This document shows positions 1 to 64,000 of a DNA stretch of 64,000 bases, piece by piece. The translations under genes were made by a program, and so were the position numbers. The notes under the pieces are model-generated. The model ran no database searches. It saw only the letters and a list, made by a program, of their open reading frames with translations, and was not told where the DNA came from. Source of the DNA: Escherichia coli (GTDB lineage Bacteria > Pseudomonadota > Gammaproteobacteria > Enterobacterales > Enterobacteriaceae). How positions within the stretch are numbered: the first letter of the stretch is position 1; each line of letters starts with the position of its first letter. Location of the stretch: the NCBI RefSeq assembly GCF_044324785.1, contig NZ_CP172127.1; one strand, written 5' to 3'.

Positions 1-177
1 ATCGGCATGCACAAAAAAATCTTTAATCGTATTTCTTGTGTCATTAATTGTTTGATGTTCAGATTGTTTTCCTCGCGGGCTGGCGCGCCTCAGAAAGTAA
101 AGCTTGTTGACAGGGGTAAACGTTCGGCAATAATTTTCTGCCGCATGCGGGTGTTGCATAAAACGTGCTACGTTCCT

Positions 178-483
178 TTATCGACAGGTCAGGTCACCGC
201 TCACCCGCCGACGAGAAAGCAACACTGACATGCTAAAGCAAAAAATAGATGAATAAGTTGAGTTGTGCATATGTAGCCTGACCGTCACAAAGTATATGGT
301 GTCTGTACCAGTAAGATGATGGCCGGACTCTTTAAAAACGAGCTGACCTGCACAATACAGGATGGACTTAGCAATGGCTGCTCCTGGCACAAAGCGGACA
401 GTGATCACCGTTCTTACGACTACTTTCTGACTTCCTTCGTGACTTGCCCTAAGCATGTTGTAGTGCGATACTTGTAATGACAT
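178..483 (-). CDS. Hypothetical protein divergent from relB (possibly ydfV-like)
   Basis: 101-aa ORF in track, divergent from relBE; size matches my recollection of K-12 YdfV but sequence identity not verifiable. Confidence 0.3.
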   Translation of the reverse strand: MSLQVSHYNMLRASHEGSQKVVVRTVITVRFVPGAAIAKSILYCAGQLVFKESGHHLTGTDTIYFVTVRLHMHNSTYSSIFCFSMSVLLSRRRVSGDLTCR

Positions 484-495
484 TTGTAATTACAA
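444..495 (+). promoter_or_regulatory. relBE promoter/operator: -35 TTGCCC (444-449), 17-nt spacer, -10 GATACT (467-472), overlapping TTGTAAT/TTGTAATTACAA operator repeats (472-495)
   Basis: Sigma70-like hexamers with 17-bp spacing directly upstream of relB RBS; 12-bp palindrome TTGTAATTACAA at 484-495. Confidence 0.5.
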
Positions 496-507
496 GAGGT
501 GTAAGAC

Positions 508-747
508 ATGGGTAGCATTAACCTGCGTATTGACGATGAACTTAAAGCGCGTTCTTACGCCGCGCTTGAAAAAATGGGTGTAACTCCTTCTGAAGCGCTT
601 CGTCTCATGCTCGAGTATATCGCTGACAATGAACGCTTGCCGTTCAAACAGACACTCCTGAGTGATGAAGATGCTGAACTTGTGGAGATAGTGAAAGAAC
701 GGCTTCGTAATCCTAAGCCAGTACGTGTGACGCTGGATGAACTCTGA
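508..747 (+). CDS. relB: RelB antitoxin
   Basis: 79-aa ORF MGSINLRIDDELKARSYA... recognised as RelB; stop overlaps relE start (ATGA). Confidence 0.95.
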   Translation: MGSINLRIDDELKARSYAALEKMGVTPSEALRLMLEYIADNERLPFKQTLLSDEDAELVEIVKERLRNPKPVRVTLDEL

Positions 748-1034
748 TGGCGTATTTTCTGGATTTTGACGAGCGGGCACTAAAGGAATGGCGAAAGCTG
801 GGCTCGACGGTACGTGAACAGTTGAAAAAGAAGCTGGTTGAAGTACTTGAGTCACCCCGGATTGAAGCAAACAAGCTCCGTGGTATGCCTGATTGTTACA
901 AGATTAAGCTCCGGTCTTCAGGCTATCGCCTTGTATACCAGGTTATAGACGAGAAAGTTGTCGTTTTCGTGATTTCTGTTGGGAAAAGAGAACGCTCGGA
1001 AGTATATAGCGAGGCGGTCAAACGCATTCTCTGA
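747..1034 (+). CDS. relE: RelE mRNA interferase toxin
   Basis: 95-aa ORF MAYFLDFDERALKEWRKL... recognised as RelE. Confidence 0.95.
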   Translation: MAYFLDFDERALKEWRKLGSTVREQLKKKLVEVLESPRIEANKLRGMPDCYKIKLRSSGYRLVYQVIDEKVVVFVISVGKRERSEVYSEAVKRIL

Positions 1035-1105
1035 ACCAAAGCATGACATCTCTGTTTCGCACCGAAGGTGACACTTCTGCTTTGCGTTGACAGGAGAAGC
1101 AGGCT

Positions 1106-1261
1106 ATGAAGCAGCAAAAGGCGATGTTAATCGCCCTGATCGTCATCTGTTTAACCGTCATAGTGACGGCACTGGTAACGAGGAAAGACCTCTGCGAGGT
1201 ACGAATCCGAACCGGCCAGACGGAGGTCGCTGTCTTCACAGCTTACGAACCTGAGGAGTAA
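1106..1261 (+). CDS. hokD: Hok-family membrane toxin (51 aa), third gene of relBE operon
   Basis: Hand-translated (below 60-aa track cutoff): MKQQKAMLIALIVICLTVIVTALVTRKDLCEVRIRTGQTEVAVFTAYEPEE; Hok family single TM + C-terminal periplasmic tail. Confidence 0.85.
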   Translation: MKQQKAMLIALIVICLTVIVTALVTRKDLCEVRIRTGQTEVAVFTAYEPEE

Positions 1262-1331
1262 GAGACCCGGCGGGGGAGAAATCCCTCGCCACCTCTGATG
1301 TGGCAGGCATCCTCAACGCACCCGCACTTAA

Positions 1332-1356
1332 CCCGCTTCGGCGGGTTTTTGTTTTT
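1332..1356 (+). terminator. Intrinsic terminator after hokD
   Basis: Hairpin CCCGC-TTCG-GCGGG followed by TTTTTGTTTTT. Confidence 0.5.
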
Positions 1357-1477
1357 ATTTTCAACGCGTTTGAAGTTCTGGACGGTGCCGGAATAGAATC
1401 AAAAATACTTAAGTAGCGCGCAGGGATAAGAGGGATGGTCCCTTAAAGGGGAGAGCTAATTATCCGGAAGGATTCTG

Positions 1478-1729
1478 ATGATGAACATCGAAGAACTGCG
1501 TAAAATTTTTTGTGAAGATGGCCTCTATGCTGTGTGCGTTGAAAATGGAAATCTTGTTAGTCATTACCGCATTATGTGTTTGCGAAAGAATGGGGCTGCG
1601 TTAATTAATTTTGTGGATGCTCGGGTCACGGACGGATTTATCTTGCGCGAAGGTGAGTTTGTCACTTCATTACAGGCATTGAAAGAGATCGGAATAAAAG
1701 CTGGCTTTTCTGCTTTTTCAGGAGAATAA
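1478..1729 (+). CDS. rem: Rem (prophage protein of unknown function)
   Basis: 83-aa ORF MMNIEELRKIFCEDGLYAV...; position between hokD and ydfU as in Qin. Confidence 0.8.
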   Translation: MMNIEELRKIFCEDGLYAVCVENGNLVSHYRIMCLRKNGAALINFVDARVTDGFILREGEFVTSLQALKEIGIKAGFSAFSGE

Positions 1730-1795
1730 ACTCATCTACAATCTTGCGCGGGGCTGAACTCCCGCTGAGTAACACCGTGCCACCGGAGAAAACCG

Positions 1796-2074
1796 ATGGC
1801 ACGCAACGCAAAATATTACAATTCTGATAATTCGCCCGTTCTTGCCTGCACGCACGGGCGGTATTCTCACGCATTCAAGTCTGAATGGTTCCAGCACCCT
1901 CCATGCACTGCAGAACAGGCCGAATGGCTGATTCATTCTTACCGCAGGCGCGGGTTCGAGGTTAAGAAAGCTCTCAGTCTCGACTATCGGCACTGGATAA
2001 TCTCTGTCAGGCTGCCTTATTCCGAACGCCCACCACGTGCGTCCCGCACTTTCCAGCAACGGATCTGGAGGTAA
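1796..2074 (+). CDS. Hypothetical small protein (unassigned)
   Basis: 92-aa ORF, non-repetitive composition; overlaps ydfU start by ~38 nt in another frame; could also reflect a 5' extension/frameshift of ydfU. Confidence 0.3.
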   Translation: MARNAKYYNSDNSPVLACTHGRYSHAFKSEWFQHPPCTAEQAEWLIHSYRRRGFEVKKALSLDYRHWIISVRLPYSERPPRASRTFQQRIWR

Positions 2075-3125
2075 CGTGCGGGTATTACTTAGACCTGTTC
2101 TGGTGCCTGAGCTTGGGCTGGTGGTCCTTAAGCCGGGCCGTGAATCCATACAGATATTTCATAATCCTCGAGTGCTGGTGGAACCGGAACCAAAAAGCAT
2201 GCGTAATCTGCCATCCGGAGTCGTTCCTGCCGTTCGCCAGCCGCTGGCGGAAGACAAAACATTGCTGCCGTTTTTTAGTAACGAACGGGTGATTCGTGCT
2301 GCTGGCGGCGTTGGCGCATTGTCCGACTGGCTATTACGTCATGTTACATCCTGCCAGTGGCCTAATGGCGATTACCATCACACTGAAACAGTCATTCACC
2401 GTTATGGTACCGGCGCAATGGTGTTGTGCTGGCACTGCGACAACCAACTGCGTGACCAGACATCGGAATCACTGGAGCTGCTTGCTCAACAAAATCTGAC
2501 AGCATGGGTGATTGACGTCATCCGTCACGCAATAAGCGGTACGCAGGAGCGGGAATTATCTTTGGCTGAATTATCCTGGTGGGCGGTCTGCAATCAGGTG
2601 GTGGATGCACTACCTGAGGCTGTATCGCGTCGTTCGCTGGGATTACCAGCGGAAAAAATCTGCTCGGTGTACCGCGAAAGCGACATCGTACCGGGAGAGC
2701 AGACCGCCACCAGCATATTGAAACAACGCACAAAAAATCTTGCACCGTTGCCTTACGCCCACCAGCAACAAAAATCACCACAGGAAAAGACGGTGGTAAG
2801 CATCACCGTTGATCCAGAGTCTCCGGAATCTTTCATGAAGCTGCCTAAACGTCGCCGCTGGGTTAAGGAGAAATACACACGTTGGGTTAAGACACAGCCG
2901 TGTGCTTGCTGCGGTATGCCAGCCGACGATCCGCATCATCTGATTGGTCACGGGCAGGGCGGAATGGGAACAAAAGCACATGATCTCTTTGTGTTGCCTT
3001 TGTGCAGAAAGCATCACAACGAGCTGCATACGGATACAGTGGCATTTGAAGATAAGTATGGCTCCCAACTGGAGCTGATATTTCGTTTTATCGATCGCGC
3101 GCTGGCAATTGGCGTACTGGCGTAA
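2037..3125 (+). CDS. ydfU: YdfU-family protein (DUF968) with C-terminal HNH-like zinc motif
   Basis: 362-aa ORF; C-terminus CACCGMPADDPHHLIGHG...CRKHHNELH resembles HNH/Zn-finger; exact start uncertain (in-frame GTG ~2073 possible). Confidence 0.75.
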   Translation: MRPALSSNGSGGNVRVLLRPVLVPELGLVVLKPGRESIQIFHNPRVLVEPEPKSMRNLPSGVVPAVRQPLAEDKTLLPFFSNERVIRAAGGVGALSDWLLRHVTSCQWPNGDYHHTETVIHRYGTGAMVLCWHCDNQLRDQTSESLELLAQQNLTAWVIDVIRHAISGTQERELSLAELSWWAVCNQVVDALPEAVSRRSLGLPAEKICSVYRESDIVPGEQTATSILKQRTKNLAPLPYAHQQQKSPQEKTVVSITVDPESPESFMKLPKRRRWVKEKYTRWVKTQPCACCGMPADDPHHLIGHGQGGMGTKAHDLFVLPLCRKHHNELHTDTVAFEDKYGSQLELIFRFIDRALAIGVLA

Positions 3126-3138
3126 GTGGAGAACGAGC

Positions 3139-3891
3139 ATGAACCTTGAAGCCTTACCAAAATATTACTCCCCAAAATCTCCAAAATTGAGCGATGACGC
3201 TCCAGCGACAGGCACCGGTTGTTTAACAATTACGGATGTAATGGCAGCGCAGGGGATGGTGCAGTCGAAAGCACCACTTGGGTTGGCCTTATTTCTGGCA
3301 AAAGTTGGTGTTCAGGACCCCCAGTTTGCGATTGAAGGCCTGCTAAATTACGCGATGGCACTGGATAACCCGACATTGAACAAATTGAGTGAAGAAATCC
3401 GGTTACAGATTATTCCTTACCTCGTGAGTTTTGCCTTTGCTGATTACTCCAGGTCTGCGGCAAGTAAGGCTCGCTGTGAGCATTGTTCAGGTACGGGATT
3501 TTATAATGTATTGCGCGAAGTGGTGAAACACTACAGACGCGGGGAATCTGTAATCAAGGAAGAATGGGTGAAGGAACTATGTCAGCATTGCCATGGTAAG
3601 GGCGAAGCCAGCACAGCGTGCAGAGGGTGTAAGGGTAAAGGGATTGTTCTGGATGAAAAAAGAACCCGGTTTCATGGCGTACCGGTATATAAGATTTGTG
3701 GGCGTTGTAATGGAAACCGGTTTAGTCGTTTACCGACCACGCTGGCACGACGTCATGTCCAGAAGCTGGTACCAGACCTGACCGATTATCAGTGGTATAA
3801 GGGGTATGCGGACGTCATTGGTAAACTGGTAACAAAGTGCTGGCAGGAAGAAGCATACGCGGAAGCGCAATTGAGGAAGGTGACAAGATAA
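3139..3891 (+). CDS. quuQ: Late-gene antiterminator Q
   Basis: ORF 3109-3891; start placed at MNLEAL (250 aa); multiple CxxC zinc-finger pairs (CEHCSGTG, CQHCHGKG, CRGCKGKG, CGRCNG) typical of Q-family antiterminators. Confidence 0.85.
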   Translation: MNLEALPKYYSPKSPKLSDDAPATGTGCLTITDVMAAQGMVQSKAPLGLALFLAKVGVQDPQFAIEGLLNYAMALDNPTLNKLSEEIRLQIIPYLVSFAFADYSRSAASKARCEHCSGTGFYNVLREVVKHYRRGESVIKEEWVKELCQHCHGKGEASTACRGCKGKGIVLDEKRTRFHGVPVYKICGRCNGNRFSRLPTTLARRHVQKLVPDLTDYQWYKGYADVIGKLVTKCWQEEAYAEAQLRKVTR

Positions 3892-3922
3892 ATGATTTTT
3901 GCTGAAGATGGCGACATGATGT

Positions 3923-3951
3923 TTGCATTTTTCAAAAAATATGGATAAAAT
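3923..3951 (+). promoter_or_regulatory. Candidate late promoter (PR'-like): -35 TTGCAT, 17-nt spacer, -10 TAAAAT
   Basis: Near-consensus sigma70 hexamers ~30 nt downstream of Q stop and ~45 nt upstream of an intrinsic terminator, the lambdoid PR'/qut/tR' arrangement. Confidence 0.45.
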
Positions 3952-3996
3952 TTTTTCAACGATGGGCTTTGTATACCCGACGTTAAGAAAAAGTAG

Positions 3997-4026
3997 AAAA
4001 CCCGCTGATGAGCGGGTTTTGTGCTT
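3997..4026 (+). terminator. Intrinsic terminator downstream of Q (tR'-like)
   Basis: Hairpin CCCGCT-GATGA-GCGGG followed by TTTTGTGCTTT. Confidence 0.6.
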
Positions 4027-4312
4027 TAAATGGGGCAATGGTAATGTTGAATCTCATCCCGGGACTCATGTCTGTTAACTTATTATTTAGCTGGTGACTT
4101 GGTTATTTGCCTGATGTTTAAAATGTTTTCTTCCAGTACAATGTCCCTAAACACAATGAGTCTGCTTATTATATTATTAGCAGAGCTATTACGGCCAAAG
4201 TACAGCATAAGCTTTTAAAGCCAATCAACCAGTCATCAAGACAGACGGGGTTATTCATAAAAACTCTCCATGTGTGATCCGATGGGGCCTGAAATTAAAG
4301 CTTTAATATAGC

Positions 4313-4525
4313 TCATGAAAGGTAAACATTGGCAGCTGAAGGGCCACGCAGACCATTTATCCGGCAAAATTCCACGCGTAATCCGGTGGTAATTTCTTCT
4401 GCATCGCGGAGATTGAGCGCTGAGACATGAAGCTGGACATCGATACGACCATCGGATGGGGTGATAAGACCCTTGCCGCTTTTGCCGTCAAAGGTTTTGA
4501 CAATTCCTGTCATTTTACGGGACAA
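4313..4525 (-). CDS. cspF: Cold-shock protein CspA family
   Basis: 70-aa [29 protein letters not shown]...; CSD fold motifs. Confidence 0.9.
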
Positions 4526-4825
4526 AAAAATTCCTTAATACTGATAACTTGGCGCACTATACACACGTTCCTGAAGAAAGCTATAGTTTTTTGATGGGGT
4601 TGAAGATGGCTGGATGTCTAAAATAAACATTGCTTCATATGTTCAACTATGCGTTAATGATTGCGTCGGTTTGAAGAACAGACGATATACGAAGTAGTTT
4701 ACTAAAGCAGTTCTCATTTCAGGTGTTATTCACTTATTCCTTCTTTGAGTCTCTCCAATTAAGTACGAAGTCGTTTCTGTTATGCAAACCATTTATGCCG
4801 AAAGGCTCAAGTTAAGGAATGTAGA

Positions 4826-5041
4826 ATGTCAAATAAAATGACTGGTTTAGTAAAATGGTTTAACGCTGATAAAGGTTTCGGCTTTATTTCTCCTGTTGAT
4901 GGTAGTAAAGATGTGTTTGTGCATTTTTCTGCGATTCAGAATGATAATTATCGAACCTTATTTGAAGGTCAAAAGGTTACCTTCTCTATAGAGAGTGGTG
5001 CTAAAGGTCCTGCAGCAGCAAATGTCATCATTACTGATTAA
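4826..5041 (+). CDS. cspB: Cold-shock protein CspA family
   Basis: 71-aa [26 protein letters not shown]...; RNP1/RNP2 motifs; long AT-rich 5' leader. Confidence 0.95.
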
Positions 5042-5322
5042 AATTCATCGCTCGTCTGTATACGATAACGAAGAAGGCTGATGCCTGAGTAGAGATACGG
5101 ACAGAGTAGTGAATATTGGATCTCTTTAATAAAAAGTAAGGAGGTCCAATACATGAAACAATGGCTAGCATATTTGGCAAAATCTTAATCAGGAAAAGTA
5201 TGCTAACCATTGTGGTGAAGTGCAGGTTTGCTGCATGAATAGTTTTACAGCAGAAGCTAACTGCTGGCATGGCAAAACAAAGTGCGTAAGTGGATGACTC
5301 CCACAAAAAGCACCACAATCTC

Positions 5323-5348
5323 AAACCCGCTCAGGCGGGTTTTTTATT
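5323..5348 (+). terminator. Intrinsic terminator
   Basis: Hairpin CCCGC-TCAG-GCGGG followed by TTTTTTATTAT. Confidence 0.55.
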
Positions 5349-5404
5349 ATCTGCTTTAAATATATTATTAAAATATAAAAAATACTTGTTACTAATAAAA
5401 TCAA

Positions 5405-5575
5405 TCAGGCTACAGCTTTAAGATTTGTCTGGAATACTTTGTTGCAATGAGGGCAGATCAAAAGGGCACCTTTTTGTACTCTTGAAAAACTGTGTTCTGA
5501 CTCTTGGGTGCAGTTTGGGCAGGAACATTTAACGAGATAATTACGGCGTGATTTTGAGTTTTTACGTTCTGACAT
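5405..5575 (-). CDS. Small zinc-ribbon protein (56 aa from internal Met; possibly ynfU-like)
   Basis: ORF 5405-5626; MSERKNSKSRRNYLVKCSCPNCTQESEHSFSRVQKGALLICPHCNKVF has two CxxC pairs; name from uncertain recollection. Confidence 0.45.
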   Translation of the reverse strand: MSERKNSKSRRNYLVKCSCPNCTQESEHSFSRVQKGALLICPHCNKVFQTNLKAVA

Positions 5576-5794
5576 AGGCTTTTCCTGTATAAATGGCCGT
5601 ATACAGTACACTAAATATGAAAACATTTCTCGTATTATTATTTTATATATGACTTTCTTTCAAAATAATTACCCACATTTTTAATGTGTATGTTTTTTTA
5701 GCGCCGTTGAGAACAACGTGTGCTGTCAAAACTACCCCGTAGACTCCGATCTTTTCAAACATATTGCACCATCCGTGTACATCGGGGTGAGGAT

Positions 5795-6010
5795 ATGAAA
5801 TCAATGGATAAGTTAACAACAGGTGTTGCCTATGGCACATCGGCGGGTAATGCTGGTTTCTGGGCATTGCAGTTACTCGATAAAGTAACTCCGTCACAGT
5901 GGGCTGCAATCGGTGTGCTGGGTAGCCTGGTTTTTGGCCTGCTGACGTATCTGACAAATCTTTATTTCAAGATTAAAGAAGACAGGCGTAAGGCTGCGAG
6001 AGGAGAGTAA
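5795..6010 (+). CDS. essQ: Pinholin, phage 21 S-type, dual-start motif
   Basis: [26 protein letters not shown]... 71 aa; Met1 and Met4 starts as in S21 holin/antiholin; two TM segments; SD GGGGTGAGG upstream. Confidence 0.85.
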
Positions 6011-6014
6011 TCCA

Positions 6015-6322
6015 ATGACTCAAGACTATGAACTGGTTGTGAAAGGAGTCCGTAATTTTGAGAATAAAGTTACGGTAACTGTAGCCTTACAGGACAAAGA
6101 ACGCTTTGACGGTGAAATTTTTGACCTGGATGTCGCCATGGACCGTGTTGAAGGAGCTGCGCTGGAGTTTTATGAGGCAGCAGCCAGAAGGAGCGTCCGG
6201 CAAGTCTTCCTGGAAGTAGCAGAAAAATTGTCAGAAAAAGTTGAGTCTTATCTGCAGCATCAGTACTCCTTTAAGATTGAAAATCCTGCCAATAAGCACG
6301 AGCGTCCTCATCATAAATATAT

Positions 6323-6326
<4 letters not shown>
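6015..6326 (+). CDS. ydfR: YdfR (DUF1327) protein inserted between holin and endolysin
   Basis: 103-aa ORF MTQDYELVVKGVRNFENKV... Confidence 0.85.
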
Positions 6327-7350
<1,024 letters not shown>

Positions 7351-7713
7351 GGTAATATTAAATCGGAACATTTACATCGCGGAATGTAAAATTTAAATAA
7401 AAAGGACTCTTCCATGAGCCAAAATTCCTGAAATCTTAAGGGTAAGATAAAAGGTCTTAATCAGAATGACACGTTATTATTAATAAATAAAGCTATTCTT
7501 TCATTGCTGTGTTTTTCTTTACAAAAGTAATCCTTGCTATGGGTGGTTAATCATGCGTTAATGGTGTTCTGGTTTGTTACAAATTTATCTGAAGCAGTCA
7601 TTGTTATAATTTTATTATTTGTACCTCTTGAGATTTCCTTGTTGGTTTTTCTCTCTGATATTTTTTTTCGGACCATTCTGCCCAAGGGCTAATTTCTTCA
7701 AAAGGTAATAATT

Positions 7714-7926
7714 ATGTCTAACAAAATGACTGGTTTAGTGAAATGGTTTAACCCTGAAAAAGGTTTTGGTTTCATCACGCCGAAAGATGGCAGCAAAGAT
7801 GTGTTTGTCCATTTCTCAGCAATTCAGAGCAACGATTTCAAAACATTAACTGAGAATCAGGAAGTTGAATTTGGTATTGAGAACGGACCTAAAGGTCCTG
7901 CCGCTGTTCATGTAGTGGCGCTTTGA
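7714..7926 (+). CDS. cspI: Cold-shock protein CspA family
   Basis: 70-aa [26 protein letters not shown]...; long 5' leader. Confidence 0.95.
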
Positions 7927-8014
7927 GGTAGACAATATTACAAACCATATTCACTTTAGATGCCCGTGTTGTCATGGTTCCCAGTATAGAACATCATCTT
8001 TTGATGTTTCTGAC

Positions 8015-8125
8015 ATGAATCCTTTCGGGGCAAAATGTATCTTTTGTAAATCAATGATGATTACATTTGATAATATTTCACAATACTTAAATGCCAGCCG
8101 TCTGTCGTTGGATTTAAAAAAGTGA
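8015..8125 (+). CDS. Small Cys-containing ORF (possibly ynfN-like)
   Basis: Hand-translated MNPFGAKCIFCKSMMITFDNISQYLNASRLSLDLKK; in-frame upstream CPCCHG lacks canonical start; intrinsic terminator immediately downstream. Confidence 0.3.
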   Translation: MNPFGAKCIFCKSMMITFDNISQYLNASRLSLDLKK

Positions 8126-8132
8126 AAATGAA

Positions 8133-8153
8133 GGCTCCTTCGGGAGCTTTTTT
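8133..8153 (+). terminator. Intrinsic terminator
   Basis: Hairpin GGCTCC-TTCG-GGAGCT followed by T6. Confidence 0.45.
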
Positions 8154-8155
8154 GC

Positions 8156-8428
8156 TTGGTATCTATTCGATGGATACTCACATACTACGGTAACATCATG
8201 AAAAAAATCATAGTTTTTTTTAACTCTGAACCTGCAGTGGTAGTGCCAGCGATGACTGGAGTTAACACCATCATGCGTGAATATCCAAATGGCGAAAAAA
8301 CACACCTTACTGTAATGGCCGCAGGGTTTCCATCTCTGACCGGAGATCATAAAGTCATTTATGTAGCCGCGGATCGACATGTTACTTCAGAAGAAATTCT
8401 GGAAGCAGCAATAAGGCTCTTGAGTTGA
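8156..8428 (+). CDS. Hypothetical protein (unassigned moron ORF)
   Basis: 90-aa ORF; likely start at MKKIIVFF (8195, 77 aa); no family recognised. Confidence 0.4.
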   Translation: MVSIRWILTYYGNIMKKIIVFFNSEPAVVVPAMTGVNTIMREYPNGEKTHLTVMAAGFPSLTGDHKVIYVAADRHVTSEEILEAAIRLLS

Positions 8429-8596
8429 TTTGATGCTATTGTATTGATAATTCAGGAAAATTTTCTTTGTCTGTTTGTGTAAAATTTAGACTATCGTATG
8501 TTGATTATTGCGATGTTTCATCTTATCTTTTACACGTTTGCACCATATAATCGACTTACTGTGTAACTGGAAAGTCATAACAGACTAAAAGAGGAA

Positions 8597-8773
8597 ATGA
8601 TGAATATTGAAAACTTAAAAACAAAAGCAGAAGCAGATATTTCTGAATATATAACAAAAAAAATTATTGAACTTAAGAAAAAGACCGGGAAAGAAGTTAC
8701 CAGTATTCAGTTTACCGCACGGGAAAAAATGACGGGTCTTGAAAGCTATGATGTCAAGATTAATTTAATCTGA
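8597..8773 (+). CDS. gnsB: GnsA/GnsB family protein
   Basis: Hand-translated 58 aa MMNIENLKTKAEADISEYITKKIIELKKKTGKEVTSIQFTAREKMTGLESYDVKINLI; SD GAGG upstream. Confidence 0.8.
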   Translation: MMNIENLKTKAEADISEYITKKIIELKKKTGKEVTSIQFTAREKMTGLESYDVKINLI

Positions 8774-8924
8774 TGTATTCAATAATAAAATTTATCCATA
8801 AACCTCGTTTTTACGGGGTTTTGTTATATTTGAATGGTTCCGAATATCTAAATCACAATTGTTGATGGTTTTTATTAAACCAATGCAGTCCGGCTCAGGA
8901 GTGAGAGAAGCCGGACGTTATGGT

Positions 8925-9335
8925 TTAGCGTGGTAAGATCTGTGTAGTTTTCTGGATGCTTTCAGTAAATAGTAATGAATTATCAAAGGTATAGTAATAT
9001 CTTTTTTGTTCGTGGATATTTGTAACCCACCGAAAAACTCCTGCTTTAGCAAGGTTTCTTCTGTATTCCTGAAATGTGATCTCTCTGGATTTCAGCTTAT
9101 TAGAGGTCGTTTCTATAAGATGCCTATCCTTTGAAAATTTGACAGACACAATGTTTTTTAGGCCCTTTAATAACACTGTATTATCATTTTTTAATACAAT
9201 ATGAACATTCTCTGTGGCTAAATAGTAAATGTAATGTGAGACATTGTGACGTTTTAGCTCAGAATAAAACCATTGATAGTTTAAATCGTTTCGAACTTTA
9301 TCAAATATTTGTTTAAAAATGACTACCTGATCCAT
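8925..9335 (-). CDS. ydfO: YdfO (DUF1398) protein
   Basis: ORF 8925-9350; start placed at [13 protein letters not shown] (136 aa). Confidence 0.8.
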
Positions 9336-9392
9336 AGATAAACCTTCCATATGATATGAGGGGGCGTAGTCTGCACGATTATCTAAATTGCT

Positions 9393-9626
9393 TCAATCTG
9401 GTCTGACCTGTTTTCTGAGCAATTCAGTAATGTCACTCTTTTCTTTGTTTGCTTCAGAAGAAACTCTTTTTTCTGAGCACAGTCTCCGGCGGCAGGCTTC
9501 AATGACCCAGGCTGAGAAATTCCCGGACCCTTTTTGCTCAAGAGCGATGTTAATTTGTTCAATCATTTGGTTAGGAAAGCGGATGTTGCGGGTTGTTGTT
9601 CTGCGGGTTCTGTTCTTCGTTGACAT
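9393..9626 (-). CDS. ynfO: Arc/MetJ-like ribbon-helix-helix DNA-binding protein
   Basis: 77 aa; RNIRFPNQMIEQINIALEQKG...FSAWVIEACRRRL resembles RHH fold; homologous to an ORF at the lambda right end as I recall it. Confidence 0.75.
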   Translation of the reverse strand: MSTKNRTRRTTTRNIRFPNQMIEQINIALEQKGSGNFSAWVIEACRRRLCSEKRVSSEANKEKSDITELLRKQVRPD

Positions 9627-9789
9627 GAGGTTGTCCCGTATTCAGTGTCGCTGATTTGTATTGTCTGAAGTTGTTTTTACGTTAAGTTGATGCAGATCAA
9701 TTAATACGATATCTGCGTCATAATTGATTATTTGACGTGGTTTGATGGCGTAGATGCACGTTGTGACATGCAGATGATAATTATTATCA

Positions 9790-10014
9790 TTTTGCGGGTC
9801 CTTTCCGGCGATCCGACAGGTTACGGGGCGGCGACCTCGCGGGTTTTCGCTATTTATGAAAATTTTCCGGTTTAAGGCATTTCCGTTCTTCTTCGTCGTA
9901 ACTTAATGTTTTTATTTAAAATACCCCCTGAAAAGAAAGGAAACAACAGGTGCTGAAAACGAGCTTTTGGGCCTCTGTCGTTTCCTTTCTCTGTTTTTGG
10001 CCGTGGAATGAACA
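9790..10014 (+). other. cos site (cosQ-cosN-cosB) of lambda type; cosN 12-nt cohesive end GGGCGGCGACCT at 9827-9838
   Basis: Sequence ...GATCCGACAGGTTACG|GGGCGGCGACCTCGCGGGTTTTCGCTATTTATGAAAATTTTCCGG matches my recollection of the lambda right-end/left-end junction; lies immediately upstream of Nu1. Confidence 0.8.
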
Positions 10015-10534
10015 ATGGAAGTCAACAAAAAGCAGCTGGCTGACATTTTCGGTGCGAGTATCCGTACCATTCAGAACTGGCAGGAACAGGGAATGCCCGT
10101 TCTGCGAGGCGGTGGCAAGGGTAATGAGGTGCTTTATGACTCTGCCGCCGTTATAAGATGGTATGCCGAAAGGGATGCTGAAATTGAGAACGAAAAGCTG
10201 CGCCGGGAAGTTGAAGAACTGCGGCAGGCCAGCGAGACAGATCTCCAGCCAGGGACTATTGAGTACGAACGCCATCGACTTACGCGTGCGCAGGCCGACG
10301 CACAGGAGCTGAAAAATGCCAGAGACTCCGCTGAAGTGGTGGAAACCGCATTCTGTACTTTCGTGCTGTCGCGGATCGCAGGTGAAATTGCCAGTATTCT
10401 CGACGGGATCCCCCTGTCGGTGCAGCGGCGTTTTCCGGAACTGGAAAACCGACATGTTGATTTCCTGAAACGGGATATCATCAAAGCCATGAACAAAGCA
10501 GCCGCGCTGGATGAACTGATACCGGGGTTGCTGA

Positions 10535-10560
<26 letters not shown>
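10015..10560 (+). CDS. nu1: Terminase small subunit (lambda Nu1-like)
   Basis: 181 aa MEVNKKQLADIFGASIRTIQNWQEQGMPVLRGGGKGNEVLYD...; winged-HTH N-terminus. Confidence 0.95.
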
Positions 10561-14241
<3,681 letters not shown>

Positions 14242-14261
<20 letters not shown>

Positions 14262-15561
14262 TCTCCCGCATATTGCCAGCATGGCTTTTAATGAGCCGCT
14301 GATGCTTGAACCCGCCTATGCGCGGGTTTTCTTTTGTGCGCTTGCAGGCCAGCTTGGGATCAGCCGCCTGACGGATGCGGTGTCCGGCGACAGCCTGACT
14401 GCCCAGGAGGCACTCGCGACGCTGGCATTATCCGGTGATGATGACGGACCACGACAGGCCCGCAGTTATCAGGTCATGAACGGCATCGCCGTGCTGCCGG
14501 TGTCCGGCACGCTGGTCAGCCGGACGCGGGCGCTGCAGCCGTACTCGGGGATGACCGGTTACAACGGCATTATCGCCCGTCTGCAACAGGCTGCCAGCGA
14601 TCCGATGGTGGACGGCATTCTGCTCGATATGGACACGCCCGGCGGGATGGTGGCGGGGGCATTTGACTGCGCTGACATCATCGCCCGTGTGCGTGACATA
14701 AAGCCGGTATGGGCGCTGGCCAATGACATGAACTGCAGCGCAGGTCAGCTGCTTGCCAGTGCCGCCTCCCGGCGTCTGGTCACGCAGACCGCCCGGACAG
14801 GCTCCATCGGCGTCATGATGGCTCACAGTAATTACGGCGCTGCACTGGAGAAACAGGGCGTGGAAATCACGCTGATTTACAGCGGCAGCCATAAGGTGGA
14901 TGGCAATCCCTACAGCCATCTTCCGGATGACGTCCGGGAGACACTGCAGTCCCGGATGGACGCAACCCGCCAGATGTTTGCGCAGAAGGTGTCGGCATAT
15001 ACCGGCCTGTCTGTGCAGGCTGTGCTGGATACCGAGGCTGCAGTGTACAGCGGTCAGGAGGCCATTGATGCCGGACTGGCTGATGAACTTGTCAACAGCA
15101 CCGATGCGATCACCGTTATGCGTGATGCACTGGATGCACGTAAATCCCGTCTCTCAGGAGGGCGAATGACCAAAGAGACTCAATCAACAACTGTTTCAGC
15201 CACTGCTTCGCAGGCTGACGTTACTGACGTGGTGCCAGCGACGGAGGGCGAAAACGCCAGCGCGGCGCAGCCGGACGTGAACGCGCAGATCACCGCTGCG
15301 GTTGCGGCAGAAAACAGCCGCATTATGGGGATCCTCAACTGTGAGGAGGCTCACGGACGCGAAGAACAGGCCCGCGTGCTGGCAGAAACCCCCGGTATGA
15401 CCGTGGAAACGGCCCGCCGCATTCTGGCAGCTGCACCACAGAGTGCACAGGCGCGCAGTGACACTGCGCTGGATCGTCTGATGCAGGGGGCACCGGCACC
15501 GCTGGCTGCAGGTAACCCGGCATCTGATGCCGTTAACGATTTGCTGAACACACCAGTGTAA
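14242..15561 (+). CDS. C: Head maturation protease / scaffold gpC (ClpP/SppA-like)
   Basis: ORF 14107-15561; start placed at GTG 14242 (VTAELRNLPHIASMAF...) with SD GGAGGAG upstream, giving 439 aa. Confidence 0.85.
15166..15561 (+). CDS. nu3: Scaffolding protein Nu3, nested in-frame in the 3' part of C
   Basis: Internal in-frame ATG at 15166 (MTKETQSTTVSATASQ...), 131 aa; by analogy to lambda C/Nu3 nesting. Confidence 0.6.
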   Translation: MTKETQSTTVSATASQADVTDVVPATEGENASAAQPDVNAQITAAVAAENSRIMGILNCEEAHGREEQARVLAETPGMTVETARRILAAAPQSAQARSDTALDRLMQGAPAPLAAGNPASDAVNDLLNTPV

Positions 15562-15570
15562 GGGATGTTT

Positions 15571-15903
15571 ATGACGAGCAAAGAAACCTTTACCCATTAC
15601 CAGCCGCTGGGCAACAGTGACCCGGCTCATACCGCAACCGCGCCCGGCGGATTGAGTGCGAAAGCGCCTGCAATGACCCCGCTGATGCTGGACACCTCCA
15701 CCCGTAAGCTGGTTGCGTGGGATGGCACCACCGACGGTACTGCCGTTGGCATTCTGGCGGTTGATGCTGACCAGACCAGCACCACGCTGACGTTCTACAA
15801 GTCCGGCACGTTCCGTTATGAGGATGTGCTCTGGCCGGAGGCTGCCAGCGACGAGACGAAAAAACGGACCGCGTTTGCCGGAACGGCAATCAGCATCGTT
15901 TAA
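15571..15903 (+). CDS. D: Head decoration protein gpD
   Basis: ORF 15565-15903; start at [12 protein letters not shown] (110 aa). Confidence 0.9.
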
Positions 15904-15958
15904 CTTTACCCTTCATCACTAAAGGCCGCCTGTGCGGCTTTTTTTACGGGATTTTTTT

Positions 15959-16984
15959 ATGTCGATGTACACAACCGCCCAGCTGCTGGCGGCAAATGAG
16001 CAGAAATTTAAGTTTGATCCGCTGTTTCTGCGTCTCTTTTTCCGTGAGAGCTATCCCTTCACTACGGAGAAAGTCTATCTCTCACAAATTCCGGGACTGG
16101 TAAACATGGCGCTGTACGTTTCGCCGATTGTTTCCGGTGAGGTTATCCGTTCCCGTGGCGGCTCCACCTCTGAATTTACGCCGGGATATGTCAAACCCAA
16201 GCATGAAGTGAATCCGCAGATGACCCTGCGTCGCCTGCCGGATGAAGATCCGCAGAATCTGGCGGACCCGGCTTACCGCCGCCGTCGCATCATCCTGCAG
16301 AACATGCGTGACGAAGAGCTGGCCATTGCTCAGGTCGAAGAGATGCAGGCAGTTTCTGCCGTGCTCAAGGGCAAATACACCATGACCGGTGAAGCCTTCG
16401 ATCCGGTTGAGGTGGATATGGGCCGCAGTGCGGCGAACAACATCACGCAGTCCGGCGGCACGGAGTGGAGCAAGCGTGACAAGTCCACGTATGACCCGAC
16501 CGACGATATCGAAGCCTACGCGCTGAACGCCAGCGGCGTGGTGAATATCATCGTGTTTGATCCGAAAGGCTGGGCGCTGTTCCGTTCCTTCAAAGCCGTC
16601 AAGGAGAAGCTGGATACCCGTCGCGGCTCTCATTCCGAGCTGGAGACAGCGGTAAAAGACCTGGGCAAAGCGGTGTCCTATAAGGGAATGTATGGCGATG
16701 TGGCCATCGTCGTGTATTCCGGACAGTACGTGGAAAACGGCGTCAAAAAGAACTTCCTGCCGGACAACACGATGGTGCTGGGTAACACTCATGCACGCGG
16801 TCTGCGCACCTATGGCTGTATTCAGGATGCGGATGCATTGAGTGAGGGTATTAATGCGTCTCCCCGTTATCCGAAAAACTGGAAGACATCCGGCGATCCG
16901 GCGCGAGAGTTCACCATGATTCAGTCAGCACCGCTGATGCTGCTGGCTGATCCTGATGAGTTCGTGTCCGTTCAACTGGCGTAA
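15959..16984 (+). CDS. E: Major capsid protein gpE
   Basis: ORF 15932-16984; start at MSMYTTAQLLAANEQ (341 aa). Confidence 0.95.
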   Translation: MSMYTTAQLLAANEQKFKFDPLFLRLFFRESYPFTTEKVYLSQIPGLVNMALYVSPIVSGEVIRSRGGSTSEFTPGYVKPKHEVNPQMTLRRLPDEDPQNLADPAYRRRRIILQNMRDEELAIAQVEEMQAVSAVLKGKYTMTGEAFDPVEVDMGRSAANNITQSGGTEWSKRDKSTYDPTDDIEAYALNASGVVNIIVFDPKGWALFRSFKAVKEKLDTRRGSHSELETAVKDLGKAVSYKGMYGDVAIVVYSGQYVENGVKKNFLPDNTMVLGNTHARGLRTYGCIQDADALSEGINASPRYPKNWKTSGDPAREFTMIQSAPLMLLADPDEFVSVQLA

Positions 16985-17025
16985 TCATGGCCCTTCGGGG
17001 CCATTGTTTCTCTGTGGAGGAGTCC

Positions 17026-17421
17026 ATGACGAAAGATGAACTGATTGCCCGTCTCCGCTCGCTGGGTGAACAACTGAACCGTGATATCAGCCTGACGGGG
17101 ACGAAAGAAGAACTGGCGCTCCGTGTGGCAGAGCTGGAAGAAGAGCTTGATGACACGGGCGACACTGCCGGTCAGGATACCCCTCTCAGCCCGGAAAATG
17201 TGCTGACCGGACATGAAAATGAGGTTGTATCAGCGCAGCCGGATACCGTGACTGATACGGCTGATCTGGTCACGGTTGTGGCACTGGTGACGCTGCATAC
17301 TGATGCACTTCACGCCACGCGGGATGAGGCTGTGGCATTTGTGCTGCCGGGAACGGCGTTCCGTGTCTCTGCCGGTGTGGCAGCTGAAATGACAGAGCGC
17401 GGCCTGGCCAGAATGCAATAA
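17026..17421 (+). CDS. FI: DNA packaging protein gpFI
   Basis: ORF 16987-17421; start at MTKDELIARLRSLG (131 aa). Confidence 0.85.
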   Translation: MTKDELIARLRSLGEQLNRDISLTGTKEELALRVAELEEELDDTGDTAGQDTPLSPENVLTGHENEVVSAQPDTVTDTADLVTVVALVTLHTDALHATRDEAVAFVLPGTAFRVSAGVAAEMTERGLARMQ

Positions 17422-17432
17422 CGGGAGGCGCT

Positions 17433-17786
17433 GTGGCTGATTTCGATAACCTGTTCGATGCTGCCATTGCCTGCGCCGATGAAACGATACGCGGGTACAT
17501 GGGAACGTCAGCCACCATGACATCCGGTGAGCAGTCCGGTGCTGTGATACGTGGTGTTTTTGATGACCCTGAAAATATCAGCTATGCCGGACAGGGCGTG
17601 CGCGTTGAAGGCTCCAGCCCGTCCCTGTTTGTCCGGACTGATGATGTGCGGCAGCTGCGGCGCGGCGACACGCTGACCATCGGTGAGGAAAACTTCTGGA
17701 TAGACCGGATTTCGCCGGATGATGGCGGAAGCTGTCATCTCTGGCTTGGGCGGGGCGTACCGCCTGCCGTTAACCGTCGCCGCTGA
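17433..17786 (+). CDS. FII: Head-tail connector gpFII
   Basis: 117 aa MADFDNLFDAAIACADETIRG... Confidence 0.9.
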   Translation: MADFDNLFDAAIACADETIRGYMGTSATMTSGEQSGAVIRGVFDDPENISYAGQGVRVEGSSPSLFVRTDDVRQLRRGDTLTIGEENFWIDRISPDDGGSCHLWLGRGVPPAVNRRR

Positions 17787-17797
17787 AAGGGGGATGT

Positions 17798-18376
17798 ATG
17801 GCCATAAAAGGTCTTGAGCAGGCCGTTGAAAACCTCAGCCGTATCAGCAGAACGGCGGTGCCCGGTGCCGCCGCAATGGCCATTAACCGCGTTGCTTCAT
17901 CCGCGATATCGCAGTCGGTGGCACAGGTTGCCCGTGAGACAAAGGTACGCCGGAAACTGGTAAAGGAAAGGGCCAGGCTGAAAAGGGCCACGGTCAAAAA
18001 TCCGCAGGCCAGAATCAGGGTTAACCGGGGGGATTTGCCCGTAATCAAGCTGGGTAACGCGCGGGTTGTCCTTTCCCGCCGCAGACGTCGTAAAAAGGGG
18101 CAGCGTTCATCCCTGAAAGGTGGCGGCAGCGTGCTTGTGGTGGGAAACCGTCGTATTCCCGGCGCGTTTATTCAGCAACTGAAAAATGGCCGGTGGCATG
18201 TCATGCAGCGTGTGGCCGGGAAAAACCGTTACCCCATTGATGTGGTGAAAATCCCGATGGCGGTGCCGCTGACCACGGCGTTTAAACAGAATATTGAACG
18301 GATACGGCGTGAACGTCTTCCGAAAGAGCTGGGCTATGCGCTGCAGCATCAACTGAGAATGGTAATAAAGCGATGA
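17798..18376 (+). CDS. Z: Tail completion protein gpZ
   Basis: 192 aa MAIKGLEQAVENLSRISR... Confidence 0.9.
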   Translation: MAIKGLEQAVENLSRISRTAVPGAAAMAINRVASSAISQSVAQVARETKVRRKLVKERARLKRATVKNPQARIRVNRGDLPVIKLGNARVVLSRRRRRKKGQRSSLKGGGSVLVVGNRRIPGAFIQQLKNGRWHVMQRVAGKNRYPIDVVKIPMAVPLTTAFKQNIERIRRERLPKELGYALQHQLRMVIKR

Positions 18377-18768
18377 AACATACTGAACTCCGTGCAGCCG
18401 TACTGGATGCACTGGAGAAGCATGACACCGGGGCGACGCTTTTTGATGGTCGCCCCGCTGTTTTTGATGAGGCGGATTTTCCGGCAGTTGCCGTTTATCT
18501 CACCGGCGCTGAATACACGGGCGAAGAGCTGGACAGCGATACCTGGCAGGCGGAGCTGCATATCGAAGTTTTCCTGCCTGCTCAGGTGCCGGATTCAGAG
18601 CTGGATGCGTGGATGGAGTCCCGGATTTATCCGGTGATGAGCGATATCCCGGCACTGTCAGATTTGATCACCAGTATGGTGGCCAGTGGCTATGACTACC
18701 GGCGCGACGATGATGCGGGCCTGTGGAGTTCAGCCGATCTGACTTATGTCATTACCTATGAAATGTGA
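18373..18768 (+). CDS. U: Tail terminator protein gpU
   Basis: 131 aa [19 protein letters not shown]... Confidence 0.9.
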
Positions 18769-18775
18769 GGACGAT

Positions 18776-19516
18776 ATGCCAACACCAAATCCTCTGGCAC
18801 CGGTGAAAGGGGCCGGGACCACCCTGTGGGTTTATAACGGGAGCGGCGACCCTTATGCAAACCCGCTTTCAGACAATGACTGGTCGCGTCTGGCAAAGGT
18901 TAAAGACCTGACGCCCGGCGAACTGACCGCTGAGTCCTATGACGACAGTTATCTCGATGATGAAGATGCGGACTGGACCGCGACCGGACAGGGGCAGAAA
19001 TCCGCCGGAGATACCAGCTTCACGCTGGCGTGGATGCCCGGAGAGCAGGGGCAGCAGGCGCTGCTGGCGTGGTTTAATGAAGGTGATACCCGTGCCTATA
19101 AAATCCGCTTCCCGAACGGCACGGTCGATGTGTTCCGCGGCTGGGTCAGCAGTATCGGTAAGGCGGTGACGGCGAAGGAAGTGATCACCCGCACGGTGAA
19201 AGTCACCAATGTGGGCCGTCCGTCGATGGCAGAAGATCACAGCACGGTCACAGCGGCAACCGGCATGACCGTGACGCCTGCCAGCACCTCGGTGGTGAAA
19301 GGGCAGAGCACCACGCTGACCGTGGCATTCCAGCCGGAAGGCGCAACCGACAAGAGCTTCCGTGCGGTGTCAGCGGATAAAACAAAAGCCACCGTGTCGG
19401 TCAGTGGTATGACCATCACCGTGAAAGGTGTTGCTGCAGGCAAGGTCAACATTCCGGTCGTATCCGGTAATGGTGAACTTGCTGCGGTTGCAGAAATCAA
19501 CGTCACCGCCAGTTAA
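18776..19516 (+). CDS. V: Major tail tube protein gpV (C-terminal Ig-like domain)
   Basis: ORF 18746-19516; start at [18 protein letters not shown] (246 aa). Confidence 0.9.
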
Positions 19517-19531
19517 TCCGGAGAGTCAGCG

Positions 19532-19954
19532 ATGTTCCTGAAAACCGAATCATTTGAACATAACGGTGTGACCGTCACGCTTTCTGAACTGTCAGCCCTG
19601 CAGCGTATTGAGCATCTCGCCCTGATGAAACGGCAGGCAGAACAGGCGGAGTCAGACAGCAACCGGAAGTTTACTGTGGAAGACGCCATCAGAACCGGTG
19701 CTTGTGTGGTGGCGATGTCCCTGTGGCATAACCATCCGCAGAAGACGCAGATGCCTTCCATGAATGAAGCCGTTAAACAGATTGAGCAGGAAGTGCTTAC
19801 CACCTGGCCTACAGAGGCAATTTCTCATGCTGAAAACGTGGTGTACCGGCTGTCCGGTATGTATGAGTTTGTGGTGAATGATGCCCCTGAACAGGCAGAG
19901 GATGCCGGGCCTGCAGAGCCTGTTTCTGCGGGAAAGTGTTCGACGGTGAGCTGA
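19532..19954 (+). CDS. G: Tail assembly chaperone gpG
   Basis: 140 aa MFLKTESFEHNGVTVTLSELSALQRIEHL... Confidence 0.9.
   Translation: MFLKTESFEHNGVTVTLSELSALQRIEHLALMKRQAEQAESDSNRKFTVEDAIRTGACVVAMSLWHNHPQKTQMPSMNEAVKQIEQEVLTTWPTEAISHAENVVYRLSGMYEFVVNDAPEQAEDAGPAEPVSAGKCSTVS
19930..19936 (+). promoter_or_regulatory. Programmed -1 ribosomal frameshift slippery heptamer GGGAAAG (G to G-T fusion)
   Basis: G GGA AAG at the 3' end of G; the T ORF opens in the -1 frame exactly here. Confidence 0.65.
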
Positions 19955-20370
19955 GTTTTGCCCTGAAACTGGCGCGCGAGATGGGGCGACCCGACTGGCG
20001 TGCCATGCTTGCCGGGATGTCATCCACGGAGTATGCCGACTGGCACCGCTTTTACAGTACCCATTATTTTCATGATGTTCTGCTGGATATGCACTTTTCC
20101 GGGCTGACGTACACCGTGCTCAGCCTGTTTTTCAGCGATCCGGATATGCATCCGCTGGATTTCAGTCTGCTGAACCGGCGCGAGGCTGACGAAGAGCCTG
20201 AAGATGATGTGCTGATGCAGAAAGCGGCAGGGCTTGCCGGAGGCGTTCGTTTTGGCCCGGACGGGAATGAAGTTATCCCCGCTTCCCCGGATGTGGCGGA
20301 CATGACGGAGGATGACGTAATGCTGATGACAGTATCAGAAGGGATCGCAGGAGGAGTCCGGTATGGCTGA
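19936..20370 (+). CDS. T: gpT portion of the gpG-T frameshift fusion chaperone
   Basis: 144-aa -1 frame ORF beginning at slippery site (no independent RBS expected). Confidence 0.85.
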   Translation: MFDGELSFALKLAREMGRPDWRAMLAGMSSTEYADWHRFYSTHYFHDVLLDMHFSGLTYTVLSLFFSDPDMHPLDFSLLNRREADEEPEDDVLMQKAAGLAGGVRFGPDGNEVIPASPDVADMTEDDVMLMTVSEGIAGGVRYG

Positions 20371-22942
20371 ACCGGTAGGCGATCTGGTCGTTGATTTAAG
20401 TCTGGATGCGGCCAGATTTGACGAGCAGATGGCCAGAGTCAGGCGTCATTTTTCCGGTACGGAAACTGATGCGAAAAAAACAGCGGCAGTCGTTGAACAG
20501 TCGCTGAGCCGACAGGCGCTGGCTGCACAGAAAGCGGGGATTTCCGTCGGGCAGTATAAAGCCGCCATGCGTATGCTGCCTGCACAGTTCACCGACGTGG
20601 CCACGCAGCTTGCAGGCGGGCAAAGTCCGTGGCTGATCCTGCTGCAACAGGGTGGTCAGGTTAAGGACTCCTTCGGCGGGATGATCCCCATGTTCAGGGG
20701 GCTTGCCGGTGCGATCACCCTGCCGATGGTGGGGGCCACCTCGCTGGCGGTGGCGACCGGTGCGCTGGCGTATGCCTGGTATCAGGGCAACTCAACCCTG
20801 TCCGATTTCAACAAAACGCTGGTCCTTTCCGGCAATCAGGCGGGACTGACGGCAGATCGTATTCTGGCCCTGTCCAGAGCCGGGCAGGCGGCAGGGCTGA
20901 CGTTTAACCAGACCAGCGAGTCACTGACGGCGCTGGTGAATGCCGGTGTGCGTGGTGGTGAGCAGTTTGAGGCGATCAGCCAGAGTGTGGCGCGTTTCTC
21001 CTCTGCATCCGGCGTGGAGGTGGACAAGGTCGCTGAAGCCTTCGGGAAGCTGACCACAGACCCGACGTCGGGACTGACAGCGATGGCACGTCAGTTCCAT
21101 AACGTGACGGCGGAGCAGATTGCGTATGTTGCTCAGTTGCAGCGTTCCGGAGATGAAGCCGGGGCATTGCAGGCGGCGAACGAGGCCGCAACGAAAGGGT
21201 TTGATGACCAGACCCGCCGCCTGAAAGAGAACATGGGCACGCTGGAGACCTGGGCAGACAGGACAGCACGGGCATTCAAATCCATGTGGGATTCGGTGCT
21301 GGATATTGGTCGCCCGGACACTGCCCAGGGAATGCTGGAGAAAGCAGAAAAGGCTTTTGATGAGGCGGACAAAAAATGGCAGTGGTATCAGAGCCGAAGC
21401 CACCGGCGCGGTAAAACCTCAGCATTTCTTGCCAATCTCCGGGGAGCATGGGAGGACAGAGCGAATGCGCAACTTGGGCTTTCAGCCGCCACGTTGCAGG
21501 CCGATCTTGAAAAGGCCAGAGAGATGGCAGCAAAGGACTGGGCCGAGTCTGAGGCATCACGGCTGAAATATACCGAAGAGGCGCAGAAGGCTTACGAACG
21601 CCTGCAGACGCCGCTGGAGAAATATACCGCCCGTCAGGAAGAACTGAACAAGGCACTGAAAGACGGGAAAATCCTGCAGGCAGATTACAACACGCTGATG
21701 GCGGCGGCGAAAAAGGATTATGAAGCGACGCTGAAAAAGCCGAAACAGTCCGGCGTGAAAGTGTCTGCGGGCGATCGTCAGGAAGACAGTGCTCATGCTG
21801 CCCTGCTGACGCTTCAGGCTGAACTCCGGACGCTGGAGAAGCATGCCGGAGCAAATGAGAAAATCAGCCAGCAGCGCCGGGATTTGTGGAAGGCGGAGAG
21901 TCAGTTCGCGGTACTGGAGGAGGCGGCGCAACGTCGCCAGCTGTCCGCACAGGAGAAATCCCTGCTGGCGCATAAAGATGAGACGCTGGAGTACAAACGC
22001 CAGCTGGCTGCACTTGGCGACAAGGTTACGTATCAGGAGCGCCTGAACGCGCTGGCGCAGCAGGCGGATAAGTTCGCACAGCAACAACGGGCAAAACGGG
22101 CAGCCATTGAGGCGAAAAACCGGGGGCTTACTGACCGGCAGGCAGCGCGGGAAGCCACAGAACAGCGCCTGAAGGAACAGTATGGCGATAATTCGCTGGC
22201 GCTGAATAACGTCATGTCAGAGCAGAAAAAGACCTGGGCGGCTGAAGACCAGCTTCGCGGGAGCTGGATGGCAGGCCTCAGGTCCGGCTGGAGTGAGTGG
22301 GAAGAGAGCGCCACGGACAGTATGTCGCAGGTTAAAAGTGCAGCCACGCAGACCTTTGATGGTATTGCGCAGAATATGGCGGCGATGCTGACCGGCAGTG
22401 AGCAGAACTGGCGCAGCTTCACCCGTTCCGTGCTGTCCATGATGACAGAAATTCTGCTTAAGCAGGCAATGGTGGGGATTGTCGGGAGTATCGGTAGCGC
22501 CATTGGCGGGGCTGTTGGTGGCGGCGCATCCGCATCAGGCGGTACAGCCATTCAGGCAGCTGCGGCGAAATTCCATTTTGCAACCGGAGGATTTACGGGA
22601 ACCGGCGGCAAATATGAGCCAGCGGGGATTGTTCACCGTGGTGAATTTGTCTTCACGAAGGAGGCAACCAGCCGAATTGGTGTCGGCAACCTGTACCGCC
22701 TGATGCGGGGCTATGCGGAAGGTGGTTATGTGGGCGGTGCCGGAAGTCCGGCGCAGATGCGGCGGGCTGAAGGCATTAATTTTAATCAGAACAATCACGT
22801 GGTGATTCAGAACGACGGTACGAATGGTCTGCCAGGTCCACAGATGATGAAGGCAGTGTATGACATGGCCCGCAAGGGTGCCCGTGATGAAATTCAGGCA
22901 CAGATGCGCGATGGTGGTCTGTTCTCCGGAGGTGGACGATGA
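20363..22942 (+). CDS. H: Tail tape measure protein gpH
   Basis: 859 aa; long alpha-helical/coiled-coil region, Gly-rich C-terminal segment. Confidence 0.95.
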   Translation: MAEPVGDLVVDLSLDAARFDEQMARVRRHFSGTETDAKKTAAVVEQSLSRQALAAQKAGISVGQYKAAMRMLPAQFTDVATQLAGGQSPWLILLQQGGQVKDSFGGMIPMFRGLAGAITLPMVGATSLAVATGALAYAWYQGNSTLSDFNKTLVLSGNQAGLTADRILALSRAGQAAGLTFNQTSESLTALVNAGVRGGEQFEAISQSVARFSSASGVEVDKVAEAFGKLTTDPTSGLTAMARQFHNVTAEQIAYVAQLQRSGDEAGALQAANEAATKGFDDQTRRLKENMGTLETWADRTARAFKSMWDSVLDIGRPDTAQGMLEKAEKAFDEADKKWQWYQSRSHRRGKTSAFLANLRGAWEDRANAQLGLSAATLQADLEKAREMAAKDWAESEASRLKYTEEAQKAYERLQTPLEKYTARQEELNKALKDGKILQADYNTLMAAAKKDYEATLKKPKQSGVKVSAGDRQEDSAHAALLTLQAELRTLEKHAGANEKISQQRRDLWKAESQFAVLEEAAQRRQLSAQEKSLLAHKDETLEYKRQLAALGDKVTYQERLNALAQQADKFAQQQRAKRAAIEAKNRGLTDRQAAREATEQRLKEQYGDNSLALNNVMSEQKKTWAAEDQLRGSWMAGLRSGWSEWEESATDSMSQVKSAATQTFDGIAQNMAAMLTGSEQNWRSFTRSVLSMMTEILLKQAMVGIVGSIGSAIGGAVGGGASASGGTAIQAAAAKFHFATGGFTGTGGKYEPAGIVHRGEFVFTKEATSRIGVGNLYRLMRGYAEGGYVGGAGSPAQMRRAEGINFNQNNHVVIQNDGTNGLPGPQMMKAVYDMARKGARDEIQAQMRDGGLFSGGGR

Positions 22943-23268
22943 AGACCTTCCGCTGGAAAGTGAAACCCGGTATGGATGTGGCTTCGGCCCCTTCCGTCAG
23001 GAAAGTGCGCTTTGGTGATGGCTATTCCCAGCGAGCGCCTGCCGGGCTGAATGCCGACCTGAAAACGTACAGCGTGACGCTTTCTGTTCCCCGTTGGGAG
23101 GCCACGGCGCTGGAGTCGTTTCTGGCTGAGCACGGGGGCTGGAAAGCCTTTCTGTGGACGCCGCCTTATGAGTGGCGGCAGATAAAGGTGACCTGCGCAA
23201 AATGGTCGTCGCGGGTCAGTATGCTGCGTGTTGAGTTCAGCGCAGAGTTTGAACAGGTGGTGAACTGA
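22939..23268 (+). CDS. M: Tail tip protein gpM
   Basis: 109 aa MKTFRWKVKPGMDVASAPS... Confidence 0.9.
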   Translation: MKTFRWKVKPGMDVASAPSVRKVRFGDGYSQRAPAGLNADLKTYSVTLSVPRWEATALESFLAEHGGWKAFLWTPPYEWRQIKVTCAKWSSRVSMLRVEFSAEFEQVVN

Positions 23269-23966
23269 TGCAGGATATCCGGCAGGAAACACTGAATGAA
23301 TGCACCCGTGCGGAGCAGTCGGCCAGCGTGGTGCTCTGGGAAATCGACCTGACAGAGGTCGGTGGAGAACGTTATTTTTTCTGTAATGAGCAGAACGAAA
23401 AAGGTGAGCCGGTCACCTGGCAGGGGCGACAGTATCAGCCGTATCCCATTCAGGGGAGTGGTTTTGAACTGAATGGCAAAGGCACCAGTACGCGCCCCAC
23501 ACTGACGGTTTCTAACCTGTACGGTATGGTCACCGGGATGGCGGAAGATCTGCAGAGTCTGGTCGGTGGAACGGTGGTCCGGCGTAAGGTTTACGCCCGT
23601 TTTCTGGATGCGGTGAACTTCGTCAACGGAAACAGTGGCGCCGATCCGGAGCAGGAGGTGATCAGCCGCTGGCGCATTGAGCAGTGCAGCGAACTGAGCG
23701 CGGTGAGTGCCTCTTTTGTACTGTCCACGCCGACGGAAACGGATGGCGCTGTTTTTCCGGGACGTATCATGCTGGCCAACACCTGCACCTGGACCTATCG
23801 CGGTGACGAGTGCGGTTATAGCGGTCCGGCTGTCGCGGATGAATATGACCAGCCAACGTCCGATATCACGAAGGATAAATGCAGCAAATGCCTGAGCGGT
23901 TGTAAGTTCCGCAATAACGTCGGCAACTTTGGCGGCTTCCTTTCCATTAACAAACTTTCGCAGTAA
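23268..23966 (+). CDS. L: Tail tip protein gpL (C-terminal Cys cluster)
   Basis: 232 aa; C-terminal CxxC...C...C cluster (CTWTYRGDECGY...CSKCLSGC). Confidence 0.9.
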   Translation: MQDIRQETLNECTRAEQSASVVLWEIDLTEVGGERYFFCNEQNEKGEPVTWQGRQYQPYPIQGSGFELNGKGTSTRPTLTVSNLYGMVTGMAEDLQSLVGGTVVRRKVYARFLDAVNFVNGNSGADPEQEVISRWRIEQCSELSAVSASFVLSTPTETDGAVFPGRIMLANTCTWTYRGDECGYSGPAVADEYDQPTSDITKDKCSKCLSGCKFRNNVGNFGGFLSINKLSQ

Positions 23967-23971
23967 ATCCC

Positions 23972-24715
23972 ATGACACAGACAGAATCAGCGATTCTGGC
24001 GCACGCCCGGCGATGTGCGCCAGCGGAGTCGTGCGGCTTCGTGGTAAGCACGCCGGAGGGGGAAAGATATTTCCCCTGCGTGAATATCTCCGGTGAGCCG
24101 GAGGCGTATTTCCGTATGTCGCCGGAAGACTGGCTGCAGGCAGAAATGCAGGGTGAGATTGTGGCGCTGGTCCACAGCCACCCCGGTGGTCTGCCCTGGC
24201 TGAGTGAGGCCGACCGGCGGCTGCAGGTGCAGAGTGATTTGCCGTGGTGGCTGGTCTGCCGGGGGACGATTCATAAGTTCCGCTGTGTGCCGCATCTCAC
24301 CGGGCGGCGCTTTGAGCACGGTGTGACGGACTGTTACACACTGTTCCGGGATGCTTATCATCTGGCGGGGATTGAGATGCCGGACTTTCATCGTGAGGAT
24401 GACTGGTGGCGTAACGGCCAGAATCTCTATCTGGATAATCTGGAGGCGACGGGGCTGTATCAGGTGCCGTTGTCAGCGGCACAGCCGGGCGATGTGCTGC
24501 TGTGCTGTTTTGGTTCATCGGTGCCGAATCACGCCGCAATTTACTGCGGCGACGGCGAGCTGCTGCACCATATTCCTGAACAACTGAGCAAACGAGAGAG
24601 GTACACCGACAAATGGCAGCGACGCACACACTCCCTCTGGCGTCACCGGGCATGGCGCGCATCTGCCTTTACGGGGATTTACAACGATTTGGTCGCCGCA
24701 TCGACCTTCGTGTGA
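23972..24715 (+). CDS. K: Tail tip assembly protein gpK (MPN/JAB + NlpC/P60 domains)
   Basis: HSHPGGLPWLSEAD JAMM-like motif and Cys/His NlpC-like residues; 3' end overlaps I by ~100 nt in another frame, exact stop not verified. Confidence 0.8.
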   Translation: MTQTESAILAHARRCAPAESCGFVVSTPEGERYFPCVNISGEPEAYFRMSPEDWLQAEMQGEIVALVHSHPGGLPWLSEADRRLQVQSDLPWWLVCRGTIHKFRCVPHLTGRRFEHGVTDCYTLFRDAYHLAGIEMPDFHREDDWWRNGQNLYLDNLEATGLYQVPLSAAQPGDVLLCCFGSSVPNHAAIYCGDGELLHHIPEQLSKRERYTDKWQRRTHSLWRHRAWRASAFTGIYNDLVAASTFV

Positions 24716-25284
24716 AAACGGGGGCTGAAGCCATCCGGGCACTGGCCACACAGCTCCCGGCGTTTCGTCAGAAACTGAGCGACGGCTGGTATCAGGTACG
24801 GATTGCCGGGCGGGACGTCAGCACGTCCGGGTTAACGGCGCAGTTACATGAGACTCTGCCTGATGGCGCTGTGATTCATATTGTTCCCAGAGTCGCCGGG
24901 GCCAAGTCAGGTGGCGTATTCCAGATTGTCCTGGGGGCTGCCGCCATTGCCGGATCATTCTTTACCGCCGGAGCCACCCTTGCAGCATGGGGGGCAGCCA
25001 TTGGGGCCGGTGGTATGACCGGCATCCTGTTTTCTCTCGGTGCCAGTATGGTGCTCGGTGGTGTGGCGCAGATGCTGGCACCGAAAGCCAGAACTCCCCG
25101 TACACAGACAACGGATAACGGTAAGCAGAACACCTATTTCTCCTCACTGGATAACATGGTTGCCCAGGGCAATGTTCTGCCTGTTCTGTACGGGGAAATG
25201 CGCGTGGGGTCACGCGTGGTTTCTCAGGAGATCAGCACGGCAGACGAAGGGGACGGTGGTCAGGTTGTGGTGATTGGTCGCTGA
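24613..25284 (+). CDS. I: Tail tip assembly protein gpI
   Basis: 223 aa MAATHTLPLASPGMARICLYGDLQRFGRR...; Gly/Ala-rich hydrophobic C-half. Confidence 0.85.
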   Translation: MAATHTLPLASPGMARICLYGDLQRFGRRIDLRVKTGAEAIRALATQLPAFRQKLSDGWYQVRIAGRDVSTSGLTAQLHETLPDGAVIHIVPRVAGAKSGGVFQIVLGAAAIAGSFFTAGATLAAWGAAIGAGGMTGILFSLGASMVLGGVAQMLAPKARTPRTQTTDNGKQNTYFSSLDNMVAQGNVLPVLYGEMRVGSRVVSQEISTADEGDGGQVVVIGR

Positions 25285-25344
25285 TGCAAAATGTTTTATG
25301 TGAAACCGCCTGCGGGCGGTTTTGTCGTTTATGGAGCGTGAGGA

Positions 25345-28300
25345 ATGGGTAAAGGAAGCAGTAAGGGGCATACCCCGCGCGAAGCGAAGGACAACCTGAA
25401 GTCCACGCAGTTGCTGAGTGTGATTGATGCCATCAGTGAAGGGCCGATTGAAGGTCCGGTGGATGGATTAAAAAGCGTGCTGCTGAACAGTACGCCGGTG
25501 CTGGACAGTGATGGGAATACCAACATCGCCGGTGTCACGGTGGTGTTCCGGGCTGGTGAGCAGGAGCAGACTCCGCCGGAGGGATTTGAATCCTCCGGCT
25601 CCGAGACGGTGTTGGGTACGGAAGTGAAATACGACACGCCGATCACCCGCGCCATCACGTCGGCAAACATCGACCGACTGCGCTTTACCTTCGGTGTGCA
25701 GGCACTGGTGGAAACCACCTCAAAGGGGGACCGGAATCCGTCGGAAGTTCGCCTGCTGGTTCAGATACAGCGTAATGGTGGCTGGGTGACGGAAAAAGAC
25801 ATCACCATTAAGGGCAAAACCACCTCGCAGTATCTGGCCTCGGTGGTGGTGGATAACCTGCCGCCGCGCCCGTTTAATATCCGGATGCGCAGAATGACGC
25901 CGGACAGCACCACAGACCAGCTGCAGAACAAAACGCTCTGGTCGTCATACACCGAAATCATCGATGTGAAACAGTGCTACCCGAACACGGCACTGGTCGG
26001 CGTGCAGGTGGACTCGGAACAGTTCGGCAGCCAGCAGGTGAGCCGTAATTATCATCTTCGCGGGCGCATTCTGCAGGTGCCGTCGAACTATAACCCGCAG
26101 ACGCGGCAATACAGCGGTATCTGGGACGGAACGTTTAAGCCAGCATACAGCAACAACATGGCCTGGTGTCTGTGGGATATGCTGACCCATCCGCGCTACG
26201 GCATGGGGAAGCGTCTCGGTGCGGCGGATGTGGACAAATGGGCGCTGTATGTCATCGGCCAGAATTGCGACCAGTCGGTGCCGGATGGCTTTGGTGGCAC
26301 GGAGCCGCGCATCACCTGTAATGCCTGGCTGACCACACAGCGCAAGGCGTGGGATGTTCTCAGTGATTTCTGCTCGGCGATGCGCTGTATGCCGGTATGG
26401 AACGGGCAGACGCTGACGTTCGTGCAGGACCGACCGTCGGATAAGGTGTGGACCTATAACTGCAGTAATGTGGTGATGCCGGATGATGGCGCGCCGTTCC
26501 GCTACAGCTTCAGTGCCCTGAAGGACCGTCATAATGCCGTTGAGGTGAACTGGATTGACCCGGATAACGGCTGGGAGACGGCGACAGAGCTTGTTGAAGA
26601 TACGCAGGCCATTCTCCGTTACGGTCGTAACGTCACGAAGATGGATGCCTTTGGCTGTACCAGCCGGGGGCAGGCGCACCGCGCCGGGCTGTGGTTGATT
26701 AAAACGGAACTACTGGAAACGCAGACCGTGGACTTCAGCGTGGGGGCGGAAGGGCTTCGCCATGTGCCGGGCGATGTCATTGAAATCTGCGATGATGACT
26801 ATGCGGGGATCAGCACCGGCGGGCGCGTGCTGGCGGTGAACAGCCAGACCCGGACGCTGACGCTCGACCGTGAAATCACGCTGCCATCCTCCGGTACCAC
26901 GCTGATAAGCCTGGTTGACGGAAGTGGCAATCCGGTCAGCGTGGAGGTCCAGTCCGTCACCGACGGCGTGAAGGTAAAAGTGAGCCGTGTTCCTGACGGC
27001 GTTGCCGGATACAGCGTATGGGGGCTGAAGCTGCCGACGCTGCGCCAGCGCCTGTTCCGCTGCGTGAGTATCCGTGAGAACGACGACGGCACGTATGCCA
27101 TCACCGCCGTGCAGCATGTACCGGAAAAAGAAGCTATCGTGGATAACGGGGCGCACTTTGACGGCGACCAGAGCGGCACGGTGAATGGTGTCACGCCGCC
27201 AGCAGTGCAGCACCTGACTGCCGAAGTCACCGCAGACAGCGGGGAGTATCAGGTACTGGCCCGCTGGGACACGCCGAAGGTGGTGAAGGGCGTGAGTTTC
27301 ATGCTTCGCCTGACCGTAACAGCGGATGACGGCAGTGAGCGGCTGGTCAGCACGGCCCGGACGACGGAAACCACTTACCGCTTCACACAACTGGCTCTGG
27401 GGAACTACAGGCTGACAGTCCGGGCAGTAAATGCGTGGGGGCAGCAGGGCGATCCGGCGTCGGTATCGTTCCGGATTGCCGCACCGGCAGCGCCGTCGCG
27501 GATTGAGCTGACGCCGGGCTATTTTCAGATAACCGCCACGCCGCATCTTGCGGTTTATGATCCGACGGTACAGTTTGAGTTCTGGTTCTCGGAAAAGCGG
27601 ATTGCGGATATCAGGCAGGTTGAAACCAGCGCGCGTTATCTTGGTACGGCACTGTACTGGATAGCCGCCAGTATCAATATCAAACCGGGCCATGATTATT
27701 ATTTTTACGTTCGCAGTGTGAACACCGTTGGCAAATCGGCATTCGTGGAGGCTGTCGGTCAGCCGAGTGATGATGCATCAGGCTATCTGGATTTTTTCAA
27801 AGGCGAGATAGGGAAAACCCATCTGGCTCAGGAGCTGTGGACGCAGATTGATAACGGTCAGCTTGCGCCTGACCTGACTGAAATCAGGACGTCCATAACG
27901 GATGTCAGCAATGAAATAACACAGACCGTCAATAAGAAACTGGAAGACCAGAGTGCAGCGATCCAGCAGATACAGAAGGTTCAGGTTGATACAAATAATA
28001 ACCTGAACAGCATGTGGGCAGTGAAGCTGCAGCAGATGCAGGACGGACGCCTTTATATTGCGGGTATCGGTGCCGGTATTGAGAACACCCCTGACGGCAT
28101 GCAGAGTCAGGTGCTGCTGGCGGCGGACAGGATTGCGATGATTAATCCTGCAAATGGCAACACAAAACCGATGTTTGTTGGTCAGGGTGATCAGATATTC
28201 ATGAATGACGTGTTCCTGAAACGCCTGACGGCTCCCACCATTACCAGCGGTGGAAATCCGCCGGCATTTTCCCTGACACCGGACGGAAAGCTGACCGCTA

Positions 28301-28842
28301 AAAATGCGGATATCAGTGGCAGTGTGAATGCGAACGCCGGGACGCTCAACAATGTCACGGTAAATGAAAACTGTACGATTAAGGGCATGCTGGAGGCGAC
28401 TCAGGTCAGAGGTGACTTCGTTAAAGCTGTATCCAAATCATTCCCGAAACAGGCTGGTACGTGGGGTAATACGGAAACACCAAACGGGACGGTTACAGTC
28501 ACCATCAGCGATGATCATAACTTTGACCGTCAAATCATTATTCCGCCCATTATCTTTAACGGAATAGCGTATAGCGATCCGGGAAGTGGTAATAACCCGG
28601 GAGGTACAAGATACACGGGTTATGGTTTTGAAGTTCGCAAAAACGGCGTATTAATCGCATCCAGAGAAACTAAAGGGGCCATTCCCGGTAGTTACAGTGC
28701 AGTTATTGATATGCCGAGTGGCAGGGGAAGCGTCACTCTGGAGTTTAAGATTTTCCAGAAAGGCAATCAGGGGGCAGGCAATATCACCGACTGTACGGTG
28801 ATTGTGACCAAAAAAGCCGCTTCCGGCATCAGTATTCGTTGA
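25345..28842 (+). CDS. J: Central tail fiber / host specificity protein gpJ
   Basis: 1165-aa ORF; N-terminal and central regions lambda J-like; C-terminal region appears divergent. Confidence 0.95.
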
Positions 28843-28863
28843 AATATTTATAACCCCAATAAA

Positions 28864-28889
28864 GGGCGTCAGGAATGACGCCTTTTTTA
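28864..28889 (+). terminator. Intrinsic terminator after J
   Basis: Hairpin GGGCGTCA-GGAA-TGACGCCT followed by T-run. Confidence 0.5.
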
Positions 28890-28912
28890 TTGCAGAAAAG
28901 CGAGAGGTAATT

Positions 28913-29512
28913 ATGCGTAAAGTTTGTGCAGCAATTTTGTCCGCAGCCATTTGTCTGGCCGTATCCGGTGCGCCTGCATGGGCGTCTGAACATCAGTCCA
29001 CGCTGAGCGCGGGGTATCTTCATGCCTCGACGAACGTCCCCGGCAGTGATGATCTGAACGGGATTAACGTGAAATACCGTTATGAGTTTACGGACACACT
29101 GGGGCTGGTGACGTCATTCAGCTATGCAGGAGACAAGAATCGCCAGCTGACCCGTTACAGCGATACCCGCTGGCATGAAGATTCCGTTCGTAACCGCTGG
29201 TTCAGCGTAATGGCGGGGCCGTCTGTGCGCGTGAATGAATGGTTCAGCGCGTATGCGATGGCGGGTGTGGCTTACAGCCGTGTGTCGACTTTCTCCGGGG
29301 ATTATCTTCGCGTAACTGACAACAAGGGGAAAAAGCACGATGTGCTGACCGGAAGTGATGACGGTCGCCACAGCAACACGTCTCTGGCGTGGGGGGCTGG
29401 CGTGCAGTTTAACCCGACCGAATCCGTGGCCATTGATATTGCTTATGAAGGCTCCGGCAGTGGTGACTGGCGCACTGACGGTTTCATCGTGGGTGTCGGT
29501 TATAAATTCTGA
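28913..29512 (+). CDS. lom: Lom/Ail/PagC-family outer-membrane beta-barrel protein
   Basis: 199 aa with signal peptide; conserved C-terminus ...DIAYEGSGSGDWRTDGFIVGVGYKF. Confidence 0.9.
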   Translation: MRKVCAAILSAAICLAVSGAPAWASEHQSTLSAGYLHASTNVPGSDDLNGINVKYRYEFTDTLGLVTSFSYAGDKNRQLTRYSDTRWHEDSVRNRWFSVMAGPSVRVNEWFSAYAMAGVAYSRVSTFSGDYLRVTDNKGKKHDVLTGSDDGRHSNTSLAWGAGVQFNPTESVAIDIAYEGSGSGDWRTDGFIVGVGYKF

Positions 29513-29538
29513 TTAGCCAGGTAACACAGTGTTATGAC

Positions 29539-29566
29539 AGCCCGCCGGTTCAGGTGGGCTTTTTTG
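29539..29566 (+). terminator. Possible intrinsic terminator after lom
   Basis: Imperfect hairpin AGCCCGCC...GGTGGGCT followed by TTTTTTG. Confidence 0.4.
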
Positions 29567-29576
29567 TGGGGTGAAT

Positions 29577-32405
29577 ATGGCAGTAAAGATTTCAGGTGTA
29601 CTGAAAGACGGCACAGGAAAACCGGTACAGAACTGCACAATCCAGCTGAAAGCAAAACGTAACAGCACCACGGTGGTGGTAAACACGCTGGCCTCAGAAA
29701 ATCCGGATGAAGCCGGGCGTTACAGCATGGACGTTGAGTACGGGCAGTACAGCGTTATTCTGTTGGTGGAGGGATTCCCGCCGTCACATGCCGGGACCAT
29801 CACCGTGTATGAAGATTCCCGACCCGGTACGCTGAATGATTTTCTCGGTGCCATGACGGAGGATGATGCCCGTCCTGAGGCACTGCGCCGTTTTGAACTG
29901 ATGGTGGAAGAGGTGGCGCGTAACGCGTCCGCGGTGGCACAGAACACGGCAGCCGCGAAGAAGTCAGCCAGCGATGCCGGCACATCAGCACGTGAGGCGG
30001 CAACCCATGCGACTGATGCTGCAGGCTCAGCACGCGCAGCCAGCACGTCAGCCGGACAGGCCGCGTCGTCGGCTCAGTCAGCATCTTCCAGCGCAGGAAC
30101 GGCATCAACAAAGGCCAGTGAAGCATCGAAAAGTGCTGCTGCTGCAGAGTCCTCAAAAAGCGCGGCAGCTACCAGTGCCGCTGCGGCGAAAACGTCAGAA
30201 ACGAATGCGGCAGCGTCACAACAATCAGCAGCCACTTCTGCATCCGCCGCGACCACGAAGGCGTCAGAAGCTGCCACCTCAGCCCGGGATGCGGCGGCCT
30301 CAAAAGAGGCGGCAAAATCATCAGAAACGAGCGCAGCCTCGAGCGCCAGTAGTGCAGCCTCCTCGGCAACAGCGGCAGGAAATTCCGCGAAGGCGGCAAA
30401 AACGTCCGAGACGAACGCTAAGTCTTCTGAGACGGCAGCAGCACAGAGTGCCTCCGCAGCAGCAGACTCAAAAACAGCGGCTGCCTCATCTGCCAGCGCC
30501 GCGTCAACAAATGCCGGGCAGGCCTCAGCCAGTGCCACCGCCGCCGGAAAATCGGCAGAAAGTGCTGCATCGTCCGCTTCAACAGCCACAACGAAGGCTG
30601 GCGAAGCCGCTGTACAGGCCAGCGCAGCAGCGAGGTCTGCTTCCGCAGCGAAGACATCCGAGACGAACGCGAAAGCGTCGGAAACCAGCGCAGAATCCTC
30701 AAAAACGGCTGCCGCATCGTCCGCCAGTTCGGCGGCGTCATCGGCATCATCTGCGTCTGCTTCAAAAGATGAGGCGACCAGACAAGCGTCCGCAGCGAAG
30801 GGCAGCGCCACGACAGCATCCACGAAGGCGACAGAGGCAGCTGGCAGTGCGACGGCGGCAGCACAGAGCAAAAGTACGGCGGAATCCGCGGCAACGCGCG
30901 CCGAGACAGCGGCAAAACGGGCAGAGGATATTGCATCCGCCGTGGCGCTTGAGGATGCGAGCACGACGAAAAAGGGGATAGTACAGCTCAGCAGTGCGAC
31001 CAACAGCACTTCCGAGTCACAGGCGGCAACGCCAAAAGCCGTTAAGGCCGCGTATGACCTGGCTAACGGGAAATACACCGCACAGGACGCTACGACAGCA
31101 CAAAAAGGAATTGTCCAGCTCAGTAGTGCAACCAACAGCACATCTGAAACGCTTGCTGCGACACCGAAAGCAGTGAAAGCAGCTAATGACAATGCGAATG
31201 GTCGGGTACCTTCTGCCCGTAAGGTGAATGGTAAGGCGCTTTCAGCGGATATAACACTGACGCCGAAAGATATTGGTACGCTTAACTCAACAACAATGTC
31301 ATTCAGCGGTGGTACTGGTTGGTTCAAATTAGCAACGGTAACCATGCCACAGGCGAGTTCTGTTGTTTCAATTACGTTGATTGGTGGCGCTGGATTTAAC
31401 GTGGGGTCACCTCAACAGGCAGGTATATCTGAACTTGTTTTACGTGCAGGTAATGGTAATCCGAAGGGGATTACTGGTGCTTTATGGCAGCGCACATCGA
31501 CAGGGTTTACAAATTTTGCCTGGGTCAATACATCTGGTGATACTTACGATATTTACGTTGCAATCGGAAATTATGCGACTGGTGTAAATATTCAATGGGA
31601 TTATACCAGTAATGCCAGCGTGACGATTCATACGTCACCAGCATATTCTGCTAATAAGCCGGAAGGGTTAACGGACGGTACAGTTTATTCACTCTATACG
31701 CCATCAGAGCAGTTTTATCCGCCTGGCGCACCAATCCCGTGGCCATCAGATACCGTTCCGTCTGGCTATGCCCTGATGCAGGGGCAGACTTTTGACAAAT
31801 CTGCATACCCGAAACTTGCAGCCGCTTATCCGTCAGGCGTGATCCCTGATATGCGTGGCTGGACGATTAAGGGCAAACCTGCCAGTGGTCGGGCCGTATT
31901 GTCTCAGGAACAGGACGGCATTAAATCGCATACCCACAGCGCCAGCGCATCCAGTACGGATTTGGGGACGAAAACCACATCGTCGTTTGATTACGGCACT
32001 AAATCCACGAATAACACTGGTGCGCATACCCATAGTTTAAGTGGCAGCACGAATGCAGCTGGTAATCACAGCCATAGAGATGGCCGTCGATTTAACCCCA
32101 GTGTTTTTAAAGATACTTATCAATATGGTTATACAAGCTCAGGTCAAAATACCTGGGGTGTACAAGGCTCAGTAGGTATGTCTACGGGGTGGTTAGCGAA
32201 TACCAGTACAGATGGTAATCATAGCCATTCACTGTCCGGCACAGCAGCATCTGCAGGTGCACACGCGCATACTGTCGGTATTGGTGCTCATACGCACTCC
32301 GTTGCGATTGGTTCACATGGACACACCATCACCGTTAACGCTGCTGGTAACGCGGAAAACACCGTCAAAAACATCGCATTTAACTATATTGTGAGGCTTG
32401 CATAA
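29577..32405 (+). CDS. stf: Side tail fiber protein Stf
   Basis: ORF 29571-32405; start at [12 protein letters not shown]; Ala/Ser-rich repeat block, duplicated phage tail-fiber repeat ([15 protein letters not shown]...[10 protein letters not shown]), His-rich HxH C-terminal motifs. Confidence 0.9.
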
Positions 32406-32980
32406 TGGCATTCAGAATGAGTGAACAACCACGGACCATAAAAATTTATAATCTGCTGGCCGGAACTAATGAATTTATTGGTGAAGGTGACGCATATATT
32501 CCGCCTCATACAGGTCTGCCAGCAAACAGTACCGATATTGCACCACCAGATATTCCTGCTGGCTTTGTGGCTGTTTTCAACAGTGATAAGGCATCGTGGC
32601 ATCTCGTTGAAGACCATCGGGGTAAAACGGTTTATGACGTAGCGTCAGGGGACGCGTTATTTATTTCTGAACTCGGTCCGTTACCGGAAAATGTTACCTG
32701 GTTATCGCCGGAAGGGGAGTTTCAGAAGTGGAACGGCACAGCCTGGGTGAAAGATGCAGAAGCAGAAAAACTGTTCCGGATCCGAGAGGCGGAAGAAACA
32801 AAAAACAGCCTGATGCAGGTAGCCAGTGAGCATATTGCGCCACTTCAGGATGCTGTAGATCTGGAAATCGCAACGGAGGAAGAAACCTCATTGCTGGAAG
32901 CCTGGAAAAAGTATCGGGTGTTGCTGAACCGTGTTGATACGTCAACTGCACAGGATATTGAATGGCCAGCACTGCCGTAG
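32405..32980 (+). CDS. tfa: Tail fiber assembly protein Tfa
   Basis: 191 aa [24 protein letters not shown]...; ATG overlaps stf stop (TAATG). Confidence 0.9.
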
Positions 32981-33077
32981 GGTAAAACATATAAATTCTA
33001 TAATTAGATGTATCTTTCCATTTACGGCAAGGAAGGGGGCTTGGAAGACGTAAAGCATCTCACACCGAGATTATTTT

Positions 33078-33668
33078 TTATATGTCAGGTGTCTGAAGTT
33101 TTGCTTTGGCTCTTAAAATGGTTTGCCGCGAGGTTTTGAATTCCCGGGCAATGGCACTTATACTTACACCTGACTTAATTCGTTCGAATACCACCTGTTT
33201 CTGTTCTTCATTTAACACAGGTGGTCGACCAAAACGTTTCCCTGCGCCGCGGGCTCTTACTATCCCGGAATGAGTGCGTTCAAGTAAAAGGTCTCGTTCA
33301 AATTCAGCGACTGCTGAAATTACGTGCATCATCATTTTTCCTGTTGGACTGGTCAGGTCAATGCCCCCCAATGCTAAGCAATGCACTCTGATACCTGTTT
33401 CGGTCAGTTGTTCCACTGTTTTCCTGATATCCATTGCATTACAACCAAGGCGATCCAGTTTTGTCACAATCAATTGATCACCACATTTCAGGCGAGCAAG
33501 CAACCGGTTAAAACCAGGACGCTCACTGGTTGCTGCTGAGCCGCTAATGTGTTCTTCGATTATTTGCTGAGGTTTGATTTTAAAACCTGCACTTTCGATT
33601 TCCCGGCGTTGATTTTCGATGGTCTGATCCAGCGTTGATATCCGACAGTAAGCAAAAATTCGAGACAT
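33078..33668 (-). CDS. pin: Pin/Gin/Hin-family serine DNA invertase
   Basis: 196 aa [20 protein letters not shown]... with catalytic Ser in the N-terminal motif and C-terminal HTH. Confidence 0.9.
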
Positions 33669-33984
33669 AGTGAGACTCTATACGAAATTGGTGTTCATAT
33701 CATAATGCATCTCAGAAAATAATTTTGATTATTTTTGTGCATATTTGTATGTACACGTTCGAAAATAAACGAATGCGTATGCAACCCCGTAATTTTGGTG
33801 AGACCCAAAATCGATTTTGTGAAAAATGGCTTTAACTCGGTTTGTTTTTCGAGTTCCGGGCGGACTCAAGGAAGAAGAATAGTGTTGCGTGTTATTTTAA
33901 CCAGATTTCAAGTTGTTTGGTCGTGGAAAAGTGGAGCAAAATGTTGTTAAAGTGGAAAAATGATAAAAAAGTAAGTTTATTATA

Positions 33985-34218
33985 TTACATTTTACCATTT
34001 AAATTTTGGTTGTCTTTAAGAACTGATATCGCTGTTTGTAATAATTCTTTGTTATCCAGCCATGATTTTTTCTTTATGTTTCCTTCAATGTAATCAAGCA
34101 ATGTTCTGGTATTGATAGGTCTTCCCTGTTTTGCTACTTCCACTACAGCATCCCCTAGGATAATTCTTACTTCAGGAAGCTGCGCAGGGAACCACTTTAG
34201 GGTGTCTTTTGATTTCAT
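33985..34218 (-). CDS. ydfK: YdfK/YnaE-family prophage protein
   Basis: ORF 33985-34251; start at MKSKDTLKWFPAQLPEV (77 aa). Confidence 0.75.
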   Translation of the reverse strand: MKSKDTLKWFPAQLPEVRIILGDAVVEVAKQGRPINTRTLLDYIEGNIKKKSWLDNKELLQTAISVLKDNQNLNGKM

Positions 34219-35003
34219 GAAGATATTCCTTAAAATATTATTGAGTTTCATTGCGATATTGTATGTCTGATTCAGGATATGTTGACTTATACATCGGTTT
34301 TGTCTGGGTTATTGGATATGCCAATCCCTAATTTTATTAGGGCATGACTAAAAATGCTGAATATGATAAGGAGAGAAGTGATTATCAGTATGCTGTTCAT
34401 ATAGCCTCGAATTAGTAATGTGTTATATATGATATAGTTGACAATTTTTATCTTGGGTGTTCTTAAAGTTCGTAGATAAACATTGTCGTTTCAGGTATAC
34501 AGGAATGCTAACAGGTGGCAGCAAAAATCAGGCGGTTTATGGCGCAAGCTGAAGCGGCAACTGCAAACTATCTTATGCAGAGACTCTACACGGATTGGGT
34601 TTAAAAGTATACATAGATAACAGTTTTTATCTGAAAAAGAAAAATATCAAGGTGATATAGCCTATATGCCTTTGATGCGGAGGAATGAATGTGATGGGAG
34701 TGATGTATCTGAATAGTTGAAAAACCGCAGACACGCCTTATGCAAGAACGTGCTGCGGTTGGCTGGTAAATTTTTCGATAGTGTGAGTATTGAATGATTT
34801 CCAGCCGTTCTTGATTTTACGCATAAATCCATGAAAAAACTACTTATCTGTTGGGGAGTTTTTTTGGGGCATATATGGGACAGAAATAGGCCCCAGATAG
34901 ACACTGAGATCGAACTTAGGATGCTTTTTAAAAAATGCAACTATCTGAAAAAACCTAGAAAACGCCAAGGAAACCACAGGATGGGAAAAAACACCTGTGA
35001 ATT

Positions 35004-36287
35004 ATGGATTTCCAGTTATATTCGCTCGGCGCAGCGTTAGTGTTTCATGAAATATTTTTTCCTGAATCATCAACGGCAATGGCGTTAATTCTGGCAATGG
35101 GAACCTACGGTGCAGGTTATGTGGCACGTATTGTCGGAGCATTTATTTTCGGCAAAATGGGCGACAGAATCGGGCGTAAAAAAGTGCTCTTTATTACCAT
35201 CACCATGATGGGGATCTGTACCACCTTAATTGGTGTGCTGCCGACCTATGCACAAATTGGTGTGTTTGCGCCAATTTTGCTGGTGACGCTGCGTATTATT
35301 CAGGGGCTGGGGGCAGGCGCGGAAATTTCCGGTGCCGGCACGATGCTGGCGGAATATGCACCAAAAGGTAAGCGCGGAATTATCTCCTCATTTGTTGCTA
35401 TGGGGACTAACTGCGGAACCTTGAGCGCAACGGCAATCTGGGCCTTTATGTTCTTCATTCTCAGTAAAGAGGAACTGCTGGCGTGGGGATGGCGTATACC
35501 GTTCCTGGCGAGCGTTGTCGTGATGGTCTTTGCTATCTGGTTGCGTATGAATCTGAAAGAAAGCCCGGTCTTTGAGAAGGTTAACGACAGCAACCAACCG
35601 ACAGCAAAACCTGCACCTGCTGGTAGCATGTTCCAGAGCAAATCCTTCTGGCTGGCAACAGGGCTGCGTTTTGGTCAGGCGGGTAACTCAGGTTTAATTC
35701 AGACTTTCCTTGCAGGCTATTTAGTGCAGACGTTATTGTTTAACAAAGCAATTCCAACAGATGCATTGATGATCAGTTCGATTCTCGGCTTTATGACCAT
35801 TCCGTTCCTTGGTTGGTTATCCGATAAAATTGGTCGCCGGATCCCGTATATTATTATGAATACCTCCGCGATTGTGCTGGCATGGCCAATGCTTTCTATC
35901 ATCGTAGATAAAAGCTATGCCCCGAGCACCATTATGGTTGCACTGATTGTGATTCATAACTGTGCGGTGCTGGGATTATTTGCTCTGGAAAACATTACCA
36001 TGGCAGAAATGTTCGGCTGTAAAAACCGCTTTACCCGGATGGCTATTTCTAAAGAAATTGGTGGTCTTATCGCTTCCGGTTTTGGTCCTATCCTGGCGGG
36101 TATTTTCTGCACCATGACGGAATCCTGGTATCCGATCGCCATTATGATCATGGCATATTCAGTGATTGGTTTAATCTCTGCGCTGAAAATGCCAGAGGTG
36201 AAAGACCGTGATTTAAGTGCGCTGGAAGACGCTGCGGAAGATCAACCGCGTGTTGTAAGAGCTGCGCAACCTTCCAGAAGTCTGTAA
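35004..36287 (+). CDS. ydfJ: MFS transporter (metabolite:H+ symporter family), apparently lacking the normal N-terminus
   Basis: 427-aa ORF MDFQLYSLGAALVFHEIFFPESS...; aligns from the conserved WYDF motif onward of MHS transporters; in-frame stop immediately upstream. Confidence 0.85.
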   Translation: MDFQLYSLGAALVFHEIFFPESSTAMALILAMGTYGAGYVARIVGAFIFGKMGDRIGRKKVLFITITMMGICTTLIGVLPTYAQIGVFAPILLVTLRIIQGLGAGAEISGAGTMLAEYAPKGKRGIISSFVAMGTNCGTLSATAIWAFMFFILSKEELLAWGWRIPFLASVVVMVFAIWLRMNLKESPVFEKVNDSNQPTAKPAPAGSMFQSKSFWLATGLRFGQAGNSGLIQTFLAGYLVQTLLFNKAIPTDALMISSILGFMTIPFLGWLSDKIGRRIPYIIMNTSAIVLAWPMLSIIVDKSYAPSTIMVALIVIHNCAVLGLFALENITMAEMFGCKNRFTRMAISKEIGGLIASGFGPILAGIFCTMTESWYPIAIMIMAYSVIGLISALKMPEVKDRDLSALEDAAEDQPRVVRAAQPSRSL

Positions 36288-36376
36288 ATCCTCCATCCCT
36301 TCTCTTACCGGAGAGGGGATTTTTTATTCATATAACAAAACATGCAGCTTGCCATATTTAAATTTAAGGAATTGTT

Positions 36377-37837
36377 ATGGGAAATAATTTGTTATCAGCA
36401 AAAGCGACGCTCCCTGTTTATGATCGTAATAACCTGGCCCCAAGAATTGTTCATTTAGGCTTTGGTGCATTTCACCGTGCGCATCAGGGCGTGTATGCCG
36501 ATATTCTTGCTACGGAACATTTCAGTGACTGGGGATATTATGAGGTCAATTTAATCGGCGGCGAACAGCAAATTGCCGATTTACAACAGCAAGATAATCT
36601 TTATACCGTTGCGGAAATGTCGGCCGATGCGTGGACGGCTCGCGTCGTTGGCGTCGTTAAAAAAGCCTTGCACATACAAATAGATGGCTTAGAAACCGTG
36701 CTGGCCGCGATGTGTGAACCGCAAATCGCGATTGTCTCTCTGACAATCACCGAAAAAGGGTATTTCCACTCTCCGGCGACCGGACAGTTAATGCTCGATC
36801 ACCCGATGGTCGTTGCCGACGTACAAAATCCCCACCAGCCGAAAACTGCAACAGGGGTGATTGTCGAGGCGCTGGCTCGCCGTAAAGCGGCAGGACTTCC
36901 CGCATTTACCGTCATGTCATGTGACAACATGCCAGAAAACGGTCATGTTATGCGTGACGTTGTCACTTCCTACGCGCAAGCTGTTGATGTAAAACTGGCA
37001 CAATGGATCGAAGAAAACGTGACTTTCCCATCAACAATGGTGGACCGTATTGTGCCCGCAGTGACGGAGGATACGCTGGCGAAAATCGAACAACTTACCG
37101 GTGTGCGCGATCCTGCTGGCGTTGCCTGTGAACCTTTCCGCCAGTGGATAATAGAAGATAACTTTGTTGCCGGACGTCCGGAATGGGAAAAAGCGGGAGC
37201 CGAACTGGTTAGTGATGTGCTGCCTTATGAAGAGATGAAGTTGCGCATGCTCAACGGCAGTCATTCATTCCTGGCGTATCTGGGTTATCTTGCCGGATAT
37301 CAGCACATTAATGACTGCATGGAAGATGAACATTATCGTCATGCAGCGTATGCCTTGATGTTGCAAGAACAAGCGCCGACGTTGAAAGTGCAGGGCGTTG
37401 ATTTGCAAGATTACGCTAACCGATTAATTGAACGCTATAGCAACCCGGCGCTACGTCATCGAACCTGGCAGATTGCGATGGATGGCAGCCAGAAATTGCC
37501 ACAGCGGATGTTGGATTCTGTTCGCTGGCATCTGGCGCATGACAGCAAGTTCGATCTGCTGGCTCTGGGCGTCGCAGGTTGGATGCGTTATGTCGGTGGT
37601 GTTGATGAACAGGGAAATCCGATAGAAATCAGTGACCCACTGTTACCTGTTATTCAGAAGGCTGTACAAAGTAGTGCCGAAGGGAAAGCGCGCGTCCAGT
37701 CATTGCTGGCGATTAAGGCGATCTTTGGTGATGATTTGCCAGACAATAGCTTGTTTACTGCAAAAGTGACGGAAGCGTACTTGTCTTTATTAGCGCATGG
37801 TGCGAAAGCGACCGTGGCGAAATATTCCGTGAAGTAA
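36377..37837 (+). CDS. ydfI: Mannitol dehydrogenase-family oxidoreductase
   Basis: 486-aa ORF; N-terminal Rossmann GFGAFHRAH. Confidence 0.9.
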
Positions 37838-37872
37838 AAAAAGCAATGCCGCCATCGGCGGCATTCACACGC

Positions 37873-38076
37873 TTAGTTCATGCCGAGACGAATCAGGTCC
37901 AGAGGTGCCAGTTTCTCTTCACAACCTTCAACAACTACGGTTTTTCCGCGGCGGATTTGCTCAGCGGTCAGACCTTCAGTATCAATCGACAGGATCTTGC
38001 CAGTGTGACCGGTGCCGCTAACCATAACACGGCTGCCAGTGGTGATTGCGTTACGGTTACGATCGTAGGTCGTCAT
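37873..38076 (-). CDS. ydfZ: YdfZ small protein
   Basis: 67 aa [32 protein letters not shown]... Confidence 0.85.
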
Positions 38077-38252
38077 AGGTGTTTTCTCCTTTCTGATTTA
38101 CAGTCGAAGCCCACGTAACGGGCGCAATATAAATACTCCTGTCGAGTGAAATATTTTTTGTTTTTGATCAAGCTCACATCTTTTTTGATGCATGCATGAG
38201 CCATATGACGGAGGGAAAAACTCTCACCCCGGATGGGATGAGAGGAAATGAA

Positions 38253-38939
38253 TTACTCTTCGCTAAACCAGTCGCTGTTTTCCTGGCGGATCTGGCGCAC
38301 GGATTCGCTGATTTCCTGCAAATGTTGCGTCATTGCACGTTCTACCGCATCGCCATCACGTTTTTGCAGGGCAGAGAAAATCTCAAGATGCTGGCGTAAC
38401 AGCATTTCTGGTGGAGAAACGTGGTCGAAACTCATATAGCGCACGCGATCAACGGTCGCTTTCAGGTTCTCAATGGTATCCCACGCCAGTTGACAGTCGG
38501 CAATCTGGGTCAAGAGTTGATGGAAGTTGTCATCAAGTTCAAAAAAATCATCCAGTTGTTTGCGCTCAATGGCAATGCGTTGCTGATGAAGATTTTGTTC
38601 CAGTTGGTAGCACTGGCTTTCGGTAATCATGCTCGCCGCCCGACGCGCCACCGCGCACTCAATGGCCTGACGGATAAAACTGCCGTTGCGCACCTGGGCC
38701 ATGGAAATTTTGTTGACGTAGCTGCCACGCTGCGGACGAATTTGAATCAGGCCGTTTTCCGCCAGTTTAATAAAGGCTTCACGAACCGGCTGGCGTGACA
38801 CATTGAAACGAACAGAAACTTCTTTTTCCGACAACGGTGTGCCTGGTGCAATCAGGCAATGGACAATGTCGCGACGAAGAATACGATAAATCTGCTGATT
38901 GACAGGCTGTGTGGGATTAAGTTGCGTTTCGACGGTCAT
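38253..38939 (-). CDS. ydfH: GntR/FadR-family transcriptional regulator
   Basis: 228 aa; N-terminal winged HTH, C-terminal FCD-like domain. Confidence 0.9.
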
Positions 38940-39027
38940 TCGTTCTTGCTTGTGAGTGAGTTAACTGCATGAGTCTACCACTTTTTTGTGACAAGCAATA
39001 ACCCGGCAGTTACGCCGGGTATAAAAA

Positions 39028-39774
39028 TTACTGACGGTGGACATTCAGTCCGGCATAGCTTTGGGTAACCGGCATCATTTCCAGGGTATTGATATTGACG
39101 TGAGCAGGCAGCGTTGACACCCACCAGACGGCTTCGCTGACATCTTCTGGCGTCAATGCAACGGTATTTTGATAGGTTTTTTCCGCTTTACCGTCATCGC
39201 CTTTAAAGCGGACATTGGAAAACTCGGTGCCACCCACCAGACCCGGCTCGATGTCGGTGACGCGCACCGCCGTACCATGCAGGTCCGTACGCAGATTCAG
39301 GCTAAACTGACGAACAAACGCTTTCGTCGCACCGTAAACGTTACCACCGGCATACGGCCAGCTGCCTGCCGTTGAGCCAATGTTAATAATATGACCATGA
39401 TTACGTTCAACCATACCCGGTAAGACGGCGCGCGTCATATATACCAGGCCTTTGTTGTTGGTATCAATCATCGTTTCCCAGTCTTCAACGCTGGCTTTAT
39501 GCGCAGGCTCCATGCCCAACGCCAGACCGGCATTATTTACCAGGATATCAATATTGCACCACTCGGCAGGAAGCGATGCCAGCATCTCTTCAATAGCGGC
39601 GCGGTTGCGAACGTCCAGTTGGGCGATATAAAGATTATCTCCCAGTTCGTCTTTTAACTCCTGCAACCGCTCCTGGCGACGGCCAGTGGCGATAACTTTA
39701 TGCCCTTGTTGAATAAAACGACGAGTAATGCATTCACCAAAACCTGCCGTTGCTCCAGTTACTAAAACGATCAT
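39028..39774 (-). CDS. ydfG: NADP-dependent short-chain dehydrogenase (3-hydroxy acid dehydrogenase)
   Basis: ORF 39028-39789; start at MIVLVTGATAGFG (248 aa); SDR motifs TGATAGFG and YGATK. Confidence 0.9.
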   Translation of the reverse strand: MIVLVTGATAGFGECITRRFIQQGHKVIATGRRQERLQELKDELGDNLYIAQLDVRNRAAIEEMLASLPAEWCNIDILVNNAGLALGMEPAHKASVEDWETMIDTNNKGLVYMTRAVLPGMVERNHGHIINIGSTAGSWPYAGGNVYGATKAFVRQFSLNLRTDLHGTAVRVTDIEPGLVGGTEFSNVRFKGDDGKAEKTYQNTVALTPEDVSEAVWWVSTLPAHVNINTLEMMPVTQSYAGLNVHRQ

Positions 39775-39910
39775 CTCACTGTTCCTCAACGCTTTTGTGT
39801 GTCAATAACATAGCACGTGATGCTTAAGAGCGGGTAATACTGGTTTGCAAGATTGCACTCCGTTATCAGTAAGCCTACGCTATGGAACACCTCGCGTTCA
39901 GGAGAAGAAA

Positions 39911-41956
39911 ATGACAACAATGAATCCTTTCCTTGTGCAAAGCACACTGCCGTATCTGGCTCCCCATTTTGATCAAATTTCCAATCATCACTATCGCCCG
40001 GCATTCGATGAGGGAATGCAGCAAAAGCGGGCAGAAATTGCTGCCATCGCGCTTAATCCGCAAACGCCTGATTTCAACAATACTATTCTGGCACTGGAAC
40101 AAAGCGGAGAATTACTTACCCGCGTTACCAGCGTCTTTTTTGCGATGACTGCGGCGCATACTAATGATGAATTACAGCGTCTTGATGAACAGTTTTCCGC
40201 TGAACTGGCGGAACTGGCTAATGATATCTATCTGAACGGTGAATTATTCGCGCGGGTAGATGCTGTCTGGCAACGCCGTGAATCCCTGGGACTTGATAGT
40301 GAATCCATCCGCCTGGTGGAGGTCATTCATCAACGTTTTGTCCTTGCCGGAGCCAAACTTGCACAAGCTGATAAAGCAAAATTAAAAGTACTGAATACAG
40401 AAGCTGCGACCCTGACCAGCCAGTTTAACCAGCGGTTACTGGCAGCAAATAAATCCGGCGGTCTGGTTGTGAACGATATCGCGCAGCTGGCAGGAATGAG
40501 TGAGCAAGAGATTGCGCTGGCGGCAGAGGCGGCTCGCGAGAAAGGTCTGGATAACAAATGGCTGATTCCGTTGCTGAATACCACCCAGCAACCAGCGCTT
40601 GCTGAACTGCGCGATCGCGCGACGCGTGAAAAACTGTTCACTGCGGGCTGGACGCGAGCGGAAAAAAATGATGCCAATGATACCCGCGCTATCATTCAAC
40701 GTCTGGTGGAGATCCGCGCGCAGCAGGCGAAACTGCTTGGTTTCCCTCATTATGCCGCATGGAAAATCGCCGATCAGATGGCAAAAACGCCAGAAGCAGC
40801 ACTCAACTTTATGCGGGAAATTGTTCCAGCGGCGCGTCAACGTGCGAGCGATGAATTAGCCTCCATACAGGCGGTTATCGATAAGCAGCAGGGCGGGTTT
40901 AGCGCGCAGCCGTGGGACTGGGCATTTTATGCCGAGCAGGTAAGACGTGAGAAATTCGATCTCGATGAAGCGCAGCTCAAGCCTTATTTCGAATTAAACA
41001 CGGTGTTGAATGAAGGCGTATTCTGGACTGCGAATCAGCTCTTCGGTATTAAGTTTGTCGAACGTTTTGATATTCCTGTCTACCATCCTGACGTTCGGGT
41101 GTGGGAAATTTTTGATCATAATGGCGTGGGGCTGGCGTTATTTTACGGTGATTTCTTCGCCCGTGATTCAAAAAGCGGCGGTGCATGGATGGGCAATTTT
41201 GTTGAGCAATCAACGCTGAATGAAACGCATCCGGTAATTTATAACGTCTGCAATTATCAGAAACCCGCTGCCGGTGAGCCTGCGTTGTTACTCTGGGATG
41301 ATGTCATAACCTTATTCCATGAATTTGGTCATACGCTGCACGGCCTTTTTGCCCGCCAGCGTTATGCCACGCTTTCCGGCACCAACACGCCGCGTGATTT
41401 TGTCGAATTTCCGTCGCAAATCAACGAACACTGGGCAACGCATCCGCAGGTATTCGCTCGCTATGCCCGGCATTATCAGAGCGGGGCAGCAATGCCTGAC
41501 GAACTGCAACAGAAAATGCGTAATGCCAGCCTGTTCAACAAAGGGTATGAGATGAGCGAACTGCTTAGCGCCGCACTTCTCGATATGCGCTGGCATTGCC
41601 TGGAAGAAAACGAAGCAATGCAGGATGTCGATGATTTCGAATTGCGGGCGCTGGTGGCGGAAAATATGGATCTTCCTGCTATACCGCCACGCTATCGCAG
41701 CAGTTATTTCGCCCATATTTTTGGTGGCGGATATGCCGCAGGTTATTACGCTTATCTGTGGACGCAAATGTTGGCCGATGATGGTTATCAGTGGTTTGTT
41801 GAGCAGGGCGGATTAACGCGTGAAAATGGGCTGCGTTTTCGCGAGGCGATCCTTTCCAGAGGTAACAGCGAAGATCTGGAACGCCTGTATCGACAATGGC
41901 GCGGTAAGGCACCTCAGATTATGCCGATGCTGCAACATCGTGGCTTGAACGTATAA
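39911..41956 (+). CDS. dcp: Dipeptidyl carboxypeptidase II (M3 zinc metallopeptidase)
   Basis: ORF 39845-41956; start at MTTMNPFLVQSTLPY (681 aa); HEFGH zinc motif present. Confidence 0.95.
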   Translation: MTTMNPFLVQSTLPYLAPHFDQISNHHYRPAFDEGMQQKRAEIAAIALNPQTPDFNNTILALEQSGELLTRVTSVFFAMTAAHTNDELQRLDEQFSAELAELANDIYLNGELFARVDAVWQRRESLGLDSESIRLVEVIHQRFVLAGAKLAQADKAKLKVLNTEAATLTSQFNQRLLAANKSGGLVVNDIAQLAGMSEQEIALAAEAAREKGLDNKWLIPLLNTTQQPALAELRDRATREKLFTAGWTRAEKNDANDTRAIIQRLVEIRAQQAKLLGFPHYAAWKIADQMAKTPEAALNFMREIVPAARQRASDELASIQAVIDKQQGGFSAQPWDWAFYAEQVRREKFDLDEAQLKPYFELNTVLNEGVFWTANQLFGIKFVERFDIPVYHPDVRVWEIFDHNGVGLALFYGDFFARDSKSGGAWMGNFVEQSTLNETHPVIYNVCNYQKPAAGEPALLLWDDVITLFHEFGHTLHGLFARQRYATLSGTNTPRDFVEFPSQINEHWATHPQVFARYARHYQSGAAMPDELQQKMRNASLFNKGYEMSELLSAALLDMRWHCLEENEAMQDVDDFELRALVAENMDLPAIPPRYRSSYFAHIFGGGYAAGYYAYLWTQMLADDGYQWFVEQGGLTRENGLRFREAILSRGNSEDLERLYRQWRGKAPQIMPMLQHRGLNV

Positions 41957-41967
41957 ACACCACCAAT

Positions 41968-41997
41968 GGCTGGCCTGGAGAAATCGCCAGGCCAGCC
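41968..41997. repeat. Perfect 11-bp inverted repeat (GGCTGGCCTGG / CCAGGCCAGCC) with 8-nt loop immediately after dcp
   Basis: Read directly; no downstream U-tract, so likely a stabilising stem or bidirectional structure rather than a canonical intrinsic terminator. Confidence 0.4.
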
Positions 41998-42320
41998 TGG
42001 TTAGAGTAGTAATTGCAGCAGCTGGGCGAGGGCAAACCTCACCGCTAATGCTAATACCGTTTCGCAGTCGCCAGCAAAATTACTTTTTTTGTATACCCTT
42101 CCGTTATAATAATTTTCAAATTTATAAATCTGATTGTTCTGAAATATGTTTAAGACTCTTTAATCTTCTTCTTACTTTAGTGAGTAAAATTCTCTGAATA
42201 TTTGACAGTTAGTTGCCTGATTTTAAATGCCTTATAACAATTGGCAGTATTCTTATTTGTCAATTATAAAAATAGCAACCAGACTTAATAAGTCAAACCA
42301 AACGCAATTAAGGAGTCAGT

Positions 42321-42713
42321 ATGAAATTTCAGGCCATTGTATTAGCAAGTTTTCTTGTCATGCCTTATGCGTTGGCAGATGACCAGGGCGGATTAAAACA
42401 GGATGCAGCGCCACCGCCGCCTCATGCAATAGAAGATGGCTATCGTGGAACCGATGATGCAAAAAAAATGACCGTTGATTTCGCAAAAACCATGCACGAT
42501 GGCGCTTCGGTTTCACTACGCGGTAATTTGATTTCTCACAAAGGAGAAGACCGTTACGTTTTTCGCGATAAGAGCGGAGAAATTAATGTTGTTATTCCTG
42601 CGGCGGTCTTTGATGGACGAGAAGTTCAGCCGGACCAGATGATCAACATTAGCGGTAGTCTGGATAAGAAAAGCGCGCCGGCCGTCGTTCGGGTCACTCA
42701 TTTGCAGAAATAA
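42321..42713 (+). CDS. ydeI: YdeI/YgiW (BOF/OB-fold) periplasmic stress protein
   Basis: 130 aa with signal peptide [19 protein letters not shown]. Confidence 0.85.
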
Positions 42714-42967
42714 AAATAAATTAGCCTGATGGCCTGAACTACTGGGCCATTAGGGTATTGGGTTATGCTATTTGTCATCCTTTTATTTACGATAATGCAG
42801 AGGTAATTTACAGAATTAAACACTTTATTATCCGCTGATTTTGTTTTAAATCACAATGTTATCTCAGAGATGACTCATAACTTCGGATTTCTATGAAAAT
42901 ATTGACGTAATTTTGCTTTTCTCTCGTTAGAATAGCGCGCACAAGGAACTGTGAAAAAGGAGTTGCA

Positions 42968-43858
42968 ATGATCAAGAAGACAACGGAAATTGATGCCATC
43001 TTGTTAAATCTCAATAAGGCTATCGATGCCCACTACCAGTGGCTGGTAAGTATGTTTCACAGCGTAGTCGCGAGAGATGCCAGTAAGCCAGAAATAACGG
43101 ATAACCATTCTTATGGACTGTGCCAGTTTGGTCGGTGGATTGATCATCTGGGGCCACTCGATAACGATGAATTACCTTACGTTCGGCTAATGGATTCTGC
43201 CCATCAACATATGCATAACTGTGGTCGGGAATTAATGTTGGCTATTATTGAAAATCACTGGCAGGACGCGCATTTCGACGCCTTTCAGGAAGGGTTGCTT
43301 TCTTTTACTGCGGCATTAACCGATTACAAAATTTATTTGCTGACGATCCGTAGCAATATGGATGTTTTGACGGGATTGCCGGGTCGTCGGGTTCTTGATG
43401 AATCCTTTGATCATCAGTTACGCAACGCTGAGCCTCTGAATCTTTATTTAATGTTGTTGGATATTGACCGATTTAAATTGGTTAATGATACCTACGGGCA
43501 TTTAATCGGCGATGTAGTATTACGCACCCTGGCAACTTACTTAGCCAGTTGGACGCGCGATTACGAAACGGTTTATCGCTACGGTGGCGAAGAATTTATC
43601 ATTATTGTCAAAGCGGCTAATGATGAAGAAGCATGTCGTGCAGGTATCAGAATTTGCCAGTTAGTCGATAACCATGCCATCACACATTCTGAAGGGCATA
43701 TCAACATTACCGTGACTGCAGGTGTGAGTCGCGCATTTCCTGAAGAGCCTCTGGATGTGGTCATTGGAAGAGCGGACCGGGCAATGTATGAGGGTAAGCA
43801 AACCGGAAGAAATCGCTGTATGTTTATTGACGAACAAAATGTGATTAACCGAGTTTAA
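42968..43858 (+). CDS. dgcZ: Zinc-sensing diguanylate cyclase
   Basis: 296 aa; N-terminal chemoreceptor zinc-binding (CZB)-like His/Cys motifs, C-terminal GGDEF domain with GGEEF. Confidence 0.9.
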   Translation: MIKKTTEIDAILLNLNKAIDAHYQWLVSMFHSVVARDASKPEITDNHSYGLCQFGRWIDHLGPLDNDELPYVRLMDSAHQHMHNCGRELMLAIIENHWQDAHFDAFQEGLLSFTAALTDYKIYLLTIRSNMDVLTGLPGRRVLDESFDHQLRNAEPLNLYLMLLDIDRFKLVNDTYGHLIGDVVLRTLATYLASWTRDYETVYRYGGEEFIIIVKAANDEEACRAGIRICQLVDNHAITHSEGHINITVTAGVSRAFPEEPLDVVIGRADRAMYEGKQTGRNRCMFIDEQNVINRV

Positions 43859-43975
43859 GCTCCGTTTAACATTCATTGAGAAAACTGATGCTACTGTGTC
43901 AACGATCCGTTATCAGTGCAGGAAAATGCCTGTTAGCGTAAAAGCAAAACACAAATCTATCCATGCAAGCATTCA

Positions 43976-44001
43976 CCGCCGGTTTACTGGCGGTTTTTTT
44001 T
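43976..44001 (+). terminator. Intrinsic terminator (plus strand) in dgcZ-mgtS intergenic region
   Basis: Hairpin CCGCCGG-TTTA-CTGGCGG followed by T8. Confidence 0.55.
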
Positions 44002-44007
44002 CGCCGT

Positions 44008-44049
44008 CATAAAAATCAGGCCCCTTGTACACAACTGTAACAAGGGGCC
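44008..44049 (-). terminator. Intrinsic terminator for mgtS (minus strand)
   Basis: 10-bp stem GGCCCCTTGT/ACAAGGGGCC followed on the minus strand by TGATTTTTAT. Confidence 0.55.
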
Positions 44050-44076
44050 GGTTAGGTGAGGGATTATCTCCGTTCA

Positions 44077-44172
44077 TTAGTCATCCCATTTGTGGCTGAA
44101 ATACGCGGCCAGAAAACCAGAAAATAAAATTATTCCCAGTACGGCCATAAAAACATTCATATTACCCAGCAT
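44077..44172 (-). CDS. mgtS: MgtS (YneM) 31-aa inner-membrane small protein
   Basis: Hand-translated MLGNMNVFMAVLGIILFSGFLAAYFSHKWDD; SD GGAGG upstream; below track cutoff. Confidence 0.8.
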   Translation of the reverse strand: MLGNMNVFMAVLGIILFSGFLAAYFSHKWDD

Positions 44173-44298
44173 TATTTGCCTCCGTTTATGGTGTGGTGTG
44201 TTTCCTCGCTTACCTTAATTTTCATCTCAATGAGAAAGATATTAGCAGAGGTAACCTAAACGAAGGCTGAATTAAATTTTTATTGTGTTCGACTTAAA

Positions 44299-45486
44299 TC
44301 AACAAAGCGCGGGCTGCCCCCACGGTCTTGCACGAATTCCTTTTAACATCAGCACCCACGCAGCAATGATCACCAACGCTAAGATGATAAACAGCGAGGA
44401 AGGCGGCAGGTTGGTTAGCACTATGCCACTCACTAATGGGTTAATCGCCGCACCAAGCCAGCCTAAAGACTGAGCGGAAAAATAGCTGGCTTTCATTCCT
44501 GGCGGCGCAATATGGTCAATCAACATATACTCGCCCGGCGCATAAATGATTTCACCGACAGTAAATACCGCAGCTGACATACCCCACAATAGCAGGCTGT
44601 TGCCGGAAAAAATAAAACCGACCAGACCGATGACGAAACAGAGGGTGCCTGCTGTCATCAGCGTGCGGATGTTAGCCGGGTTAAGTCGCCGGCCCACGGA
44701 ATATTGCAACGTAACCACCATGGCAGCATTCACCGGAAGAACAACCGCGACCACCTTTTCGGCAAAATCCCCATCAGCAATCACCATCACATATTGTGAA
44801 ATGCATGAAGCAAATGCGCCGCTAACAAAAGAAGCCAGAAAGCCAGAGCAGGTAAACCACAACAGTGCTTTATCTTGTAATAAAACTTTCGGCGACCAGG
44901 CACTGGCTGTTTCCGTGGCGATGATTTTCTCGCTGCGCTTTACCCAAATTTGAATGAAAAGCATGGGAAACGCGGAACAGATAGCTGCCAGCCAAAAGGG
45001 CAGATTGATGCTCTGCATCACCAACAGCGTGCCGAGCGGCGGACCGATGGTCCAGCCAATGTTTAGCATGGTGTAGTTGATTGAGAAGATTTTCGTTTTG
45101 CTGGTGGAGGAAAGATTGTCGGCAAACCAGGCTTTCAACACGGTAGCAAAAACGGAATAGGCGCAGTTAATAAGGGCAAAAAAGAGTACCACCAGCGTCA
45201 CGTTATTCACTAAAGGAATGGCAATAAAACCGCTGGCGAAGGCGGTAATTGCCAGTAACATATAGCGTTTCTTGTCGAACTTATCCGCCAGGATACCAAA
45301 ACCGAGGCTAAAAACGACGCCAATAGTGAGCGCAATTGTCATCGCATAACCGATTAGATCGACACTCAGGCTGTACTGGCGACTCAAGTAAATGGTCATA
45401 AACGGCAGCGTAGCGCCGCGTCCGATGGTTAATAACAACGACGAGGCAAGAAGGGCGCTGGTAGAGCGTCGTAGGGATAAGTTCAT
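44299..45486 (-). CDS. ydeE: MFS efflux transporter
   Basis: 395 aa, 12-TM profile. Confidence 0.9.
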   Translation of the reverse strand: MNLSLRRSTSALLASSLLLTIGRGATLPFMTIYLSRQYSLSVDLIGYAMTIALTIGVVFSLGFGILADKFDKKRYMLLAITAFASGFIAIPLVNNVTLVVLFFALINCAYSVFATVLKAWFADNLSSTSKTKIFSINYTMLNIGWTIGPPLGTLLVMQSINLPFWLAAICSAFPMLFIQIWVKRSEKIIATETASAWSPKVLLQDKALLWFTCSGFLASFVSGAFASCISQYVMVIADGDFAEKVVAVVLPVNAAMVVTLQYSVGRRLNPANIRTLMTAGTLCFVIGLVGFIFSGNSLLLWGMSAAVFTVGEIIYAPGEYMLIDHIAPPGMKASYFSAQSLGWLGAAINPLVSGIVLTNLPPSSLFIILALVIIAAWVLMLKGIRARPWGQPALC

Positions 45487-45680
45487 TTGTCTGTCCGGCA
45501 GTGCGTTTCGTTATGTTTTGTTTTAGAGATGTAAAGAAATAGCATGGCAAAAATCCGAAGTATAGCGACTTATTTGCGCTTTAATGCCGTCGTAATCGGC
45601 GACTAACGAATCAACTGTTAAAGAAAAGTAAATTCAGCTAAGTTGATTGCTTACAAAAGATGAAATTCAGAGGCGGTAGA

Positions 45681-46580
45681 ATGTCGCGAAAAGATGGGGT
45701 GTTGGCGCTACTGGTAGTGGTCGTATGGGGGCTGAATTTTGTGGTCATCAAAGTGGGACTTCATAACATGCCACCGCTGATGCTGGCCGGTTTGCGCTTT
45801 ATGCTGGTCGCTTTTCCGGCCATCTTTTTTGTCGCACGACCGAAAGTACCACTGAATTTGCTGCTGGGGTATGGATTAACCATCAGTTTTGCGCAGTTTG
45901 CCTTTCTGTTTTGCGCCATTAACTTTGGTATGCCTGCTGGACTGGCCTCGCTGGTGTTACAGGCACAGGCGTTTTTTACTATCGTACTTGGCGCATTTAC
46001 TTTCGGTGAGCGGCTGCATGGCAAACAATTGGCGGGGATTGCCTTAGCGATTTTTGGCGTACTGGTGTTAATCGAAGATAGTCTGAATGGTCAGCATGTG
46101 GCGATGCTCGGCTTTATGTTGACCCTGGCGGCAGCATTTAATTGGGCGTGTGGCAACATCTTCAATAAAAAGATCATGTCGCACTCAACGCGTCCGGCGG
46201 TGATGTCGCTGGTAATCTGGAGCGCATTAATCCCAATCATTCCCTTCTTTGTTGCCTCGCTGATTCTCGATGGTTCCGCAACCATGATTCACAGTCTGGT
46301 CACTATCGATATGACCACCATCTTGTCTCTGATGTATCTGGCGTTTGTGGCGACAATTGTTGGTTATGGGATCTGGGGGACGTTACTGGGACGCTATGAA
46401 ACCTGGCGGGTTGCACCGTTATCGTTACTGGTGCCCGTAGTAGGACTGGCAAGTGCGGCACTATTGCTGGATGAACGCTTAACGGGTCTGCAATTTTTCG
46501 GTGCGGTGCTCATTATGACCGGGCTGTATATCAATGTATTTGGCTTGCGGTGGCGTAAAGCGGTAAAGGTGGGAAGTTAA
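45681..46580 (+). CDS. eamA: Cysteine/O-acetylserine exporter (DMT superfamily)
   Basis: ORF 45660-46580; start at MSRKDGVLALLVVVVWG (299 aa). Confidence 0.9.
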   Translation: MSRKDGVLALLVVVVWGLNFVVIKVGLHNMPPLMLAGLRFMLVAFPAIFFVARPKVPLNLLLGYGLTISFAQFAFLFCAINFGMPAGLASLVLQAQAFFTIVLGAFTFGERLHGKQLAGIALAIFGVLVLIEDSLNGQHVAMLGFMLTLAAAFNWACGNIFNKKIMSHSTRPAVMSLVIWSALIPIIPFFVASLILDGSATMIHSLVTIDMTTILSLMYLAFVATIVGYGIWGTLLGRYETWRVAPLSLLVPVVGLASAALLLDERLTGLQFFGAVLIMTGLYINVFGLRWRKAVKVGS

Positions 46581-46610
46581 TAAGCCCCGAGATGTCGGGG
46601 CCAGAACAAA

Positions 46611-46829
46611 CTACATAGCGTGTTGATTATAATAGGGCACGCCGAGCGCATCCGACTTATCACTGCCAGTACCCATGTGATTTAAATCAAACGGTGGTTG
46701 TTCCTGCGATGGGGGAACAACCACGACATTGGCACAGGAAGTAACAACCGGCTGCGTGGTTTGTTCCGCAATGCCCTGCGTGGAAAAGAGAATAAGCGCA
46801 GCTGCTATTGCGGATAAAAGTGGTTTCAT
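46611..46829 (-). CDS. marB: MarB periplasmic protein
   Basis: 72 aa MKPLLSAIAAALILFSTQGIA... Confidence 0.9.
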   Translation of the reverse strand: MKPLLSAIAAALILFSTQGIAEQTTQPVVTSCANVVVVPPSQEQPPFDLNHMGTGSDKSDALGVPYYNQHAM

Positions 46830-46860
46830 GATTGCCTCAGTGACGTTGTCACGTTATCAA

Positions 46861-47244
46861 CTAGCTGTTGTAATGATTTAATGGATGTAAAAAGCGCGAT
46901 TCGCCCTGCATATTGGTCATCCGGTATTTATGCGGCGGAACATCAAAGTAATTTTTGAAGGTTCGGGTCAGAGTTTGTTGCGACTCGAAGCCATATCGTT
47001 CTGCCAGATAGAGTATCGGCTCGTTACTTTCCTTCAGCTTTTGCGCGATTTCCGTCATCTTACGGCTGCGGATGTATTGGCCTAATGAATGACCGGTTTC
47101 TTTTTTAAACATCCGTTGCAGGTGCCATTTGGAGTAACCCGAACGCTCTGACACTTTCTCCAGTGACAGTGGCGATTCCAGGTTGTCCTCGATCCAGTCC
47201 AAAATGCTATGAATGGTAATAGCGTCAGTATTGCGTCTGGACAT
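46861..47244 (-). CDS. marA: MarA AraC-family transcriptional activator
   Basis: ORF 46861-47250; start at [22 protein letters not shown]. Confidence 0.95.
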
Positions 47245-47264
47245 CGTCATACCTCTTTTTTTGT

Positions 47265-47699
47265 TTACGGCAGGACTTTCTTAAGCAAATGCTCAAGTGT
47301 TGCCACTTCGTCCGCCGTCAGGTTTTTTGTTAATTCTTGGTGCAGGTCCTGGCCAACTAATTGATGGCATTGTTCACATATTGCCGCGCCGCTGGTGGTA
47401 AGTTTTACCAGTACGCCGCGCTTATCATTCGGGTTCGGCAACCTTTCCACCCAGCCTTTACAGACCAGGCGATCCAGCATACGGGTCAGTGCTCCCAGGT
47501 CGACCGACAATACCTTTTTCAGTTCAACCGGAGTAATACACGCCGCGCAGCGGATAGAGCAGAGCACCTTAAACTGTGCCGCGGTAATATCCAGCGGAGA
47601 CAGATACTCGTTAAGCAGGCGATCTTTCTTCTGATTAACCATATGGATTAAGCGACCCAATGGAATAATTTCATTGAACAGATCGCTGGTACTTTTCAC
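47265..47699 (-). CDS. marR: MarR repressor
   Basis: 144 aa [29 protein letters not shown]... Confidence 0.95.
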
Positions 47700-47800
47700 A
47701 TTAGTTGCCCTGGCAAGTAATTAGTTGCAGAGGATAATATTGCCCAGGCAAGTATAAGTCAAATGAATGAATTGACCGATGCCACGTTTTGCTAAATCGG
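47700..47800 (-). promoter_or_regulatory. marO operator/promoter with two MarR-binding palindromes TTGCCCTGGCAA (47705-47716) and TTGCCCAGGCAA (47740-47751)
   Basis: Two near-identical palindromes read directly upstream of marR on its coding strand. Confidence 0.6.
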
Positions 47801-47910
47801 TTCAAGTTTTGGTCAATGCGATGCAAGGTTAGCTAAAGAGTGACACTTTATCCTTGTTTACCCCTTATACTTTTCGCTGATAACCCAGATACACAGGATA
47901 ACAACCACCA

Positions 47911-48576
47911 ATGTTAGATTTGTTTAAAGCAATTGGCCTGGGGCTGGTGGTGTTACTACCGTTAGCTAACCCATTAACAACTGTCGCGTTATTTCTTGGC
48001 CTGGCAGGCAACATGAACAGTGCCGAACGTAATCGTCAGTCGTTGATGGCCTCGGTGTACGTCTTTGCCATCATGATGGTGGCGTATTACGCCGGGCAAC
48101 TGGTGATGGATACATTTGGCATTTCGATTCCCGGTCTGCGAATTGCAGGCGGCTTAATCGTCGCGTTTATCGGTTTTCGGATGCTCTTTCCGCAACAGAA
48201 AGCAATTGATTCACCGGAAGCGAAAAGCAAGTCGGAAGAGCTGGAAGATGAACCCAGTGCCAATATTGCTTTTGTACCACTGGCAATGCCTAGTACCGCC
48301 GGACCGGGAACCATTGCGATGATTATTAGCTCGGCGTCCACTGTGCGTCAGAGTTCAACCTTCGCTGATTGGGTACTGATGGCTGCGCCGCCGCTGATCT
48401 TTTTCCTGGTGGCGGTTATTTTGTGGGGAAGTCTACGCAGCTCTGGCGCAATTATGCGGCTGGTGGGCAAGGGGGGAATTGAAGCGATCTCCCGCCTGAT
48501 GGGATTCCTGCTGGTATGTATGGGCGTGCAGTTTATTATTAACGGCATCCTGGAAATCATTAAAACGTACCATTAA
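47911..48576 (+). CDS. marC: MarC-family inner membrane protein
   Basis: 221 aa [22 protein letters not shown]... Confidence 0.9.
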
Positions 48577-48597
48577 AAAAGGCCCGAATGGGCCTTT
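48575..48597. terminator. Bidirectional intrinsic terminator between convergent marC and ydeA
   Basis: A-run, hairpin GGCCC-GAAT-GGGCC, T-run. Confidence 0.5.
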
Positions 48598-48600
48598 CAA

Positions 48601-49791
48601 CTATTGCGTCTGTTCTTCGAGTGTCACTGGCCAGCGGCGAAAAATGATGATTGACCATATTAACGCGGCAAAAGCAGGCACCGCGCCCACATAACCAATC
48701 ATCGACATTGACCAGTGCAGACTGACCTGATTACCTACCAACGCGCCAGCGCCGATTCCAATATTAAATATCCCCGAGAATAGCGCCATCGCGACATCGG
48801 TGGCATCTGGTGCCAGCGCCAGCACTTTAACCTGCATACCAAGCCCGATGATCATCATCGCGATCCCCCAGAAAATACTTAGCACCCCGAGGTGTATTTC
48901 ACTGTTCGCCGCAGGTAGCAGCAGTGCGAGGCACACCAGCAACAGCGCAATCGCCGTACTCACCAACGCAGACGCATACTGATTACCCAGTTTCCCGAAA
49001 ATCACGCTGCCAATAATGCCCGCACCACCGAGTAATAACAGTAATGCCGTGGCAAAGTTGGCGCTGAATCCCGCAATGTTTTGCACAAAAGGCTCGATAT
49101 AGCTGTATGCCGTGTAATGGGCGGTGACAACCACCACAGTTAACAAATAAATGCTCATTAATGCCGGGCGGCGGAACAATAGCGGGAGGCTTTTCAATGA
49201 ACCGGAATGCTCACTGGGCAGCAAGGGAAGTAACTTAATCAGGCACAAAAGGGTAATAAACGCCCCGATACCAATCGCGAAGAAGGTCATTCGCCAGCCA
49301 AAATACTGCCCCACAATGCGCCCGAGAGGTAAACCTAATACCATTGCCAGTGCTGTACCGGTGGCAATTAAACTCAACGCCTGCGCTCGCTTCCCGGCCG
49401 GAGCCATACGGATCGCCAGAGACGCCGTAATCGACCAGAAAATCGCATGTGCAAAAGCCACACCAATGCGACTGATCACCAGAACGGTAAAGCTCCACGA
49501 CAAAAACGACAGTACGTGGCTGGCAATAAACACCACAAACAGGCAGATCAGTAATTTGCGTCGTTCAACCTGGCTGGTCATTAACATAAAAGGCAATGAC
49601 ATTAGCGCCACTACCCATGCATAAATCGTCAACATGATGCCGACCTGAGCGGTTTGCATGTGAAAACTTTGCGCAATGTCAGAGAGCAGGCCAACAGGGA
49701 CAAATTCGGTGGTGTTGAAGATGAAGGCGGCGACTGCCAGCGTAACGACCCGTAGCCACGCCACTTTGCGGGAAACAGTGTTTGTTGTCAT
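48601..49791 (-). CDS. ydeA: MFS sugar efflux transporter
   Basis: 396 aa, 12-TM profile. Confidence 0.9.
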
Positions 49792-49940
49792 AACAGATTA
49801 TCGGGTGAGTTGCGAAAAAGTGATGAAATGATCTTAAAACGGTTAATGATGTGAATACAATGCATTTGTGATCTGGATCGCGTTTTCCGTTTCTCTGACG
49901 CTGATTCTGTTCCGCGTCAGAGAGTCGGTAACATCACGGT

Positions 49941-51056
49941 TTAATGACGTTCAGGGAGGTCTGGCGTTTTGGCGGTTGCGGGTATAGGTGATCTGACAGG
50001 GGAGCGAGGCCTGTTTTTCACCAGGTCTTCGTGAGTAACTTTTGGCGGCGTTTCATTTTTTACAAAAAGTTTGAGGGTCCTGCGCGCCATATGTTTGATA
50101 ATTTTATCATCACTTAATGATGCTGGCATCAACACGTCATTCAAATCACTTTCATTGGGATTCATAAATTGGTGATAGTGCAACAACATATTGGCGAAAA
50201 ATAAAAACAAGTCCTGAAAATGTGGAAAATCTTGTTCTGCTAAAAGGGATAAAAAGCAGATACAGACTTCGGGTAGTACATGTTTGTTAGAACCTAATGA
50301 ATCCATCAGACTTTGCAATAAATCCTCTTTTAATTCGCTGTCCTTTATGTCAAGAATGGCGGTGATCAAGTTAGGCTCTTTATTGACGAACCATCTGTGA
50401 ACTTCAGAGTTATTCCATAATCGGGGGAGTATGACAAAATTACCGCGAGAGATAAAATTCAGGACAAGCAAATCAAACTGGCGTAAGTAATCTGCAGCGG
50501 TATGGTGATCCGGAGGCAGGGGTTCAATATGTGGTGTATGCGCTCTTTTGATGGGAACGCCAGGGTTGATCATTGGAAATTGTTCAATAAAATCATTCAG
50601 AAACAGAAAGAGCACACGCTCGACGCCGGTCTGAAATACGCGCCCCATAGTGACAGGCTTTGGGTTGGGAGCGCAAAAAATATTAATTTCTCCATCATGG
50701 CGAAAATTATCTAAATAAATAGGGCTTAAATTTATTACTACCTGAAATTCAATATTTTCTTTGTGTCTTCCATTCTTGACGGGATAAGTGAGTTTAAACT
50801 GAACCTTTTCATTGTATAGCGTGTCGTTACCCCGGAAAGAAGTCCTCTGAATATATGATAAGTTATCAAGGTTATTAAATATCTTTTTTGTGGCTGAGTT
50901 GATGTTTAAAGACGTGCGCCACTCTTCATCACATATTATGGTACTGAGTGCATCAATAAAATCCTTTAAAACTTCTTTTACCTGAGGTGCAATATTACGT
51001 ACGGGAAAATCATCAGGAAGAGATATGTAATTGCTGATGCTTACTGGCGTAACCAT
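49941..51056 (-). CDS. yneK: YneK protein of unknown function
   Basis: 371-aa ORF, AT-rich gene. Confidence 0.8.
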   Translation of the reverse strand: MVTPVSISNYISLPDDFPVRNIAPQVKEVLKDFIDALSTIICDEEWRTSLNINSATKKIFNNLDNLSYIQRTSFRGNDTLYNEKVQFKLTYPVKNGRHKENIEFQVVINLSPIYLDNFRHDGEINIFCAPNPKPVTMGRVFQTGVERVLFLFLNDFIEQFPMINPGVPIKRAHTPHIEPLPPDHHTAADYLRQFDLLVLNFISRGNFVILPRLWNNSEVHRWFVNKEPNLITAILDIKDSELKEDLLQSLMDSLGSNKHVLPEVCICFLSLLAEQDFPHFQDLFLFFANMLLHYHQFMNPNESDLNDVLMPASLSDDKIIKHMARRTLKLFVKNETPPKVTHEDLVKNRPRSPVRSPIPATAKTPDLPERH

Positions 51057-51139
51057 ATTTGCCCCATATAGTCATAAGTCATCGGAGCATCACTATATAG
51101 AGCATATTAGCCGCAAGAACTATCAAAAATAGCTCATTG

Positions 51140-52015
51140 CTAACTCTGTTTTGCCGAGTCAGACACATCCAGTAGTTGAATAAATGCCTCAAGCGGACGC
51201 GTTTTCGCACCGCGACGCCAGACCAGCCAGGTTGTTAACCAACGCCATTGCTCAGCTAACGGCCACGCTTCAACCTGGTGATGCCCCGGCATACTTTCCA
51301 GCATAGAGCGTGGAATAAGCGCAATGCCTGCTCCTGCGACCACACAGGCCAACATCCCGTGATACGACTCCATCTCGTGAATAGTTCCCGGAGCGGCACC
51401 GTCAGCATGAAACCAGCTCTCGAAGTGGCGACGATACGAACAATTGGCGCGGAAGGCATAAATGTTACTGCCATTAACCTGACTGGCACGGGTTACTGGC
51501 GCATGTCCTTGTGGCGTGACAATCATCAGCTCCTCGCGGTACACCGGTATCCCGTCAATGGCAGTATGGTTAATGGGCCCATCAATAAACGCCGCATTCA
51601 GTTTTCCCTCCAGCACCCCTTCCAGCATAGTGCCGGAAGGGCCGGTGGAAAGTGAAAACTGAATTTTGGGATAACGACGGTTAAATTCCGCCAGCGTGGC
51701 CGGAATGCGCACTGCAGCGGTGCTTTCCAGCGAACCAAGAGAAAATAAACCTTGCGGCTCATCGCCAGCGACAACGCTCCGCGCTTCATCCACTAACGCG
51801 AGAATTTGTTGGCTATAGCGTAAAAAGTTATGCCCGGCAGGCGAGAGACGTAAACGCTGATTCTCGCGAATAAACAGATCAACCCCCAGTTCTGTTTCCA
51901 GCTGGCGTAGACGGGTAGTGAGATTCGACGGCACGCGATGCACTTTTGCTGCAGCCTGGGTTATGCTGCCAGCTTCGGCAACCGCGTTGAACATCTCCAG
52001 TTGGGTCAGATCCAT
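51140..52015 (-). CDS. yneJ: LysR-family transcriptional regulator
   Basis: 291 aa; N-terminal [43 protein letters not shown]. Confidence 0.85.
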
Positions 52016-52115
52016 AATATTCTCGATTCGTGAATAAGTGGCTTAATATTATTCATTTTAAAGCAAGAGTAAATCTGCGTATCTTCATACAATGACTCAT
52101 AAAGGAGATACCCCG

Positions 52116-53504
52116 ATGACCATTACTCCGGAAACTCATGCAATTTCGATAAATCCTGCCACCGGTGAACAACTTTCTGTGCTGCCGTGGGCTGGCGCTG
52201 ACGATATCGAAAACGCACTACAGCTGGCGGCAGCTGGCTTTCGCGACTGGCGCGAGACAAATATAGATTATCGTGCTGAAAAACTGCGTGATATCGGTAA
52301 GGCTCTGCGTGTCCGTAGCGAAGAAATGGCGCAAATGATCACCCGTGAAATGGGCAAACCAATCAACCAGGCGCGCGCTGAAGTGGCGAAATCGGCGAAT
52401 TTGTGTGACTGGTATGCAGAACATGGTCCGGCAATGCTGAAGGCGGAACCTACGCTGGTGGAAAATCAGCAGGCAGTTATTGAGTATCGACCGTTGGGGA
52501 CAATTCTGGCGATTATGCCGTGGAATTTTCCGTTATGGCAGGTGATGCGTGGCGCGGTTCCCATCATTCTTGCTGGTAACGGCTACTTACTTAAACATGC
52601 GCCGAATGTGATGGGCTGTGCACAGCTCATTGCCCAGGTGTTTAAAGATGCGGGTATCCCACAAGGCGTATATGGCTGGCTGAATGCCGACAACGACGGC
52701 GTCAGTCAGATGATTAAAGACTCGCGCATTGCTGCTGTCACGGTGACCGGAAGTGTTCGTGCGGGAGCGGCTATTGGCGCACAGGCTGGAGCGGCACTGA
52801 AAAAATGCGTACTGGAACTGGGCGGTTCGGATCCATTTATTGTGCTTAACGATGCCGATCTGGAACTGGCGGTTAAAGCGGCGGTAGCCGGACGTTTTCA
52901 GAATACCGGACAGGTTTGTGCAGCGGCAAAACGCTTTATCATCGAAGAGGGAATTGCTTCGGCATTTACCGAACGTTTTGTGGCAGCTGCGGCAGCCTTG
53001 AAAATGGGCGATCCCCGTGACGAAGAGAACACTCTCGGACCAATGGCTCGTTTTGATTTACGTGATGAGCTGCATCATCAGGTGGAGAAAACTCTGGCGC
53101 AGGGTGCGCGTTTGTTACTGGGCGGGGAAAAGATGGCAGGGGCAGGTAACTACTATTCGCCGACGGTTCTGGCGAATGTTACCCCAGAAATGACTGCGTT
53201 TCGGGAAGAAATGTTTGGCCCCGTTGCGGCAATCACCATTGCGAAAGATGCAGAACATGCACTGGAACTGGCTAATAATAGCGAGTTCGGCCTTTCAGCG
53301 ACCATTTTCACCACCGACGAAACACGGGCCAGACAGATGGCGGCACGTCTGGAATGCGGTGGGGTGTTTATCAATGGTTATTGTGCCAGCGACGCGCGAG
53401 TGGCCTTTGGTGGCGTGAAAAAGAGTGGCTTTGGTCGTGAGCTTTCCCATTTCGGCTTACACGAATTCTGTAATATCCAGACGGTGTGGAAAGACCGGAT
53501 CTGA
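52116..53504 (+). CDS. sad: NAD-dependent succinate semialdehyde dehydrogenase
   Basis: ORF 52092-53504; start at [20 protein letters not shown] (462 aa); ALDH catalytic motifs (ELGGSDP, Cys in QVCAAAKRF). Confidence 0.9.
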
Positions 53505-53567
53505 CGCGACATATTCAGCTCTGATATACTCGCAGGTCTTTTCAGACCTGCGGTCCAGGAGTAGAAA

Positions 53568-54494
53568 GTGGCAGTCGCCATGGATAATGCAATTTTAGAA
53601 AACATCTTGCGGCAAGTGCGGCCGCTCATTGGTCAGGGTAAAGTCGCGGATTATATTCCGGCGCTGGCTACGGTAGACGGTTCCCGGCTGGGCATTGCTA
53701 TCTGTACCGTTGACGGACAGCTTTTTCAGGCCGGAGACGCACAAGAACGTTTTTCCATTCAGTCTATTTCCAAAGTGCTGAGTCTCGTTGTCGCCATGCG
53801 TCATTACTCCGAAGAGGAAATCTGGCAACGCGTCGGCAAAGATCCGTCTGGATCACCGTTCAATTCTTTAGTGCAACTGGAAATGGAGCAGGGTATTCCG
53901 CGTAATCCGTTTATTAATGCCGGTGCGCTGGTGGTCTGCGATATGTTGCAAGGGCGATTAAGCGCTCCTCGGCAACGTATGCTGGAAGTCGTGCGCGGCT
54001 TAAGCGGTGTGTCTGATATTTCATACGATACGGTGGTAGCGCGTTCCGAATTTGAACATTCCGCGCGAAATGCGGCTATCGCCTGGCTGATGAAGTCGTT
54101 TGGCAATTTCCATCATGATGTGACAACCGTTCTGCAAAACTACTTTCATTACTGCGCTCTGAAAATGAGCTGTATAGAGCTGGCCCGGACGTTTGTCTTT
54201 CTGGCTAATCAGGGGAAAGCTATTCATATTGATGAACCTGTGGTGACGCCAATGCAGGCGCGGCAAATTAACGCGCTGATGGCGACCAGTGGTATGTACC
54301 AGAACGCGGGGGAGTTTGCCTGGCGGGTGGGACTACCAGCGAAATCTGGCGTTGGTGGCGGTATTGTGGCGATTGTTCCGCATGAAATGGCCATCGCAGT
54401 CTGGAGTCCGGAACTGGATGATGCAGGTAACTCGCTCGCGGGTATCGCCGTCCTTGAACAATTGACGAAACAGTTAGGGCGTTCGGTTTATTAA
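53568..54494 (+). CDS. glsB: Glutaminase 2
   Basis: 308 aa; serine-dependent beta-lactamase-like glutaminase fold (SISK motif). Confidence 0.9.
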
Positions 54495-54853
54495 TGCAGT
54501 CTCTCGATCCACTCTTCGCGCGTTTATCCCGTTCAAAATTTCGCTCTCGCTTTCGTTTGGGCATGAAAGAGCGTCAGTATTGTCTGGAGAAAGGCGCGCC
54601 AGTCATCGAACAACATGCGGCGGATTTTGTCGCTAAACGTCTTGCTCCGGCATTACCGGCTAATGACGGTAAGCAAACCCCCATGCGCGGGCATCCGGTG
54701 TTTATCGCTCAGCACGCCACCGCGACCTGCTGTCGCGGTTGTCTGGCTAAGTGGCATAACATTCCGCAGGGTGTTTCGTTAAGCGAGCAACAACAACGTT
54801 ATATCGTGGCGGTAATCTATCACTGGCTGGTTATACAGATGAATCAGCCATGA
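54494..54853 (+). CDS. yneG: YneG (DUF4186) protein
   Basis: 119-aa ORF directly after glsB. Confidence 0.85.
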   Translation: MQSLDPLFARLSRSKFRSRFRLGMKERQYCLEKGAPVIEQHAADFVAKRLAPALPANDGKQTPMRGHPVFIAQHATATCCRGCLAKWHNIPQGVSLSEQQQRYIVAVIYHWLVIQMNQP

Positions 54854-54991
54854 GAATTGCGGAAAACGATAAAATAGCATTCCCAGGGTATCTTTATTTG
54901 CCGCCGCTGTCAGCGAACATGCTATCCTTTATGAGAATTTACTTATTACGTTGAGATAATTGCCACCCGCAATTGTATGGACAGATAATTA

Positions 54992-56410
54992 ATGCATGTA
55001 CACCCCATTTCAACTTTCCGTGTGTTCCAGGAAGGTCATCTGCTACGTAATAGCATCGCTATTTTTGCGCTAACCACGCTGTTCTATTTTATTGGTGCAG
55101 AGTTACGGCTGGTTCACGAACTTTCTCTTTTCTGGCCGCTGAATGGCGTAATGGCGGGGGTGTTTGCGCGCTATGTCTGGCTTAATCGACTGCATTACTA
55201 TGCGATCAGTTATGTGGCGATGCTGGTTTATGATGCCATAACCACCGAATGGGGACTGGTTTCACTGGCTATCAATTTCTCCAATATGATGTTTATTGTT
55301 ACCGTCGCCTTACTGGTCGTGCGGGATAAGCGTCTGGGGAAAAATAAGTATGAGCCAGTAAGTGCCTTACGGCTATTTAATTACTGTCTGATTGCCGCAT
55401 TATTATGCGCTATTGTCGGGGCGATTGGTTCGGTCAGTATTGATAGTCTGGATTTCTGGCCTTTGCTTGCCGACTGGTTCAGTGAGCAATTCTCAACGGG
55501 CGTGTTGATCGTGCCTTGTATGCTGACATTGGCAATTCCTGGAGTGCTGCCGCGCTTTAAAGCAGAACAGATGATGCCCGCTATCGCGCTTATTGTGTCG
55601 GTTATTGCCTCGGTAGTCATTGGCGGAGCGGGGAGTCTGGCGTTCCCGCTGCCTGCATTAATCTGGTGTGCAGTGCGCTATACGCCGCAGGTAACATGTC
55701 TGTTGACCTTTGTTACCGGTGCGGTGGAAATCGTACTGGTGGCAAATTCGGTGATTGATATCTCGGTCGGTTCGCCGTTCTCCATTCCGGAAATGTTCTC
55801 CGCACGTCTCGGTATTGCTACGATGGCGATATGCCCAATTATGGTTTCTTTTAGCGTGGCAGCGATCAATTCGCTAATGAAGCAAGTTGCGCTGCGAGCC
55901 GACTTTGATTTTCTGACTCAGGTTTACTCACGGTCCGGTCTTTATGAGGCGCTGAAAAGTCCATCGCTGAAACAGACACAACATCTGACTGTCATGCTGC
56001 TTGATATCGACTATTTCAAAAGCATTAACGATAACTATGGACATGAATGTGGCGATAAAGTGTTAAGCGTGTTTGCCCAGCATATTCAGAAGATTGTCGG
56101 TGATAAGGGGCTGGTGGCGCGAATGGGCGGCGAAGAATTTGCTGTTGCAGTGCCATCAGTGAATCCTGTCGATGGTCTGCTAATGGCGGAAAAAATCCGT
56201 AAAGGCGTTGAACTGCAACCGTTCACCTGGCAACAAAAAACGCTTTATCTCACGGTAAGTATTGGCGTCGGTAGTGGTTGCGCATCGTACCGAACGCTGA
56301 CCGATGACTTTAATAAATTGATGGTCGAAGCTGATACGTGTCTGTATCGCTCGAAGAAAGATGGGCGCAACCGTACCAGCACTATGCGTTACGGTGAGGA
56401 AGTTGTCTGA
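54992..56410 (+). CDS. dgcF: Membrane-anchored diguanylate cyclase
   Basis: 472-aa ORF; multi-TM N-terminal sensor, C-terminal GGDEF domain with GGEEF; true start may be downstream. Confidence 0.8.
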   Translation: MHVHPISTFRVFQEGHLLRNSIAIFALTTLFYFIGAELRLVHELSLFWPLNGVMAGVFARYVWLNRLHYYAISYVAMLVYDAITTEWGLVSLAINFSNMMFIVTVALLVVRDKRLGKNKYEPVSALRLFNYCLIAALLCAIVGAIGSVSIDSLDFWPLLADWFSEQFSTGVLIVPCMLTLAIPGVLPRFKAEQMMPAIALIVSVIASVVIGGAGSLAFPLPALIWCAVRYTPQVTCLLTFVTGAVEIVLVANSVIDISVGSPFSIPEMFSARLGIATMAICPIMVSFSVAAINSLMKQVALRADFDFLTQVYSRSGLYEALKSPSLKQTQHLTVMLLDIDYFKSINDNYGHECGDKVLSVFAQHIQKIVGDKGLVARMGGEEFAVAVPSVNPVDGLLMAEKIRKGVELQPFTWQQKTLYLTVSIGVGSGCASYRTLTDDFNKLMVEADTCLYRSKKDGRNRTSTMRYGEEVV

Positions 56411-56636
56411 CATCTTTATTCATTCTGCGCGATTTAAATGCAATGTGTTCTACCACTTTATGATCGAAGAAAAGGCGTATTTCCTCGATTAAACCATGAT
56501 CCGCGCCACACTTTTCTCATAAAACTGCTCATTAATCATCAGGAGTTGATCAAAACAGGGGTTCGGCGTATTAAAGTTTGCTAACCTGTCGTACCAATTC
56601 AAACAGGTTGTATGACTAATCAGAAGGGAACCCATT

Positions 56637-58088
56637 GTGAAAACACTAAAACGTCGCGATTTTCCCGGTGCACAGTATCCAGAACGTATCATTCAGTTTG
56701 GTGAAGGTAACTTCCTGCGCGCCTTTGTTGACTGGCAAATTGATCTCCTGAATGAGCACACCGATCTGAATTCTGGCGTGGTCGTTGTTCGTCCGATTGA
56801 AACTTCATTCCCGCCGTCACTGAGCACGCAGGATGGTCTGTACACCACCATTATCCGTGGTCTGAACGAGAAGGGGGAAGCGGTCAGCGACGCGCGTCTG
56901 ATTCGCTCGGTTAATCGTGAAATCAGCGTCTACAGTGAATACGATGAATTCCTGAAACTGGCGCACAACCCGGAAATGCGCTTTGTTTTCTCTAACACCA
57001 CCGAAGCGGGTATCAGCTACCATGCGGGCGATAAATTCGATGACGCGCCAGCGGTAAGTTATCCGGCAAAACTGACACGTCTGCTTTTCGAGCGTTTTAG
57101 CCATTTCAACGGTGCGCTGGATAAAGGTTGGATCATCATCCCGTGTGAGTTGATCGACTACAATGGCGACGCGTTGCGTGAACTGGTGCTGCGCTATGCG
57201 CAAGAGTGGGCACTGCCAGAAGCATTTATTCAATGGCTGGATCAGGCTAACAGCTTCTGTTCTACGCTGGTGGACCGTATCGTTACCGGTTATCCGCGCG
57301 ATGAAGTGGCTAAACTGGAAGAAGAACTGGGTTATCACGATGGTTTCCTCGACACCGCTGAACACTTTTACCTGTTTGTGATTCAGGGGCCGAAATCCTT
57401 AGCGACTGAACTGCGTCTGGACAAATATCCGCTCAACGTGCTGATTGTTGACGATATTAAACCGTATAAAGAACGCAAAGTGGCAATACTCAACGGTGCG
57501 CACACCGCGCTGGTGCCGGTAGCGTTCCAGGCAGGGCTGGATACCGTAGGTGAAGCGATGAACGATGCTGAAATTTGCGCATTCGTTGAAAAAGCCATCT
57601 ACGAAGAAATTATTCCGGTACTGGATTTGCCACGCGATGAGCTGGAGTCTTTCGCCAGTGCAGTCACCGGACGTTTCCGTAACCCGTACATCAAGCATCA
57701 GCTGCTGTCTATCGCGCTCAACGGTATGACCAAGTTCCGCACCCGTATCCTGCCGCAGCTGCTGGCAGGGCAGAAGGCAAACGGCACACTTCCGGCGCGC
57801 CTTACTTTCGCATTAGCGGCATTGATTGCGTTTTATCGCGGTGAGCGTAACGGAGAAACATATCCGGTACAGGACGATGCACACTGGCTGGAACGTTATC
57901 AGCAACTCTGGAGCCAGCATCGTGACCGTGTTATCGGCACCCAGGAACTGGTAGCGATTGTTTTGGCAGAAAAAGACCACTGGGAGCAGGACCTGACGCA
58001 AGTGCCTGGACTGGTCGAGCAGGTTGCTAAGGACCTGGATGCGATTCTCGAAAAAGGAATGCGCGAAGCTGTACGCCCGTTGTGCTAA
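56637..58088 (+). CDS. uxaB: Altronate oxidoreductase (tagaturonate reductase)
   Basis: 483 aa [38 protein letters not shown]... Confidence 0.95.
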
Positions 58089-58097
58089 TACTCTGAA

Positions 58098-58120
58098 CCC
58101 GGTTTCGACCGGGTTTCTCA
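58098..58120 (+). terminator. Intrinsic terminator after uxaB
   Basis: Hairpin CCCGG-TTTCGA-CCGGG followed by TTTCTCATTT. Confidence 0.45.
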
Positions 58121-58284
58121 TTTCACTATATTAGTTACAACATCCTATATGCCTTTATCATTAACAGGTGCCACATGCAGCATCTGTTAATGTTGTAAGC
58201 TTGTAGGTAATTTGTACGTAGCGTCTTGAGAATGTGATCGTAATCACGTTTAATAGGGCGACTTTTCCACGCCTGAAGATAACC

Positions 58285-59199
58285 ATGATTGTTCGTCCAC
58301 AACAACACTGGCTGCGCCGTATTTTTGTCTGGCATGGCTCAGTATTATCCAAGATATCCTCGCGCTTACTACTCAATTTTCTCTTTTCTATCGCTGTTAT
58401 TTTCATGCTGCCCTGGTACACGCATCTGGGCATCAAATTCACCCTCGCACCGTTCAGCATTCTCGGTGTCGCCATCGCCATTTTTCTTGGTTTTCGTAAT
58501 AATGCCGGGTACGCCCGTTACGTTGAAGCGCGAAAACTTTGGGGGCAGTTGATGATTGCCTCACGGTCGTTACTGCGGGAGGTAAAAACGACATTGCCGG
58601 ATTCGGCAAGTGTAAAGGAGTTTGCCCGGCTGCAAATCGCCTTCGCTCACTGTTTACGCATGACATTACGCAAACAGCCACAGGCGGAAGTGCTGGCACA
58701 TTATCTCAAGACTGAAGATCTTCAGCGTGTACTGGCTTCGAACTCTCCAGCTAACCGTATCTTGTTAATAATGGGAGAATGGTTGGCGGTTCAGCGCCGC
58801 AATGGACAGCTTTCAGATATCCTGTTTATTAGCTTCAACGATCGGCTTAACGATATTTCAGCGGTTCTGGCAGGCTGCGAGCGCATTGCCTATACGCCAA
58901 TTCCCTTTGCCTACACCCTGATTTTGCATCGTACCGTTTATCTGTTTTGTATCATGCTGCCGTTCGCGCTGGTCGTGGATCTGCATTACATGACGCCTTT
59001 TATCTCTGTGCTGATTTCCTACACTTTTATTTCGCTGGATTGTCTGGCGGAAGAACTGGAAGATCCCTTCGGTACTGAAAACAATGATTTACCGCTGGAT
59101 GCTATCTGCAACGCTATTGAAATTGACCTGTTACAGATGAACGATGAAGCAGAAATTCCGGCAAAAATTCTTCCCGATCGTCATTACCAGCTGACGTAA
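58285..59199 (+). CDS. yneE: Bestrophin-family membrane protein
   Basis: ORF 58234-59199; start at MIVRPQQHWLRRIFVWHG (304 aa). Confidence 0.85.
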   Translation: MIVRPQQHWLRRIFVWHGSVLSKISSRLLLNFLFSIAVIFMLPWYTHLGIKFTLAPFSILGVAIAIFLGFRNNAGYARYVEARKLWGQLMIASRSLLREVKTTLPDSASVKEFARLQIAFAHCLRMTLRKQPQAEVLAHYLKTEDLQRVLASNSPANRILLIMGEWLAVQRRNGQLSDILFISFNDRLNDISAVLAGCERIAYTPIPFAYTLILHRTVYLFCIMLPFALVVDLHYMTPFISVLISYTFISLDCLAEELEDPFGTENNDLPLDAICNAIEIDLLQMNDEAEIPAKILPDRHYQLT

Positions 59200-59202
59200 G
59201 AT

Positions 59203-59961
59203 TTACTCCGTACGCTGGGCAACAATAAACAGACGCGGAAATGCCAGCAGTATCTGTCCGTTCTCTTGCAGTGGATACTGCTCTTCCAGCATCTGATGGT
59301 AGCGCGTAAGAAAATGCTGCTGTTCGCTCTCGGTCAGATCCTGTAACCACGGACGTAATCCAGTGGCGGTCACCCAATCGATAATCGCCTGGTGCGACGG
59401 CATCTGGTGATAGTAGGTGGTTCGCCAGATATCGACCTCACATCCGGCTTCGCTCAAAATATCGTAGTAAGCATGAACGCCAGCCAGCGGCTCACGCCCG
59501 CGATCCGGATAATTTTGTTCCCAGGCGACTTCGCGCATGAGCACATGGGTTGGCTCTAGCCAGTTATCTGGCATCTGTACTGCCAACACACCATGCGAAT
59601 TAAGTAAAGAAACCAGATGAGGGAACAATTCGTAGTGGTCGGGCAGCCATTGCAGTGAGGCATTAGCAAAAATCAGATCGAGTGCCTGTTCCGGTTGCCA
59701 GTTGCGGATGTCTGCTTCCACGAACTGGCAATCTGGCAAAGCACTGCGCGCTTCAGCAATCATCGCCGGAGACGAGTCGATGCCTGTTATCCTGGCCGCA
59801 GGCCAACGTTGATGCAGCAGGGCGGTGCTGTTACCTGGGCCACAGCCAAGATCGGCAACGTATTTGATATTCTCCAGCGGCACTCTGGCAAGCAGCTCCA
59901 CCGCCGGACGCGATCGTTCAGCGGCAAAGTGCAGATATAAAGAGGGGTTCCAGTCAGACAT
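59203..59961 (-). CDS. tam: Trans-aconitate 2-methyltransferase
   Basis: 252 aa; SAM-binding motif VADLGCGPG. Confidence 0.9.
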
Positions 59962-60017
59962 TTATTTACTCCCGTCAGTGCGTTACCCCAATTGTAGATA
60001 AAACTGATAAATTCGCC

Positions 60018-60308
60018 TCACGGCATCAACCCATTGAACAGACGTTTTTTACGCGGCCCGGTCATTAAAGATTCCAGTTTCGCGACACAGGTTTTGTAGT
60101 GGGGCGTGGTTTTATGGAACGCCACTGCGTCTTCATCTTTATAGGCTTCGTAAATATAAAAGCGCGAATTCACTTCCGGGTCCTGTAAGACATCGAAGCG
60201 CAAATTGCCTGATTCCTGTACCGAGCCCAGGTGGTTCTGGCGAAAAACTTCGATAAACTCGTCAACCTTGTCTTCATGAACGTTAATTTCAACCAGTGTG
60301 ACGTGCAT
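60018..60308 (-). CDS. lsrG: (4S)-4-hydroxy-5-phosphonooxypentane-2,3-dione isomerase
   Basis: 96 aa [32 protein letters not shown]... Confidence 0.9.
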
Positions 60309-60331
60309 AATTCTTCTCCTTAAATCCGCAG

Positions 60332-61207
60332 TTACTGTTTTTCACTCAGATAGAGTTCATATGCCCGATCAGCCGTTTCGTTATGGTGTACCACCGCCTG
60401 TACGGCTTTCATCATCGCCACCGGATGGTCAGACTGGAAAATATTACGCCCCATATCCACACCAGAAGCGCCCTGATCGATAGCCTGCCAGCACATTTCC
60501 AGCGCCTCGCGCTCCGGTAATTTTTTACCGCCAGCAATAACAATGGGTACCGGACATCCGGCAACAATCCGTTCAAAACCTTTATCGACATAATAGGTTT
60601 TGATAATTTGCGCCCCCATTTCAGCGGCGATTCGAGTCGCGAGCGAGAAATAACGCTGATCGCGCACCATATCTTTGCCCACGCCTGTCACGGCCATGGT
60701 CGGCATTCCCACTTTCATTCCGGCATCGACCAGCTGAATAATATTTTTGATCGACTGATGTTCATATTCGCTGCCGATATAAACCTGCGCCGCCACCGCG
60801 CAACTGTTCAGGCGCACGGCGTCATCCATCGATAACGCCACGGCTTCATTACTTAATTCCGCCAGAATAGAGTTCGCACCTGACGCCCGCAGTACCACCG
60901 GCTTATTGGTCGCCGGGGGAACTACGCTGCGCAAAATGCCGCGCGTACACATTAATACATCGGCATGTTCAAACAGCGGGGCGATATTTATATCAATGCG
61001 TTCAAGTCCGGTAGTCGGCCCCTGAAAATAACCATGGTCAAAGGCCAACATCACGGTTTTACCCGTTTTCGGATTAAATATCCGCGATAAGCGTGACTGC
61101 ATTCCCCAATCCAGTGCACCGCAACCTTTCAGGGTAAAAGGGATATTATGTTGCGGTTGATCGATACGAAAATCTTTACCATCTTTAATATCATCTAAAT
61201 CTGCCAT
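60332..61207 (-). CDS. lsrF: 3-hydroxy-5-phosphonooxypentane-2,4-dione thiolase (class I aldolase fold)
   Basis: 291 aa [19 protein letters not shown]... Confidence 0.9.
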
Positions 61208-61233
61208 AACTTACTCCGGTTAAGTAATGCACA

Positions 61234-62256
61234 TCAGAAATCGTATTTGCCGATATTCTCTTTGTTGAATATCACGCGCTCCGGTAACAGTACGATGCCA
61301 TTACCATCCGCTTCGTAGTCATAGCCCTGAACGCTGTTTGGCGAGACTTCCACCTGACCTACGCCCTGAATATCCAGCTTGTCGCCCGTTTTCATTGATC
61401 CTTTTTTCAATAATGCATCCGCGACATAAACTGATATTTTGCCTTGCTGAACCACATCCCACAGGCCAAATTCTTTCACCGTGCCGCGTTCCACATATGG
61501 ACGCATCACGTTTGGCGTACTGAATCCGACAATCGCAACTTTGTCATTTTTCAGGTTTTCTGCGGCTTGTGCGGCAGCGGGCAGGGCATTGGCATCGGGG
61601 GCGATAATGGCGTCGAGATCGCTATACGCTTTTAATATTCCTTCTGCGGTTTGTAATGATTTAGTGGCATCGTTATAGCCAAACTGCGTAGTGACAATTT
61701 CCCAGCCAGGATGCTCTTTGGCGATTTTCGCTTTCGCTTCTTTCACCCACTGGTTTTGGTCCGTAACGGTGGGGCTTGAGTAGAAAAACGCGACTTTGGC
61801 TTTGTCTTTATTCACCTGACGCGCCGCCATATCCACCAACATACCTCCCAACTGGGCGGGCGTTCCCTGATTAATGTAGTAAGAGCGGCACTCCGGTTTA
61901 GTATCAGAGTCCCAGGTCAGCACTCTCACACCACGTTGCATGGCGCGTTTCAGTGCCGGACACAAGCCATCAGGCGAAACCGCAGAAACGATAATGGCGT
62001 TATAACCCTGATTGACGAAGTTATTAATCAACTGTACCTGACCAGAAACACTGGGTTCTGTCGGCCCGTCGTAGGTCACATCAACGCCCAGCTCTTTACC
62101 CGCTTGTTGTGCGCCGTTGCCACCGCTGGTAAAAAATCCCACGCCAACCAGTTTGGGAATAAATGCAATACGCTCTGCGGCCTGCACATTCATAGAGATT
62201 GCGGCAATGCCAAACGCGCTAAGTAAGGCGATTTTCTTAAAGCGATGAAGTGTCAT
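61234..62256 (-). CDS. lsrB: Autoinducer-2 periplasmic binding protein
   Basis: 340 aa with signal peptide. Confidence 0.9.
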
Positions 62257-62267
62257 GAAGATATCCT

Positions 62268-63260
62268 TTATGGCAATGGGTTATTGGCCCGACGCGCCAG
62301 CCACTCTCTAATTTGCTGGCGATGCAGGCTAACGGAACGACCTACGACAACGACGATAAGTAGCGCACCGGAAAGGGCGCTGGACACCTGATTTGGCACT
62401 CCTGCCATTTGCAAACCTTGTTGCAAATATCCCACTAATAAAACCGCAATGGCGGTGCCGATAATGGAACCAGAACCACCATAAATATTGGCGCCGCCGA
62501 GGACTACGGCGGTGATGGCGGGCATCAGAAACGACGCACCGAGATCGGAACGTGCTGAACCAAAATACGATACCAGCAGCACAGCGGCGACCGCAGACGC
62601 CAGCCCCGTCATGGCATAGAGCGCACACAAGGTGCGGTTAACTGGAATCGCGCTATAAACCGCCACGCGCGGGCTTTGCCCAATCAAAAACACATTACGT
62701 CCGGCATGGGTTTTATGCAGCCAGAGCCAGAAAACGAGGAGACATATCAGGAAGATAATCAGCGGAACGGGGAGTCCCAGCACATCCAGGTTAGCGAAAT
62801 CTGTAAACGCCATCGGGAATCCACCAATACCTTCGTACCCCGTCGCTCCGGCCATACCGGAAAGCAGCAGAGCGCTTCCGGCAAACAGATACAGCGTGCC
62901 AAGCGTAATCACCAGCGGGTTAACTTTGGTATAGATAATTAATCCGGCGTTGATCAGCCCGCACAATGCGCCGAGCAGTAAGGTCAGGAGTATCGCCAGC
63001 GGCATCGGCACACCACTTTGAAACAGTACGCCCAATGCAATGGCGCAGAGGCCGATGGTCGAACCAAACGAAATATCGATCCCGCCACTGACAATCACCA
63101 TCGTCAGCGGTAGGGCGACAATGCCAATGCAGATAAAGTCACTGGTGCTGAACAGCAACATATTGAGATCTAACATCCGCGGGTTAATTGCACCAAATGC
63201 AACAATCTCAATAACGAGCAGTGCGGCAAGAGCCAGTTCCCAACCGTAGCGAATACGCAT
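62268..63260 (-). CDS. lsrD: AI-2 ABC transporter permease
   Basis: 330-aa multi-TM ORF. Confidence 0.9.
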
Positions 63261-64000
63261 TACGCGGCCTCCCGTTTTTTACCTGACGAAGCGGGTTTAA
63301 CGGATGGCGGTGGCATCATAAAGCGGGCATATTTTTGCCGCCGCAGATTACGTTCCAGCGCACAACGCAGGCGTCCATCAAACACCAGCACCGCCAGCAG
63401 AACCATGCCCGCGATAAAATCATTCCACCATGCCGGAATGCGCAACAGCACCAGTACACTATCGATCTGCGTCAGGAACCATGCGCCGAGTACCGCACCG
63501 ATGATCGCGCCGGAACCGCCGAGCAAACTAATGCCGCCCAGCACGCAGGCTGCAATTGCTTTCATCTCCAGCCCGGTACCGGTCTGGTTGGGGATAAAAC
63601 CAATCTGCGAAGCAAACACAATTCCCGCCAGTGCCGCCATGCAGCCGTTCAACGAAAATGCCACAATGCGAATGGCTTCCGTACGAACGCCCAGTTGACG
63701 AGCGCCCTGTAAATTATCGCCCGTGGCATAAAAACTGCGTCCAAACGCCGTCTTCGCCAGCAGCCAGGCCATAAATGCCACCAGAATTATCGTCAACCAA
63801 CCAATTGCTGAAACGCCAAACAGTAGCGGGGCGGAGAGTTGTTTCAGTTCGGCAGGTAAGCCCTCAATCCATTTACCGCCAGTCCACAGCAACATGATGC
63901 CCCTGTACAATCCTAATGTACCGAGCGTGGCAACAATGGCAGGGATCTTTAGCCACGCGACCAGGACACCGTTGAAAAATCCCGCGAGCAAACCAAGCAG
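63260..64000 (-). CDS. lsrC: AI-2 ABC transporter permease, 3' portion only (gene continues beyond window edge)
   Basis: Open frame runs to the window end; stop overlaps lsrD start. Confidence 0.85.

Follow-up and report, generated by a model that had tools for sequence, protein, structure and literature searches.

Phase, identity and conservation point to a lambda-type G/T programmed -1 frameshift site in a Qin-locus prophage of Escherichia coli

The GGGAAAG heptamer near the end of gene G in a Qin-locus lambdoid prophage of E. coli is almost certainly a programmed -1 ribosomal frameshift site of the lambda G/T type. The prophage lies in a 64-kb stretch of DNA, here called the window. The assignment draws on direct observation of the sequence and its phase, the two reading frames, their identity with lambda, the protein families to which the products belong, the gene context and the evolutionary conservation of the site.

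Read from the window sequence, the heptamer occupies positions 19930-19936 on the + strand, and its first base is codon position 3 in the G frame, so that the zero frame reads GC[G GGA AAG] TGT TCG ACG GTG AGC TGA (heptamer in brackets). The phase is thus G_GGA_AAG and follows the X_XXY_YYZ pattern, in which the P-site and A-site tRNAs can both re-pair in the -1 frame (tandem -1 slippage). The G stop codon, TGA 19952-19954, is 15 nt away, and no other in-phase slippery heptamer lies within the G/T overlap. An earlier note on this DNA had located GGGAAAG at the end of G, and the heptamer is indeed found there, in the slippage phase of G. The same note had assigned T to the -1 frame, which is correct, and had the T frame open exactly at the heptamer, which is not: the last upstream stop of this frame is TGA 19888-19890, so that the open stretch begins at 19891, 39 nt ahead of the heptamer. 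After a slip, reading resumes with GTG 19936-19938, by coincidence also the first start-like codon and the one that ORF callers choose. The T frame ends at TGA 20368-20370. Translation across the heptamer with a -1 slip bypasses the G stop and gives a 279-aa G-T fusion, in which ...PVSAGK from the G frame is followed directly by VFDGELSFALK from the T frame. The coordinates of all features are collected in Table 1.

Table 1. Features of the G/T region and its neighbours, in window coordinates.
Feature	Position	Strand	Basis
V, major tail tube protein, 246 aa from ATG 18776	18776..19516	+	profile match; lambda match
Shine-Dalgarno-like GGAGAG, 6 nt before the G start codon	19520..19525	+	sequence reading
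G, tail assembly chaperone, 140 aa, zero-frame product gpG	19532..19954	+	ORF; PF06894 Phage_TAC_2; 136/140 aa identical to lambda G
G-T fusion coding region, join(19532..19936,19936..20370), 279 aa	19532..20370	+	translation; same join in phage 434 record OL657226
Overlap in which the G and -1 (T) frames are both open, 64 nt	19891..19954	+	TGA 19888-19890
Slippery heptamer G_GGA_AAG	19930..19936	+	phase; identity with the proven site of lambda; conservation
T-frame segment, 144 codons + stop, probably read only as the C-terminal part of gpGT	19936..20370	+	PF06223; lambda T identity
Candidate stem-loop	19944..20014	+	consensus folding, pair counts
H, tape measure protein, 859 aa	20363..22942	+	ORF; profile match; lambda match

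From the start of G to the end of T, the window is identical to lambda (NC_001416; G 9711-10133, T 10115-10549) at 822/839 nt (98%), with 17 differences and no indels. The heptamer, the 17 nt upstream of it and the 40 nt downstream match lambda exactly. The T protein is identical to lambda T over 144/144 aa, the four nucleotide differences all being synonymous in the T frame, and the G protein is identical in 136/140 aa (97%), with F58C, L59V, N116D and T121A resulting from 13 nucleotide changes. The synonymous changes in T and the few replacements in G amount to a purifying-selection pattern in both frames. G matches Pfam family PF06894 (Phage_TAC_2, lambda tail assembly chaperone G) with E 2.8e-59 over 125/126 profile positions, and T matches PF06223 (Phage_tail_T, minor tail protein T) with E 2.1e-14. 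Many lambdoid phages match the region at 97.5-99.2% identity.

G and T form an overlapping ORF pair between V (tube) and H (tape measure), with Z, U and V upstream. The ATG of H overlaps the end of T (ATGGCTGA), and AGGAGGAG precedes H at 20349-20356. In the record of phage 434 the homologous pair is annotated as a joined 'GT ... frameshift product', and the N15 and LLS records mark a slippery sequence at the homologous position. Direct identity, the Pfam families, the position between V and H and the literature on lambda thus uphold the earlier view that the site is as in the G-T chaperone of lambda.

Within G, four substitutions cluster in 8 nt (19699-19706) and give Cys58-Val59, where lambda, 434 and mEp332 have Phe-Leu. 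Cys-Val at G 58-59 occurs in none of the lambda-like IMG/VR loci with a readable motif, 29 of which have Phe-Leu and 10 Phe-Val. The H protein has 859 aa, 6 more than its 853-aa lambda counterpart, to which it is 89% identical; should the length of the tail follow that of H, it would be marginally longer here.

Conservation was assessed in 291 IMG/VR loci that encode relatives of G and fall into five subfamilies. Among 78 lambda-like and Stx2-like loci with a complete G, whose G identity falls as low as 68%, 77 have GGGAAAG in this phase and at this 15-nt distance from the G stop; the single exception has a truncated G. Positions 1 and 4 of the heptamer are the last bases of an Ala and a Gly codon of G; in T they lie before the slip and are not translated, and they should therefore drift freely. 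Both are nevertheless invariant in 54 distinct G genes, whereas only 9 of 40 comparable four-fold sites are. The Lys codon of the heptamer is AAG in all 54 of these genes and never AAA. Across the five subfamilies, 274 of 284 loci carry a heptamer ending in A_AAG exactly 15 nt before the G stop, in one of three forms: GGGAAAG (lambda-like, Stx2-like), AAAAAAG (VT1-Sakai-like) or GGAAAAG (N15-like, LLS-like). From one subfamily to the next the first bases vary, but the location of the heptamer and its A_AAG core stay fixed, which is the signature of selection for slippage and not for the peptide. The slip site is thus conserved among homologues beyond the coding requirement.

In the N15-like and LLS-like loci (L091-L221) the homologous heptamer, again 15 nt ahead of the G stop, is G_GAA_AAG. 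A kinetic study describes G_GAA_AAG as 'less slippery' than G_GGA_AAG (PMC6924986), so the GT:G ratio of these phages may differ from that of lambda-like ones or may lean more on context.

As a bare string, GGGAAAG is not enriched: the 64-kb window holds 10 copies, and shuffled sequences give an expectation of 7.5 +/- 2.8. This count is uninformative, and we therefore counted heptamers with regard to phase. Twelve in-phase X_XXY_YYZ heptamers occur among the 6,123 late-gene codons from nu1 to J. The three motifs with high efficiency in E. coli, A_AAA_AAG, G_GGA_AAG and C_CCA_AAG, were taken as a high-efficiency set, and the G/T heptamer is the sole in-phase member of this set in the 6,123 codons. 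At one such motif per 6,123 codons, the chance of landing in the 20-codon overlap is about 0.3%. The phase, place and conservation of the heptamer, unlike the bare string, exceed chance. The 11 other in-phase heptamers (at 11026, 11584, 12911, 18094, 18142, 18859, 23375, 24070, 25722, 27792 and 28596) fall in the late genes A, B, Z, V, L, K and J, examples being G_GGA_AAA in A and U_UUU_UUC in B, L and J; none of them is among the most efficient motifs in E. coli.

How the site would work can be drawn from lambda, in which the G/GT slip site is likewise GGGAAAG (PMC3296357 Table 1; PMC7618472; PMC5009743). There, ~96% of translation stays in the zero frame and ~4% shifts (PMC3296357), corresponding to about one ribosome in 25-30, and G_GGA_AAG ranks among the most shift-prone heptamers in E. 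coli (PMC4066793; PMC6924986). By analogy, frameshifting at a lambda-like rate is probable in this prophage. Most ribosomes would stay in the zero frame through G and terminate at TGA 19952-19954, releasing gpG (140 aa), while a few percent would slip with GGA (Gly) in the P site and AAG (Lys) in the A site. The tRNA-Gly would move from GGA to GGG and the tRNA-Lys from AAG to AAA, one base back; base 19936 would then be re-read as the first base of GTG, and the T frame would be followed to 20370, yielding gpGT (279 aa).

The two products presumably act as in lambda, where gpG and gpGT attach through their G sequence to the tape measure protein, gpGT attaches through its T part to the tube protein, and the virion contains neither of them (PMC5009743). 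A gpG:gpGT ratio of ~30:1 is crucial for lambda tail assembly, and both proteins are needed (PMC5009743). Thiolation of U34 in tRNA-Lys(UUU) tunes this ratio, and a disturbed ratio lowers the phage yield (PMC3296357; PMC7618472). If the homology extends to function, many copies of gpG and a few of gpGT would coat the tape measure protein H, the T domain would recruit the tube protein V, the tail would polymerise to the correct length, and gpG and gpGT would be absent from the virion. Long-tailed dsDNA phages widely share the G-T frameshift (PMC5009743). No tRNA genes were found in the 64-kb window, so that no prophage-encoded tRNA would take part in the slip. A scan for promoters and terminators around G-T returned nothing beyond chance. 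The lambda G-T -1 frameshift was reportedly established by Levin, Hendrix and Casjens in 1993, and Xu, Hendrix and Duda are said to have described its conservation across long-tailed phages in 2004, with further work on lambda gpG and gpGT reportedly appearing in 2013 and 2014. The mechanism is thus already known, and this case adds nothing new to it biologically.

The window is collinear, at 99.5% DNA identity, with the Qin-locus lambdoid prophage of E. coli IAI1, the closest RefSeq relative. The collinear run starts at ydfV/relBE, takes in the lysis genes, the late operon and pinQ, and reaches ydfJ and chromosomal genes. The prophage part of the window (1-33700) contains ydfV, relBE, hokD, a Q-like ydfT, cspB/F/I, lysis genes, a complete lambda-type late operon, pinQ and a truncated ydfJ; the early region, with immunity, replication and integration functions, lies further left, outside the window. 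Of 5,426 complete E. coli genomes, 2,456 carry 80% or more of the 24-kb late region. For each of the lambda late proteins Nu1 to J the window contains one full-length match, with identities to lambda of 89-100% for Z, U, V, G, T, H, M, L, K and I and of 82% for J. The reading frames of J, a lom-like gene, a side tail fibre gene of 944 codons and tfa run without interruption. With the 19 late genes from nu1 to J as well as stf and tfa at full length and uninterrupted, the tail module is complete at the reading-frame level. The intact slip site had been taken in the earlier note as support for a functional tail assembly pathway, a claim that stands as far as the reading frames go, Z to J being full length. 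The Qin remnant of K-12 presumably lacks head and tail genes, all of which are present in this prophage. An intact site together with Z-U-V-G-T-H-M-L-K-I-J makes up a full lambda-type tail assembly module, unlike the K-12 remnant.

Several further differences were noted along the prophage and its flank. L (23268-23966) is intact, with 232 codons and 99% identity to lambda L, whereas L of IAI1 is annotated as a frameshifted pseudogene; the early region of IAI1 contains pseudogenes and an IS element, and prophages at the Qin locus are often defective. J (25345-28842) shows 82% identity to lambda J with 45 gap positions, and the lom-like gene (28913-29512) shows 46% identity to lambda Lom; their sequence divergence suggests that receptor specificity or accessory cargo is different here. 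The side tail fibre gene (29571-32405) is a single ORF of 944 codons, which the lambda reference has in two pieces, orf-401 and orf-314; inside it, at ~30971-31141, ~130 bp differ from IAI1, apparently in repeat number. At ~42080 the window lacks ~475 bp that are present in IAI1 (most of ydeJ), reflecting either a deletion here or an insertion there. Rfam matches at gathering score were obtained at 4665-5057, 7568-7953, 32748-32946 and 43870-44083; by type they comprise two cspA-type thermoregulator leaders (prophage cold-shock genes), an IS009 RNA (tfa region) and the Hfq-binding sRNA STnc560 (chromosomal flank).

T could instead be an independent gene initiated at GTG 19936, with the heptamer incidental, and ORF callers, RefSeq/PGAP and the lambda reference record do list T from GTG as a separate CDS. 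We regard independent initiation as highly improbable, because GTG 19936 lacks a spaced Shine-Dalgarno sequence, the sole purine-rich stretch being the heptamer itself at 0-2 nt, and because N15-like, LLS-like and VT1-like relatives have GCC or GCA in its place, neither of them a start codon, yet still conserve the T frame and the slip site. The invariance of the heptamer's synonymous positions also argues against an independent T, as does the literature, in which the products are gpG and gpGT only (PMC5009743; PMC3296357). Slippage of RNA polymerase on the A run would be another route to the fusion, one to which we give next to no credence. The homopolymer run at this site comprises only 3 A (or 3 G), and RNA polymerase slippage needs runs far longer than 3. 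Some phage and type III secretion genes do use transcriptional slippage (PMC5009743), but nothing specific to this site favours it; the review that reports those cases sets ribosomal frameshifting in lambda GT apart from them (PMC5009743), and the change of gpG:gpGT upon tRNA-Lys U34 thiolation points to the ribosome (PMC3296357). With ribosomal frameshifting at the heptamer as the preferred reading, the correct product to annotate is the joined G-T protein made via ribosomal slippage, not a stand-alone T gene starting at GTG. RefSeq lists T as a stand-alone CDS from GTG in IAI1 (locus L004, 23937-24371) and in lambda (locus L001, 716-1150), whereas the phage 434 and LLS records give the join, a systematic annotation inconsistency.

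A further alternative bears on whether the site is used: it may be an intact relic of a cryptic prophage, idle in this host and preserved by recent acquisition instead of ongoing selection. Such a history would suit the Qin-locus setting with its host-domesticated genes (relBE, hokD, cspB/F/I), the frameshifted L and early-region pseudogenes of the nearest relative, IAI1, and the location of the early region beyond the window. It sits poorly with late genes that are full length throughout, L included, and with purifying selection in both frames (only synonymous differences from lambda in T, 4 aa from 13 nt in G). On this evidence we think a relic improbable, though clearly less so than independent initiation of T or transcriptional slippage. 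Moreover, it concerns the use of the element in this host and not its identity as a programmed frameshift site.

The site also bears on whether the lambda-family signal has a downstream RNA stimulator. Consensus folding of six divergent sequences predicted a candidate stem-loop that starts 7 nt past the heptamer and consists of an outer helix (19944-19951/20007-20014) and an inner hairpin (19970-19985/19990-20005). In a gap-free alignment of the downstream regions of 72 distinct sequences, 94.4% of cells are compatible with the pairing, compared with 22-42% when the partners are slid, and the helix arms stay pairable in all five subfamilies. At pair 19945/20013, 29 rows have G-C and 43 have A-U, with no intermediates; this switch tracks the subfamily split and may be a single event. 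Measures of covariation that are robust to relatedness gave the same values as shuffles in these sequences, with 2 pairs changed on both sides against 2.0 and 11 pair types against 11.3, and for this reason we do not accept the stem-loop as demonstrated. Folding of the single sequence gave no compelling structure (z = -1.69 for the downstream 100 nt, z = -0.01 with the heptamer centred). Synonymous diversity is modestly lower in the stem arms (0.23 vs 0.38), a marginal difference (p=0.048), and several invariant stem-arm codons are explained by the overlap with the AGC-TGA of G. Compared with synonymous recodings, the native sequence has the better fold in each of the five subfamilies, albeit weakly (z -1.0 to -2.5); only LLS, with the strongest downstream folding (z = -2.5), is individually significant. 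The stretch also encodes the highly conserved N-terminus of T (LKLAREMGRPDWRAMLAGM). Upstream, an SD-like element 6-17 nt before the heptamer is absent, as GCAGAGCCTGTTTCTGC contains no GGAG, GAGG or AGGA core.

Levin et al. reportedly found only a modest effect of downstream sequence and no obvious structure, which we do not use as evidence. Sharma et al. screened the gpG cluster and found a hairpin with a 7-nt spacer in 51% of members (PMC4066793), with a hairpin energy no better than the local average (ddG 0.020 +/- 0.095; PMC4066793 Table S8), an SD score of 'N' and no significant suppression at synonymous sites (PMC4066793). In their E. coli reporter, GGGAAAG shifted at 0.277% without a stimulator, at 3.8% with the moderate IS911 stimulators and at 43% with the IS3 pseudoknot (PMC4066793 supplement). 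The gap between 0.277% for the heptamer alone and the natural ~4% in lambda hints at some added context. A conserved mRNA stem-loop 7 nt downstream may boost the G-T shift in the lambda family as a functional stimulator, but we consider this doubtful. The signal is not separable from conservation of the T N-terminal peptide and shared ancestry, and the support it lends is suggestive. If the stem-loop does act in this way, the lambda-family site would not be a bare heptamer, and the natural rate of ~4% would be explained.

Among known systems, lambda G/T is the closest match, sharing the heptamer, its phase, the 15-nt distance to the G stop, the lengths of both genes (423 and 435 nt), V upstream and an H that overlaps the stop of T downstream. 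It differs from the present case in 17 nt and 4 G residues, and here the module resides in a Qin-site prophage and not in lambda. Stx-converting phages, VT1-Sakai, N15 (genes 14/15) and LLS/HK97-like phages have the same architecture and the same offset of the slip site from the G stop; their G proteins are only 40-70% identical, and AAAAAAG in VT1-like and GGAAAAG in N15/LLS-like phages take the place of GGGAAAG. Outside the phage tail genes, E. coli dnaX and IS911/IS3 resemble the site in their tandem slippage ending on A_AAG, which E. coli reads with its single tRNA-Lys(UUU). Those systems have proven stimulators (a downstream hairpin, a pseudoknot or an SD-like sequence upstream) and far higher rates, whereas the G/T site has no SD-like element and its downstream structure is only a candidate.

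Follow-up and report, generated by a model that had tools for sequence, protein, structure and literature searches.

Fuerst and Bingham in 1978 and Werts et al. in 1994 are said to have mapped host range to the distal part of J. In phage lambda, whose receptor is LamB, the central tail fibre is a trimer of J, and each Ig-like receptor-binding domain (RBD) inserts four distal loops into the trimeric porin (PMC11101478). On binding, the base of the RBD widens, the fibre is twisted and the helical shaft is flipped, which opens the tail tip (PMC11101478). Phage 434, as well as lambda with the 434 tail-fibre gene, uses OmpC (PMC3509688, PMC11101478, PMC12502783), and in an AlphaFold3 docking model the 434 fibre sits on this porin (PMC12502783). 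The native receptor of phage 21 is LamB, and a single J mutation leads to OmpC use (PMC11336670). Lambda particles are redirected to OmpC when the C-terminus of J is exchanged at lambda aa 964, and natural gpJ variants on panels of OmpC alleles differ in the alleles accepted while keeping the same receptor class (PMC11338833). The specificity region of J was described in 2018 as an independently recombining module, partly with the same phages as those compared below (PMC6646904).

Identity and genomic setting of the J gene

The window, a 64,000-nucleotide stretch of Escherichia coli DNA (contig NZ_CP172127.1), carries a lambdoid prophage tail region with the following features in and downstream of J.

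25345..28842, + strand: gene J, tip attachment (central tail fibre) protein, an intact open reading frame of 1165 aa with no frameshift or stop (ORF list and translation)
25345..27750, + strand: conserved hub domains and two FNIII/Ig domains (aa 1 to ~802), common to lambda, 434 and 21 (89-100% nucleotide identity per 100-nt bin)
27751..28240, + strand: phage-21-type module, the alpha-helical shaft with 28 extra residues and the upper central straight fibre, aa ~803-965 (nucleotide identity)
28241..28344, + strand: lower central-fibre segment conserved across the compared J alleles, a likely recombination joint (identity by bin)
28345..28842, + strand: phage-434-type RBD, aa ~1001-1165, in which Ig_GpJ_C (aa 1029-1164) corresponds to nt 28429-28836 (nucleotide and amino acid identity)
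28865..28890, + strand: intrinsic terminator after J, hairpin GGCGTCA-GGAA-TGACGCC (28865-28882) followed by a T run (sequence reading and hairpin scan)
28913..29512, + strand: lom, an Ail/Lom outer-membrane protein (Pfam Ail_Lom, E = 1e-122; IAI1 annotation), adjoining J as in lambda
29571..32980, + strand: stf, side tail fibre (944 aa), and tfa, assembly chaperone (191 aa) (Pfam)

The six gpJ-specific Pfam models all matched window J above their cut-offs and in order over aa 86-1164: FNIII-A_GpJ (86-207), Phage-tail_3 (330-498), Ig_J (610-714), Ig_J_second (716-818), Phage_Tail_Tip (872-1000) and Ig_GpJ_C (1029-1164). The protein has the complete gpJ series of hub domains, two FNIII/Ig domains, a tail-tip fibre domain and a C-terminal Ig-like RBD. 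Its C-terminal 365 aa matched the solved structures of lambda gpJ in phmmer searches, with E values of 1e-98 (8xcj) and 3e-97 (8iyk). A Foldseek search with the AF2 model of the RBD gave lambda gpJ (8xcj/8xck, E~1e-17) as the best PDB matches, and A8 gpJ (9wca/9wcb) was also found. In the 205-aa AF2 model of aa 961-1165, most of the RBD (model residues 71-200) has pLDDT values of 82-94, and the model was adequate for this domain only. The AF2 monomer model of the distal 365 aa had a mean pLDDT of 51, the 10-residue blocks of its shaft and fibre scoring 25-49, and was used solely for noting predicted helices.

The gene order in the window, H-M-L-K-I-J-lom-stf-tfa, is the normal lambda order and is followed by pinQ. 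The position of J after H-M-L-K-I and before lom and stf agrees with the annotation of E. coli IAI1 and with phages lambda, 434 and 21. The terminator after J likewise has an annotated counterpart in 434 and 21. All tail reading frames in the window are full length (H, 859 aa; M, 109 aa; L, 232 aa; K, 247 aa; I, 223 aa; J, 1165 aa; as well as lom, stf and tfa). By its domains, its sequence and fold homology and its operon position, window J is a lambda-type tip attachment protein (gpJ). The products of stf, which matched the Pfam models phage_tail_N, Phage_fiber_2 and Collar, and of tfa, which matched Caudo_TAP, are a second host-range determinant of the same tail. An invertible stf/tfa segment adjoining pinQ was searched for and not found, the only candidate being one weak 20-nt inverted pair.

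Mosaic structure of the distal J region

We aligned the distal part of window J with those of lambda, 434 (OL657226), 21 (OL657228) and phi330 (PV189401), naming the shaft and fibre domains after PMC11101478. Lambda J (J02459, 15505-18903; P03749; PDB 8IYK, 8XCK and 8XCJ) resembles window J in architecture and gene position, and the two proteins are 82% identical overall (BLASTP), but this identity is spread very unevenly. Over aa 1-815, window J is 97.2% identical to lambda and 97.5% identical to both 434 and 21. Over aa 819-1165, its identity to lambda is only 47.0%, with 20.8% in the helical shaft (aa 819-871) and 34.5%, with five indels, in the Pfam RBD (aa 1029-1164). The same boundary was observed in the DNA. 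The 100-nt bins as far as 27744 are 91-99% identical to lambda. Identity takes values of 75%, 18%, 46% and 61% in the successive bins beyond, returns to 82-95% at 28145-28344 and then remains at 37-63% to the stop codon of J, and the GC content shifts at this boundary from 0.62-0.64 to 0.47-0.52. The original prediction had described J as lambda-like in its N-terminal and central parts and as divergent from position 27800 onwards, and the alignments agree with it, the earliest lambda-specific mismatches lying at nt ~27753, about 50 nt further upstream. The divergence greatly exceeds what chance would produce. A close match to lambda J over the whole C-terminal 250 aa would have spoken against a divergent distal region, but in the pairwise alignments with lambda and other lambdoid J proteins these residues are 53.5% identical to lambda. 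Lambda J, described in the prediction as slightly shorter, indeed has 1132 aa compared to 1165 aa in the window. The additional 33 aa consist of a 28-aa insertion in the shaft, in two parts of 21 and 7 aa (aa 836-856 and 860-866), and a net gain of 5 aa from the RBD indels.

Immediately downstream of the FNIII/Ig domains, window J resembles the J protein of phage 21 (1160 aa, LamB-dependent), with which it also shares the hub. The nucleotide identity to phage 21 over nt 27751-28240 is 91-99%, as opposed to 18-83% to lambda and 434. In the shaft (aa 819-871), 51 of 53 residues (96.2%) are identical to phage 21 J, compared to 20.8% identity to lambda and 434, and the nucleotide identity to phage 21 in this region is 94-99%. 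The similarity to phage 21 extends over the Pfam Phage_Tail_Tip domain (93.8% at the amino acid level). Window J thus has the long alpha-helical shaft of the phage-21 type, together with its 28 additional residues. About one third of the divergent stretch, the shaft and the upper fibre, is a 21-type structural module located outside the receptor contact. The RBD of phage 21, on the other hand, is only 38% identical to that of window J.

The lower central-fibre segment that follows is conserved among the compared alleles, including lambda, whose HepS trigger residue F924 corresponds to F952 in window J. The DNA of the bin 28245-28344 matches lambda at 95%, 434 at 90% and 21 at 78%, and the best match changes from 21 to 434 across nt 28241-28344. 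The shaft and RBD modules were likely joined by recombination in this segment. It coincides with lambda aa 964, the fusion point of functional gpJ chimeras (PMC11338833), and the J 'specificity region' (960-1132) defined by Maddamsetti et al. begins at the same place (PMC6646904).

The RBD itself matched that of phage 434, whose J protein (1137 aa, OmpC-dependent) is also similar to window J in the hub and FNIII domains. Over this domain, the nucleotide identity is 89-100% to 434 versus 37-63% to lambda, and 127 of 136 residues of Ig_GpJ_C (93.4%) are identical to 434, without any indel and with the same loop lengths. The corresponding amino acid identities are 34% for lambda, 38% for phage 21 and 40% for phi330. 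The window RBD also has the loop insertions specific to 434, for example GTWGNT and SGNNPGG, the final 10 C-terminal residues are identical in the two proteins, and the lom-stf-tfa layout downstream is shared. The window RBD is therefore a 434-type allele and, with 34.5% identity and five indels, not the lambda-type (LamB) allele represented by lambda J residues ~990-1132. Phage 434 J differs from window J in the shaft, which is of the short lambda type in 434 and 28 aa longer in the window. Taken together, the distal part of window J is a mosaic of two known alleles, combining a 21-type shaft and upper fibre with a 434-type RBD.

The same combination of a 21-type shaft and a 434-type RBD was found in cdtI, PhiR26_1, Ayreon, phi458, mEp460, ev099/ev243 and the O157 Stx1a- and Stx2c-converting phages. 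With few substitutions, these phages showed 94-97% DNA identity to the window over nt 27500-28842 and up to 99.4% amino acid identity in the last 165 residues. The PhiR series and mEp332 also carry this combination, at 94-97% DNA identity. The C-terminus of window J would have been assembled by homologous recombination among allelic modules circulating in E. coli lambdoid phages, with a hub and FNIII domains common to lambda, 21 and 434, a shaft and upper fibre from the 21 allele and a terminal Ig-like RBD from the 434 allele.

Point-mutational drift of a single lineage, with no modular exchange, could also make a J protein diverge from that of lambda, and the 434-type segment is itself about 10% diverged in DNA from phage 434. 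Drift, however, does not account for identities that jump between adjacent 100-nt bins (95% to 18%; 78% to phage 21, then ~90% to 434), nor for a best-matching reference phage that differs by segment and a GC content that shifts at the boundary. Separate phylogenies have moreover been reported for J and its specificity region (PMC6646904), and we regard drift as scarcely credible here.

Receptor prediction and alternative readings

The receptor of window J is most likely OmpC rather than LamB, because its RBD is 93% identical to that of 434. The original prediction that this prophage may use an outer-membrane receptor other than that of lambda is supported by homology only, the RBD being the phage-434 allele, and it can be sharpened from another receptor to probably OmpC. 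We assign a probability of about 0.8 to the overall reading, namely that distal J consists of recombined modules with a 434-type RBD and that OmpC is the most likely porin. No published receptor determination was found for the phages with near-identical J (the PhiR series, mEp332/mEp460, Ayreon, phi458, ev099/ev243 and cdtI), for which the literature consists of genome announcements and comparative papers only, and no adsorption or binding results were found in the literature for phages with an RBD at least 98% identical to that of window J.

Several other candidates were considered as guides to the receptor and set aside. The sequenced lambda h434 hybrid (lambda h434 imm21) carries 434 lom, stf and tfa besides 434 J; since the side fibre genes of 434 are present too, it cannot by itself tell whether J or the side fibre determines OmpC use, and it was rejected as proof of RBD-borne OmpC use. 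The gpJ C-termini of phi330 and of the Eligo chimeras A8 and 1A2 bind OmpC (PDB 9WCB), have the same Ig-like RBD fold as window J and are likewise swappable C-terminal modules, able to retarget the lambda tail to OmpC (PMC11338833). Their RBD alleles nevertheless differ from that of window J. Phi330, an OmpC-dependent Stx phage close to the DNA-matching WGPS6, was not used as a receptor proxy, its RBD being another allele (40% identical). A8 and 1A2 were rejected as 434-type representatives, since A8 is of the phi330 type and 1A2, from its supplement sequence, is clearly of a third type. Gifsy-1 J (OmpC/BtuB/OmpX) was rejected as well; its C-terminus is reported to be 18% identical to that of lambda, and the source makes no mention of 434. 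The RBDs of phage 21 and phi330 are 79% identical to each other and differ in receptor class (LamB and OmpC, respectively), from which it follows that modest divergence can switch the receptor.

The RBDs of window J and 434 differ by nine substitutions, at positions 1032, 1036, 1037, 1047, 1077, 1127, 1136, 1138 and 1143. Six of them (1036, 1037, 1047, 1077, 1138 and 1143) fall within the 34 of 140 positions aligned to the predicted OmpC-contact loops, these being the three loops predicted to touch OmpC in 434 and phi330 (PMC12502783). The enrichment has a hypergeometric P of 0.007, with loop boundaries chosen post hoc. In the sampled 434-type family, the variable sites concentrate in the same predicted contact loops. 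OmpC is polymorphic, and it is plausible from these positions that the nine substitutions tune the domain to particular OmpC variants. A stronger version, which we consider unlikely, is that they retarget the RBD to a subset of natural OmpC alleles closed to 434, or less likely to another porin, and/or that the length of the shaft is functionally coupled to the type of receptor. Such coupling, rather than chance recombination, might explain why the long 21-type shaft is so widely found together with the 434-type RBD.

By analogy with lambda J, three chains of window J would assemble into the central tail fibre and insert the distal loops of their RBDs into a trimeric porin, and the signal of binding would pass through the fibre and then the shaft until the tail tip opens. 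The porin recognised would most likely be OmpC rather than LamB, since the RBD is of the 434 type, and the substitutions relative to 434, few in number and mostly in loops predicted to contact the porin, may tune the RBD to OmpC variants.

A 434-like RBD could in principle have been shifted by its loop substitutions to another porin (LamB, OmpF or another outer-membrane protein) or to multiple receptors. The pair of phage 21 and phi330 and the single mutation that expands phage 21 to OmpC (PMC11336670) lend some weight to such a shift, as does the location of six of the nine substitutions relative to 434 in predicted contact loops. However, the divergence from 434 amounts to just 6.6%, with every loop length and indel conserved, and the RBD types shown to use LamB, those of lambda and 21, are only 34-38% identical to the window RBD. 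The natural gpJ variants mentioned above, furthermore, vary in the OmpC alleles accepted and not in receptor class (PMC11338833). We consider a shifted receptor quite improbable.

A further alternative concerns the present activity of J and not its identity or binding, and is compatible with OmpC as the predicted receptor. The prophage at the Qin locus might be defective and its J a relic, no longer mediating the adsorption of any particle from this cell and serving only as a reservoir of host-range modules for incoming lambdoid phages. The J-lom region of the window is 99.9% identical in DNA to E. coli IAI1 and several other strains, and the IAI1 homologue is annotated as gpJ. The IAI1 annotation places a full-length prophage at the Qin locus, with relBE, hokD, ydfT, essD, rrrQ and nohA through to tfaQ, pinQ and ydfK, and with ydfJ split. 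The IAI1 copy has a frameshift in L, and several genes of its early region are either pseudogenes or broken by an IS fragment; judging by this homologue, the window prophage may make no infectious particles. The window lies outside the lysogeny and replication (early) region of its own prophage. Within the window, on the other hand, all tail reading frames are full length, and J has neither a frameshift nor a stop. We take the relic to be a serious possibility, somewhat short of an even chance.

Distribution of the J alleles and significance

Of 5426 complete E. coli genomes, 2091 have the 434-type RBD at the DNA level and 3548 the long 21-type shaft. The lambda-type RBD was found in 96 of the 5426, all at least 99% identical to lambda, and five of these genomes, among the matches listed, were laboratory K-12, B and DE3 strains. 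An RBD at least 90% identical to that of the window at the amino acid level, and up to 99.4%, was present in 74 phage records, and the count is the same for this allele at ≥94% amino acid identity. Among them, the records of Ayreon, PhiR26_1 and phi458 give E. coli K-12, MG1655 or MC1061 as the host. The J variant of the window is thus common in E. coli and far commoner than lambda's own allele, and it is lambda that is the outlier.

The feature itself is already known, the modular exchange of J specificity and the use of OmpC by the 434 allele being established, and it adds no new biology. For annotation, the central fibre of the window prophage should be predicted as OmpC-using rather than LamB-using. 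This prediction and the rarity of lambda's own LamB-binding allele in E. coli are helpful when host range is predicted, when delivery particles are derived from prophages and when lambdoid J genes are interpreted.

Identity and state of the prophage

The gene content, read through the annotation of E. coli IAI1, identifies the prophage bearing J (the tail-tip protein) as a full-length form of the lambdoid prophage at the Qin locus. Its genes include relBE, hokD, rem, ydfT, cspB/F, essD, rrrQ and nohA, through to tfaQ, pinQ and ydfK, and its head and tail module is complete. The IAI1 copy, 99.9% identical in DNA over J-lom, has decayed early genes and a frameshift in gene L, whereas gene L (23268-23966) is intact in the window, as are the remaining tail ORFs.

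The region downstream of J

The following features were located between J and the right end of the prophage.

28865-28890: hairpin and T-run terminator, immediately 3' of J
29539-29570: hairpin and T-run terminator, 3' of lom
29571-32405: stf, the side tail fibre gene
33078-33668 (-): pinQ, Pin-family invertase gene, adjoining tfa (fibre chaperone) on its downstream side
near 34500-35000: split ydfJ, at the prophage right end

The two terminators flank lom and set it apart as a moron-like unit; phages 434 and 21 have terminators annotated at both of these positions. The stf product contains an Ala/Ser/Thr-rich low-complexity repeat of ~370 aa (29915-31010), which accounts for two compositional features of that stretch, a GC content of 0.62 and an extreme skew between A and T (0.38-0.41), and also for the long overlapping ORFs at 29974-30981 (+) and 30074-31345 (-), which are spurious. 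No convincing inverted repeats flanking an invertible fibre segment were found near pinQ in the window sequence, the sole inverted pair being 20 nt long and 80% complementary (33231/34179).

Predicted HepS trigger segment of J, and receptor class among lambdoid J proteins

A lambda J peptide (residues 902-933) triggers HepS, an abortive-infection nuclease of Gifsy-1 (PMC13043305). Its counterpart in the window J, residues 930-961 (28132-28227), is conserved, with substitutions at 6 of the 32 positions. Since the key phenylalanine, lambda F924, is retained as F952, this J would be predicted from its sequence to trigger HepS.

The C-terminal receptor-binding domains of the phage 21 and phi330/A8 J proteins are 79% identical, and yet phage 21 uses LamB and phi330/A8 uses OmpC. 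Identity below ~80% in this domain is thus an unsafe guide to receptor class among lambdoid J proteins.

What the first reader, a model, noticed from the sequence alone, without database searches (positions are those of the whole stretch)
28913..29512. Lom-family outer-membrane protein moron with a divergent N-terminal half
The C-terminal beta-strands match what I recall of the lambda Lom / Ail / PagC family, while the N-terminal two-thirds looks divergent. It sits in the classic lom position between J and stf and is flanked by terminators, suggesting independent lysogen-expressed cargo. Ail/Lom proteins mediate adhesion or serum resistance.
Basis: partly seen in the sequence, partly recalled or inferred. 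Interest (0 to 1): 0.3.

Follow-up and report, generated by a model that had tools for sequence, protein, structure and literature searches.

The report
Phage 434-type Lom outer-membrane gene
This is an ordinary, already annotated prophage gene for a small outer-membrane barrel protein (the phage-434 version of lambda's Lom); it always travels with OmpC-binding tail tips, which hints that it may shield the phage's own receptor.

Summary
The ORF at 28913..29512 is real. It encodes a full-length Ail/Lom-family protein (Pfam PF06316, 1-199 of 199, E 1e-122): a signal peptide followed by a confidently modelled eight-stranded beta-barrel.

The protein is only 45% identical to lambda Lom, yet its last 27 residues are identical, because a recombination junction lies inside the 3' end of the gene.

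The divergence is not new. This is the phage 434 allele (97% identical). It is 100% identical in many complete E. coli genomes, where RefSeq names it WP_001233090.1. It is far commoner than lambda's own allele.

The gene sits between J and stf in a Qin-type prophage. Both flanking terminators are real. Five relatives lack exactly RBS + lom + terminator (about 670 bp), the classic moron signature. The unit holds no promoter.

One lead came out of the work. PDB 9wso holds lambda Lom together with LamB, lambda's receptor. The window allele always accompanies the two OmpC-using J tips (149 of 149 loci). Masking of OmpC is therefore plausible but untested.

Verdict: already known, low interest.

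The parts
25345..28842 (+). J, the central tail fibre / tip attachment protein (1165 aa). It is lambda-like up to about aa 833, then diverges.
   Evidence: ORF. 95.6% nt identity to lambda over 24840-27841, then 78% or no match. Matches the lambda J structures 8iyk and others.
28390..28839 (+). J C-terminal 150 aa, the receptor-binding tip. It is of phage 434 type, so OmpC use is inferred.
   Evidence: 94% identical to the phage 434 central tail fibre and 36% to lambda J. Phage 434 targets OmpC according to PMC12502783.
28861..28891 (+). Intrinsic terminator after J: stem 28865-28871 / 28876-28882, GGAA loop, then the T-run 28883-28888.
   Evidence: -15.9 kcal/mol, z -5.2. 20 of 21 distinct variants keep the stem through compensatory changes. 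Annotated as a terminator in mEp460 and phage 434.
28892..29565 (+). The lom moron unit: 21-nt leader with RBS, lom, and its terminator. It is precisely absent in five relatives.
   Evidence: In L176, L178, L181, L226 and L251, window position 28891 is joined directly to 29560.
28904..28907 (+). Ribosome-binding site GAGG, 5 nt before the ATG.
   Evidence: Read from the sequence. The same element is annotated as an RBS in phage 434.
28913..29512 (+). lom (199 aa plus stop), an Ail/Lom-family outer-membrane beta-barrel protein of the 434-type allele.
   Evidence: Pfam PF06316 1-199/199, 407.7 bits. PHROG 108 'Lom outer membrane protein'. 100% identical in IAI1 and others. 97% identical to phage 434.
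28913..28984 (+). Signal peptide MRKVCAAILSAAICLAVSGAPAWA, with predicted cleavage after AWA.
   Evidence: By inspection: n-, h- and c-regions with an A-x-A site. The model shows a helix at 2-18 and low confidence at 20-24, ahead of strand 1 at residue 29.
29129..29380 (+). Codons 73-156. They include the two long protruding hairpins (residues 73-96 and 121-156), which are the most diverged parts versus lambda Lom.
   Evidence: Model strands 63-81/86-106 and 111-135/141-166. Exposed parts are 22% identical to lambda Lom, versus 56% for the barrel and periplasmic side.
29385..29512 (+). The 3' end of lom, shared with lambda and with all Lom classes. It is the right-hand recombination junction. 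It encodes the last strands and the C-terminal ...GVGYKF.
   Evidence: Similarity to lambda resumes at 29385. The last 18 residues are identical in all three classes.
29539..29565 (+). Intrinsic terminator after lom: stem-loop 29539-29560, T-run 29560-29565.
   Evidence: -16.3 kcal/mol, z -3.2. Conserved in nearly all related loci. Annotated as a terminator in mEp460 and phage 434.
29577..32405 (+). stf, the side tail fibre. Its N-terminus is shared with lambda.
   Evidence: ORF. The ATG at 29577 matches the lambda and IAI1 starts.

Best explanation
Shown here:
- The gene encodes a Sec-exported, eight-stranded outer-membrane beta-barrel of the Ail/Lom family. It ends in the aromatic C-terminal signature typical of barrel proteins.
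- It is the phage 434 allele of lom.
- It lies in a discrete, roughly 670-bp 'moron' unit (RBS, gene, terminator). The unit is inserted between the terminator that follows J and the leader of stf, in a Qin-type lambdoid prophage of E. coli.
- The unit has no promoter of its own. It is most simply transcribed as part of the late operon, whose Q-modified polymerase ignores the two terminators. At most a low level would be made in the lysogen.

Inferred mechanism:
- In the outer membrane, the two long protruding hairpins (residues about 73-96 and 121-156) engage the porin that the phage's own tail tip uses as receptor. Here that would be OmpC.
- Binding lowers adsorption of kin phage to cells that already carry or are producing the phage.
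- The lambda allele appears to do the same with LamB.
- This would be a receptor-masking, kin-exclusion function. It is analogous to T5 Llp and to Cor of phi80/N15, which act on FhuA (my own knowledge of those systems).
- A surface role in host-cell adhesion is not excluded and may coexist.

The confidence given (0.4) is for the inferred mechanism. The identity and anatomy are about 0.97 certain.
For: Identity and fold:
- Pfam match is full length, E 1e-122.
- AlphaFold model has pLDDT 93 with 8 strands.
- Best solved folds are Ail 3qra and OmpX 1qj9, TM 0.84-0.85 on the target.

Allele:
- 97% identical to phage 434 Lom.
- 100% identical in E. coli IAI1 and many other genomes.

Moron unit: lom-less relatives have a precise junction at the two T-runs. 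The terminators are supported by energy and by covariation.

Mechanism for the lambda allele:
- Expressing Lom gives strong defence against lambda-vir but not T7.
- Lom expression rises sharply late in infection (PMC11888456 / PMC12366544).
- PDB entry 9wso contains both lambda Lom and maltoporin LamB.
- lom is dispensable for plaque formation.

Transfer to this allele:
- The exposed hairpins are only 22% identical to lambda Lom, against 56% for the barrel. The surface-exposed parts, the likely specificity region, are therefore what changed most.
- The window's J tip is 434-type, so OmpC.
- The experimentally OmpC-dependent phage phi330 has a different tip (42% identical) but the same Lom allele.
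- In loci sampled by tip, 72 of 72 loci with a 434-type tip and 77 of 77 with a phi330-type tip carry this Lom class whenever a Lom is present.
- The lambda-type tip pairs only with lambda-type Lom: 5 of 5 viral contigs and 21 of 21 phage records.

Selection within the class is purifying (pN/pS 0.14-0.25), so the protein is under functional constraint.
Against: - No experiment exists on this allele. All functional data concern lambda Lom (45% identical) or the 244-aa Lom of 933W/phi24B (32% identical).
- I could not read any paper for 9wso. The nature of the Lom-LamB contact is unknown to me.
- The J tip and lom are 70 bp apart. Physical linkage and clonal sampling could produce the pairing without selection. 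Many of the loci come from closely related E. coli genomes. The lambda pair is effectively a single lineage.
- One tip cluster (77% identical to phi330's) carries two Lom classes: 43 of class 1 and 3 of window type.
- The receptors of that cluster and of the Jc2 tips are unknown.
- Five relatives have lost lom with no obvious consequence.
- According to the cited paper, lambda lysogens are not protected from lambda-vir at native Lom levels.
- PADLOC has no model that matches the protein.
Confidence: 0.4

Rival explanations
1. Classical view. Lom is a lysogenic-conversion factor. It is made by the prophage in the lysogen, and its exposed hairpins bind host-cell or serum components. It would then promote adhesion or complement resistance, as Ail, Rck and PagC do.
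For: - Family membership and fold are shared with Ail and OmpX.
- Lambda Lom has been linked to adhesion to buccal epithelial cells (Vica Pacheco 1997, as cited).
- The Lom of phi24B is expressed in lysogen cultures at similar levels with or without induction.
- Sera against LomW of 933W reduce EHEC adherence and colonisation.
Against: - The Rck ('resistance to complement killing') and OmpX equivalog models score far below their cut-offs: 115 vs 258 bits and 99 vs 176 bits.
- No promoter was found, and there is none inside the moron unit.
- The allele is found in phages that grow on K-12 (hosts listed), and the window is almost identical to the prophage of E. coli IAI1. It tracks the tail-tip type, not a pathotype.
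- LomW and phi24B Lom are only 32% identical to this protein.
- Within-class selection is purifying, not diversifying.
Confidence: 0.3
2. Generic envelope effect. Lom is an abundant small barrel made late in infection. It alters outer-membrane composition or porin levels non-specifically, and so reduces adsorption of various phages without binding any particular receptor.
For: - The authors of the defence study raise indirect effects on receptor expression or the envelope as a possibility for the related barrel proteins.
- One Lom class occurs with three or more different tip types.
Against: - Lambda Lom protected against lambda-vir but not T7, and OmpX and OmpA gave no defence.
- A deposited structure contains Lom together with LamB.
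- Divergence between the classes is concentrated on the exposed hairpins.
Confidence: 0.15
3. A passenger with no current function. It is kept only because it sits between two recombination-prone conserved segments of the tail-fibre region.
For: - lom is dispensable for lambda growth.
- Five relatives have lost it precisely.
- The prophage region is a Qin-type element, which is defective in K-12 (Qin-type context; K-12 defectiveness from my own knowledge).
Against: - Selection is purifying across 89 distinct alleles (pN/pS 0.14-0.25).
- The signal peptide, RBS and terminators are intact.
- Relatives occur in 4,695 of 5,426 complete E. coli genomes, with a median of 2 copies.
Confidence: 0.05

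Closest known systems
Phage 434 gene 22 product (UMO75287.1, 'Ail/PagC/OmpX porin') and RefSeq WP_001233090.1 of E. coli IAI1
   Same: It is 97% identical to the 434 protein and 100% identical to the IAI1 protein. All are 199 aa long. All share the same slot between J and stf, the same two terminators, and the same 434-type J tip next door.
   Different: Nothing of substance. The window is another copy of this allele, in a Qin-type prophage at ydfJ.
Bacteriophage lambda Lom (NP_040601.1; PDB 9wso chain C)
   Same: Same family, fold and gene position. The last 27 residues are identical. The downstream terminator and the start of stf are shared.
   Different: Overall identity is only 45%, and 22% in the exposed hairpins. 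The first loop is 8 residues shorter. It is linked to a LamB-binding rather than an OmpC-binding tip. The functional data (adhesion, anti-lambda defence, the entry with LamB) exist only for the lambda allele.
Yersinia Ail (3qra), E. coli OmpX (1qj8/1qj9), Salmonella Rck/PagC
   Same: All are eight-stranded outer-membrane barrels within the reach of Pfam PF06316. Foldseek E-values are 2e-15 and 1e-14, with TM 0.84-0.85 on the target.
   Different: Identity is 29-32%. Lom has much longer protruding hairpins (199 aa versus about 150-170). The NCBIfam equivalog models for Rck and OmpX are not met. Those proteins are chromosomal or plasmid genes, not part of a phage tail-fibre cluster.
Lom of short-tailed Stx phages (933W 'LomW', phi24B Lom, 244 aa)
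   Same: Same family, also prophage-borne. They are annotated or shown to be expressed in lysogens and have been used as a vaccine antigen.
   Different: Only 32% identical, with large insertions. They are not adjacent to a J-type tip. These phages use BamA as receptor.
Receptor-blocking proteins encoded next to receptor-binding genes: T5 Llp and Cor of phi80/N15/HK022, both acting on FhuA (my own knowledge, not tested here)
   Same: They share a proposed logic: an outer-membrane protein encoded beside the receptor-binding protein gene inactivates the phage's own receptor.
   Different: Those are small lipoproteins, not beta-barrels, and there is no sequence or fold relation. For this Lom allele, the function is only inferred.

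Membership tests
Ail/Lom family (Pfam PF06316) | Full-length match to the family profile, above the curated threshold. | tested here: met
   407.7 bits against a cut-off of 23, residues 1-199 on profile positions 1-199. PHROG 108 'Lom outer membrane protein', E 1e-110.
Ail/Lom family (Pfam PF06316) | Eight-stranded antiparallel beta-barrel fold. | tested here: met
   AlphaFold model with pLDDT 93 and pTM 0.80 shows eight strands. The top solved matches are Ail 3qra and OmpX 1qj9.
Ail/Lom family (Pfam PF06316) | An N-terminal signal peptide and a C-terminal aromatic residue, as expected for outer-membrane barrels. | tested here: met
   By inspection: MRK + hydrophobic core + AWA|SE, and the protein ends ...GVGYKF. 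No dedicated signal-peptide predictor was available.
Ail/Lom family (Pfam PF06316) | Localisation in the outer membrane. | not testable with these tools
   Needs cell fractionation or surface labelling.
Lambda Lom (same allele as lambda's) | High identity to lambda Lom along the whole length. | tested here: not met
   45% overall. Only the last 27 residues are identical. It is an orthologue by position but a different allele class.
Lambda Lom (same allele as lambda's) | Position between J and stf in a lambda-like tail gene cluster. | tested here: met
Rck/PagC and OmpX equivalogs (NCBIfam NF011777, NF006917) | Score above the curated equivalog cut-off. | tested here: not met
   115.4 bits against 258, and 98.9 bits against 176.
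Moron (Hendrix/Juhala sense) | A discrete extra unit that is absent from otherwise collinear relatives. | tested here: met
   Five loci with the same J tip join window 28891 directly to 29560.
Moron (Hendrix/Juhala sense) | Its own terminator. | tested here: met
   Hairpin 29539-29560 plus T-run.
Moron (Hendrix/Juhala sense) | Its own promoter, giving expression from the repressed prophage. | tested here: not met
   No sigma-70-like site in 28500-29900. There are only 21 nt between the upstream T-run and the ATG inside the unit. A weak or non-consensus promoter in the 3' end of J cannot be excluded.
Receptor-masking / superinfection-exclusion outer-membrane proteins (works like Llp or Cor) | Encoded next to the receptor-binding protein gene. 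| tested here: met
   70 bp downstream of J.
Receptor-masking / superinfection-exclusion outer-membrane proteins (works like Llp or Cor) | The allele co-varies with the receptor used by the linked tip. | tested here: inconclusive
   The window-type Lom occurs with both OmpC-using tips (149 of 149 loci). The lambda Lom occurs only with the LamB tip. However, linkage and clonal sampling are not controlled, and one tip cluster carries two Lom classes.
Receptor-masking / superinfection-exclusion outer-membrane proteins (works like Llp or Cor) | Binds the receptor and lowers adsorption. | not testable with these tools
   There is only indirect support, and only for the lambda allele: PDB 9wso holds Lom and LamB, and Lom expression defends against lambda-vir.

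The most novel reading that the evidence does not exclude
Lom alleles form a receptor-specific code. Each class masks the porin that its linked J tip uses: the lambda type masks LamB, and the 434/window type masks OmpC. Selection, not only linkage, would then keep 'tail tip + lom' together as a key-and-lock-cover module. If so, Lom classes would define cross-exclusion groups among the many lambdoid prophages of E. coli. The 47-year-old question of what lom is for would have an answer that a simple reciprocal plating experiment can test.
Probability: 0.3. Interest if true: 0.6.

Novelty: already known. Interest (0 to 1): 0.2.

Why it matters
As a gene call it does not matter much. The protein is already in RefSeq and in the genome of phage 434, and relatives occur in most E. 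coli genomes.

The surrounding analysis gives a sharp, cheap prediction about a gene whose role has been unclear since 1979. If lambda Lom acts on LamB, then the far commoner 434-type Lom should act on OmpC. It should protect against OmpC-dependent lambdoid phages, including long-tailed Stx phages such as phi330, but not against lambda. That would bear on how co-resident prophages compete and on the spread of Stx phages.

Tried and rejected
1. I first expected near-identity to lambda Lom, from memory. The direct comparison rejected this. The sequence I remembered is the 434/common allele.
2. A sigma-70 promoter scan around lom found nothing.
3. PADLOC defence models gave no hit.
4. I asked whether PDB 9wso is a Lom-J complex. 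It is not: no J chain is in that entry. It holds LamB instead.
5. A strict one-to-one pairing of Lom class and J-tip class was rejected. At 70% clustering the classes reassort. At 90% the mapping is many tips to one Lom, with one mixed cluster.
6. I looked for ongoing diversifying selection on the exposed hairpins within the class. It was not seen (pN/pS 0.25 against 0.14).
7. The Rck and OmpX equivalog assignments were rejected on their cut-offs.
8. The Liu et al. 2013 ribosome-profiling paper and any paper for 9wso are not held. The expression statements are therefore second-hand.
9. I looked for an invertible tail-fibre segment for the neighbouring pinQ-like recombinase. No flanking inverted repeats were found.
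10. I did not run a fused-chain AlphaFold test of Lom with OmpC.

Full report
**What is there**

An ORF of 199 codons lies exactly at 28913..29512 on the + strand. A GAGG ribosome-binding site sits 5 nt before the ATG.

The Pfam Ail_Lom model PF06316 matches end to end: residues 1-199 on profile positions 1-199, 407.7 bits, E 1e-122. PHROG 108, 'Lom outer membrane protein', matches equally well. The NCBIfam equivalog models for Rck ('resistance to complement killing') and OmpX score well below their cut-offs, at 115 vs 258 bits and 99 vs 176 bits. The protein therefore belongs to the family but is not one of those proteins.

An AlphaFold model was built on 60 diverse relatives. It is confident, with pLDDT 93 and pTM 0.80. 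It shows a signal-peptide helix at 2-18 followed by eight strands: 29-40, 48-58, 63-81, 86-106, 111-135, 141-166, 172-181 and 188-198. The best solved folds are Yersinia Ail (3qra) and E. coli OmpX (1qj9), with TM 0.84-0.85 on the target.

By inspection, the N-terminus is a Sec signal peptide with an AWA|SE cleavage site. The protein ends ...GVGYKF, the aromatic C-terminus usual for outer-membrane barrels.

I expected near-identity to lambda Lom and was wrong. Against lambda's own Lom the protein is 45% identical.

- The last 27 residues are identical.
- The remaining ~172 residues are about 37% identical.
- The first exposed loop is 8 residues shorter.

I assumed the OmpX/Ail topology and assigned the ten residues of each strand next to the periplasmic turns to the membrane. 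This division is approximate. On it, the exposed parts are 22% identical to lambda Lom and the barrel and periplasmic side 56%.

At DNA level, similarity to lambda is 95.6% over 24840-27841 (gene I and J up to about aa 833). It falls to 78% and then disappears from 28398 to 29385, apart from one 59-bp patch. It resumes at 29385 and continues through the terminator into stf.

The unit that differs from lambda is therefore a cassette. It comprises the receptor-binding end of J, the spacer, and the first ~470 bp of lom. The right-hand junction lies inside lom.

**The divergence is not new**

- The same DNA is 96-99.8% identical in over 100 lambdoid and Stx phage records.
- The protein is 100% identical in an isolated phage.
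- The gene is 100% identical in many complete E. coli genomes.
- Relatives occur in 4,695 of 5,426 genomes, with a median of two copies and up to 13.
- Single 90%-identity clusters of this allele hold 24,859 and 6,993 member sequences. Sources name them 'Ail/Lom family outer membrane beta-barrel protein'.

The window is a Qin-type lambdoid prophage at ydfJ. It is 99.1% identical to that of E. coli IAI1, where the gene is WP_001233090.1.

Most tellingly, phage 434 carries a Lom that is 97% identical, and a J tip that is 94% identical, to the window's. Both sit in the same arrangement, with both terminators annotated. The window therefore has the phage 434 tip-plus-lom cassette.

Lambda's allele is the rare one. 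It occurs in 21 of 50,697 phage records, all lambda or lambda derivatives, and in 5 viral contigs. A third class of 207 aa, about 61-66% identical to lambda Lom, occurs mainly in Stx1a phages. The 244-aa Lom of 933W and phi24B is a fourth class, only 32% identical to the window's.

**Terminators and moron status**

- The hairpin after J (28861-28886, T-run 28883-28888) folds at -15.9 kcal/mol, z -5.2.
- The hairpin after lom (29539-29560, T-run 29560-29565) folds at -16.3 kcal/mol, z -3.2.
- Across related loci the upstream hairpin has 21 distinct sequences. Twenty of them keep a G+C-rich stem and T-run through paired changes. Examples are GGCGTCA/TGACGCC, GGCGCCA/TGGCGCC, GGCACCA/TGGTGCC and GGCACCTC/GAGGTGCC.

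Five viral contigs with the same 434-type J tip lack lom precisely. In them, window position 28891 is joined to 29560. A single terminator is followed directly by the stf leader.

So RBS + lom + terminator (28892..29565, about 670 bp) is a discrete insertion/deletion unit bounded by two T-runs. That is the moron signature.

The unit contains only 21 nt upstream of the ATG, and no sigma-70-like promoter was found in 28500-29900. The sequence therefore does not support 'independent' expression. The simplest reading is transcription with the late operon, whose antiterminated polymerase ignores both terminators. This agrees with the reported sharp rise of lambda Lom synthesis late in infection.

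The tail and head genes upstream are intact in the window.

**What it probably does**

The classical view is adhesion or serum resistance. It rests on family analogy and on one adhesion study of lambda Lom (cited).

Newer evidence for lambda Lom points elsewhere.

- Expressing it gives strong defence against lambda-vir but not T7, while OmpX and OmpA give none.
- lom is dispensable for plaque formation.
- PDB entry 9wso contains lambda Lom together with maltoporin LamB, lambda's receptor, in the same construct as the LamB-J complex 8xcj. It contains no J.

I could find no paper for 9wso, so the contact itself is unknown to me.

**Does Lom class follow the receptor of the neighbouring tip?**

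- In 154 viral contigs chosen by Lom, tips clustered at 70% reassort with the Lom classes.
- At 90% clustering, five of six tip clusters carry one Lom class only:
  - 434-type tip: 41 of 41 with the window-type Lom.
  - phi330-type tip: 17 of 17 with the window-type Lom.
  - Jc2 tip: 30 of 30 with the window-type Lom.
  - Lambda-type tip: 5 of 5 with lambda Lom.
  - A tip 78% identical to lambda's: 3 of 3 with class 1.
- The sixth cluster (77% identical to phi330's tip) is mixed: 43 with class 1 and 3 with the window type.
- phi330 was shown to need OmpC by knock-out and complementation. Its tip is only 42% identical to 434's, yet it carries the window-type Lom at 95.5%.
- Sampling by tip gave the same picture. 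Of 80 loci with a 434-type tip, 72 had the window-type Lom and none had another class. Five lacked lom and three were truncated. Of 80 loci with a phi330-type tip, 77 had the window-type Lom, none had another class, and three were truncated.

Two structurally different tips that both use OmpC therefore share this Lom. The LamB tip has its own.

This fits receptor masking, with the window allele directed at OmpC, but it does not prove it.

- The two genes are 70 bp apart.
- Many contigs come from closely related strains.
- The lambda pair is effectively one lineage.
- One tip cluster is mixed.
- The receptors of two tip types are unknown.

Within the window-type class selection is purifying (pN/pS 0.25 on the exposed parts, 0.14 on the barrel). 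This shows functional constraint but not what the function is.

**Verdict**

The finding is a correct identification of an ordinary, already annotated gene.

- The mosaic relation to lambda is real. It reflects lambda being the atypical reference.
- The moron reading is well supported, except for independent expression.
- The receptor-matching idea is a lead worth a simple experiment, not a result.

I rate the finding's interest as low (0.2). I give the receptor-code reading a probability of about 0.3.

Noticed in passing
window 28390-28839 (J C-terminus): The receptor-binding tip of J is of phage 434 type (94% identical; 36% to lambda). This prophage's particles, if made, should therefore use OmpC rather than LamB.
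   Followed up: yes
L176, L178, L181, L226, L251 (about 1950-2020 in each): Five viral contigs with the same J tip lack lom precisely. One terminator is followed directly by the stf leader, which defines the boundaries of the lom unit.
   Followed up: yes
PDB 9wso (external; seen): A deposited structure holds lambda Lom together with maltoporin LamB. It is absent from the fold library (entries released up to 2026-04-08), and no paper for it is held.
   Followed up: partly
L088 and about 50 other loci; Stx1a phage records: A third Lom class (207 aa, about 61-66% identical to lambda Lom) is common in Stx1a phages. It is linked mostly to a J tip 77% identical to phi330's. The receptor is unknown.
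   Followed up: partly
window 29900-31350 (inside stf): stf contains a long Ala/Ser/Thr-rich repetitive stretch. It produces a 423-aa ORF on the opposite strand (30074..31345), which is almost certainly an artefact. The window's stf is shorter than IAI1's (2829 vs 2961 nt).
   Followed up: no
window 33078-33668 (- strand): A PinQ-like serine recombinase lies next to tfa. No inverted repeats flank the tail-fibre end, so it looks like an orphan invertase with nothing to flip.
   Followed up: partly
window 23268-23966: The minor tail gene L is intact here (232 aa), whereas RefSeq marks it as frameshifted in the nearly identical IAI1 prophage.
   Followed up: no
window 32748-32946, 43870-44083, 4665-5057, 7568-7953: Rfam matches above the gathering scores: IS009 (inside tfa), the STnc560 Hfq-binding sRNA, and two cspA-type thermoregulator leaders in the cold-shock gene region of the prophage.
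   Followed up: no
phage record MW057783.1: A record named 'Campylobacter phage CJLB-4' (48,361 bp) carries a J tip and a Lom that are 100% identical to lambda's, at lambda-like coordinates. It looks like lambda DNA under another name.
   Followed up: no

Follow-up and report, generated by a model that had tools for sequence, protein, structure and literature searches.

The stretch from 29577 to 32405 on the plus strand of a 64,000-nucleotide window of Escherichia coli DNA (GCF_044324785.1 NZ_CP172127.1; the window denotes the whole stretch that was analysed) carries, with a probability of about 90% judging by sequence comparison, the intact lambda-type side tail fibre gene stf of a lambdoid prophage that occupies the Qin locus. 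The long Ala/Ser-rich block of its product is best read as a register-preserving coiled coil of conserved length and not as a slippage hotspot, while the length differences of the family are concentrated at other sites of the fibre.

The stf gene and its locus

The open reading frame of stf spans 29577-32405 and encodes 942 aa from its ATG without an internal stop (ORF list), and the region from 29980 to 32330 which the earlier note had assigned to stf lies within this single plus-strand frame. An in-frame GTG lies at 29571, and both the RefSeq relatives and PDB entry 9e7m begin with the ATG (29577, MAVKISG). The product belongs to PHROG 295 (tail fibre protein, E 3.3e-237), and Pfam recognises PF08400, PF03406 (two matches), PF07484 and PF03335 (Phage_fiber) in it. 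The 942-codon frame is uninterrupted and directly followed on its 3' side by tfa, the start of which overlaps the stop codon of stf, and the earlier description of the gene as long and intact holds. The gene and its neighbours are arranged as follows.

25345-28842: J, upstream of lom and stf (ORF list)
28913-29512: lom, upstream of stf (Ail_Lom Pfam match, E 9.9e-123)
29577-32405, plus strand: stf, tail fibre gene
32405-32980, plus strand: tfa, tail fibre assembly chaperone (PF02413 Caudo_TAP, E 3.1e-44; PHROG 105)
33078-33668, minus strand: pin, serine invertase (PF00239 and HTH_7), 98 nt downstream of tfa
35004-36287: ydfJ, beyond pin, with ydfK-like genes in between

The order J-lom-stf-tfa-pin, beside ydfK and ydfJ, recurs in relatives, which are annotated alike, and the upstream 25 kb are filled by head and tail ORFs of normal size. 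Lambdoid prophages at the Qin (ydfJ) locus of E. coli are laid out in this way.

K-12 harbours a defective Qin prophage at the same chromosomal site, and lambda lost its Stf in the laboratory and stayed viable. Both facts would suit a reading in which stf is the unused relic of a cryptic prophage, kept intact by chance or owing to its recent arrival, and gives rise to no functional fibre. This is nonetheless an unlikely account of a 942-codon frame devoid of stops that is accompanied by intact tfa, J and lom genes and preceded by large ORFs making up a complete head and tail complement. Moreover, family alleles whose DNA has diverged by up to 11% retain the length of the Ala/Ser block and the seven HxH motifs of the tip, which argues for purifying selection. 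On the other hand, the Qin and Rac relatives in K-12 are defective, and an intact ORF is thus no proof that the fibre is used.

Several additional elements were noticed around the gene. A strong terminator-like hairpin with eight pairs, six of which are G-C, and a T run after it lies between lom and stf on the plus strand (29539-29560), 17 nt upstream of the stf ATG; transcription into stf would probably require read-through or antitermination. A match to Rfam IS009, a candidate RNA gene, scores 226.7 bits at 32748-32946 on the plus strand and is situated wholly in the 3' half of tfa. Matches at 4665-5057, 7568-7953 and 43870-44083 comprise two cspA-type thermoregulator leaders in the early prophage region, with cold-shock paralogues as in Qin, and the Hfq-binding sRNA STnc560 in the chromosomal flank.

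Domain organization of the fibre

The Stf protein is composed of the following parts, from the tail-proximal to the distal end.

29577-29978, plus strand: tail-attachment domain (StfN) and linker (PF08400 phage_tail_N, E 1.2e-71)
29886-30956, plus strand: Ala/Ser-rich shaft of 51 heptads, predicted trimeric coiled coil (heptad layout, periodicity, alignment to lambda)
30972-31103, plus strand: Phage_fiber_2 unit 1, 44 aa (PF03406; an exact DNA chimera of units 1 and 2 of relatives)
31104-31235, plus strand: Phage_fiber_2 unit 2 (PF03406)
31182-31727, plus strand: middle module, exchangeable and with the fold of an all-beta sandwich, the "knob" (core modelled well at about 31272-31691)
31674-32402, plus strand: T4 gp37-type receptor-binding tip with collar, needle and head (phmmer against PDB 2XGF, E 3.7e-85)
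31725-31868, plus strand: phage tail collar domain, start of the gp37-like tip (PF07484, E 5.9e-12)
32076-32219, plus strand: variable distal segment between HxH 3 and HxH 4, 48 aa (presumed receptor-contacting head)

In a search of solved structures, residues 3-96 matched the collar domain of Ur-lambda Stf (9e7m/9mgh, E 1.4e-51), and in Ur-lambda StfN constitutes the collar on the tail tip (PMC12617516). The fibre of Ur-lambda, modelled in 2025 by cryo-EM/cryo-ET together with AlphaFold3, has its parts in the same order, with StfN (1-91), a linker, a proximal trimeric coiled coil (102-393), a hinge, a distal domain and a gp37-like receptor-binding domain that binds OmpC (PMC12617516).

The Ala/Ser-rich block is a register-constrained shaft

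The Ala/Ser block comprises residues 106-462 (numbered from the GTG), encoded by 1071 nt, and consists of 38% Ala, 23% Ser and 11% Thr. The KTSETNA-type units pointed out in the earlier note are indeed present, with exact KTSETNA at aa 207, 277 and 361. The block is more than plain low complexity, being made up of 51 consecutive, unbroken heptads (x-x-A-x-x-S-A) that run without skip or stutter. One heptad position holds Ala in 47 of the 51 heptads and a further one in 35, Ser fills another in 36, and the period-3.5 signal of Ala reaches z = 44 against shuffled sequences. Apart from a segment of 15 heptads that is missing in lambda, no gap interrupts the alignment of the block with the proximal coiled coil of Ur-lambda Stf. 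At the level of sequence the features of a coiled-coil shaft are thus in place, and its trimeric state is predicted from the periodicity and from the lambda Stf model. If fully coiled, the 51 heptads would extend over about 53 nm, compared to about 37 nm for the 36 heptads of lambda (0.1485 nm per residue).

The earlier note had taken the block to be evidently prone to changes in length through slippage or recombination. As regards slippage, this is not borne out by the DNA, which is non-repetitive and near-constant in length among relatives. Tandem Repeats Finder, applied to 28000-35000, detected no tandem array in the block and returned two trivial 9-nt rows only. Direct repeats in the block DNA are 60-82% identical and spaced in multiples of 21 nt, and the longest exact repeat measures 14 nt, with codon-shuffled controls giving a mean of 12.1 and a maximum of 18. 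It is therefore only in the protein, as heptads, that the block is repetitive.

The length of the block was followed both in DNA and in protein. A query of 1095 nt that spans the block found matches in 4343 E. coli records, and in 3604 of these the match extended over 80% or more of its length. An even sample of 60 rows down the ranking of the 4343 records yielded 48 full-length matches. Each of the 48 was a single piece; in 47 it ran gapless over exactly 1095 nt, in the remaining one it measured 1094 nt, and identities ranged from 88.6 to 100%. At the protein level, the comparison set consisted of 121 sequences, namely 120 cluster representatives and the Stf of the window. Block length is the same in 106 of them, and the remaining 15 fall short of it by 14, 15, 16, 20, 21 or 22 heptads and always by an exact multiple of seven residues; the block of Ur-lambda, for instance, is short by exactly 15 heptads. 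All seven length classes thus correspond to whole heptads, and none is only one or a few heptads away from 51. Such large, whole-heptad differences suggest rare recombination events under a constraint on register instead of slippage. Invariance of repeat number, which the earlier note had named as a finding that would speak against it, is accordingly nearly true for the Ala/Ser block, though false for the fibre repeat discussed below.

These data also bear on the view that the block is a hypervariable repeat of the contingency type, by which fibre length would be tuned between strains. The threefold occurrence of KTSETNA, the degenerate DNA repeats at multiples of 21 nt and the existence of shorter blocks of 29-37 heptads in the family, including the 36 of lambda, are what such a view would lead one to expect. 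It is, however, highly improbable in light of the missing tandem DNA array and of a longest exact repeat that does not exceed codon-shuffle expectation, and also because 47 of the 48 sampled matches retain exactly 1095 nt (1094 nt in the other) despite divergence of up to 11%, and 106 of the 121 proteins are equal in length with no variants of one or a few heptads. Hence, the Ala/Ser block represents a length-conserved, register-constrained shaft, the rare changes of which are large and in phase. A more far-reaching proposal, that the 51-heptad coiled coil serves as a length-calibrated ruler whose exact length is strongly selected in E. coli lambdoid prophages, free of indels over at least 11% of DNA divergence and with natural variants tolerated only as deletions of whole heptads, is offered tentatively as a possibility on the weaker side of even.

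Two long ORFs overlie the block, one at 29974-30981 on the plus strand (335 aa) and one at 30074-31345 on the minus strand (423 aa). Both were rejected as genes and probably owe their length to the GC-rich Ala and Ser codons of the well-supported stf CDS. In a RefSeq phage-plasmid record, an opposite-strand ORF of a homologous block is annotated as a hypothetical protein (locus L010 3499-4182).

Variation in the number of fibre units

Adjacent to the shaft, the duplicated fibre repeat of the earlier note was recovered as two copies of the same 25-letter protein sequence at nt 30972 and 31104. These mark units that share a 15-letter beginning, lie 44 aa apart and are matched twice by Pfam PF03406, Phage_fiber_2 (E 1.6e-37), which also substantiates the identification of the duplicated unit as a tail-fibre repeat. 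Within the window, units 1 and 2 exhibit 58% DNA identity and use different codons at 21 of their 29 shared residues; they are old copies and poor partners for recombination.

The nearest relatives (07-4299, IAI1 and others; locus L001 4007-6967) possess an stf gene that is 132 nt longer and contains three units. Once a single 132-nt unit is removed from it, the 07-4299/IAI1-type allele and the stf of the window differ at one nucleotide only, located at 31314 and resulting in Thr in the window and Ala in the relatives (residue 580). The Stf of the window is therefore separated from a common allele by a single repeat unit and a single residue. Moreover, where units 1 and 2 of the relatives differ, unit 1 of the window has the letters of the former at positions 3, 12 and 30 and those of the latter at positions 117, 120 and 132, which places the crossover within an 86-nt stretch that is identical between the two. 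Units 1 and 2 of the relatives show six differences from each other, compared to a single one between the alleles over the remainder of the gene, which makes the loss of one unit in the lineage of the window much more probable than recent duplication in the relatives. A search for the exact Stf protein of the window found no identical sequence in a collection of 15 billion sequences.

The stf allele described here is hence either the product of a very recent deletion by unequal recombination or the result of an assembly collapse. According to the latter explanation, two 132-nt tandem units of 95% identity were merged during assembly and the real gene has three units, as in the nearest relatives. 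Unit 1 of the window is exactly the hybrid that a collapse would make, 1 nt is all that distinguishes the remainder of the gene from the three-unit allele, and the absence of the exact protein from the 15-billion-sequence collection points in the same direction. A hybrid of this kind is, however, equally expected from a real and recurrent deletion, because any crossover in the 86-nt identical stretch gives the same product, and the identical hybrid unit does occur in two-unit alleles of several complete genomes, among them strain A2 and the matches H101, H102, H104 and H106-H108. An assembly artefact is thus improbable, and a genuine loss of one unit by unequal recombination is preferred.

Exchange of the middle module

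For residues ~536-717, which make up the middle module, a Pfam search gave no match; among 1.84 billion representative proteins, 778 relatives were found, all of them in proteins of tail-fibre size. AlphaFold2 prediction from the single sequence was too weak to be used (pLDDT 59.6), while an alignment of 27 sequences raised the pLDDT to 84.3.

When eight alleles were aligned, residues 1-465 proved gapless in all seven E. coli prophage alleles, and the length differences fell in three places, namely the number of Phage_fiber_2 units (1, 2 or 3), the middle region and a loop of the tip. The middle region between fibre units and collar domain is replaced wholesale among alleles. Length variation as anticipated in the earlier note is thus a property of the family, at the fibre units, the middle modules and the tip loop, though not of the Ala/Ser block to which that note had attributed it.

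Strain L3452210II (locus L009 3201-6962) has an Stf shaft that is annotated as a truncated pseudogene and reaches to about heptad 25, followed by a separate fibre gene for a "pyocin knob domain-containing S74 family peptidase". This looks like another distal fibre grafted onto the same N-terminal shaft.

The gp37-type tip

The C-terminal 243 aa (aa 702-944) form the tip, in which 159 of 228 aligned residues (70%) are identical to T4 gp37, rising to 151 of 194 (78%) outside the distal loop. The four HxH motifs listed in the earlier note belong to a series of seven, at nt 31929, 32025, 32067, 32220, 32262, 32289 and 32316, each of which aligns column for column with one of the seven motifs of gp37. 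The likeness to T-even fibre tips that had been proposed from these motifs thereby proves to be direct homology to 2XGF (E 3.7e-85, 7/7 motifs aligned). In gp37, according to PMC11705849, which cites the T4 structure, seven iron ions are held by paired HxH histidines, and by homology the HxH motifs of the present tip would coordinate metal as well.

In contrast, the distal segment between HxH 3 and HxH 4 shares only 8 of 34 aligned residues with gp37. Other alleles of this segment are present in K-12 StfR, FDAARGOS_1291 and lambda, and as the tip loop of the window is unlike those of lambda, T4 and K-12 StfR, its receptor may differ.

The neighbouring serine invertase

A further conceivable source of variation is inversion of the C-terminal part of the fibre by Pin, which would switch host range as in the Mu G, P1 C and e14 P systems. 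The position of pin, 98 nt past tfa and on the opposite strand, is suggestive in this respect. Nevertheless, no significant inverted repeat is found within 29500-33800, no gix/pix-like site occurs anywhere in the window with three mismatches allowed, and there is no second, inverted set of fibre tip and tfa between tfa and pin, which leaves such switching with hardly any credibility. Instead, pin looks like an orphan invertase with no recognisable crossover site or invertible segment nearby, comparable to pinQ and pinR of K-12.

Proposed mechanism of assembly and adsorption

In Ur-lambda, Stf forms four trimeric fibres on virions and speeds adsorption (PMC12617516). By homology, three chains of the present Stf would trimerise into one fibre, helped by Tfa as a folding and assembly chaperone, and the N-terminal domain of ~91 aa would dock at the tail tip as part of the collar. 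A short linker would then lead into the 51-heptad trimeric coiled coil and the two Phage_fiber_2 units, which together would make up the proximal shaft that sets the reach of the fibre, while the beta-sandwich knob and the collar domain would lead into the T4 gp37-type needle. Along the threefold axis, each of the seven HxH motifs per chain would hold a metal ion, which in T4 is iron, and the needle, stapled by these metals, would present the loop between HxH 3 and HxH 4 as the receptor-contacting head. By means of the fibre, the phage would adsorb quickly and reversibly to a surface receptor ahead of the binding of J to a receptor of its own; for lambda and T4, the receptors are OmpC or LPS.

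Diversity in the family arises from the exchange of whole modules, from gain or loss of 44-aa units by unequal recombination and from rare in-register deletions of whole heptads, and replication slippage in the Ala/Ser block does not contribute.

Comparison with known systems

Ur-lambda Stf (774 aa; N-terminal domain 9e7m/9mgh) shares with the Stf of the window the position of its gene, the N-terminal collar domain, the Ala/Ser shaft, the fibre unit, the collar domain and HxH needle of the tip, a C-terminus that ends in the same 12-letter sequence and the tfa partner. In contrast to lambda, the shaft of the window is 15 heptads (105 aa, ~16 nm) longer, two fibre units are present instead of one, a beta-sandwich middle module takes the place of another hinge and distal segment, seven HxH motifs are found instead of eight, and the tip loop is different.

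The tip of T4 gp37 (2XGF) has the collar domain in common with the present fibre, as well as the need for a chaperone, which is gp38 in T4 and Tfa here. Its distal loop comprises 34 aa compared to 48 aa in the window, with 8 identities. Upstream of the tip the two proteins are unrelated, gp37 being a myovirus distal half-fibre without an StfN domain or coiled-coil shaft.

K-12 StfR of the Rac prophage (1120 aa) and the Stf of IAI1/07-4299 type (986 aa) align to the window without gaps over residues 1-465. StfR differs by its single fibre unit, a much larger middle region and another tip loop, while the IAI1-type protein has three fibre units and not two.

The stf family, its mosaic exchange between phages, gp37 homology, HxH iron sites and the coiled-coil shaft are already known from the literature. 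The heptad-quantised length classes and the one-unit deletion are small observations and not discoveries; quantisation in heptads across alleles finds no mention in the literature cited here. For the fibre junction motifs MDETNR, GAGENS, ADAKKS and SASAAA, a separate literature search yielded nothing of relevance.

Significance for the fibre family

The hot spots of variation in this family are the number of 44-aa units, the middle module and the tip loop, which is of relevance to fibre engineering as well as to the prediction of host range. In addition, the recent loss of one unit would constitute a clean natural case of unequal recombination inside a tail fibre. If the ruler proposal is true, shaft length and the number of fibre units (1-3) would be discrete, selectable settings of fibre reach, adjusted for instance to the central J fibre or to how deep the O-antigen or capsule is.

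Follow-up and report, generated by a model that had tools for sequence, protein, structure and literature searches.

A pin gene beside the tail-fibre genes of an Escherichia coli prophage is probably the resolvase gene that survives from a decayed Tn3-family transposon

Introduction

Small serine recombinases of the Din family (e14 PinE, Mu Gin, P1 Cin and Salmonella Hin) combine a Resolvase domain with a C-terminal helix-turn-helix and are encoded beside phage tail-fibre genes. The family is marked by close mutual kinship, by inverted 26-bp sites flanking a neighbouring segment on which alternative fibre 3′ ends and their assembly genes are oppositely oriented, and by a Fis-dependent enhancer of recombination lying within the 5′ part of the invertase gene. 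Two further proteins of E. coli K-12, PinQ of the Qin prophage (b1545) and PinR of Rac (b1374), are encoded in a shared gene order, tfa-pin-ydfK/ynaE-ynfT/ynaM, at the prophage end. Kirigo et al. (NAR 2025, PMC12529663) treat PinQ as an active invertase: overproduction of the K-12 protein raised inversion of the e14 P segment from ~30% to 88%, its effects vanished without e14, stfP or stfE, and deletion of pinQ sensitised cells to T2. The same authors reported a P-segment ratio of 49% for PinE, a P segment that is locked in a pinE single mutant, and BLAST surveys that found inversions in e14 only, not in Qin or Rac (PMC12529663). Transcriptional effects of PinR have been described in a preprint.

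The gamma-delta/Tn3 resolvases (1GDT, 1ZR4, 5CY1) belong to the same fold family. In Tn3 resolvase, R71A/K substitutions left no resolution in vivo and slowed cleavage ~1000-fold; the R71 mutants were nonetheless described as "not inert", and catalytic mutants retained DNA binding and synapsis (PMC2794168).

Here, we analyzed a 64-kb stretch of E. coli DNA (hereafter, the window), in which a pin gene follows the tail-fibre genes stf and tfa. The original prediction described it as a Pin-family invertase with no visible invertible partner, either orphaned by degeneration of a tail-fibre switch or acting on sites elsewhere, possibly in trans. Our results indicate that pin is probably the surviving tnpR of a decayed Tn3-family transposon rather than a remnant of a Mu/P1/e14-type switch, with Cys76 at a catalytic position and no local substrate.

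Results and Discussion

The host element is a Qin-like lambdoid prophage at ydfJ. On the plus strand, the side tail fibre gene stf (29571..32405, 944 aa), which lies outside the relic and serves as context, is followed by the tail fibre assembly gene tfa (32405..32980, 191 aa). Each is present in one copy, as judged from the ORF list, tblastn and the annotation of strain IAI1, whose locus is 99.7% identical and has the same gene order. The pin gene (33078..33668, minus strand) is an intact ORF of 196 aa that converges with tfa and lies 97 bp from the tfa stop codon. Upstream of pin and co-directional with it is the cold-shock protein gene ydfK (33985..34251, minus strand; also given as 33985-34218). 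Similarity to lambda tfa ends at ~32967-32970, and lambda-type phages match query bases 1-563/566 only; pin and ydfK form one travelling module in prophages and viable phages. A promoter and terminator scan returned weak consensus matches only and no terminator, and the pin-ydfK spacer had no match in Rfam.

The window Pin shares 98-99% amino-acid identity with K-12 PinQ and PinR, from which it differs at 2-4 residues. It belongs to the PinQ/PinR orthologue group by three marks: identity of at least 98%, Cys76, and the tfa-pin-ydfK/ynaE order at the end of the prophage. K-12 Qin occupies the same ydfJ integration site. Judged by sequence and gene order, the gene is the already known E. coli prophage gene pinQ/pinR. 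Compared with the truncated K-12 Qin, the window prophage is far more complete, with lambda-like head and tail genes, a 1165-aa gpJ, lom and the 944-aa stf.

Kinship to the Din family is distant. The ORF is full length, with a Resolvase match at E 5e-36 and an HTH_7 match at E 9e-11 in Pfam, which bears out the earlier description of a full-length gene after stf-tfa, but the "Pin-family invertase" label does not hold: the protein is only 39% identical to PinE and 82-83% identical to transposon TnpR resolvases. When compared with Gin, the best PDB match, the window Pin scored 106 bits, about as a genuine TnpR does (107 bits), versus 312 bits for PinE. An NCBIfam scan gave only sub-threshold, uninformative matches (Mpi, XisF, CcrB).

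We then searched for the invertible segment that a Din-type recombinase would accompany. Six-frame tblastn across the 64-kb window, which for a second stf 3′ end used the C-terminal 400 aa of Stf, found no second tfa, no further N- or C-terminal part of stf and no second copy of pin. No inverted duplication emerged when 25000-36500 was compared with the whole window by blastn. Around pin, no inverted repeat exceeded 28 nt, at 70-80% complementarity, and we took these as background; inverted and direct repeat pairs there were likewise short and of low identity and were set aside. The Din-type crossover pattern TTNTCNNAAACCNNGGTTTNNGANAA had no match at ≤3 mismatches in 64 kb, its best matches being three sites with 5 mismatches against 2.05 expected from shuffles, while in e14, used as a positive control, the same pattern picked out the two P-segment sites with 1 mismatch apiece. 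The e14 repeat TTGGTTTGGGAGAAGG also had no match at ≤3 mismatches in the window. On each of these points (a single tfa, no inverted second tfa or stf 3′ copy, no obvious gix/hix-like 26-bp sites), the original prediction agrees with our searches.

Two other candidates were rejected. The palindrome-like ATTTTGGTGAGACCCAAAAT (33793-33812) has half-site polarity opposite to gix/hix and falls outside the transposon similarity described below. An extra 1.4 kb in phages Turner and Kati, considered as a second fibre cassette, is an insertion beyond ydfK and not in the tfa-pin gap.

The nearest relatives of the window Pin are the TnpR resolvases of transposons on IncF and other Enterobacterales plasmids and in Shewanella baltica, which share its length of 196 aa and its domain layout. 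One of them (P0015, locus L005) is 82% identical at the DNA level, and the four sampled relatives that keep the catalytic arginine (P0015, P0073, P0101, P0085) are 77-83% identical in protein. All four are encoded divergently from a 994-aa Tn3-family transposase (DDE_Tnp_Tn3) across a 160-bp spacer, although tnpA is truncated or missing in some copies. The transposase scores 1193 bits against the NCBIfam model transpos_Tn3 (NF033527; cut-off, 500). Copies in Shewanella are bounded by perfect 38-bp inverted repeats (GGGGTCCGCTTGGAAAACGGAAAATATCCCACGCTAAG), with 5-bp target duplications in two of three, the hallmarks of a working transposon. High identity to resolvases that divergently adjoin a Tn3-family transposase supports the identification of the window gene as a tnpR.

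The similarity is not confined to the coding sequence. In blastn, 33039-33748 of the window matches the transposon at L005 with 82% identity over 712 bp, extending 39 bp past the pin stop codon into the terminal repeat and 80 bp upstream of the gene into res. The similarity gives out ~80-100 bp before the start codon of pin is reached from the ydfK side, where ydfK follows, and no transposase gene is present in the window. Set against the transposon, the window copy is missing tnpA and the left terminal repeat as well as the left half of site I in res, and we interpret pin as the relic of a transposon resolvase gene, not part of a working transposon. Arg-bearing proteins at 85-92% identity were all clean transposon/PinQ mosaics, as was the DNA of L012.

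At the tnpR-side end, just after the pin stop codon, lies a candidate degenerate copy of the 38-bp terminal inverted repeat (33035..33069, minus strand). It matches GGGGTCCGCTTGGAAAACGGAAAATATCCCACGCTAAG at 27 of 38 bases, and nothing else in the window has a higher local score, but 15 stands against a background of 13, and taken alone the match is weak. What makes it persuasive is solely where it lies and that it runs on from the tnpR match: the relic sits exactly at the tnpR-side end of the transposon, the L005 alignment reaches 33039, similarity ends at the outer GGGG, and other transposon copies diverge at the same terminal-repeat point.

Upstream of pin, conserved inverted half-sites in four transposon copies allowed us to infer the res subsites and the breakpoint at site I. 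The half-site of gamma-delta resolvase is CGTCCGAAA, and that of res in the related transposon (TGTCCGAAA) is similar. In the window, all on the minus strand, the putative site III relic (33679..33697; TGAACACCAATTTCGTATA versus TGTACACCCATTTCGTACA in the transposon) carries 3 mismatches. The putative site II relic (33710..33741; TGCACAAAA-N14-TTTCTGAGA) has 4 mismatches to the half-site consensus versus 1 in the transposon. Of site I, the presumed crossover site, the right half-site alone appears to survive (33756..33764; TTTCGAACG versus TTTCGGACA). Beyond it, transposon similarity collapses at ~33765-33770, with the left half-site and tnpA absent, and a locus on a plasmid (L008) is broken off at this position too. 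A site scan gave the same picture: in the transposon, site I was perfect and site II had 1 mismatch, whereas the window yielded only a site II with 4 mismatches. Across the whole window, cognate res-type sites (TGNCCGAAA-N4-16-TTTCGGNCA) did not exceed shuffled expectation.

These flanks bear directly on whether pin was orphaned by the deletion of an ancestral stf-tfa/tfa′-stf′ segment next to it. The position after stf-tfa does resemble the layout of Mu, P1 and e14, and the Pfam and Gin matches look superficially invertase-like. The gene is, however, flanked by a transposon-repeat relic and res rather than a crossover site, its protein is far closer to transposon TnpRs than to PinE, no trace of a second tfa, an stf 3′ end or 26-bp sites is present in the window, and the same pin-ydfK module follows unrelated fibre genes in phage Tritos. 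With BLAST surveys reporting inversions in e14 but not in Qin or Rac (PMC12529663), we regard such a lost switch as highly improbable. Of the earlier reading, the orphan without a local switch stands, and the lost tail-fibre switch is not supported. Descent from a resolvase instead explains why pin has no invertible partner.

The prophage protein also differs from its transposon relatives at a catalytic residue. It keeps Y7, R9, S11, E39, D72 and R73, and the equivalents of Y6, R8, S10, Q14, Q19, R45, D67 and R68 of the gamma-delta/Tn3 resolvases are conserved, although those proteins are distant (84 bits; E-values near 1e-22) and the window has no functional res. Of the catalytic set in resolvase numbering (Y6, R8, S10, D36, R68, R71), the equivalent of R71 is replaced by Cys76, so that LDRLGC stands in place of LDRLGR. 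The arginine motif is present in 112 of the 120 closest homologues, whereas LDRLGC is carried by the window protein, PinQ, PinR, a diverged lineage (P0009/L011) and phages Turner and Tritos. The possibility of an inactivating substitution in pin, raised in the original prediction as an argument against its own reading, is partly realized in this replacement. The transposon TnpR, with Arg76 and tight constraint, contrasts with the window gene, with Cys76, decayed res half-sites and looser constraint. Given Cys76, the loss of tnpA and the decay of res, pin is left without a local substrate, and nothing adjoining it inverts.

We next asked how strongly the reading frame has been maintained. Pairwise dN/dS was 0.03-0.08 among transposon copies and 0.39 between two Cys-type prophage lineages. 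Counts of nonsynonymous and synonymous changes on branches were 38:34 for the prophage and 29:60 for the transposon (Fisher p=0.011), yet the prophage ratio still lies below neutral expectation (binomial p=2e-5). The two Cys-type lineages, separated by a dS of ~0.22, both retain the 196-codon ORF with no stop or frameshift. Constraint on the pin ORF has loosened, but purifying selection does act on it. Of the 5426 complete E. coli genomes, 2750 contain at least 80% of the relic, most E. coli copies being at least 99% identical, and in a spread sample all 27 near-full-length matches (at least 95% of the query) were annotated as intact CDS. The relic is also found in isolated phages, including Tritos.

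Persistence of this kind might reflect no function at all, with a decaying remnant carried along by linkage to ydfK and recent prophage spread. The lost arginine, decayed res and missing tnpA fit that account, as do a constraint several-fold looser than in the transposon copies and the near-identity of most E. coli copies, which is consistent with recent spread. It sits poorly with two diverged lineages that are both intact, with the deficit of nonsynonymous changes, with the 27 intact copies and with the published deletion and overexpression phenotypes, and we consider it distinctly unlikely. Instead, because the ORF has been kept intact under relaxed purifying selection and has spread with ydfK in many lambdoid phages, pin likely has some function in trans.

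With no local segment, any activity of pin must be exerted in trans, as the original prediction had allowed. For the K-12 orthologue, the literature describes such an action on the e14 P segment, which overproduced PinQ caused to invert (PMC12529663); no other function has been reported from experiments. PinQ could accordingly be a fully competent invertase whose target is a Din-type segment elsewhere, switching tail-fibre-like genes to block adsorption. The 88% inversion, its dependence on e14, stfP and stfE, and the T2 sensitivity of the pinQ deletion all speak for this, and the window Pin is only 2-4 residues removed from the K-12 proteins and under some purifying selection. Moreover, Din sites and the transposon site I are both 26 bp long, and one e14 half-site has a CGAAAA block at an equal distance from the centre, so cross-binding is possible.

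Several observations nevertheless make a fully competent trans invertase doubtful. Cys76 occupies the position of an arginine whose mutation in Tn3 resolvase abolishes recombination in vivo, and the C-terminal DNA-binding region is close to that of transposon TnpR and has few residues in common with PinE; the window itself contains no target site. Since the P segment is locked in the pinE deletion, chromosomal PinQ and PinR do not invert it alone. A simple reversible invertase would be expected to approach ~50:50, as the 49% for PinE does, and not 88:12. Within the main text of the study (PMC12529663), we found neither a catalytic-serine mutant nor an assay of purified PinQ. Because of Cys76 and the locked P segment, the effect of PinQ is more likely to be weak or PinE-dependent than to reflect robust independent catalysis. 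Should PinQ itself catalyse the published inversion, the protein must tolerate Cys76, and calling it "attenuated" would be an error.

A regulatory role that does not require catalysis would accommodate some of the same data. TnpR of Tn3-type elements doubles as a repressor at res, and the Cys76 protein might act in autoregulation, in repression or competition at the res sites of incoming related transposons, or in biasing PinE. Its C-terminal DNA-binding region remains near that of TnpR, related transposons co-occur in E. coli (204 places on plasmids), and the frequent transposon/PinQ mosaics indicate that both meet in the same cells. Retention of binding and synapsis by catalytic mutants of Tn3 resolvase (PMC2794168), the preprint on PinR, and the pinE dependence and 88% skew (PMC12529663) also fit a modulator. 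The proposal is speculative, and the gene's own res sites are decayed; we consider it unlikely as well.

Returning to descent from a transposon resolvase gene, the relics suggest the following history. In an ancestral lambdoid phage, a small Tn3-family transposon (tnpA-res-tnpR, ~3.8 kb) would have come to sit ~55 bp past the end of tfa, either by transposition into the phage or by recombinational gain of a module that was truncated beforehand. Later, tnpA would have been lost together with the outer half of res site I, where crossover takes place, and the breakpoint near the centre of site I hints at a resolvase-mediated event. What remains is the resolvase ORF, with a degraded copy of the terminal inverted repeat on one side and, on the other, putative, degraded res III and II and half of site I. 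Throughout the prophage lineage, Cys76 has replaced the catalytic arginine (R71).

Conclusions

The window gene is an ordinary and very common E. coli prophage gene, and finding it is not a discovery. Its transposon ancestry and Cys76 nevertheless appear to be unreported in the literature that we searched, where queries on the transposon repeat sequence and on pinR with Tn3 or resolvase turned up no earlier account of a transposon origin. It is misleading to annotate such genes as "Pin / DNA invertase from lambdoid prophage Rac", a label that has already been copied onto transposon resolvases in other genera.

A bolder and rather unlikely extension is that PinQ and PinR are domesticated, catalytically attenuated Tn3-family resolvases that lambdoid phages keep for DNA binding or synapsis and not as invertases. 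If so, they might, for example, bias PinE-catalysed inversion, or repress or compete at the res of incoming transposons, and the published "PinQ inversion" phenotype would be indirect. The model of recombinase-activated phage defence rests on PinQ being an active invertase; Cys76, the ancestry of the gene and the dependence on pinE make that claim testable.

Results

The pin gene (33078-33668, minus strand) belongs to a Qin-like lambdoid prophage integrated at ydfJ, the site also used by K-12 Qin; the morphogenesis region is complete and lambda-like in the window prophage, whereas that of K-12 Qin is truncated. It follows gpJ (25345-28842), lom (28913-29512), stf (29571-32405), and tfa (32405-32980), and precedes ydfK (33985-34218/34251, minus strand), ynfT, a truncated ydfJ (35004-36287, plus strand) that lacks its N-terminus because of the prophage insertion, and ydfI. 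Over 5.6 kb, the locus is 99.7-99.8% identical to E. coli IAI1 and other strains. Within stf, a long Ala/Ser/Lys/Glu-rich stretch (30070-31350) shows imperfect repeats at multiples of 21 nt, and the gene contains an 89-bp direct repeat (30970-31058 and 31102-31190; 74% identical). Long ORFs in other frames or on the opposite strand over these repeats (e.g., 30074-31345, minus strand, 423 aa) are probably artefacts of repetitive composition. A full-length match to Rfam RF02111 'IS009', a candidate E. coli sRNA family, lies at 32748-32946 (plus strand; 227 bits vs a gathering score of 117), wholly in the 3' portion of the tfa ORF.

We searched the window for a local switch. Single copies of tfa, the stf C-terminus, and pin were present, no inverted duplication was detected in the window, and the repeats around pin were short and of low identity, which we take to be background. 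A Din-type crossover pattern derived from the e14 P-segment sites, which recovered both e14 sites with one mismatch each as a control, gave no matches at three or fewer mismatches in the 64-kb window; the best matches carried five mismatches (three found vs 2.05 expected by shuffling). Nor did the window contain the e14 repeat given in the literature. These searches agree with the original prediction, which accurately described a gene directly after stf-tfa with a single tfa, no inverted copy, and no obvious crossover sites. Upstream of pin, outside the transposon similarity described below, an imperfect palindrome ATTTTGGTGAGACCCAAAAT (33793-33812) is kept in K-12 pinQ, L011 (the locus of a diverged Cys lineage), and L012 (an E. 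coli genome with a mosaic pin); its polarity is not gix-like.

Pin is full-length (196 aa) and contains the Pfam domains Resolvase and HTH_7. It belongs to the PinQ/PinR orthologue group, with 98% identity to K-12 PinQ and 99% to K-12 PinR, both of which share the tfa-pin-ydfK/ynaE arrangement of the window. The original label of Pin-family invertase does not hold: PinE, a true invertase, is only 39% identical to the window protein, and pin descends from a Tn3-family tnpR and survives as a relic without tnpA, a complete res, or the catalytic Arg. Against the Gin structure, Pin scored 106 bits and a genuine transposon resolvase 107, vs 312 for PinE. Among the tested features that define Din invertases (sequence clade, flanking sites, and duplicated fibre ends), pin displayed none.

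The 120 closest homologues in a database search were 76-99% identical, and from these we sampled four Arg-keeping relatives (P0015, P0073, P0101, and P0085; 77-83% identical to Pin). All four are encoded divergently from a 994-aa Tn3-family transposase (1193 bits against NCBIfam transpos_Tn3; cut-off, 500) across a 160-bp spacer, with tnpA truncated or missing in some copies, and the sampled copies are located on IncF and other plasmids as well as on chromosomes. In one Shewanella baltica genome, three copies that differ in their flanks are each bounded by perfect 38-bp terminal repeats GGGGTCCGCTTGGAAAACGGAAAATATCCCACGCTAAG, and two of these copies have 5-bp target duplications; this element is a functional minimal transposon. 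Aligning four copies of the transposon revealed three pairs of inverted half-sites of the TGWCCGAAA type, which we read as putative res sites I (N8 spacer), II (N14 spacer), and III. A site scan in the transposon returned site I with no mismatches and site II with one. Related transposons occur at 204 places on E. coli plasmids.

The window matches this transposon at 82% DNA identity over 712 bp (33039-33748), extending past the ORF on both sides. Downstream of pin, the match crosses a degenerate terminal repeat (33035-33069; 27/38 bases) and ends at the outer GGGG of the transposon, where independent transposon copies likewise diverge from one another. Upstream, it takes in approximately 80-100 bp of the tnpA-tnpR spacer, including decayed putative res sites III and II (three and four mismatches, respectively) and only the tnpR-proximal half of putative site I (33756-33764). 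Near 33765-33770, the center of putative site I, identity falls from approximately 80% to less than 40%, suggesting that tnpA may have been lost via recombination at this site. L008, a plasmid copy lacking tnpA on a microcin/colicin plasmid-like contig (7836-8006), breaks at the same point as the prophage relic, in the left half of site I, and has a different res-like half-site there, so that its res looks like a hybrid made by resolvase-mediated exchange. The direction of descent, as read from these alignments, is from transposon to prophage, because the prophage copy holds a decayed terminal repeat and res, which are functional only in a transposon.

Alignments to Gin and gamma-delta resolvase place a substitution in the LDRLGR motif (D67-R68-L-G-R71), which reads LDRLGC in window Pin, PinQ, and PinR. 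The resulting Cys76 arises from a CGT to TGT change; Arg occupies the equivalent position in 112 of the 120 homologues. Cys forms comprise the PinQ/PinR clusters (representatives of 2148, 1066, 359, and 6 member sequences) and the diverged prophage lineage P0009 (374 members), which likewise adjoins tfa, and Cys76 is also found in the isolated phages Turner and Tritos. All Arg-bearing proteins at 85-92% identity are clean mosaics of a transposon-type N-terminal and a PinQ-type C-terminal part, and Cys76 therefore marks the prophage lineage. In the recombinant alleles (P0003, P0005, P0006, P0007, and P0008), the 5' part of pin, including codon 76, is swapped for the tnpR type, and the DNA of L012 (5620-6700) displays the same gene conversion; the swapped alleles thereby regain the catalytic Arg inside prophage-type flanks. 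Gene conversion thus occurs between plasmid transposons and prophage relics. In L012 (6689-9714), an IS66-family insertion interrupts the tfa adjoining the mosaic gene. In Tn3 resolvase, R71A and R71K variants gave no in vivo resolution and no in vitro recombination products, with cleavage approximately 1000-fold slower, but still bound and synapsed DNA and were "not inert" (PMC2794168). By our own alignment mapping, the remaining catalytic residues are conserved in window Pin.

The gene is decaying only partly. Pairwise dN/dS was lowest among transposon copies (0.03-0.08), intermediate in prophage-transposon comparisons (0.15-0.19), and highest between the two Cys prophage lineages (0.39; dS 0.22), both of which keep the full ORF. 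Polarised N:S counts were 38:34 on prophage branches vs 29:60 on transposon branches (Fisher p=0.011), with the prophage value well under the neutral expectation of ~76% nonsynonymous (binomial p=2e-5). Of 5426 complete E. coli genomes, 2750 contain 80% or more of the relic; 2480 of 2996 relic-matching records are at least 99% identical, and in a spread sample, all 27 matches that spanned 95% or more of the query were annotated CDS. Viable phages with pin include mEp460_ev081, 2H10, PhiR42_1, Turner, and Tritos, the last carrying the pin-ydfK module after unrelated fibre genes and a 110-bp tfa remnant. Phage lambda, in contrast, shares tfa only to ~32967-32970 and lacks pin. At the fibre/attachment-site end of lambdoid genomes, the pin-ydfK module forms a mobile accessory block, not bound to a particular fibre. 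MW057783.1 ('Campylobacter phage CJLB-4', 48,361 bp) appears to be a lambda genome mislabelled as a Campylobacter phage, as its tfa-region match (94.7%) equals the lambda-record identity, at coordinates within ~80 bp of those in lambda.

Discussion

Because the window contains no Din-type or res-type crossover site and no partner site, and the active site is impaired, local recombination by pin is impossible, and any function is in trans. This option, also raised by the original prediction, is matched by published work in which overproduced K-12 PinQ raised e14 P-segment inversion from ~30% to 88% (Kirigo et al., NAR 2025, PMC12529663). Inversion creates a chimeric StfE2, blocking T2 adsorption; the PinQ effects need e14, stfP, and stfE, and the PinE inversion level is 49% (PMC12529663).

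Direct, robust catalysis by PinQ is nevertheless unproven, because the P segment is locked in a pinE single mutant (PMC12529663), we found no catalytic mutant or purified-PinQ assay in the main text of that study, the 88:12 ratio, we infer, departs from the ~50:50 expected of a simple invertase, and Cys76 PinQ derives from a resolvase, its C-terminal DNA-binding region being near that of transposon TnpR, with few residues in common with PinE. PinQ may act as a PinE-dependent or binding-only modulator. Din-type sites and transposon site I are both 26 bp, and one e14 half-site has CGAAAA equally far from the center; judged from these sequences, PinQ could cross-bind pix-type and res-type sites. 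PinQ may also have a role at the res sites of related transposons, elements found on E. coli plasmids that recombine with pinQ.

The finding is real but ordinary: the gene is known and extremely common, and its action in trans is already published. Our searches of the accessible literature returned neither the transposon ancestry nor the Cys76 point. Together, these two features make the published PinQ mechanism directly testable.

Follow-up and report, generated by a model that had tools for sequence, protein, structure and literature searches.

Within the 64,000-nt stretch of Escherichia coli DNA analysed here (the window), ydfJ, which encodes an MHS-family MFS transporter, adjoins the end of a lambdoid prophage. 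The features at this border are listed below.

1-35012, plus strand: Qin/mEp460-type lambdoid prophage, complete-looking, from collinearity with the IAI1 prophage and chromosome homology only from 34998
33985-34218, minus strand: ydfK, prophage cold-shock gene, an ORF annotated ydfK in matching genomes including K-12
34287-34400, minus strand: ynfT, an ORF for a 37-aa small protein of the YnaM/YnfT family, with ynfT at the equivalent position in K-12, IAI1 and AR_0077
34720-34760, minus strand: intrinsic-terminator-like hairpin AACCGCAGCACGUUCUUGCAUAAGGCGUGUCUGCGGUU followed by UUU, from folding energy and conservation
34864-35001, no strand: putative P arm of attP, kept at attR, a block conserved among four ydfJ-integrated prophages
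34998-35000, plus strand: TGA stop in the ydfJ frame, phage-derived, opening the imperfect core extension TGAATT
35002-35012, no strand: att common core TTATGGATTTC, the crossover region, from a four-way comparison of att sites
35004-36287, plus strand: ydfJ', the 3' 427 codons of the transporter gene, with codons 1-28 missing

The product of ydfJ' begins MDFQLYSLGAALVF (MDFQLYS start), and its ATG, which is Met29 of intact YdfJ, falls within the att core. Only one codon, ATT, separates this ATG from the in-frame TGA at 34998-35000. The preliminary description, made from the letters of the window alone, had noticed this stop directly upstream of the start and had proposed that ydfJ is truncated at its N-terminus; both observations held, the intact form being 455 aa long and the window copy lacking codons 1-28. 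Consistent with this, the PGAP label of the short ydfJ in AR_0077 and IAI1 is 'incomplete; missing N-terminus'. The AT-rich stretch of about 750 bp noted between ydfK and ydfJ is likewise real: the interval from the ydfK start, the left border of the junction region, to the ATG (34219-35003) measures 785 bp and has a G+C content of 36.8%, lower than the 47.4% of ydfJ and the 50.3% of the whole window. This stretch is not empty, as it contains ynfT. A second-frame ORF of 69 aa (34831-35040, plus strand), which reads ...RQGNHRMGKNTCELWISSY and ends ...GNHRMGKNTCELW, runs across the junction.

Over its left half the window matches, collinearly and at 99.3-99.5% identity, the ~48-kb prophage that lies between ydfJ' and rspB in IAI1; as in that prophage, the structural genes from terminase to tail fibres look like a complete set. 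The window starts inside the prophage, whose int/xis/attL end lies ~13 kb past the left window edge. In IAI1 and in AR_0077 (99.7% identical over the query described below), a lambdoid prophage of 45-48 kb separates ydfJ' from rspB, and int and xis adjoin attL and rspB. The annotation of K-12 MG1655 places 'cryptic prophage Qin' at 1632277..1652745, with a boundary within the first 9 nt of ydfJ, and lists a small ORF, ynfP, at the opposite Qin end, adjoining rspB.

The empty site and the four att sites

When positions 34000-35300 were used as a megablast query against 5,426 complete E. coli genomes, the breakpoints were sharp, and many genomes matched solely from query position 999 (window 34998) on. 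The preliminary description had called for an alignment with intact ydfJ from a prophage-free strain. In 23CRST035, where the site is free of prophage, rspA, rspB, ydfJ and ydfI are contiguous, and ydfJ is a 455-aa gene starting 57 bp after rspB, with different upstream DNA. The opposite of a native start at Met29 behind the same upstream sequence was thus seen in this strain. Window homology to the 23CRST035 locus starts abruptly at 34998 and continues at 97.7% identity to the end of the locus; left of 34998, no window match to that prophage-free locus was found.

A 300-bp attB stretch is uninterrupted in 2,009 of the 5,426 genomes (~37%). Most genomes without an intact attB stretch are split exactly at the core, their matches ending at position 159 or 162 of this query and starting at 144. 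The ydfK-ynfT-P arm-ydfJ' junction, arranged as in the window, is found in 1,960 genomes (~36%), and the remaining genomes carry other prophage cargo at the ydfJ site or are rearranged.

The 11-bp core spans ydfJ codons 28-31 and occurs once in the window. It is identical in attB of 23CRST035, in attL of K-12, IAI1 and AR_0077, in attR of these three genomes and the window, and in attP of the free phages mEp460_ev081 and HannyBb. The four sites read as follows.

attB, 23CRST035: gcgcttgaatttATGGATTTCcagtta; longer form ...ctgcgcttgaatttATGGATTTCcagttatattcgc
attL, K-12, IAI1 and AR_0077: gcgcttgaatttATGGATTTCaagagt; longer form ...ctgcgcttgaatttATGGATTTCaagagtcatgcg
attR, window, K-12, IAI1 and AR_0077: cacctgtgaattATGGATTTCcagtta; longer form ...aacacctgtgaattATGGATTTCcagttatattcgc
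attP, free phages mEp460_ev081 and HannyBb: cacctgtgaattATGGATTTCaagagt; longer form ...aacacctgtgaattATGGATTTCaagagtcat

The direct repeat that had been expected at the other prophage end, outside the window, is thus present as the attL core of K-12, IAI1 and AR_0077. Placement of the core within the AT-rich spacer, as first suggested, had to be revised: it sits at the extreme right edge of the spacer, and 9 of its 11 bp, the ATG included, lie inside the truncated ydfJ ORF. Identity extends imperfectly to the left of the core, from 34998, as TGAATT(T)ATGGATTTC. In this extension attP carries TGAATT-ATGG where attB has TGAATTTATGG, a 1-nt indel in a T-run that is fixed between attP and attB and is seen in every attR and attP copy compared. 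This T-run is one T shorter in attP and attR than in attB and attL, which places the crossover to its right. An att sequence of 18/19 bp was previously defined for ydfJ prophages (Nakamura et al. 2021, PMC8112680).

Joining the window P arm, the core and the P' arm of IAI1 gave a reconstructed attP that matches attP of mEp460_ev081 at 522 of 523 nt. On the bacterial side, the 84 nt from attL of IAI1, placed before the window ORF, encode a 455-aa protein with no mismatches to YdfJ WP_000151243.1. Full-length ydfJ is therefore restored by excision in silico, as had been anticipated. Core identity and restoration were assessed with near-identical genomes (IAI1, 99.5%; AR_0077; K-12), attL of the source strain being outside the window. 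The attL-side ORF of IAI1 reads MTIEKHERSTKDLVKAAVSGWLGTALEFMDFKSHAC... and consists of the ydfJ 5' fragment fused to P'-arm sequence.

The P arm and a hairpin near attR

Alignment of the window with GF3-3, RM9131 (which has dinI + nleG7 cargo) and PSS-15 revealed a common block from ~34864 to the core. We take this shared block of ~140 bp to be the P arm; in free phages the same sequence is contiguous with the core and the P' arm. The heptamer TGGGGCA is found at 34865-34871 of the P arm, followed by the variant TGGGACA at 34876-34882; two further TGGGGCA copies, at +71 and +82, fall in the P' arm within the 3'-terminal part of int. Their position and conservation suggest that these heptamers are candidate Int arm-type sites.

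On the minus strand, the hairpin at 34720-34760, which lies 242-279 bp from the core, has a minimum folding energy of -20.7 kcal/mol (z = -3.28). It is conserved in phage 2H10, in phiP27 (where it lies within ~330 bp of attR) and in the GF3-3 prophage. In the alignment of these three with the window 90.6% of cells are paired, compared to 32-52% in slid controls. Two compensatory pairs were observed, a count also reached by 75 of 500 shuffles; with only four sequences this shuffle control is weak. A terminator consensus scan missed this hairpin through its loop-size limit, and its counts were not above shuffles. In the free phage mEp460_ev081 the hairpin is located downstream of int, beyond attP and on the int-sense strand. 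Lambda has the same arrangement: the tI/sib hairpin terminator lies past attP on the int-sense strand and is moved by integration to the prophage end opposite int. By position and conservation, the 34720-34760 hairpin may be the tI/sib analogue of this integration module. In an Rfam scan of 33000-36500 the CssrB sRNA (RF02799) scored 25.3 bits, well short of its gathering score of 76; the match is largely this hairpin, and only the 3' hairpin of the family aligns well. A mir-263 match from the same scan was rejected as spurious.

Integration into ydfJ and its alternatives

From the empty site, the shared core, attP of the free phages and the restoration of ydfJ, we conclude that 34998-35012 is almost certainly the int-distal attachment site, attR (lambda nomenclature: P arm-core-B'), of a prophage of the Qin/mEp460 type integrated in ydfJ. 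The proposal that a phage attachment junction falls inside the ydfJ 5' end was therefore correct. We propose that a phage tyrosine integrase inserted the prophage into the 11-bp core within host ydfJ. Integration cut codons 1-28, along with the rspAB transcription unit upstream, off from the rest of the gene; both would now lie at attL, ~48 kb off. The first codon of the 427-codon remnant is the core-supplied Met29, behind a phage-borne in-frame TGA. The AT-rich DNA left of the junction is phage DNA, made up of the ydfK-ynfT cargo module, the terminator-like hairpin and the P arm. Exact excision would bring back the uninterrupted 455-aa ydfJ, leaving a predicted attB GAATTTATGGATTTCCAGTT and attP TGAATTATGGATTTCAAGAG, and the rspB-side junction of the source strain is predicted to read ...GCGCTTGAATTTATGGATTTCAAGAGTCATGCG..., followed by int.

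The end of the second-frame ORF had raised another reading, in which a local frameshift or small indel has struck a complete ydfJ and the N-terminal motif survives upstream in a different frame (GNHRMGKNTCELW). That ORF does exist and ends ...CELW, and the GAATT beneath 'EL' overlaps the ...L-E-F codons of ydfJ with a 1-nt difference (TGAATT-ATGG against TGAATTTATGG). However, GAATT, whose counterpart is GAATTT ('EF'), is the sole part of GNHRMGKNTCELW that matches ydfJ; the G and N of the supposed GN..ELW motif have no counterpart and are P-arm sequence. The apparent frame change arises because attP mimics attB at this point with a 1-nt indel, the same difference that is fixed in all attR and attP copies. 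No similarity continues past those 6 nt, and the resemblance of the 84 nt before the ATG to the true ydfJ 5' end is at the level of shuffled sequence, 218 of 1000 shuffles doing as well; these nucleotides are phage P arm, common to other ydfJ prophages and identical in attP of free phages. By tblastn, the missing 28-aa N-terminus MTIEKHERSTKDLVKAAVSGWLGTALEF was found nowhere in the window (best E = 0.57, in unrelated places), and the rspB-ydfJ spacer had no match in the whole window by blastn-short; attL must therefore lie outside the window. On these grounds the frameshift is excluded, its probability being negligible. That the 427-aa form is native, with the 455-aa form of other strains an annotation artefact or fortuitous extension, is extremely improbable. 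K-12 RefSeq does list ydfJ (b1543) as a 427-aa CDS, and the window protein still scores 453.5 bits with TIGR00883 (metabolite/H+ symporter), above the cutoff of 443.45 bits (intact protein, 462.9). Against it stand the 455-aa ORF of 23CRST035, starting just behind rspB with other DNA upstream, the 2,009 genomes with an uninterrupted 300-bp stretch, and the PGAP flag for a missing N-terminus. The extension, moreover, aligns to MHS-family profiles (TIGR00883 positions 1-6, ShiA model 12-36, ProP model 22-39) that the short form leaves uncovered: the match to TIGR00883 runs over positions 1-400 in intact YdfJ and 7-400 in the window protein, which starts at position 37 of the ShiA model and 40 of the ProP model, where intact YdfJ starts at 12 and 22. 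Finally, the short form has been described as a truncation (PMC6379469).

A different question is whether the remnant still works. Lambda-type phages can reconstitute their target genes on integration, and ydfJ' might be expressed from the core ATG, through a phage-arm promoter or read-through, as a working transporter, which would make the integration functionally neutral. The att core does supply an in-frame ATG, and no more than 6 profile positions are missing from the conserved MHS core. Yet the truncation removes the cytoplasmic N-terminus as well as the beginning of the conserved G-x-x-x-E-[FW]-x-D-F segment, which in this family is placed at the start of TM1. A PDB sequence search for a close homologue that would place TM1 returned no match at E <= 1e-10, so the TM1 loss is argued from family profiles only. 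No Shine-Dalgarno-like sequence is present within 15 nt of the ydfJ' ATG (CACCTGTGAATT), and the neighbouring phage genes pin, ydfK and ynfT are all oriented away from ydfJ'. In a consensus scan no plus-strand promoter-like site lay closer to ydfJ' than 34209-34236, and the seven sites found, compared to 5.7 +/- 2.4 in shuffles, showed no enrichment, which is weak negative evidence only. Loss of the promoter, together with the 28 N-terminal codons, has been reported for Qin integration at the ydfJ 5' end (PMC6379469). Some transcript does exist, ydfJ being among the differentially expressed genes of a K-12 RNA-seq study (PMC11430063). With these observations side by side, we consider a neutral insertion unlikely; integration has probably inactivated ydfJ', with a presumed loss of both expression and function. 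Some residual expression or function may persist, given that the remnant passes the TIGR00883 cutoff and is listed as a CDS in K-12.

Related prophages and the ydfJ site

It is well established that lambda inserts between genes (gal-bio), whereas the phage in the window inserted inside a gene, with another core and target. The two share a tyrosine integrase, a short common core and flanking arms with repeated candidate arm sites. Much closer is Qin of K-12, in which the junction around the core is identical over the stretch compared, the same 28 codons are truncated (PMC6379469) and the neighbours are the same, with pinQ-ydfK-ynfT on one side and ydfJ'-ydfI-ydfZ-rspR on the other. Unlike the window prophage with its structural module, Qin is reduced to ~20 kb, has an IS2 interrupting intQ and lacks head and tail genes. 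The order stf-tfa-pin-ydfK-attP-int-xis-exo is shared with mEp460_ev081, HannyBb, Tritos and PhiR42_1, which are free phages and have attP in one piece, in contrast to the window site, which has recombined with the chromosome; mEp460_ev081 has been reported to be functional and temperate, with genes like those of Qin (PMC10448788). The PPydfJ prophages of STEC (O26, O157, O111 and others) have the same integration site and core (PMC8112680) and, by our alignment, the same ~140-bp P arm, but beside the P arm they carry dinI-like cargo and the nleG7 effector instead of ydfK-ynfT.

The junction is therefore the Qin/PPydfJ attR, already described in the K-12 annotation and in earlier work (PMC6379469, PMC8112680). 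To this our analysis adds the candidate Int arm sites and the putative tI/sib-like hairpin. In the source strain, ydfJ should be annotated as a prophage-split pseudogene, whose 5' fragment lies at the other prophage end, presumably as the ORF called ynfP in K-12. The 'intergenic' AT-rich DNA is to be read as phage DNA that holds the cargo genes, the terminator-like hairpin and the P arm of attP, and the exact core and arm coordinates enable PCR assays for occupancy and excision.

The insertion might also function as a reversible switch ('active lysogeny') that toggles a sugar-acid uptake and catabolism unit formed by rspAB, ydfJ and ydfI. We consider this very doubtful. It is conceivable because the phage family is functional (mEp460_ev081), close relatives of this prophage keep intact int and xis, and precise excision restores an exact 455-aa ydfJ reconnected to rspAB. 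If true, a large part of the E. coli population would be affected, given that ~36% of genomes have this junction and 37% an empty site. The same survey, with the rest of the genomes occupied by other prophages or rearranged, confirms that ydfJ, a recognised lambdoid integration hotspot (PMC8112680), is a major one in E. coli.

Reading frames and repeats at the attachment sites

Open reading frames span attR in the window and attL in related ydfJ prophages. The frame at attR crosses the att core:

34831-35040, plus strand: 69-aa ORF, at most a putative gene

Its equivalent is annotated as a hypothetical CDS across attP in the record of phage HannyBb (L010 3142-3375). On the attL side, the first 31 codons of ydfJ are joined to P'-arm sequence, giving in IAI1 a reading frame of 42 aa (MTIEKHERSTKDLVKAAVSGWLGTALEFMDFKSHACQLFDKY; L005, minus strand). 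At the corresponding place in K-12, an ORF of 111 nt and 36 codons is annotated as protein ynfP (L004 28729-28839).

Within the P arm, the direct repeat GAAAAAAC occurs in three copies (34833-34840, 34947-34954 and 34985-34992), which could be A-tracts or sites for a bending protein.

The boundary between cargo and attachment site

A conserved hairpin separates the ydfK-ynfT cargo module from the att/int module:

34720-34760, minus strand: hairpin followed by a U-tract

This hairpin accounts for a sub-threshold Rfam match to CssrB. In free phages its counterpart is found past attP, on the int-sense strand. The lambda element tI/sib occupies this position, and the window hairpin is a candidate analogue of it.

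In other ydfJ prophages, and in phage 2H10, a dinI-like gene directly adjoins the conserved P arm on its left. RM9131 additionally has the type III secretion effector gene nleG7. The dinI-like/nleG7 cargo of these comparison loci lies as follows:

L007 2603-2845 and 1357-2007
L008 2492-2578
L012 2638-2886

In the window, by contrast, merely ~50 bp occupies the position of the dinI-like gene. This difference in cargo marks the site immediately left of the P arm as a predicted moron insertion point.

Tail genes and prophage integrity

The tail-fibre genes stf and tfa (29571-32980) are adjoined by an invertase gene:

29571-32405: stf, side tail fibre, 944 aa
33078-33668, minus strand: pinQ, Pin-type serine invertase

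At the same position in E. coli AR_0077, tfa is truncated and the stf C-terminus differs from that of the window, which suggests that the stf/tfa segment beside pinQ is an invertible or exchangeable tail-fibre segment. The IAI1 side tail fibre has 986 aa compared with 944 aa here, and the difference falls in an Ala/Ser-rich repeat region where BLAST pieces overlap.

The gene for minor tail protein L is intact:

23268-23966: minor tail protein L, 232 aa

In IAI1 this gene is frameshifted (L005 12937-13636), in a prophage otherwise 99.5% identical to that of the window. Compared with its nearest sequenced relative, the window prophage may be the more intact of the two.
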